From NCBI GenBank assembly GCA_051117555.1, contig JBNPEG010000125.1:1528-17102 (forward strand): DNA of 15,575 bases. The letters run 5' to 3'. Made by a program: the position numbers and the translations under genes. This stretch comes from Elainellaceae cyanobacterium. Its GTDB lineage: Bacteria; Cyanobacteriota; Cyanobacteriia; CAZCXK01. A model generated the notes under the pieces. The model was not told the DNA's origin, ran no database searches, and saw only the letters and a program-made list of their open reading frames with translations. Below are positions 1 through 15,575 of this stretch, one piece after another. How positions within the stretch are numbered: the stretch's first letter is position 1; the number at the start of each line of letters is the position of its first letter.

Positions 1-73
1 ACAGATGGCTTTGGGTGACGTCAAAGGGACGCAATCCGGGAAATGGGTTGATGCGGGTTTGGGTGTTCACCAT
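1..73 (-). CDS. 5' end (partial, runs off the window) of a putative nSTAND1-type STAND NTPase
   Basis: My translation from the ATG at 73 is MVNTQTRINPFPGLRPFDVTQSHL(F..). This matches the 'NP(F/Y)PGLxxFxxxxxxxFFGR' motif that precedes the Walker A of nSTAND1/STAND NTPases. It is co-oriented downstream of the TIR gene and is not in the ORF track. The P-loop itself lies outside the window. Confidence 0.8.
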   Translation of the reverse strand, partial: MVNTQTRINPFPGLRPFDVTQSHL

Positions 74-130
74 GACGCGGTGCCTCGTGGGTTATTGCCT
101 GCCGGGATGGTTTGGGATGGGCGATCGGGT

Positions 131-259
131 GTTGGGGCGAAGCATTTCGCCCCAATGGATTGCACAAAACCGAAACGTTTCGGCGAAATGCTTCGCCCCT
201 ACCTCGCCCCAATGGATTGCACAAAACCGAAACGTTTCGGCGAAATGCTTCGCCCCTAC
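131..259. repeat. REP/REPIN-like palindromic element with a tandem 56-bp duplication
   Basis: Arm 131-151 GTTGGGGCGAAGCATTTCGCC pairs with 182-202 GGCGAAATGCTTCGCCCCTAC (1 mismatch; the reverse complement begins GTAG). Segment 147-202 is duplicated exactly at 204-259 (period 57). Internal palindrome CCGAAACGTTTCGG at 170-183. Confidence 0.85.
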
Positions 260-291
260 TACGGATGGGATGGTGTGATGTGGGGAATGCA

Positions 292-1815
292 TCATCTCTG
301 TCCTGCGATCGCCTGCTGGATCTGGGTGATAAACGGGTCTAAATCCGTGGGTGAAAACGCATCAAACTGCTTGATGACCCTTGCCTCTCGGGTACGAAAT
401 CGCTGCTTTTGCGGGGTCTGCTCTCCAGCGATATAAACCGCTTTCGCGTGCATCGGCACCGTGCGTCCCAAACCGGGGGCTTGCTGGATTTCTCGCAGCT
501 TGGTTCTCAGCCAGGTTTCGCTGCCCATGTTCCAGTAGATCAGCACGGCATCGCATTCGACTAGGCTGTCGTGGTGATAGCGACGCACGTCGGCTTCGTT
601 CCCGTCAAACACCGACTCAATCAGTTCACATTCCAGGTCATTGAAGAGATAGTCAGCGATCGGCTGAACCGTCAATTCATATGTTTCTAAATCACGCTGG
701 TCGTAGATCAGATAAACTCGCGTTGGATGGGCTTCGTCTGCTGCCACATCGGCTGACGGGTTGATCTTTCGATGGAGCGTATCTTGAATGAGGGTCTTAA
801 ACTCTTCCAATGGAGTTTGCAACAGTTCGGCATTGTCTTGCAAGGCGCGAATAAAGTCCTGCTGTCGAGCCTCGTTCGCATCCAGACCCACAGGCATCCA
901 CACCAGTCGTGAAAAATGAGAATGCTGATGCTGATGGGTGATGGCGAGTTGGTGCTGAAGCTCAACGATCGACTGCTCTGCTCCCTCAGGCACAATGCCA
1001 TAACGACTGCCAACGACATGAATCGATAGCCGACATTTCTCCATGTGCTCCATCACGGCGTCAGAAAATCTTGGCGAGTGGGGCAATGCCTCGTCAGGTA
1101 GCACCAAGTGTCCTCGCTGCTGTAGCTCACGCCGAATATTATCACGGGCATTCTGCAAATCAGAGGTTGTTTCAGCTAAATAGATCGGGAAACGATCGGA
1201 GTCGCGACTATCCGGCGCTTCTATAACGCTAGGCAGCGGAGCGTCATTGCCTGCTCGATTTTCTGTTTGATGCAGCAGTGTTAAGAGTTTATGGGCGTCA
1301 TAGGCGACGTCATACAGCTTCATCAGAAAGTTTTTCTCAGCCTCTGAGCCAAAAATGGGGTCAAACTCAATAGGTCGCCCTGCGGCATCAACCTGAAAAA
1401 ATTCATAGCCCAATAAGTCTTGCGTTTCAGGAGGATACTCATCGCGTTCAACTGGCGTTTTGATCACTTTGAACAGTCGTGACTTCTCGCCAATCTGTAA
1501 TCCTCCTGACTGTTGGGCTGCCTGGCAAAACTCTTGCAGCTCTCGCATACACCAGGTTGACTGTAAGTAGCGGGGCGAAAACACCGACACTAGCAGAGCA
1601 ACTTTGGGCAACCGCTGAACAATGGACGGTTCGAGATAGTCATTGCCCGCAATGCGCTTGGTGTCGAGCCAGATTTTCGGTTCCTTACCTCGCAATTGAG
1701 CCAATCGCAGTTTCAGACAATTATGAAAATGAGAAATCCAACCTTTCTGTCCGTCTGTCAGAGGTTGATTATCGATATGGGTGTAGCTGATAAAGATGTC
1801 GTCTTCGAAGGACAT
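292..1815 (-). CDS. Multi-domain TIR protein: N-terminal TIR (TIR_2-like), central DUF4062-like domain, C-terminal TIR/SEFIR-like domain
   Basis: TIR motifs DIFISY, IWLD and SPRYLQSTWCMREL (Glu codon at 1540-1542). Second domain IYLAETTSDL..R..IRREL..G / SIHVVGSRYG..P / SIVELQ resembles DUF4062. Third domain RVYLIYDQRD..CDAVLIYW..W. Start placed at ATG 1815 (MSFEDDIFISY) rather than the track's 1926; ATG 1848 is an alternative. Confidence 0.85.
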   Translation of the reverse strand: MSFEDDIFISYTHIDNQPLTDGQKGWISHFHNCLKLRLAQLRGKEPKIWLDTKRIAGNDYLEPSIVQRLPKVALLVSVFSPRYLQSTWCMRELQEFCQAAQQSGGLQIGEKSRLFKVIKTPVERDEYPPETQDLLGYEFFQVDAAGRPIEFDPIFGSEAEKNFLMKLYDVAYDAHKLLTLLHQTENRAGNDAPLPSVIEAPDSRDSDRFPIYLAETTSDLQNARDNIRRELQQRGHLVLPDEALPHSPRFSDAVMEHMEKCRLSIHVVGSRYGIVPEGAEQSIVELQHQLAITHQHQHSHFSRLVWMPVGLDANEARQQDFIRALQDNAELLQTPLEEFKTLIQDTLHRKINPSADVAADEAHPTRVYLIYDQRDLETYELTVQPIADYLFNDLECELIESVFDGNEADVRRYHHDSLVECDAVLIYWNMGSETWLRTKLREIQQAPGLGRTVPMHAKAVYIAGEQTPQKQRFRTREARVIKQFDAFSPTDLDPFITQIQQAIAGQR

Positions 1816-2058
1816 AGTGGGGGGACAGAGCAAGTCATCTATCTGCATGAAAGATGTCTCGCAGTTTCTCAACCATACCGAGATTTTGCTACGGACTTCA
1901 CGATAATGAAGCCCAAATCGGGGCAAATTCTTGATTTCTTAATAATGAAATTCACTCCAGGGGCGATCGCACGACTGGAGATAGCCGTTCGTCCAAAAAT
2001 GTATTAACGTCTTTATTAAGTTTCTTGACCTATTTCAGCCGATCCCACTCCGAAATTT

Positions 2059-2541
2059 ATGGACCTATCAATTCCTGAATCCATCAAACCCTATCTCAAT
2101 TTCATTCACCCCATCATCATGTGGGGGCTACTTGCGCTCACAATCTATGCGCTCTATTTAGGTATTCAGATTCGCCGCACCCGTAGTGCAGACAGCGACA
2201 AAAAGAAAGAACTGATCAAGGGTAGATTTAATATTCGGCATCATCAAGCCGGTTCAGCTCTGCTTGCCTTCATGGTGCTGGGCACGATTGGCGGCATGGC
2301 CGTGACATATATCAATAACGGCAAGCTCTTTGTCGGCCCCCATCTGCTAGTTGGCTTAGGGATGACCGGCTTAATTGCTACCTCTGCTTCTCTGACTCCC
2401 TTTATGCAGAAGGGGAAAGACTGGGCTCGATATACTCACATCGCCTTAAACGTCAGCTTAGTAGGGTTATTCGGTTGGCAAGCAGTATCCGGCATGGAAA
2501 TTGTCCAAAAAATACTCGACAAGATGATGAGTGCATCTTGA
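2059..2541 (+). CDS. DUF4079-family membrane protein (cytochrome b561-like His pattern)
   Basis: Four hydrophobic helices with HP, RHHQAG, GPHL and HIALN motifs, typical of cyanobacterial DUF4079 proteins. Confidence 0.8.
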   Translation: MDLSIPESIKPYLNFIHPIIMWGLLALTIYALYLGIQIRRTRSADSDKKKELIKGRFNIRHHQAGSALLAFMVLGTIGGMAVTYINNGKLFVGPHLLVGLGMTGLIATSASLTPFMQKGKDWARYTHIALNVSLVGLFGWQAVSGMEIVQKILDKMMSAS

Positions 2542-2550
2542 GTCACTGAC

Positions 2551-3339
2551 TCACTCAGCTTGACGAGACGCCGCCTGCTGTCCGGCATACATGGCTCGTA
2601 GCACAAGTGCCGGGTCAACCCAATTCCCCTGATACTTCAAGCCCCAGTGGAGGTGAGGCCCGGTTGTGCGTCCAGTCATGCCGACTCGACCTATTCGTGA
2701 TCCAGCGACTAGATCTTGACCTTCCCAAATTTGAACACCGGCATCTCGATCGACTAGATATTTAGCGCCATTTTGCGTTTCCACATGCCCGCGCATATGG
2801 CAATAAATATGCAGCCATTCGCCTGACTCAACCACGATTGAGGTGCCGCAGTTGCTGCCATCAGAGACTTCAACGACTTTCCCTGTCCACCAGTTGCGAA
2901 TATAGCTACCGTCGGGCGCAGCCATATCAAGTCCGTAGTGGAACTCTTGACGATAGGAACCATCTGGAGACTGGCGGTAGCCAAACGGAGACGTATACGC
3001 CTGAAAATCTTCGACCGGGAATGATGCCCCTGCCCAGACTGCCGTTGCTAGCTCATCCGAGTCCATTTCAGACACCTTTGGGTCTAGCCCATCGGTTTTT
3101 GGAGTGGCATCGATGGCTAGAGCGGACTGTTGCACATCTGCACTCAGCATCGGAGTCTCTGCTTGCTCAGAAATACTATCCGGCTTCACTTGAGTTTGCT
3201 CGGACGGAGTTGACGAAGGATTAGTCAGAATCTCCCGCGCGGTTACGACTTCATGCCGTAGCTCTAATGCGACTAAGCCAGACAGCCCCAGCGAAATCAG
3301 GAGGATGAGCCGTATTCGTAGCAATATTGTTCTATTCAT
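2551..3339 (-). CDS. M23 family metallopeptidase (peptidoglycan endopeptidase-like), exported
   Basis: N-terminal hydrophobic signal, YTSPFGYR, zinc motifs HYGLD (HxxxD) and GMTGRTTGPHLHW (HxH), C-terminal VDP. Confidence 0.92.
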   Translation of the reverse strand: MNRTILLRIRLILLISLGLSGLVALELRHEVVTAREILTNPSSTPSEQTQVKPDSISEQAETPMLSADVQQSALAIDATPKTDGLDPKVSEMDSDELATAVWAGASFPVEDFQAYTSPFGYRQSPDGSYRQEFHYGLDMAAPDGSYIRNWWTGKVVEVSDGSNCGTSIVVESGEWLHIYCHMRGHVETQNGAKYLVDRDAGVQIWEGQDLVAGSRIGRVGMTGRTTGPHLHWGLKYQGNWVDPALVLRAMYAGQQAASRQAE

Positions 3340-3546
3340 AACGACGAAGACTCTAGCAATGAATCGAGCAGATGGAGATAGCGCGAATTATTAATAAAGG
3401 GGTCGCCCTAAGCAGAGCAAATTAGTACTAGTCAAACATATTAGACGCTCTAGCCTCCGCCAATCTATCTCATTTTTATCAATTTTTTAACCCCAAAAAC
3501 GGGGCTGTTGCCAAATTTTCACCGCCCCGTACCCATCAGGAAATTT

Positions 3547-4050
3547 TCAGGCTCCCTTGCTGACCCATCCCGTATCGCTAAACAAGAGCGGAATGTTGTC
3601 TGCAATCGGATCGGGGACATCTTCTCCGCGCTTCATTGCCCAAAATTTGCTGAGGAAATGAATCTGACGCAAGCCCACAACCAAATTTAAACCTGGAATC
3701 AAAATCCACCAGACGATCAGAGGCTCTTTCAAACCTTCTTGCCGATAGAGCCGATTGACGGTGCGATATAGCTTGAACTGGATGATATAAATCCAGAGGA
3801 TGCCAAGCAAGGAAAACCAGCCAAACCAACCGGGCACATCTGGGTCGAATATTCGCAGTGCTTGCGGAACGGCGATGCCTAACACAAACGGGGCGAGGCA
3901 GAGGGTTCCTGACCAGCCATGACCGTCATAATCACGAAGTTCTTCCTGGATAATCCACTTATACCAGCCGTAGTAAAGCATAGCGGTGGCAACCGAGAAT
4001 AGAATCACGTGCCACATAGGCCGAGGTTTTCCAAGTGGGCGATCGCTCAT
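3547..4050 (-). CDS. Hypothetical membrane protein (DUF4234-like)
   Basis: R..W.VILFSV.T..LYYGWYKW...EEL pattern followed by 3-4 transmembrane segments; family call from motif recall only. Confidence 0.6.
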   Translation of the reverse strand: MSDRPLGKPRPMWHVILFSVATAMLYYGWYKWIIQEELRDYDGHGWSGTLCLAPFVLGIAVPQALRIFDPDVPGWFGWFSLLGILWIYIIQFKLYRTVNRLYRQEGLKEPLIVWWILIPGLNLVVGLRQIHFLSKFWAMKRGEDVPDPIADNIPLLFSDTGWVSKGA

Positions 4051-4343
4051 GAGAATTAGAAGATAGATAAATAGATAAAACGAAACTGTTGGGATTAAGC
4101 AAAACGCTATTTTATGTATTCTATTTATATTTCTTAATAAAGCAATCTACGACTGCGTCATCTGCAAACATAATATGGCGTGAAGCGCGATGCCTCCCTC
4201 TTACTCAAGCACGCGTCGCTTAAAACAAAGCATATCTCCTGACTCGGCACTCTAGAGAGCGTATGTTAATCTGTTGGGCAAGCGCATCGCTACTCTGTAG
4301 AAACTTAATTCATCAACACCCTCGTGAGGAGATTAGACGGCTT

Positions 4344-4781
4344 ATGTGTGTTGCATGTCTCACATTTTCAGCGTTAACCCTATTCACCCCAGTCAGTGAA
4401 GCTCCCCAAGTAGCTGACGTTCAGCAAACCGGTGCCCGCGAAATTGTCTTCACCCGCGCTGAAGCAATGCCGCTTGCCCAAGAAACCCAGTTGGCGATCG
4501 CCGAATTTTTAGACTACTTGCCCGCTGACCCTGAGTTAGCGTTGCTGCGAGATGGGCTTACCCAGTTAAGTGTTGCGTTAGAAACTGCCCAATCTGATGA
4601 GGAGGCTGAGCAGATGGTTGATGATCATCTCGACGCGCTCGAAGATGACGTGTTTGCCTCACCCAATAGTGAGCGCATCATCGCCGTATTGCGAGACATT
4701 GTCATTGGCGATAATCCACTCCAGGCTAGTCTCTTAGACCACATCAATAGTCGTTCTCATGCATTTCAGGCACACGCTTAA
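4344..4781 (+). CDS. Hypothetical acidic, helical, probably exported protein
   Basis: Long ORF. ATG 4344 (MCVACLTFSALTLF) gives a hydrophobic N-terminus and has GAGGAG at 4326-4331 upstream; the track start at 4263 is an alternative. Its stop overlaps the kinase stop (TTAA, 4778-4781). Confidence 0.6.
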   Translation: MCVACLTFSALTLFTPVSEAPQVADVQQTGAREIVFTRAEAMPLAQETQLAIAEFLDYLPADPELALLRDGLTQLSVALETAQSDEEAEQMVDDHLDALEDDVFASPNSERIIAVLRDIVIGDNPLQASLLDHINSRSHAFQAHA

Positions 4782-6613
4782 CGAATGGACTCGCGTTCAA
4801 CGATGATTAACGTTTCTAGATCAAATTGAGTCGATTGAGGGGAAGGCACCTGAGCCTTGGCGATCGCTCTGCTGCGTGGCAGGGTAACGATAAAGTGGGT
4901 TTGATTGGCGTCGCTATACACCCGAATCTTACCGCTGAGGCTATCGACTAGCTTTTGCACCAACGCCAGCCCCAGCCCCGTGCCTCCTTGTTTCCAGGGG
5001 TCAGCACTCGGAACCCGATAAAACTTCTCAAAGATATGAGGAATCTCTTTACTAGGGATTTCTACTCCAGAGTTGCTAATCGTAAAGCTCACCTGATCGG
5101 CATCCATGCTGACATGCACAGCAATTTGTTCGCCGGGGGGGGTGTACTTGCAGGCATTATGCAGAAGCTCTGTGAGAATCCGCCCGAGGCTGTCTCCATC
5201 GGACTCAATCATCAACGGTTCTGAACAATCCATCTGAACCGTGAGGTATTGACACCGATTCCGGGTGCGTGCCTCAAAAGGGTTCAAGAGCTGAGTTAGC
5301 CAGGCGCATAAATCGATTGAGCTAAGTTCGAGATCATGTTGCCTCTCGTCCAATCGCCTTAAATCAAGCAAATCCTCAATTAGATGAATTTCGCGCTGGC
5401 ATTCATTTTGTAGGATTTGTAGATATTGAGTCACCTTGTTTGTCAATCGTGATTGCGATTTAGAATTTAGCGTATTGCTAGATTGCAGTAATGATGACTG
5501 TCCTAGCGCCAGTTCTAACATGCGACTTGCGACCTTGATATTGGCAACCGGGGTTCGCAGTTCATGTGAGACTGTGCTTAAAAAGTCGTCTTTTAGCTGA
5601 TTGAGGCGGGTTAGTTCTTGCACTTGGGCATGTGCAGCCTGATAGAGGCGAGCTTGTCGAATGGCGATCGCACACTGATTCGCAACTTGTTGCACCAGTC
5701 GCAGTTCTAAATCTCGAAATCCATAATCCGGATCATTAATCAGCCATAAATCTCCCAATACGCCCTGATCGTCGATGATAGGGCAGGCAAGCATGGCCAC
5801 GCGTCCTCGGGCCGGGTTGGGCTGAATCGAACAATATTGAAAGTATTGACCGCCCAAAAGCTGTCTGTAGATTGGCGGAGAGTTTGCCATATTCATCACC
5901 CGCCCCTGCACTAATCCCGTTGAGTGGGCGTGTTCGTAACACACTGTCGCCGTGCCTGCTTGGAGATCGTATAAAGCCGTATTACAGGATTTGACCCCCA
6001 AGCCTTGTCCCAATTCTCGAATGGCAGCTTGAAGAATCTGTTCCTCGTCTAATGAATCTCGCACCTTATCAGTAATCCGCTTCAGCAGCGACTCAAACTC
6101 TAGCGCCTGCTGAAGCCTCTCGGCGGATTTGAGCAAATTTTCTTCAATCCGATGCCTCTCATCAATTTGCTTCTCCAATGCCTGATTTGCGGATTCTAAC
6201 TGAGCCGGGCTGGGCAATGCCAATGCTTTTGGCAACACTCGAATGATTTCAAGCCCAGTCATAATCGAAATCGCAGCCATCGCGGCTTTCGCCAAACCAG
6301 ATGCCCAATATACCGGCTTCCAGACCGTCAGACCTTCGAAACCATGAGTCGTGCCACAGCAGAATACAAACAGCCCAAATAGTAGAATCGTGCTCTGGAA
6401 GGGTACATCATCTCGTCGATAGAGAAAGGCAATAAGCATCCATGAGATGGCATAGCAGGCGATCGCAATCCAGAAATCAGACAGGACATGCAATGTGACT
6501 AGATGGGTTTGCCAAAGATATTGCCAAAGATATTGCCAGAGATATTGCCAGAGATAACAGTGGCCGTGAGAAACATCATGCGACGAGACAAGCCAATGAA
6601 ATAGACTGGGCAT
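4778..6613 (-). CDS. Ethylene-receptor-like membrane sensor histidine kinase (3-TM ethylene-binding-like domain, GAF, HisKA, HATPase)
   Basis: HGHCYLWQ..LHVLSDFWIAIA, FGLFVFCCGTTH and LPKALALPSP resemble the ETR1/Slr1212 ethylene-binding domain. GAF: ITDKVRDSLD...QCAIAIRQARLY. H-box FLSTVSHELRTP, N-box LLHNACKYT, F-box IFEKFYRV, G2 GTGLGL. Confidence 0.9.
   Translation of the reverse strand: MPSLFHWLVSSHDVSHGHCYLWQYLWQYLWQYLWQTHLVTLHVLSDFWIAIACYAISWMLIAFLYRRDDVPFQSTILLFGLFVFCCGTTHGFEGLTVWKPVYWASGLAKAAMAAISIMTGLEIIRVLPKALALPSPAQLESANQALEKQIDERHRIEENLLKSAERLQQALEFESLLKRITDKVRDSLDEEQILQAAIRELGQGLGVKSCNTALYDLQAGTATVCYEHAHSTGLVQGRVMNMANSPPIYRQLLGGQYFQYCSIQPNPARGRVAMLACPIIDDQGVLGDLWLINDPDYGFRDLELRLVQQVANQCAIAIRQARLYQAAHAQVQELTRLNQLKDDFLSTVSHELRTPVANIKVASRMLELALGQSSLLQSSNTLNSKSQSRLTNKVTQYLQILQNECQREIHLIEDLLDLRRLDERQHDLELSSIDLCAWLTQLLNPFEARTRNRCQYLTVQMDCSEPLMIESDGDSLGRILTELLHNACKYTPPGEQIAVHVSMDADQVSFTISNSGVEIPSKEIPHIFEKFYRVPSADPWKQGGTGLGLALVQKLVDSLSGKIRVYSDANQTHFIVTLPRSRAIAKAQVPSPQSTQFDLETLIIVERESIR
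6509..6556. repeat. In-frame 12-bp tandem repeat x4 encoding YLWQ x4
   Basis: TTGCCAAAGATA x2 followed by TTGCCAGAGATA x2. Confidence 0.97.
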
Positions 6614-6815
6614 TGAAGAATTTCCTAACCAAACACACTGGGTTACTCGTTAGTATTCCCACTGATGCGGAGAACCCGATATTCGAAGGTGTCCCCCAGA
6701 CTTGATATGAGCGACATTTACGCTTTCTTAATTCAAACTTTATATTTACTTGATGAAAAAACCAGAGGGCGATCGCCTGGACTGCATCCTCCGTTCATAT
6801 TTCAGCATTCGACCG

Positions 6816-7604
6816 TCATCCAGGGTCAATCGCCTCAATAAATCCCATTGTTCGTTCATACTGTTCCCAGTTCCCTTGAGATTGAAATAGCTCGGCGGCG
6901 TGCCGCAAATCGTCAAGCCCGCCCTGGCGATCGCCCAATTGCGCCCGCAAAATGCCTCGATTGCCATAGGCTTCTGCCATATTGGGATTAATTTCGATGG
7001 CTTGGGTGTAATCCGCTAAGGCATTATCACCTATCCCCAACTCGACATAGGCACGGGCTCGGTTGTAGTAAGCATCTGCATTAGTGGGATCAGCTTCGAT
7101 AGCTTGAGTAAAATCGGCTAGAGCGCGGTCAAAGTCTCCGACACCCGCATAGGTCACGCCTCGGTTGATGTATGCCTGAGCGTAGTTGGGATCAAGCTCG
7201 ATGGCGCGATCTAAATCGGCAACTGCGCCTTCTAAATCACCCAAATGGGTCAGAGCTTCTCCCCGGTTGTTGTACGCCATCGCACTAGTCGGATCGAGAC
7301 GAATAGCCTGATTAAAATCTGCGATCGCCCGGTTGAAATTTGCCAGATCATGGTGCACTAAGCCGCGATGAATATAGGCGTTGGTGTAATCAGGATTGGC
7401 AGCGATCGCGTCAGAATACGCGGCGATCGCGTCAGAATACTCGCCTCGTTCGGCGTGTTCTAAGCCTTCATTGAAGAACTCTAAGGCGGTTGAGGCGGCT
7501 ATATAATGCTGGGGCGGAGTCGCCTGCGCATTCGGGATGGTGAGGCATCCACCGATCATCGTAATCACCCCAATTGCTGACAGTGTTCTAAAAAATATGT
7601 ACAT
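6816..7604 (-). CDS. Exported tetratricopeptide repeat protein (about 6 TPRs)
   Basis: Repeated AYxNRG...G....A.AD...AI..(D/N)P units of about 34 aa. N-terminal signal peptide (possible lipobox IGGC, or AQA cleavage). Confidence 0.92.
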   Translation of the reverse strand: MYIFFRTLSAIGVITMIGGCLTIPNAQATPPQHYIAASTALEFFNEGLEHAERGEYSDAIAAYSDAIAANPDYTNAYIHRGLVHHDLANFNRAIADFNQAIRLDPTSAMAYNNRGEALTHLGDLEGAVADLDRAIELDPNYAQAYINRGVTYAGVGDFDRALADFTQAIEADPTNADAYYNRARAYVELGIGDNALADYTQAIEINPNMAEAYGNRGILRAQLGDRQGGLDDLRHAAELFQSQGNWEQYERTMGFIEAIDPG

Positions 7605-7676
7605 AGTTGAATAGCTTCCTTCAGCGCAAGCGATATTCTCAGTGTATGTACTCTTGAACTGTACGGAAGGATGATA

Positions 7677-7847
7677 ATGCGCTCTACATCGATTGGATTG
7701 TTAATAATACTGGGTTTAGCGGGTAGCCTCGGCGCGTGTGGCTTCGGGGAAGGGGGCGAAGACATGGAAGAAGAGGGCGAAGGCTTTGGAGGTGAAGAAG
7801 AGGAAGAGGACGACGACGAGGATGAGGAAGAGGAAGAGGAAGATTAA
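7677..7847 (+). CDS. Small (56 aa) Glu/Asp-rich lipoprotein, below the ORF-track cutoff
   Basis: Translates to MRSTSIGLLIILGLAGSLGA-CGFGEGGEDMEEEGEGFGGEEEEEDDDEDEEEEEED*. It has a basic N-terminus, a hydrophobic core and a canonical LGAC lipobox. GGAAGG at 7665-7670 is RBS-like; in-frame alternative ATG at 7671. Confidence 0.8.
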   Translation: MRSTSIGLLIILGLAGSLGACGFGEGGEDMEEEGEGFGGEEEEEDDDEDEEEEEED

Positions 7848-8013
7848 TGAGGGGCTGTTAAGCAAAGCAGGCATACGTAGTTAACGCGACATGCTTAAAA
7901 TGTGGGGTTGATCTCCATCTCGATATTTGTGGCTCTAAATTCCAAAACAAATCCAAAACAAATATTGAAATGCCGCTATGATTTTGGACAAATCCTCTGG
8001 CAACTCCCCTGGC

Positions 8014-8081
8014 AGATCCCCGGCTTCTTCATCAGATTTCTCTAGCAAAAATTGGGGCATTAATACAGAAGCCGGGGATCT
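8014..8081. repeat. Intergenic 15-bp perfect inverted repeat (cyanobacterial dispersed AGATCCCCG-type repeat)
   Basis: AGATCCCCGGCTTCT (8014-8028) and AGAAGCCGGGGATCT (8067-8081), with a 38-bp spacer. Confidence 0.85.
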
Positions 8082-8142
8082 AAACCACTATGTCATAACG
8101 TCTGATTGCATCCTCTAAGAAAAATCCTTGCGTCTCCGTCTA

Positions 8143-9909
8143 ATGGCTCATTCCGTCTTCATTCACGATGCTGATTCGTCTCAATGGCTTTTATTCGAGC
8201 AACCGCACCAAATTCATACTACACACGATCTTCATGATGTAATCCCCATACTTCAGCAGATTGAGCAAGCCGTTGAATCTGGCTACTATGCCGCAGGATT
8301 TATCAGTTACGAAGCGTCTCCCGCATTCGATCCGGCGATCGCCACCCACCCTCTATGCGAATTTCCGGCACTTTGGTTTGGGCTATACGATCCGCCAAGG
8401 CGGCTGACGATGGATGAATTTATCACGTTTCAAGCTCGTCAGGCATATTCTCATGGTCTATGGACACCCGACGTCAGCCGCCCAGACTTTGACGAAGCGA
8501 TCGCCCGCATCAAACGCTACATCGTTCAAGGCGATACTTTTCAGGTTAATTATTCATTTCGGCTGCATGCCTCCTTTCACGGTGACGCATTTTCTTTCTT
8601 TCTCGATTTGATGGAAGCCAAACCAGGTCAGTATGGGGCGTTTATAGATTTGGGAGCGATCGCCATTTGCTCGGCGTCTCCTGAACTATTTTTCTCTTTA
8701 TCAGGAACTCACCTACGCTCAAAGCCGATGAAAGGTACGGCGGCACGGGGATTGTCAACCGAGGGCGATCGCCAACAGGCAATGGGGTTGCGTCAGTCAA
8801 TCAAGGACCAGGCTGAAAATGTCATGGTGGTTGATATGATTCGCAACGACATGGGACGCATTGCAGAGGTCGGTAGCGTCCAGGTTCCGGTATTGTTTGA
8901 AACCGAACGATATCCGACGGTTTGGCAGATGACATCGACCATAACGGCTGAAACCAGCGCCAATTGGGTCGACATTCTTCAAGCGCTATTCCCGTGCGCA
9001 TCGATTACAGGAGCCCCCAAACCGCGAACGATGGATATTATCACGGAGCTAGAACCGTCGCCCCGCAATCTATACACCGGCACGATTGGCTATCTTACGC
9101 CCCACCGTCAGGCTCAGTTTAACGTGGCAATTCGCACCGTGCTGATCGATTCACACGCCCACACGGCTGAATATGGAGTAGGCAGCGGTATTGTATGGGA
9201 TTCTGACAGCCAGAAAGAATATGACGAATGTCGCGTAAAGATGCTTATTTTGGGCGATACGCGCTCCGCGCAGACGAGCCAACGCCGACCAGATTTTTCT
9301 CTCCTCGAAACCATCCGCTGGACGCCCCATGACGGATACTTTTTGATGCCCTACCATCTACAGCGCCTCCAAAATTCAGCCGACTATTTCAGTATTCCAA
9401 TGCAAATCGACGCAATCCAGCATGCCTTTGAGAATCTAAGTCAGCAACTATCACGCGTTCCACACAAGATTCGGTTGCGGGTCGACCAAGACGGTCACTG
9501 GCAGCTAGAGTCTACCCCCTGGATACGTCCGACTCATGGGCCTGTTAGACTCCGATTGGCGACTCAAGCGATTGATTCATCTAATTTGTTTCTTTATCAC
9601 AAAACGACCCATCGGCAGGTATATGACGACGCGCGTTCGGCGTGTTCTGACTGCGATGACGTCTTGCTTTGGAATGAATCTGGACACGTCACAGAATCCT
9701 GTATTGCGAATCTGGTGGTGCAAATTGATCACAAACAATATACTCCGCCGATTTGCTGTGGCCTTTTGGCAGGAACGTTTCGAGCATGGTTGTTAGAGCA
9801 GCACAAGATTGAAGAAAGAGTGATCCCACGGGAAGAACTATATCGAGCCGATCGGCTCTATTTGATCAACTCGGTGCGAGGTTGGCAGGACGCAATGCTG
9901 CAACTTTGA
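8143..9909 (+). CDS. pabB: Aminodeoxychorismate synthase component I fused to a PabC-like (aminotransferase class IV) domain
   Basis: Chorismate-binding motifs GDTFQVN, SASPELFF, KPMKGT, KDQAENVMVVDMIRND, FPCASITGAPK and FNVAIRT. C-terminal LLET..HLQRL..HKTT..NE.G.VTE..GLLAGTFR..NSVRG. ATG 8143 preferred over TTG 8128. Confidence 0.9.
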   Translation: MAHSVFIHDADSSQWLLFEQPHQIHTTHDLHDVIPILQQIEQAVESGYYAAGFISYEASPAFDPAIATHPLCEFPALWFGLYDPPRRLTMDEFITFQARQAYSHGLWTPDVSRPDFDEAIARIKRYIVQGDTFQVNYSFRLHASFHGDAFSFFLDLMEAKPGQYGAFIDLGAIAICSASPELFFSLSGTHLRSKPMKGTAARGLSTEGDRQQAMGLRQSIKDQAENVMVVDMIRNDMGRIAEVGSVQVPVLFETERYPTVWQMTSTITAETSANWVDILQALFPCASITGAPKPRTMDIITELEPSPRNLYTGTIGYLTPHRQAQFNVAIRTVLIDSHAHTAEYGVGSGIVWDSDSQKEYDECRVKMLILGDTRSAQTSQRRPDFSLLETIRWTPHDGYFLMPYHLQRLQNSADYFSIPMQIDAIQHAFENLSQQLSRVPHKIRLRVDQDGHWQLESTPWIRPTHGPVRLRLATQAIDSSNLFLYHKTTHRQVYDDARSACSDCDDVLLWNESGHVTESCIANLVVQIDHKQYTPPICCGLLAGTFRAWLLEQHKIEERVIPREELYRADRLYLINSVRGWQDAMLQL

Positions 9910-9970
9910 GAAGATTCGAGGAGATTTGAGGACTTTGAGAAATTATTAAAGGATTTTGAGGATTTCTGCG

Positions 9971-10837
9971 CTACGAATCCTGCAAAAATGTGGCGATCGC
10001 CTCAGCAAATTCTTTGGGCGCATCTTGAGGAAGCCAGTGGGATGCATTCTTGATTCGAACCAACTTTGCATTCGGGATTTCTTTCGCTAATCGCTCTCCA
10101 TCCGTCACAGGCTGCCACGGATCATCTTCACCCCATAGCAATAGTGTAGGGACAGGAATGTCGCAATGTCGATCGACCAATGCCATAGTGTGGTTGGTGT
10201 TGAGGGACGAGGCATTGCGAATCAGACTGAGTTGCCCCTCAGGGTCGGCGTAGGGCGCAATGATGCCTGCGCGAAACTCAGAGGTCAGTCGATCTGGGCG
10301 AGACAGCCCATCCTTTAACCCTTCTTCTAGATACGCCACAATTTCCTCAACAGGCTTATGCTTCCACCGGGGATGCCCGACCATGAGCATATCGTCGATG
10401 GGCCAGGAGTCATAGGCAACGATGTTGGTCAATGTCAGCGTGTGAATACGCTCGGGGGCTTCGATGCCGAGAATCAAACTGACACCGCCTCCGGTGTCGT
10501 GTCCTACCAAATTCACCCTGTCTAACCCCAGCGTGTCTAGAAATTGCCGCACCATCTGCGCCTGCACCACCAGAGAACGGTCGAAGCGATCGCGCCGATC
10601 TGACCAACCATGCCCTAACATATCCGGAGCAATGACTCGATAATGCTGTGCCAGCAATGGAATCACATCGTTGTATAAATACGACCAGGTAGGGATGCCG
10701 TGGAGGAGCAAAATAGGTGACCCTTCACCCACATCGGTATAGGCGATGCGAACCGGAAAATCGAAAATGCCGTTGAGTTCGAGGGTCGTTTGTCGTGCTC
10801 GAAAGTCGTCATGGGTAAGCGGTTGAATTTGAGTCAT
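9971..10837 (-). CDS. Alpha/beta hydrolase with Asp nucleophile (haloalkane dehalogenase/epoxide hydrolase-like)
   Basis: LLHGIP oxyanion motif, IAPDMLGHG, nucleophile elbow GHDTGG, LLWGEDD and catalytic His in ASHW. Confidence 0.9.
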   Translation of the reverse strand: MTQIQPLTHDDFRARQTTLELNGIFDFPVRIAYTDVGEGSPILLLHGIPTWSYLYNDVIPLLAQHYRVIAPDMLGHGWSDRRDRFDRSLVVQAQMVRQFLDTLGLDRVNLVGHDTGGGVSLILGIEAPERIHTLTLTNIVAYDSWPIDDMLMVGHPRWKHKPVEEIVAYLEEGLKDGLSRPDRLTSEFRAGIIAPYADPEGQLSLIRNASSLNTNHTMALVDRHCDIPVPTLLLWGEDDPWQPVTDGERLAKEIPNAKLVRIKNASHWLPQDAPKEFAEAIATFLQDS

Positions 10838-11084
10838 GATGGCATTGCTGATTCAGCGGATGGAACGTCTAGATCCTCAATTTCTGCGCTAAAACTCCAC
10901 GTGTTGCCGGAGCAACCCGATTGAGATTGTAGGTGGGTAAAGACATAATGATACAGCAATCCAGCCGGGAGCAAGACGCTCACGCACTATCCAATTTTGT
11001 ACTTAATCTTGATGCACTTGGTTGCCAGCCATTAAGGTGAGCATTTGAAATTTGTAGGCTTTGTGGCTATCCGGGATCTTGAGG

Positions 11085-11359
11085 GCGATCGCACTCAAGA
11101 CACAAATCGACAGCACAGAAACATGCTAAATCCGCTGCAAAAGTCCTAGCAATAGGATCGCAAATCCAAGACTAGGCAGCCACTTCAGCACCTCATCAAG
11201 CTGAATGAACACACCCAACGTTGAGAAAGTAATAGAAGTATTCAACAAAAGCTTGAATGCCCCTTGTACAAACAGAACACCAATACCTGCCAAGAATCCA
11301 CCAATAATGGAATACGGAATATAGCGAATCAGTTCGCTGACGTTAAAGGACGCGATCGC
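11085..11359 (-). pseudogene. Internal fragment of a SulP/SLC26-family anion transporter
   Basis: LIRYIPYSIIGGFLAGIG matches the SulP 'L.R(F/Y)IP.PV..GF.AG.G' segment. In-frame TAG at 11126-11128, after which hydrophobic sequence (HVSVLSICVLSAIA) continues. No N- or C-terminal part of the transporter is visible. Confidence 0.75.
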
Positions 11360-11371
11360 CAATCAAAGAAC

Positions 11372-11387
11372 TGTAGTCTTTGATACA
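11372..11387. promoter_or_regulatory. NtcA-binding-site-like palindrome TGTA-N8-TACA
   Basis: TGTAGTCTTTGATACA matches the extended NtcA consensus and is intergenic with an AT-rich flank. I see no clear TAN3T at the canonical ~22-nt spacing. Confidence 0.55.
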
Positions 11388-11520
11388 AATATAAATACTT
11401 TCTTAAGAGGCTTTTTTTGATTCGAGAGACTGCTATGTTGAGGGCGGGACTCATTAAAAAAGAGATTCTCAGATGAATAATCCTAGAGATGTGGGCGTGC
11501 TGAGCTCATCCGACCTCCAC

Positions 11521-11581
11521 CGTGTCGCTAAACGTGTCGCTAAAACCGTGCAATCAATACTGTGCAATCAATACCGTGCAA
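11521..11581. repeat. Two adjacent short tandem repeats
   Basis: CGTGTCGCTAAA x2 (11521-11544), then AC(C/T)GTGCAATCAAT x2 plus a partial third copy (11545-11581). Confidence 0.9.
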
Positions 11582-11649
11582 CATCGCGTTATCAAACAAT
11601 GCATCAGCTCTCAGTCTGCCACTGTAATCATTAGTACAGAGGATTTCGT

Positions 11650-11928
11650 ATGATTTCAGACACTAAACCTCCCTCCCCAAACTCTCCCTACATGAAACAG
11701 ATTTTGCACCGTTTTAAAGCCGAGGGGTGCGTATGTCAAATAGACCCGACAAACCGGTGGAGAATATATCCTCCTCTCAAAGGGGAGACCTGGAAACTTC
11801 AGCAGGATGGCGACCGATGGATTTTACTCATCAGCCAAAAGCCTCAAATTAGCCTGACATCCAATGAAGCAGTCGCATTTGTGAAGCGTCGTTTGCAAGC
11901 CCTACTCCATATTGGGATTAGTCCGTGA
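11650..11928 (+). CDS. Small hypothetical protein (W-rich beta/alpha pattern)
   Basis: 92-aa ORF with AGAGGA (11638-11643) upstream and protein-like composition (WKL...DRWILL...PQI.L...EAVAF). Alternative ATG at 11692. Confidence 0.65.
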   Translation: MISDTKPPSPNSPYMKQILHRFKAEGCVCQIDPTNRWRIYPPLKGETWKLQQDGDRWILLISQKPQISLTSNEAVAFVKRRLQALLHIGISP

Positions 11929-12005
11929 TGGTGTGCTAGTTTGCGCGACAGAGACATGCGTTTACAAAACGGCACTATGAATGAACTAAATATGAGCAGA
12001 TTACG

Positions 12006-12110
12006 CTACTCTTCGCCGCCTTGAATTCGGAGCATTAAAAAGCCAAGGGCAAGCCCAACGAGAATGAGTGAGAAAGACAGAATCGCTGCATTGAAGATTT
12101 CGCTAGCCAT
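12006..12110 (-). CDS. petM: Cytochrome b6f complex subunit VII (PetM), not in ORF track
   Basis: My translation MASEIFNAAILSFSLILVGLALGFLMLRIQGGEE* matches PetM. GGAGG RBS upstream (CCTCC at 12123-12127 on +). Divergent from pdxA. Confidence 0.95.
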   Translation of the reverse strand: MASEIFNAAILSFSLILVGLALGFLMLRIQGGEE

Positions 12111-12403
12111 GTAATCGTATTTCCTCCAGTTGATTTTGACAATTAAGCGTGCAAAATTAAACCAGCACATCATACTTTAATATTTTTCGGGACATTCCCA
12201 CAATGCAGTGACCGTTGATTTATAATCCGTGTTGAGTAGTGACGTGAATGTTTCGAGTCAGTTTGGGAATAAATCGCTTGACGTGTTTCTTAGGCATTGA
12301 TGCTGATTGAAGAATTACGTAAGCCCTGCAATCTTTAGGCTTCCCTCACAAAACCGTAAATTTTAGGTAAGCTTAATCCCAGCGGTTAATCTTTGTAACA
12401 GCC

Positions 12404-13498
12404 ATGTCTACTCAATCTGCGGTCTGTCCCAAAATTGCGATCGCCCTGGGAGATCCTGCTGGAATTGGAGCCGAGGTGGTCTTGAAAGCACTGGGTTCTC
12501 TAAAGCCCCCCTCGAATTGTGAGATGACTCTTTTTGGGAATCGGCGCGTGCTCAACCAAACATTTGAGCACTTGATGAAATCGCGCGATTTGTCACCCTC
12601 CATTTCGTCTAAACTAGCTCGACCTGAAACCCTTACCCTTCATGAAGTCGAGTTACCGTCCTCGTTGATCGACTCGATTAAATTAGGCATAGGGAATGCA
12701 GCCAGTGGCGAGGCTAGCTTTCGATTTTTAGACACCGCGATCGCCCAAACCTTAGCCGGAGAATTTCACGCTATCGTCACGGCTCCGATTGCCAAATCAG
12801 CCTGGAAGGCAGCCGGGCACCATTATCCCGGACAAACAGAACTGCTAGCCGAAAAAGCAGGAGTTGAGCGATTTGGGATGCTATTTGTCGCGCGATCGCC
12901 CCATACTGATTGGCAATTAAGAACCTTGCTAGCAACTACTCATATTCCACTATGCCAGGTCGCAGATGCGCTTTCACCCGATTTATTAACCCTCAAGCTT
13001 GACCTGCTGGTTGAATCTCTGCAACACGACTTCGGCATCCAACAGCCTCGGATTGCGATCGCCGGGCTCAATCCCCACAGTGGTGAGCAGGGGCAATTAG
13101 GAACGGAAGAGCGGGACTGGTTAAATCAATGGATACAGGCAATGGGCGATCGCCATCCTACTATTCATCTCGACGGTCCCATCCCTCCCGATACGCTATG
13201 GGTGCGTCCGGGACAAGCCTGGTATGGGATAGCCTCATCCGCTACTCACGATGCATATCTGGCGCTGTATCATGACCAGGGGTTAATTCCGGTCAAGCTA
13301 ATGGCCTTCGACCGAGCTGTCAATACCACGATCGGGTTGCCGTTCATTCGCACGTCTCCCGATCACGGCACTGCATTTGATATTGCTGGACGAGGGATTG
13401 CCGATGCCACTAGCTTCAAAGCGGCCTTGGATCTTGCCGTTGAGTTGGCGCGTCAAAAAGGGGTTAGCGGTTATAGACACTTTCCAAATATCCTCTAA
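12404..13498 (+). CDS. pdxA: 4-hydroxythreonine-4-phosphate dehydrogenase
   Basis: [50 protein letters not shown] and [19 protein letters not shown]. Confidence 0.97.
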
Positions 13499-13511
13499 TC
13501 AGAAAACCCAA

Positions 13512-14351
13512 TCACCAGAGTGCAACTTGATAGGCATGCTGCGTTTGCCTTGGCGTATCAATTACGCAGAGCCCAAGGGCAAACAAATCCACTGATATTC
13601 GCACACGTTCGTGGTTGCTGATAGTATTCCAAGCGTTTCTCATTCCAGTTGACCACGAAATATCATCCACAATCAGAAGTGATGGATTGGACAGTCGGGG
13701 TAACACACGTTCGACATGGGTTACTGTAGCTAATTCTGAATGATCGGCATCCAAGAATACGTAATCAATTTCCCCATAGTTTCGGAGAATCTGCGGCAAT
13801 GTCTCATCGAAACTGCCAGGAATGACTTCGGCATTGTGAAGACCGAGGGTGTGCAAATTTTGCTGGGCTAGAGATGCTCGTGCATTTGACCCTTCTAAGG
13901 TTATGATTCGCCCTCTCCCATTAATTGCTAATCCTGCAGCTTGGTAGGCAGCTGAAATCCCTAAGCATGTGCCTAATTCAAGACACATATCAGGATGAAA
14001 GTGTTGGATAACTTTTAAGAGAAAAATGCTCCAGCTTACTTTTTTGCTGCTGATACGGCAGACTGATGATATAGACTCATGTCCAGCGTGTTGCCCTTCC
14101 CAGCTTCCAGTAACTAGCGTATCGTCTGATTTGAGCAGTTGAGTTCTTGCTACTTCGATGCGGCTGACCCACTCTTGCTCAGCGGCGGTAAGTTGCGGTT
14201 TGAGAGAATCTCGAATGACTTGGGCGATCGCCCGCACCTGTGGATCGTCCGCATAGCTCATCTTAGCCAGTACAGTATTGGTTTGCACAACCCGATACCA
14301 AATCCGATGTAGCGTCCGGCGCATTTTGCCTATGGTATTCCAGACTCGCAT
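13512..14351 (-). CDS. Class I SAM-dependent methyltransferase (O-methyltransferase/Methyltransf_24-like)
   Basis: Motif I CLELGTCLGIS, ITLEG, DYVFLDADH and LIVDDISWS. ATG 14351 has GGTGGGAG upstream; 14384 and 14324 are alternatives. Confidence 0.88.
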   Translation of the reverse strand: MRVWNTIGKMRRTLHRIWYRVVQTNTVLAKMSYADDPQVRAIAQVIRDSLKPQLTAAEQEWVSRIEVARTQLLKSDDTLVTGSWEGQHAGHESISSVCRISSKKVSWSIFLLKVIQHFHPDMCLELGTCLGISAAYQAAGLAINGRGRIITLEGSNARASLAQQNLHTLGLHNAEVIPGSFDETLPQILRNYGEIDYVFLDADHSELATVTHVERVLPRLSNPSLLIVDDISWSTGMRNAWNTISNHERVRISVDLFALGLCVIDTPRQTQHAYQVALW

Positions 14352-14474
14352 CACAACGTCTCCCACCAAACACCTACCTGACACTGATGACAGATGCGAG
14401 GCAATTGTTCCAATCTATCCTGATTTTGAAGCCTCGATCACCGAGCAAGCCCGCCCATATTTATCAGAAGTAAC

Positions 14475-15212
14475 CTAGTTCTGCGATCGCCCAGACCTTT
14501 TATCAGCAATATACGCCTTGATTGCTAAATCAAGTACCGATTCAGCACAGTGAATCGCTCTTAAATAATCATGTTTTGATGCCGAAAAATTCAGATATTC
14601 AAACCGAATTAGATGGGTATGATAGTGAAATTTGTGAGTAATAACCCTGCAATACAAATAATACTTAAACTCTAGCTTGGAGCGAAAGAAGTGTGCGGAC
14701 TTAAGCTGAGTTTTTTCTTCGTCAACTCGACTCTGATCGACCGTCATATCAAGATAATCATTCGCAAGCCTAATAATGTCACCCATGTCATTATTAATTT
14801 GAGCGATGAATGGCGAGAACCAAATGTCTGGGTCAATGTTTTCTTTGCTTGCTAAATATCCTGAAATTAACTGTGCACCGATACTATTCCGACAAACCGA
14901 TAAATAGTGATCAAGCGATTGCCTCAGATCAGAGACTGTCTCCTTATGCATAGCTTGAAACAAAGATTCGATAGATTTTATCCCAATTGCATGAGAATTA
15001 GGAATCTGTGCCACCATCGCGGTTTTGATGGGCGCTAATTGGAGATGAGTGGGTAAAGTATCGTCTAAATCATACAAATCATCAAGTTGAAACGTCAGCA
15101 TGATTAATGTGTAAATGGCATCGAGATCCCGATCTGAAACTTGAATATGATGTCGAGAGAGAATGATGTGATATAGCTCAACATAGTGTCTAATTTCAGA
15201 TGTATTAAACAT
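14475..15212 (-). CDS. Hypothetical all-helical protein with class I isoprenoid/terpene-synthase-like Asp-rich motifs
   Basis: QLDDLYD (DDxxD at 15069-15083), YLSVCRNSIG and RLANDYLDMTVD (about 14736-14771), in the order and spacing expected for the class I fold. The gene is AT-rich. Confidence 0.6.
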   Translation of the reverse strand: MFNTSEIRHYVELYHIILSRHHIQVSDRDLDAIYTLIMLTFQLDDLYDLDDTLPTHLQLAPIKTAMVAQIPNSHAIGIKSIESLFQAMHKETVSDLRQSLDHYLSVCRNSIGAQLISGYLASKENIDPDIWFSPFIAQINNDMGDIIRLANDYLDMTVDQSRVDEEKTQLKSAHFFRSKLEFKYYLYCRVITHKFHYHTHLIRFEYLNFSASKHDYLRAIHCAESVLDLAIKAYIADKRSGRSQN

Positions 15213-15246
15213 TTTGACGCCGATACGTATTCCAAGTGTATTTTTT

Positions 15247-15496
15247 TATAGCCCTACGAGCTCACCCTGATTGACTGACAAAAGATCAGAGGCTGGCGGT
15301 TGAAACCGCGCCTACACAACCAAAGTCGACCTTAGTCGACTGTTCTCAACCCGCCTAGGCGGGTTTCGACTGTATAGCAGCAGTTACTCTGCGAGAAGCC
15401 GCTATGCGTCTACAACTGCCGCAAACCAAAGTTTTGTCAGTCAATCAGCGGGCTTGCCACACGTTCAACGTCCTAACGTGAGAGCGTACGGCTATA
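15247..15496. mobile_element. Nested non-autonomous MITE-like/dispersed repeat composite
   Basis: Outer IR 15247-15265 / 15478-15496 (16/19 match, TATAG..CTATA ends). Perfect 17-bp IR 15267-15283 / 15432-15448. Internal hairpins and an 18-bp palindrome at 15348-15365. No transposase present. Confidence 0.75.
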
Positions 15497-15575
15497 CAAT
15501 CTGAGTATAAAAATACACTGGGAGCAGGCTTATTCAGAAAGAATGTTTTGAGGGTCTTGGTTGCTTGCCAGGTTA

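Follow-up and report, generated by a model that had tools for sequence, protein, structure and literature searches.

The DNA analysed here, referred to as the window, is a 15,575-nt stretch of an Elainellaceae cyanobacterium genome (G000:C249:1528-17102), and at its left end two genes follow each other on the minus strand. The upstream gene (292-1815, including the stop at 292-294), delimited with the list of open reading frames, Pfam and its homologues, encodes a 507-residue, three-domain TIR protein that begins MSFEDDIFISY and that we call A; a longer ORF with a TTG start (292-1926) is also listed, but the homologues begin at the ATG instead. The downstream gene, recognised from its translation and from PF20703, encodes an nSTAND1-type STAND NTPase that we call B, and the window holds its 5' end (1-73, minus strand), that is, the ATG at 73-71 and the first 24 codons, opening MVNTQTRINPFPGLRPFDVTQSHL, before the frame leaves the window at its edge. 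Coordinates and Pfam match agree with the preliminary description, which had placed an nSTAND1-type ORF 218 nt downstream of a TIR gene on the same strand. The other genes of the window are housekeeping genes, and a search for Rfam families and tRNAs found none anywhere in the window.

The B frame extends to the left of the window, where a scaffold gap of 100 N (C249:1428-1527) is preceded by an exact second copy of window positions 1-127 (C249:1301-1427). As the gap and the 127-nt duplicate look like a scaffolding artefact, we treat the B sequence as continuous. Outside the window it occupies C249:3-1373, 457 codons read through the gap, free of stops and still open where the contig ends. Nothing elsewhere in the genome matches the first 300 nt of C249, and a tblastn search of the genome for the 3' part of B, using the linker and WD40 region of the closest relative, returned nothing but paralogues and WD40 genes of a generic kind; another contig (C252) has a WD40 fragment beginning at its end, which is a possible continuation. 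The assembly comprises 256 contigs, none shorter than 2 kb, and the break in B coincides with a contig end. In practical terms, the STAND gene at the edge of the window, unannotated and truncated by the assembly, deserves an annotation that pairs it with the TIR gene.

B matches the nSTAND1 family (PF20703) with an E-value of 1.4e-101 (341.4 bits, cut-off 27.1), its residues 10-426 aligning with profile positions 1-373 of 379. Walker A (GTSGSGKSS, 49-57) and Walker B (LLVVVDQFEE, 144-153) motifs are present, residues G49, S51, G52, G54, K55, S56, S57, D149, Q150, E152 and E153 are invariant in 56 sequences, and the NTPase module is 51-87% identical to that of its relatives (87% for the closest). 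An early stop beyond the window edge or a missing P-loop had been named beforehand as findings that would speak against the two-gene module, and neither occurs: the frame stays open and both Walker motifs are intact. In line with the preliminary description, there is no room for a fused effector, the NTPase module starting at about residue 9-10 with its NPFxGLxxF motif. Judged by its sequence, B is an nSTAND1 STAND NTPase from which an N-terminal effector is absent.

The AF2 model of A (mean pLDDT 89.8) falls into three domains, and 2085 homologues were retrieved at E ≤ 0.001 among 7999 scored candidates. Domain 1 (residues 1-190; 1246-1815, minus strand) contains the motif SPRYxxSxWCxxE and was assigned as a TIR domain both by Pfam [TIR_2 (PF13676), 39.2 bits, cut-off 28; TIR (PF01582), 28.9 bits, cut-off 21.3] and by structure match, plant TIRs being the closest in fold (RPP1 TIR, Z 13.6, rmsd 2.8, 138 residues aligned). 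Its Glu92 (codon 1540-1542, minus strand) aligns with the Glu of WCxxEL in the TIR chains of Cat1, SNC1 and RUN1, a position that we take to be the catalytic Glu of NADase TIRs, which fits the PDB titles 'RUN1 E100A' and 'Sarm1 E642A'. Among 149 homologues with a residue at this position, 145 keep the Glu and 4 do not; in the divergent variants L167 and L189, domain 1 is degenerate. We infer that domain 1 is a TIR with a catalytic-type Glu, and NAD+ cleavage is its predicted activity.

Domain 2 (residues 205-352; 760-1203, minus strand) is a DUF4062/NIR-like, and hence TIR-like, module that matches PF13271 (30.0 bits, cut-off 24.7; residues 211-288 against profile positions 2-79 of 82), with RCL (Z 10.4) and TIR-STING (Z 10.3) among its structure matches. 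DUF4062 is presented as an NADase with a catalytic Glu in the parts available to us of a recent preprint (bioRxiv 10.64898/2026.09.04.749371). Domain 2 does not have the catalytic Glu of the S-x-T-x-x-E-[YF] motif: Gln287 (codon 955-957, minus strand) stands in its place, in 155 of 155 homologues. When A-family members were aligned with 12 canonical cyanobacterial DUF4062 segments using MAFFT, this column held Glu in 10 of the 12 canonical segments and Gln in 12/12 members of the A family, the canonical K-S-Y-T-x-x-E-Y lining up with x-S-I/V-V-x-L-Q-H/N. Since the Glu is replaced by an invariant Gln, domain 2 is probably a DUF4062-derived, non-catalytic module; in the same parts of that preprint, E-to-Q at this position is the inactivating mutation of PsAvs2 (E108Q), Vulcan (E98Q) and VstA (E103Q). 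The role of the lost Glu could in principle fall to Glu215, which is nearly invariant (142 of the 152 homologues that have a residue at this position).

Domain 3 (residues 362-507; 295-732, minus strand) is a flavodoxin-like module by its predicted structure (pLDDT 96.5), with W435 found in 156 of 156 homologues. It matches MilB (E 5.8e-5, TM 0.60), and a 2'-deoxyribosyltransferase and the RRS1 TIR both score Z 11.4. SEFIR (PF08357) reaches 17.2 bits on residues 366-496, below the cut-off of 23, and SEFIR structures (Z 10.1-10.2) rank level with many other flavodoxin-like folds. In the model, the closest relatives of domain 3 would be the nucleoside deoxyribosyltransferase/MilB/DNPH1 and TIR folds, an assignment that is ambiguous. 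An outright TIR assignment was dropped because receiver domains and small GTPases tie (Z about 10-11, within one Z unit of TIR and deoxyribosyltransferase). The preliminary description of A as a triple-TIR-fold protein is upheld in that there are three TIR-type modules and has to be revised in that a catalytic-type Glu is found in the first only, the second having Gln and the third being docking-like.

Linkage of the two genes was scored in both directions. A B homologue lies downstream on the same strand at 78 of the 80 best genome loci with an A relative, and the remaining two (L007 and L048) end at a contig edge, so that all 78 testable loci are linked. Conversely, A lies directly upstream on the same strand at 78 of the 80 best metagenome loci with the B NTPase module; of the others, one has no room upstream and one (L144) has no A, which leaves 78 of 79 testable loci. 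Both sets of 80 consist of the closest relatives rather than of random loci, and related genomes are not independent. The anticipated linkage of TIR homologues to STAND genes is thus present in the family. By their record titles, the A loci come from Cyanobacteria, Acidobacteriota, Verrucomicrobiota, Gemmatimonadota and Bacteroidota, and further from Pseudomonadota, Poribacteria, Eremiobacterota and Anaerolineales. Within the cyanobacterial phylum, A occurs in 3 of 401 sampled genomes; PF13271 has no match in the other two genomes of the genus (completeness 99% and 61%), and A itself (P0001) has none in the 99%-complete one (G002). Such a patchy distribution is as expected of an accessory gene.

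The 218-nt spacer between the genes (74-291, minus strand) contains a 57-nt tandem duplication in two copies at about 134-250 with strong hairpin potential, the minus-strand spacer RNA having a raw MFE of -75.1 kcal/mol. A consensus terminator or promoter was sought in the spacer on the minus (coding) strand and none was found. In 67 of 74 relatives with a placeable start the gap is -26 to +26 nt, that is, the genes overlap or are at most 26 nt apart. Co-expression of A and B may be looser in this genome, owing to the 218-nt spacer with its duplicated hairpin element, whereas the genes overlap in most relatives. The unusual spacer, and the fact that B is not traceable beyond codon 457, are what would be expected if adjacency were non-functional here, B being a decaying or truncated remnant that the insertion of a repeat element has separated from the TIR gene, with the TIR protein acting on its own. 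We consider this very improbable indeed, on the grounds that B runs for 457 stop-free codons at 87% identity to its closest relative with all Walker and invariant residues kept, that the closest relatives L006 and L016 also have spacers (124 and 201 nt) and the L006 gene is full-length (1168 residues), and that the break is a contig end in an assembly of this kind.

To model the complex, residues 1-457 of B were combined with A. The three runs gave ipSAE values of 0.77, 0.77 and 0.78 against 0.00 for the best of three controls, the model being a 1:1 heterodimer scored by its own confidence, which says nothing on oligomers or affinity. In a calibration that holds only roughly, our own alignments having been used, 116 of 157 solved complexes attained this level, as did 2 of 215 mismatched pairs. 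The runs share at least 94% of contacts, with a partner pLDDT of at least 80. On the A side the modelled interface comprises residues 326-345, 372-374, 403-415 and 431-450, and on the B side residues 20-40, 65-79, 141 and 223-256. It contains the most conserved residues of domain 3 (W435, K439, H414, G448 and G450) as well as the most conserved residues of B (F26, G70, W79, R224, P234, V237, L246, L250 and N252). Domain 3 is thereby predicted to be the docking surface for the B NTPase.

Comparison with paralogues and fusions bears on where the effector resides. The genome has three other nSTAND1 genes, all with a fused N-terminal caspase (Peptidase_C14), which was recognised by Pfam in two of them, the third being 44% identical to the first over 436 residues; B is the only nSTAND1 copy in the genome that starts at the NTPase motif. 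A natural fusion (P0125, 1880 residues) joins the three domains of A (1 to about 495) to an nSTAND1 module (501-916), and in some other relatives of A there are additional CHAT or protein-kinase domains at the N-terminus. These fused and extended forms fit A as the effector-bearing subunit. The preliminary description had proposed that the effector is supplied in trans by the neighbouring TIR protein, and the two-way linkage, the controlled complex model, the caspase-fused paralogues and the natural fusion all point the same way, making effector supply by A a computationally well-supported prediction.

Effector recruitment by nSTAND1 proteins has a precedent. In the parts available to us, Kaur, Iyer, Burroughs & Aravind (2021, eLife, PMC8195603) describe nSTAND1 counter-invader systems whose C-terminal sensors vary and whose effectors are fused to them in some cases and in others are encoded next door and recruited, and A-B resembles these in the clear nSTAND1 NTPase of B. 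In those parts, however, both proteins carry a copy of one adaptor domain (EAD or Death-like) and recruitment depends on it, whereas B lacks any adaptor at its N-terminus and its predicted contact with A is a heterotypic one, between the pseudo-enzyme domain 3 of A and the NTPase domain of B. A and B thus lack the shared adaptor that couples STAND systems of the EAD/Death-like type (Kaur et al. 2020, 2021).

Complete relatives of B extend beyond the NTPase module. A single hydrophobic 19-mer (Kyte-Doolittle ≥ 1.6) lies at residues 440-620 in 53 of 55 complete relatives, flanked by a mean of 6.7 Lys+Arg on the N side and 3.2 on the C side (46 of the 53 have more on the N side). Among 18 regions scanned beyond the helix, WD40 repeats occur in 9, TPR repeats in 4 and DUF2914 in 1, and 4 have no Pfam match. 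The B of relatives is accordingly predicted, from these sequence features, to be a single-pass membrane protein with a variable sensor outside the cytoplasm; B here ends at codon 457, before the point of the membrane helix in relatives. This speaks against a cytosolic sensor of the Avs type, with which the locus had been compared at the outset. A-B does resemble Avs/PsAvs2, as far as the available parts of the preprint describe it (bioRxiv 10.64898/2026.09.04.749371), in the logic of a repeat sensor, a STAND NTPase and an NAD+-cleaving TIR-type output. Avs, however, is a single cytosolic polypeptide with its effector fused N-terminally, whereas A-B has a separate effector and, in relatives, a membrane-anchored STAND protein; the DUF4062 effector of Avs has the catalytic Glu and the DUF4062-type domain of A has Gln. 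The arrangement of one polypeptide with an N-terminal effector and a cytosolic sensor is not found here, nor was there a PADLOC Avs match.

Computation yielded the gene structure, the identity of each domain, a residue pattern, linkage in both directions and a predicted interface that outscored its controls. On this basis we favour, with a probability of about 0.6, the reading that A and B form one module in which a STAND sensor and switch carries a docked TIR output subunit. B would be the sensor and switch, an nSTAND1 P-loop NTPase without an effector of its own, followed in relatives by one TM helix and then by variable WD40, TPR or other repeats that would lie outside the cytoplasm. A would be the output subunit, attached through domain 3 and the last part of domain 2 to the B NTPase at its N-terminal face, and this docking would replace the covalent link of fused TIR-STAND or caspase-STAND proteins. 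A triggered sensor would lead to nucleotide-dependent oligomerisation of B and thereby gather the docked A subunits, whose TIR domains (Glu92) may then form an active NAD+-cleaving assembly; NAD+ depletion or an ADP-ribose-derived signal would in turn cause growth arrest or cell death. Domain 2 would most likely serve as a non-catalytic scaffold or as a nucleotide-binding regulator. Beyond the computed results, we infer that B oligomerises and that A cleaves NAD+, and the same holds for the trigger, for how B is placed in the membrane of this organism and for an immune role.

Genes near the pair in relatives bear on the nature of the output. A DUF4231/SLATT_3 two-TM protein is encoded at 13 of 80 genome loci, in several phyla and in varied orientation (including the cyanobacterial loci L008, L010 and L011), and an 864-residue RyR + TPR-S + guanylate-cyclase protein at 12 of 80. 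From the work of Burroughs and Aravind, SLATT and TPR-S are said to be nucleotide-responsive partners of TIR-type enzymes. The general theme of TIR/DrHyd/SLOG signal generators is covered in the parts of PMC9503650 and of 10.64898/2026.10.19.760177 available to us. Such neighbours are consistent with Thoeris-like signalling, in which the TIR of A, activated by B, would generate an ADP-ribose-derived nucleotide to turn on an effector encoded elsewhere, for instance a SLATT-type pore or a TPR-S sensor protein. We consider this unlikely: within 7-kb flanks SLATT_3 is absent from 67 of 80 loci and the TPR-S gene from 68 of 80; DUF4231 is unmatched in this genome, though the search control also matched nowhere; and TPR-S gave only weak matches in this genome (best E 5e-5), neither type being present in the window. 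Thoeris-like signalling is compatible with the one-module reading as to B and the docking and differs from it in the last step only.

Thoeris itself offers a partial parallel. A is like ThsB in being a TIR protein with a conserved Glu, and the SLATT or TPR-S neighbours in a subset of relatives suggest a nucleotide signal. In Thoeris, however, the TIR protein is itself the sensor and has no STAND partner, whereas A-B has no ThsA-type partner and its conserved neighbour is a STAND NTPase. A also falls outside the Thoeris families by profile, the NCBIfam model ThcB4 scoring 17.6 bits against a cut-off of 220 and no PADLOC ThsB match being found.

A different set of neighbours raises the question of whether the module serves immunity at all. 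At 13 of 80 loci, in Acidobacteriota and Bacteroidota, a TonB-dependent receptor (Plug and barrel) lies directly after B on the same strand, and at 6 of 80 a sigma-70 region-2 protein is found near the pair. Among 105 large flanking ORFs in relatives, 8 match a PADLOC model at E ≤ 1e-10, several of them generic ATPases, so that the usual defence-island signal is weak. These observations, the sensor predicted outside the cytoplasm and the housekeeping context in the window are in keeping with non-immune signalling across the envelope, in which B would sense a periplasmic or surface cue (nutrient, envelope state or kin) and A would give a metabolic or regulatory NAD+-derived output. We regard this as quite improbable, since swappable repeat sensors and a distribution as patchy as that seen in the phylum are typical of conflict systems, A relatives also gain CHAT protease domains, and, in the parts of the literature available to us, the characterised uses of active bacterial TIR and DUF4062 domains are all in anti-phage defence. 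For the one-module reading, the domain content of the pair suggests an immune or cell-death role.

The pair could, as had been allowed for at the outset, have belonged to a catalogued system, but neither A nor B reached any model of PADLOC-DB 2.0.0 or NCBIfam 20.0 above threshold; the best PADLOC match of B (mad8, E 8.8e-5) is to the P-loop only. In the literature on nSTAND1, DUF4062 and TIR-STAND defence we found no experimental study of the A-B pair, and it is not described in the available parts of PMC10907252, PMC13581612 and three 2026 DUF4062 preprints, whose figures or supplements may show it.

Several single-protein systems share individual parts with A-B. Domain 2 shares its Pfam family (PF13271) with Swarozyc (bioRxiv 10.64898/2026.05.01.722283), Evangelion (10.64898/2026.06.25.731849) and Vulcan/Vesta, and KpSwz matches A weakly by sequence (E 0.32). 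These systems have an active DUF4062 NADase fused to its own sensor region, whereas in A the DUF4062 domain is predicted to be inactive and is flanked by an active-type TIR on one side and by a docking domain on the other. A-B is also like the plant TNL resistosomes (RPP1 and ROQ1) in that STAND oligomerisation is proposed to gather TIR domains, although TNLs carry the TIR on the receptor polypeptide itself. The apoptosome has a WD40 sensor and recruits its effector non-covalently; there, unlike in A-B, recruitment uses CARD-CARD pairs. Neither TNLs nor the apoptosome span a membrane.

In a tentative extension of the one-module reading, and one that as a whole we consider unlikely, the family could constitute a trans-envelope NLR, with a periplasmic repeat sensor, an outer-membrane TonB-dependent receptor encoded directly after B as partner in some lineages and a cytoplasmic TIR NADase that a pseudo-enzyme adaptor holds on the NTPase and that the signal would reach across the inner membrane. 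Such a receptor would detect a surface or periplasmic event, for example phage adsorption, genome entry or a kin or competitor signal. If true, innate immune sensing by this receptor would take place outside the cytoplasm, and we know of no description of extracytoplasmic sensing for bacterial STAND proteins. To our knowledge, each bacterial NLR-like STAND protein studied to date is one cytosolic polypeptide that includes its effector; in the A/B family the effector would be split off and held via a dead enzyme domain, with the sensor across the membrane in relatives. This is a large family, with more than 2000 protein clusters matching A and a spread over at least nine phyla, and both partners are strongly conserved. 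If the docking model holds, it would provide a concrete, mutable interface for the activation of a TIR enzyme in trans by a STAND oligomer, and would show how nature has turned DUF4062/NIR and deoxyribosyltransferase-like domains into scaffolds.

The TIR gene (A; window 292-1815, minus strand) encodes a 507-aa protein that starts MSFEDDIFISY and is followed, after a 218-nt spacer (window 74-291, minus strand), by the STAND gene B, whose ATG lies at window 73-71 on the minus strand and whose product opens MVNTQTRINPFPGLRPFDVTQSHL before the frame runs off the window. The window occupies C249:1528-17102, and immediately to its left the contig carries a gap of 100 Ns (C249:1428-1527) flanked by an exact repeat of window 1-127 (C249:1301-1427). 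This 127-nt duplicate and the gap look like an assembly overlap left unmerged by the scaffolder, on which basis we read the sequence as continuous; they split B in the record and probably explain its missing annotation. Read through the gap, the B frame stays open for 457 codons, up to the end of the contig, and Pfam assigns residues 10-426 to nSTAND1 (PF20703, E 1.4e-101), with Walker A (GTSGSGKSS) and Walker B (VVVDQFEE) motifs that are invariant in 56 homologues. The preliminary description, in which a TIR effector acts in trans for an nSTAND1 sensor, depended on this frame continuing past the window edge and having a P-loop, and both are found. Searches of the own genome did not find the remainder of B beyond the contig end. 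As the assembly comprises 256 contigs, none below 2 kb, and is rich in WD40 repeats, B was likely cut by a repeat-induced assembly break; a C-terminal WD40 protein fragment (C252:15581-16629, minus strand; ~340 aa, roughly 8 repeats) that begins exactly at its contig end is one candidate for the lost C-terminal part of B.

The family's opening motif stands at residue 9 of B with nothing N-terminal of the NTPase, leaving no room for a fused effector, as had been noted from the sequence. The own genome holds four nSTAND1 genes, and the other three products (1395, 1716 and at least 1009 aa) each have a fused N-terminal caspase domain, called as Peptidase_C14 by Pfam in two paralogues, the third being 44% identical to the first. 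Two of these genes (C65:699-4886 and C16:10708-13734, the latter running off its contig end) show WD40-like similarity after the NTPase by tblastn, and one (C201:51787-56937, minus strand) has WD40 repeats by Pfam. B is therefore the sole effector-less copy among the four, which is what supply of the effector in trans predicts.

Pfam matches in A comprise TIR_2/TIR (39-104), DUF4062 (211-288) and, below threshold, SEFIR (366-496), and an AlphaFold2 model from 106 homologues (mean pLDDT 89.8) has three alpha/beta domains (1-190, 205-352 and 362-507) with low-confidence linkers. Domain 1 is a TIR domain: its top structural match is the RPP1 TIR (Z 13.6, rmsd 2.8, 138 residues aligned) with many other TIRs next, Foldseek matches include SARM1, RUN1, MyD88 and SPARTA, and its motif SPRYLQSTWCMRE aligns with WCxxEL of the Cat1, SNC1 and RUN1 chains, Glu92 being conserved in 145 of 149 homologues in which that position is occupied. 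Two divergent, low-GC-looking variants of A (L167:2509-3960 and L189:2444-3937, both loci of relatives) keep domains 2-3 and have a degenerate domain 1 without WCxxE.

Domain 2, the DUF4062 region, structurally matches RCL/DNPH1 (Z 10.4) and TIR-STING (Z 10.3). Three 2026 preprints establish DUF4062 as a TIR-like NADase: exchanging its catalytic Glu for Gln (PsAvs2, Vulcan, VstA) or for Ala (KpSwz) abolishes its function. Upon alignment of domain 2 with 12 canonical DUF4062 segments from cyanobacterial genomes, the canonical K-S-Y-T-x-x-E-Y fell opposite x-S-[IV]-V-x-L-Q-[HN] of the A family. The catalytic-motif Glu is present in 10/12 canonical segments (the remaining two have an insertion and align poorly), and Gln takes its position in all 12 A-family members sampled and in 155/155 homologues. 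Since mutation of this Glu abolishes DUF4062 function, domain 2 of A is probably non-catalytic, with the caveat that a nearly invariant Glu215 (142/152) stands where the first strand motif canonically has Ser. Domain 3, folded alone with pLDDT 96.5, is closest by Foldseek to the CMP N-glycosidase MilB (E 5.8e-5, TM 0.60), then to DNPH1 and deoxyribosyltransferases, then to TIR and SEFIR; in VIA-align a deoxyribosyltransferase and the RRS1 TIR (Z 11.4) tie with receiver domains and small GTPases at Z 10-11. It has W435-x-x-x-K439 at the helix position equivalent to Glu92 of domain 1. Thus, "three TIR-type folds" is a fair description of A as first proposed, but only domain 1 looks catalytic.

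The proposed conservation of the pair across genomes held in both directions, each time in 80 loci that are nearest relatives and not independent samples. Starting from A, at least 586 loci on one-genome-per-species contigs were confirmed; of the best 80, 78 have a B homologue following on the same strand (phmmer E < 1e-45), and two stop at a contig edge. Our script placed a start in 74 loci, and in 67 of these the genes overlap or are at most 26 nt apart; six gaps measure 124-1767 nt and one start is probably mis-called. Conversely, among the best 80 metagenome loci matched by the NTPase module of B, A lies directly upstream in 78, one locus having no room and one having unrelated upstream genes. 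Loci with the pair span at least nine phyla. A is rare in its own phylum (3/401 sampled genomes); PF13271 gave no match in the two other genomes of the genus, nor did P0001 itself as query in the 99%-complete congeneric genome G002. Neither PADLOC-DB 2.0.0, a check that had been suggested, nor NCBIfam 20.0 holds a model for the pair, and it is not described in the accessible parts of the literature searched. The spacer between A and B contains a 57-nt tandem duplication with GC-rich palindromes (window 134-250; GGGGCGAAGCATTTCGCCCC), and the RNA fold of all 218 nt is predicted at -75.1 kcal/mol, a value without shuffle control. Weaker copies of the repeat occur at 77-78% identity on contigs C203 and C187 and at 67% on C208, and the duplication may reflect insertion of a small repeat element at the junction of genes that normally overlap.

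When B(1-457) was modelled together with full-length A, ipSAE reached 0.77, 0.77 and 0.78, against a top value of 0.00 among three controls, with at least 94% of contacts shared between runs and partner pLDDT of at least 80. The ipSAE mark is reached by 116/157 solved complexes and 2/215 mismatched pairs, counts that are rough here because our own alignments were used. The modelling supports binding of A to B. On the A side the predicted interface comprises domain 3 (372-374, 403-415, 431-450) together with residues 326-345 at the end of domain 2; on the B side it comprises residues 20-40, 65-79, 141 and 223-256, corresponding to the signature-motif helix with SHLFFGR, the stretch that follows Walker A and a conserved loop region. 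The positions most conserved in either protein fall in this interface. A natural fusion lends weak support to the partnership: P0125, a relative of A on one metagenome contig (1880 aa; single fusion among 16 long relatives), joins the three domains of A to nSTAND1 (501-916) and CHAT (1591-1843), and could be either a real fusion or a lost stop between overlapping genes. In other relatives of A, a CHAT protease or protein kinase domain is added at the N-terminus.

Among the complete relatives of B, 53 of 55 have one strongly hydrophobic segment at 440-620, just past the NTPase module. Because Lys+Arg, counted over 15 residues to either side, average 6.7 N-terminally versus 3.2 C-terminally (N side higher in 46/53), the NTPase should face the cytoplasm, with the C-terminal part on the outside. 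We favour a model in which B would be a membrane-anchored STAND switch that holds A via its pseudo-enzyme domain 3; activated B would oligomerise and bring the TIR domains of A together for NAD+ cleavage. A TonB-dependent receptor (Plug and beta-barrel) directly downstream of B on the same strand in 13/80 loci, from Acidobacteriota and Bacteroidota (L017, L018, L019, L020, L031, L037, L038, L041, L062, L068, L081, L084, L085), fits a periplasm-facing sensor.

Other recurring neighbours bear on the main rival, which differs from our preferred reading in the last step alone: the TIR product would be a signal for a separate effector. A DUF4231/SLATT_3 two-TM protein adjoins the pair in 13/80 loci (L008, L010, L011, L020, L026, L027, L053, L078, L080, L082-L085), and an 864-aa RyR, TPR-S and guanylate-cyclase protein lies next to it in 12/80 (L022, L023, L032, L035, L042, L043, L047, L050-L052, L066, L070). 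The SLATT_3 and TPR-S neighbours hint that the TIR domain produces a nucleotide signal and favour this rival in that minority of loci; neither of them, nor the TonB receptor, occurs in the window or, as far as our searches reach, in the own genome. An unlikely alternative is a non-immune signalling role of the pair, in favour of which defence genes are sparse around relatives (8/105 flanking ORFs at E<=1e-10) and the window neighbours are housekeeping genes (DUF4079, M23 peptidase, an ETR1-like histidine kinase, a PabB/PabC-like fusion, PdxA and others). The histidine kinase (window 4778-6613, minus strand) has an ethylene-receptor-like N-terminal domain (ETR1_N, GAF, HisKA, HATPase_c), and the fusion (window 8128-9909, plus strand) joins a chorismate-binding enzyme to a class IV aminotransferase; beyond this fusion come a methyltransferase and a weak terpene-synthase-like ORF (window 13512-15212, minus strand).

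Returning to the preferred membrane-anchored switch, the closest relative (L006; A 73% and B 87% identical) encodes a B of 1168 aa with the helix and ~13 WD40 repeats. Among 18 post-helix regions scanned, nine have WD40, four TPR, one DUF2914 and four no Pfam match, whereas the NTPase modules of relatives are 51-87% identical to that of the window's B. The B family is thus a constant switch with a swappable sensor.
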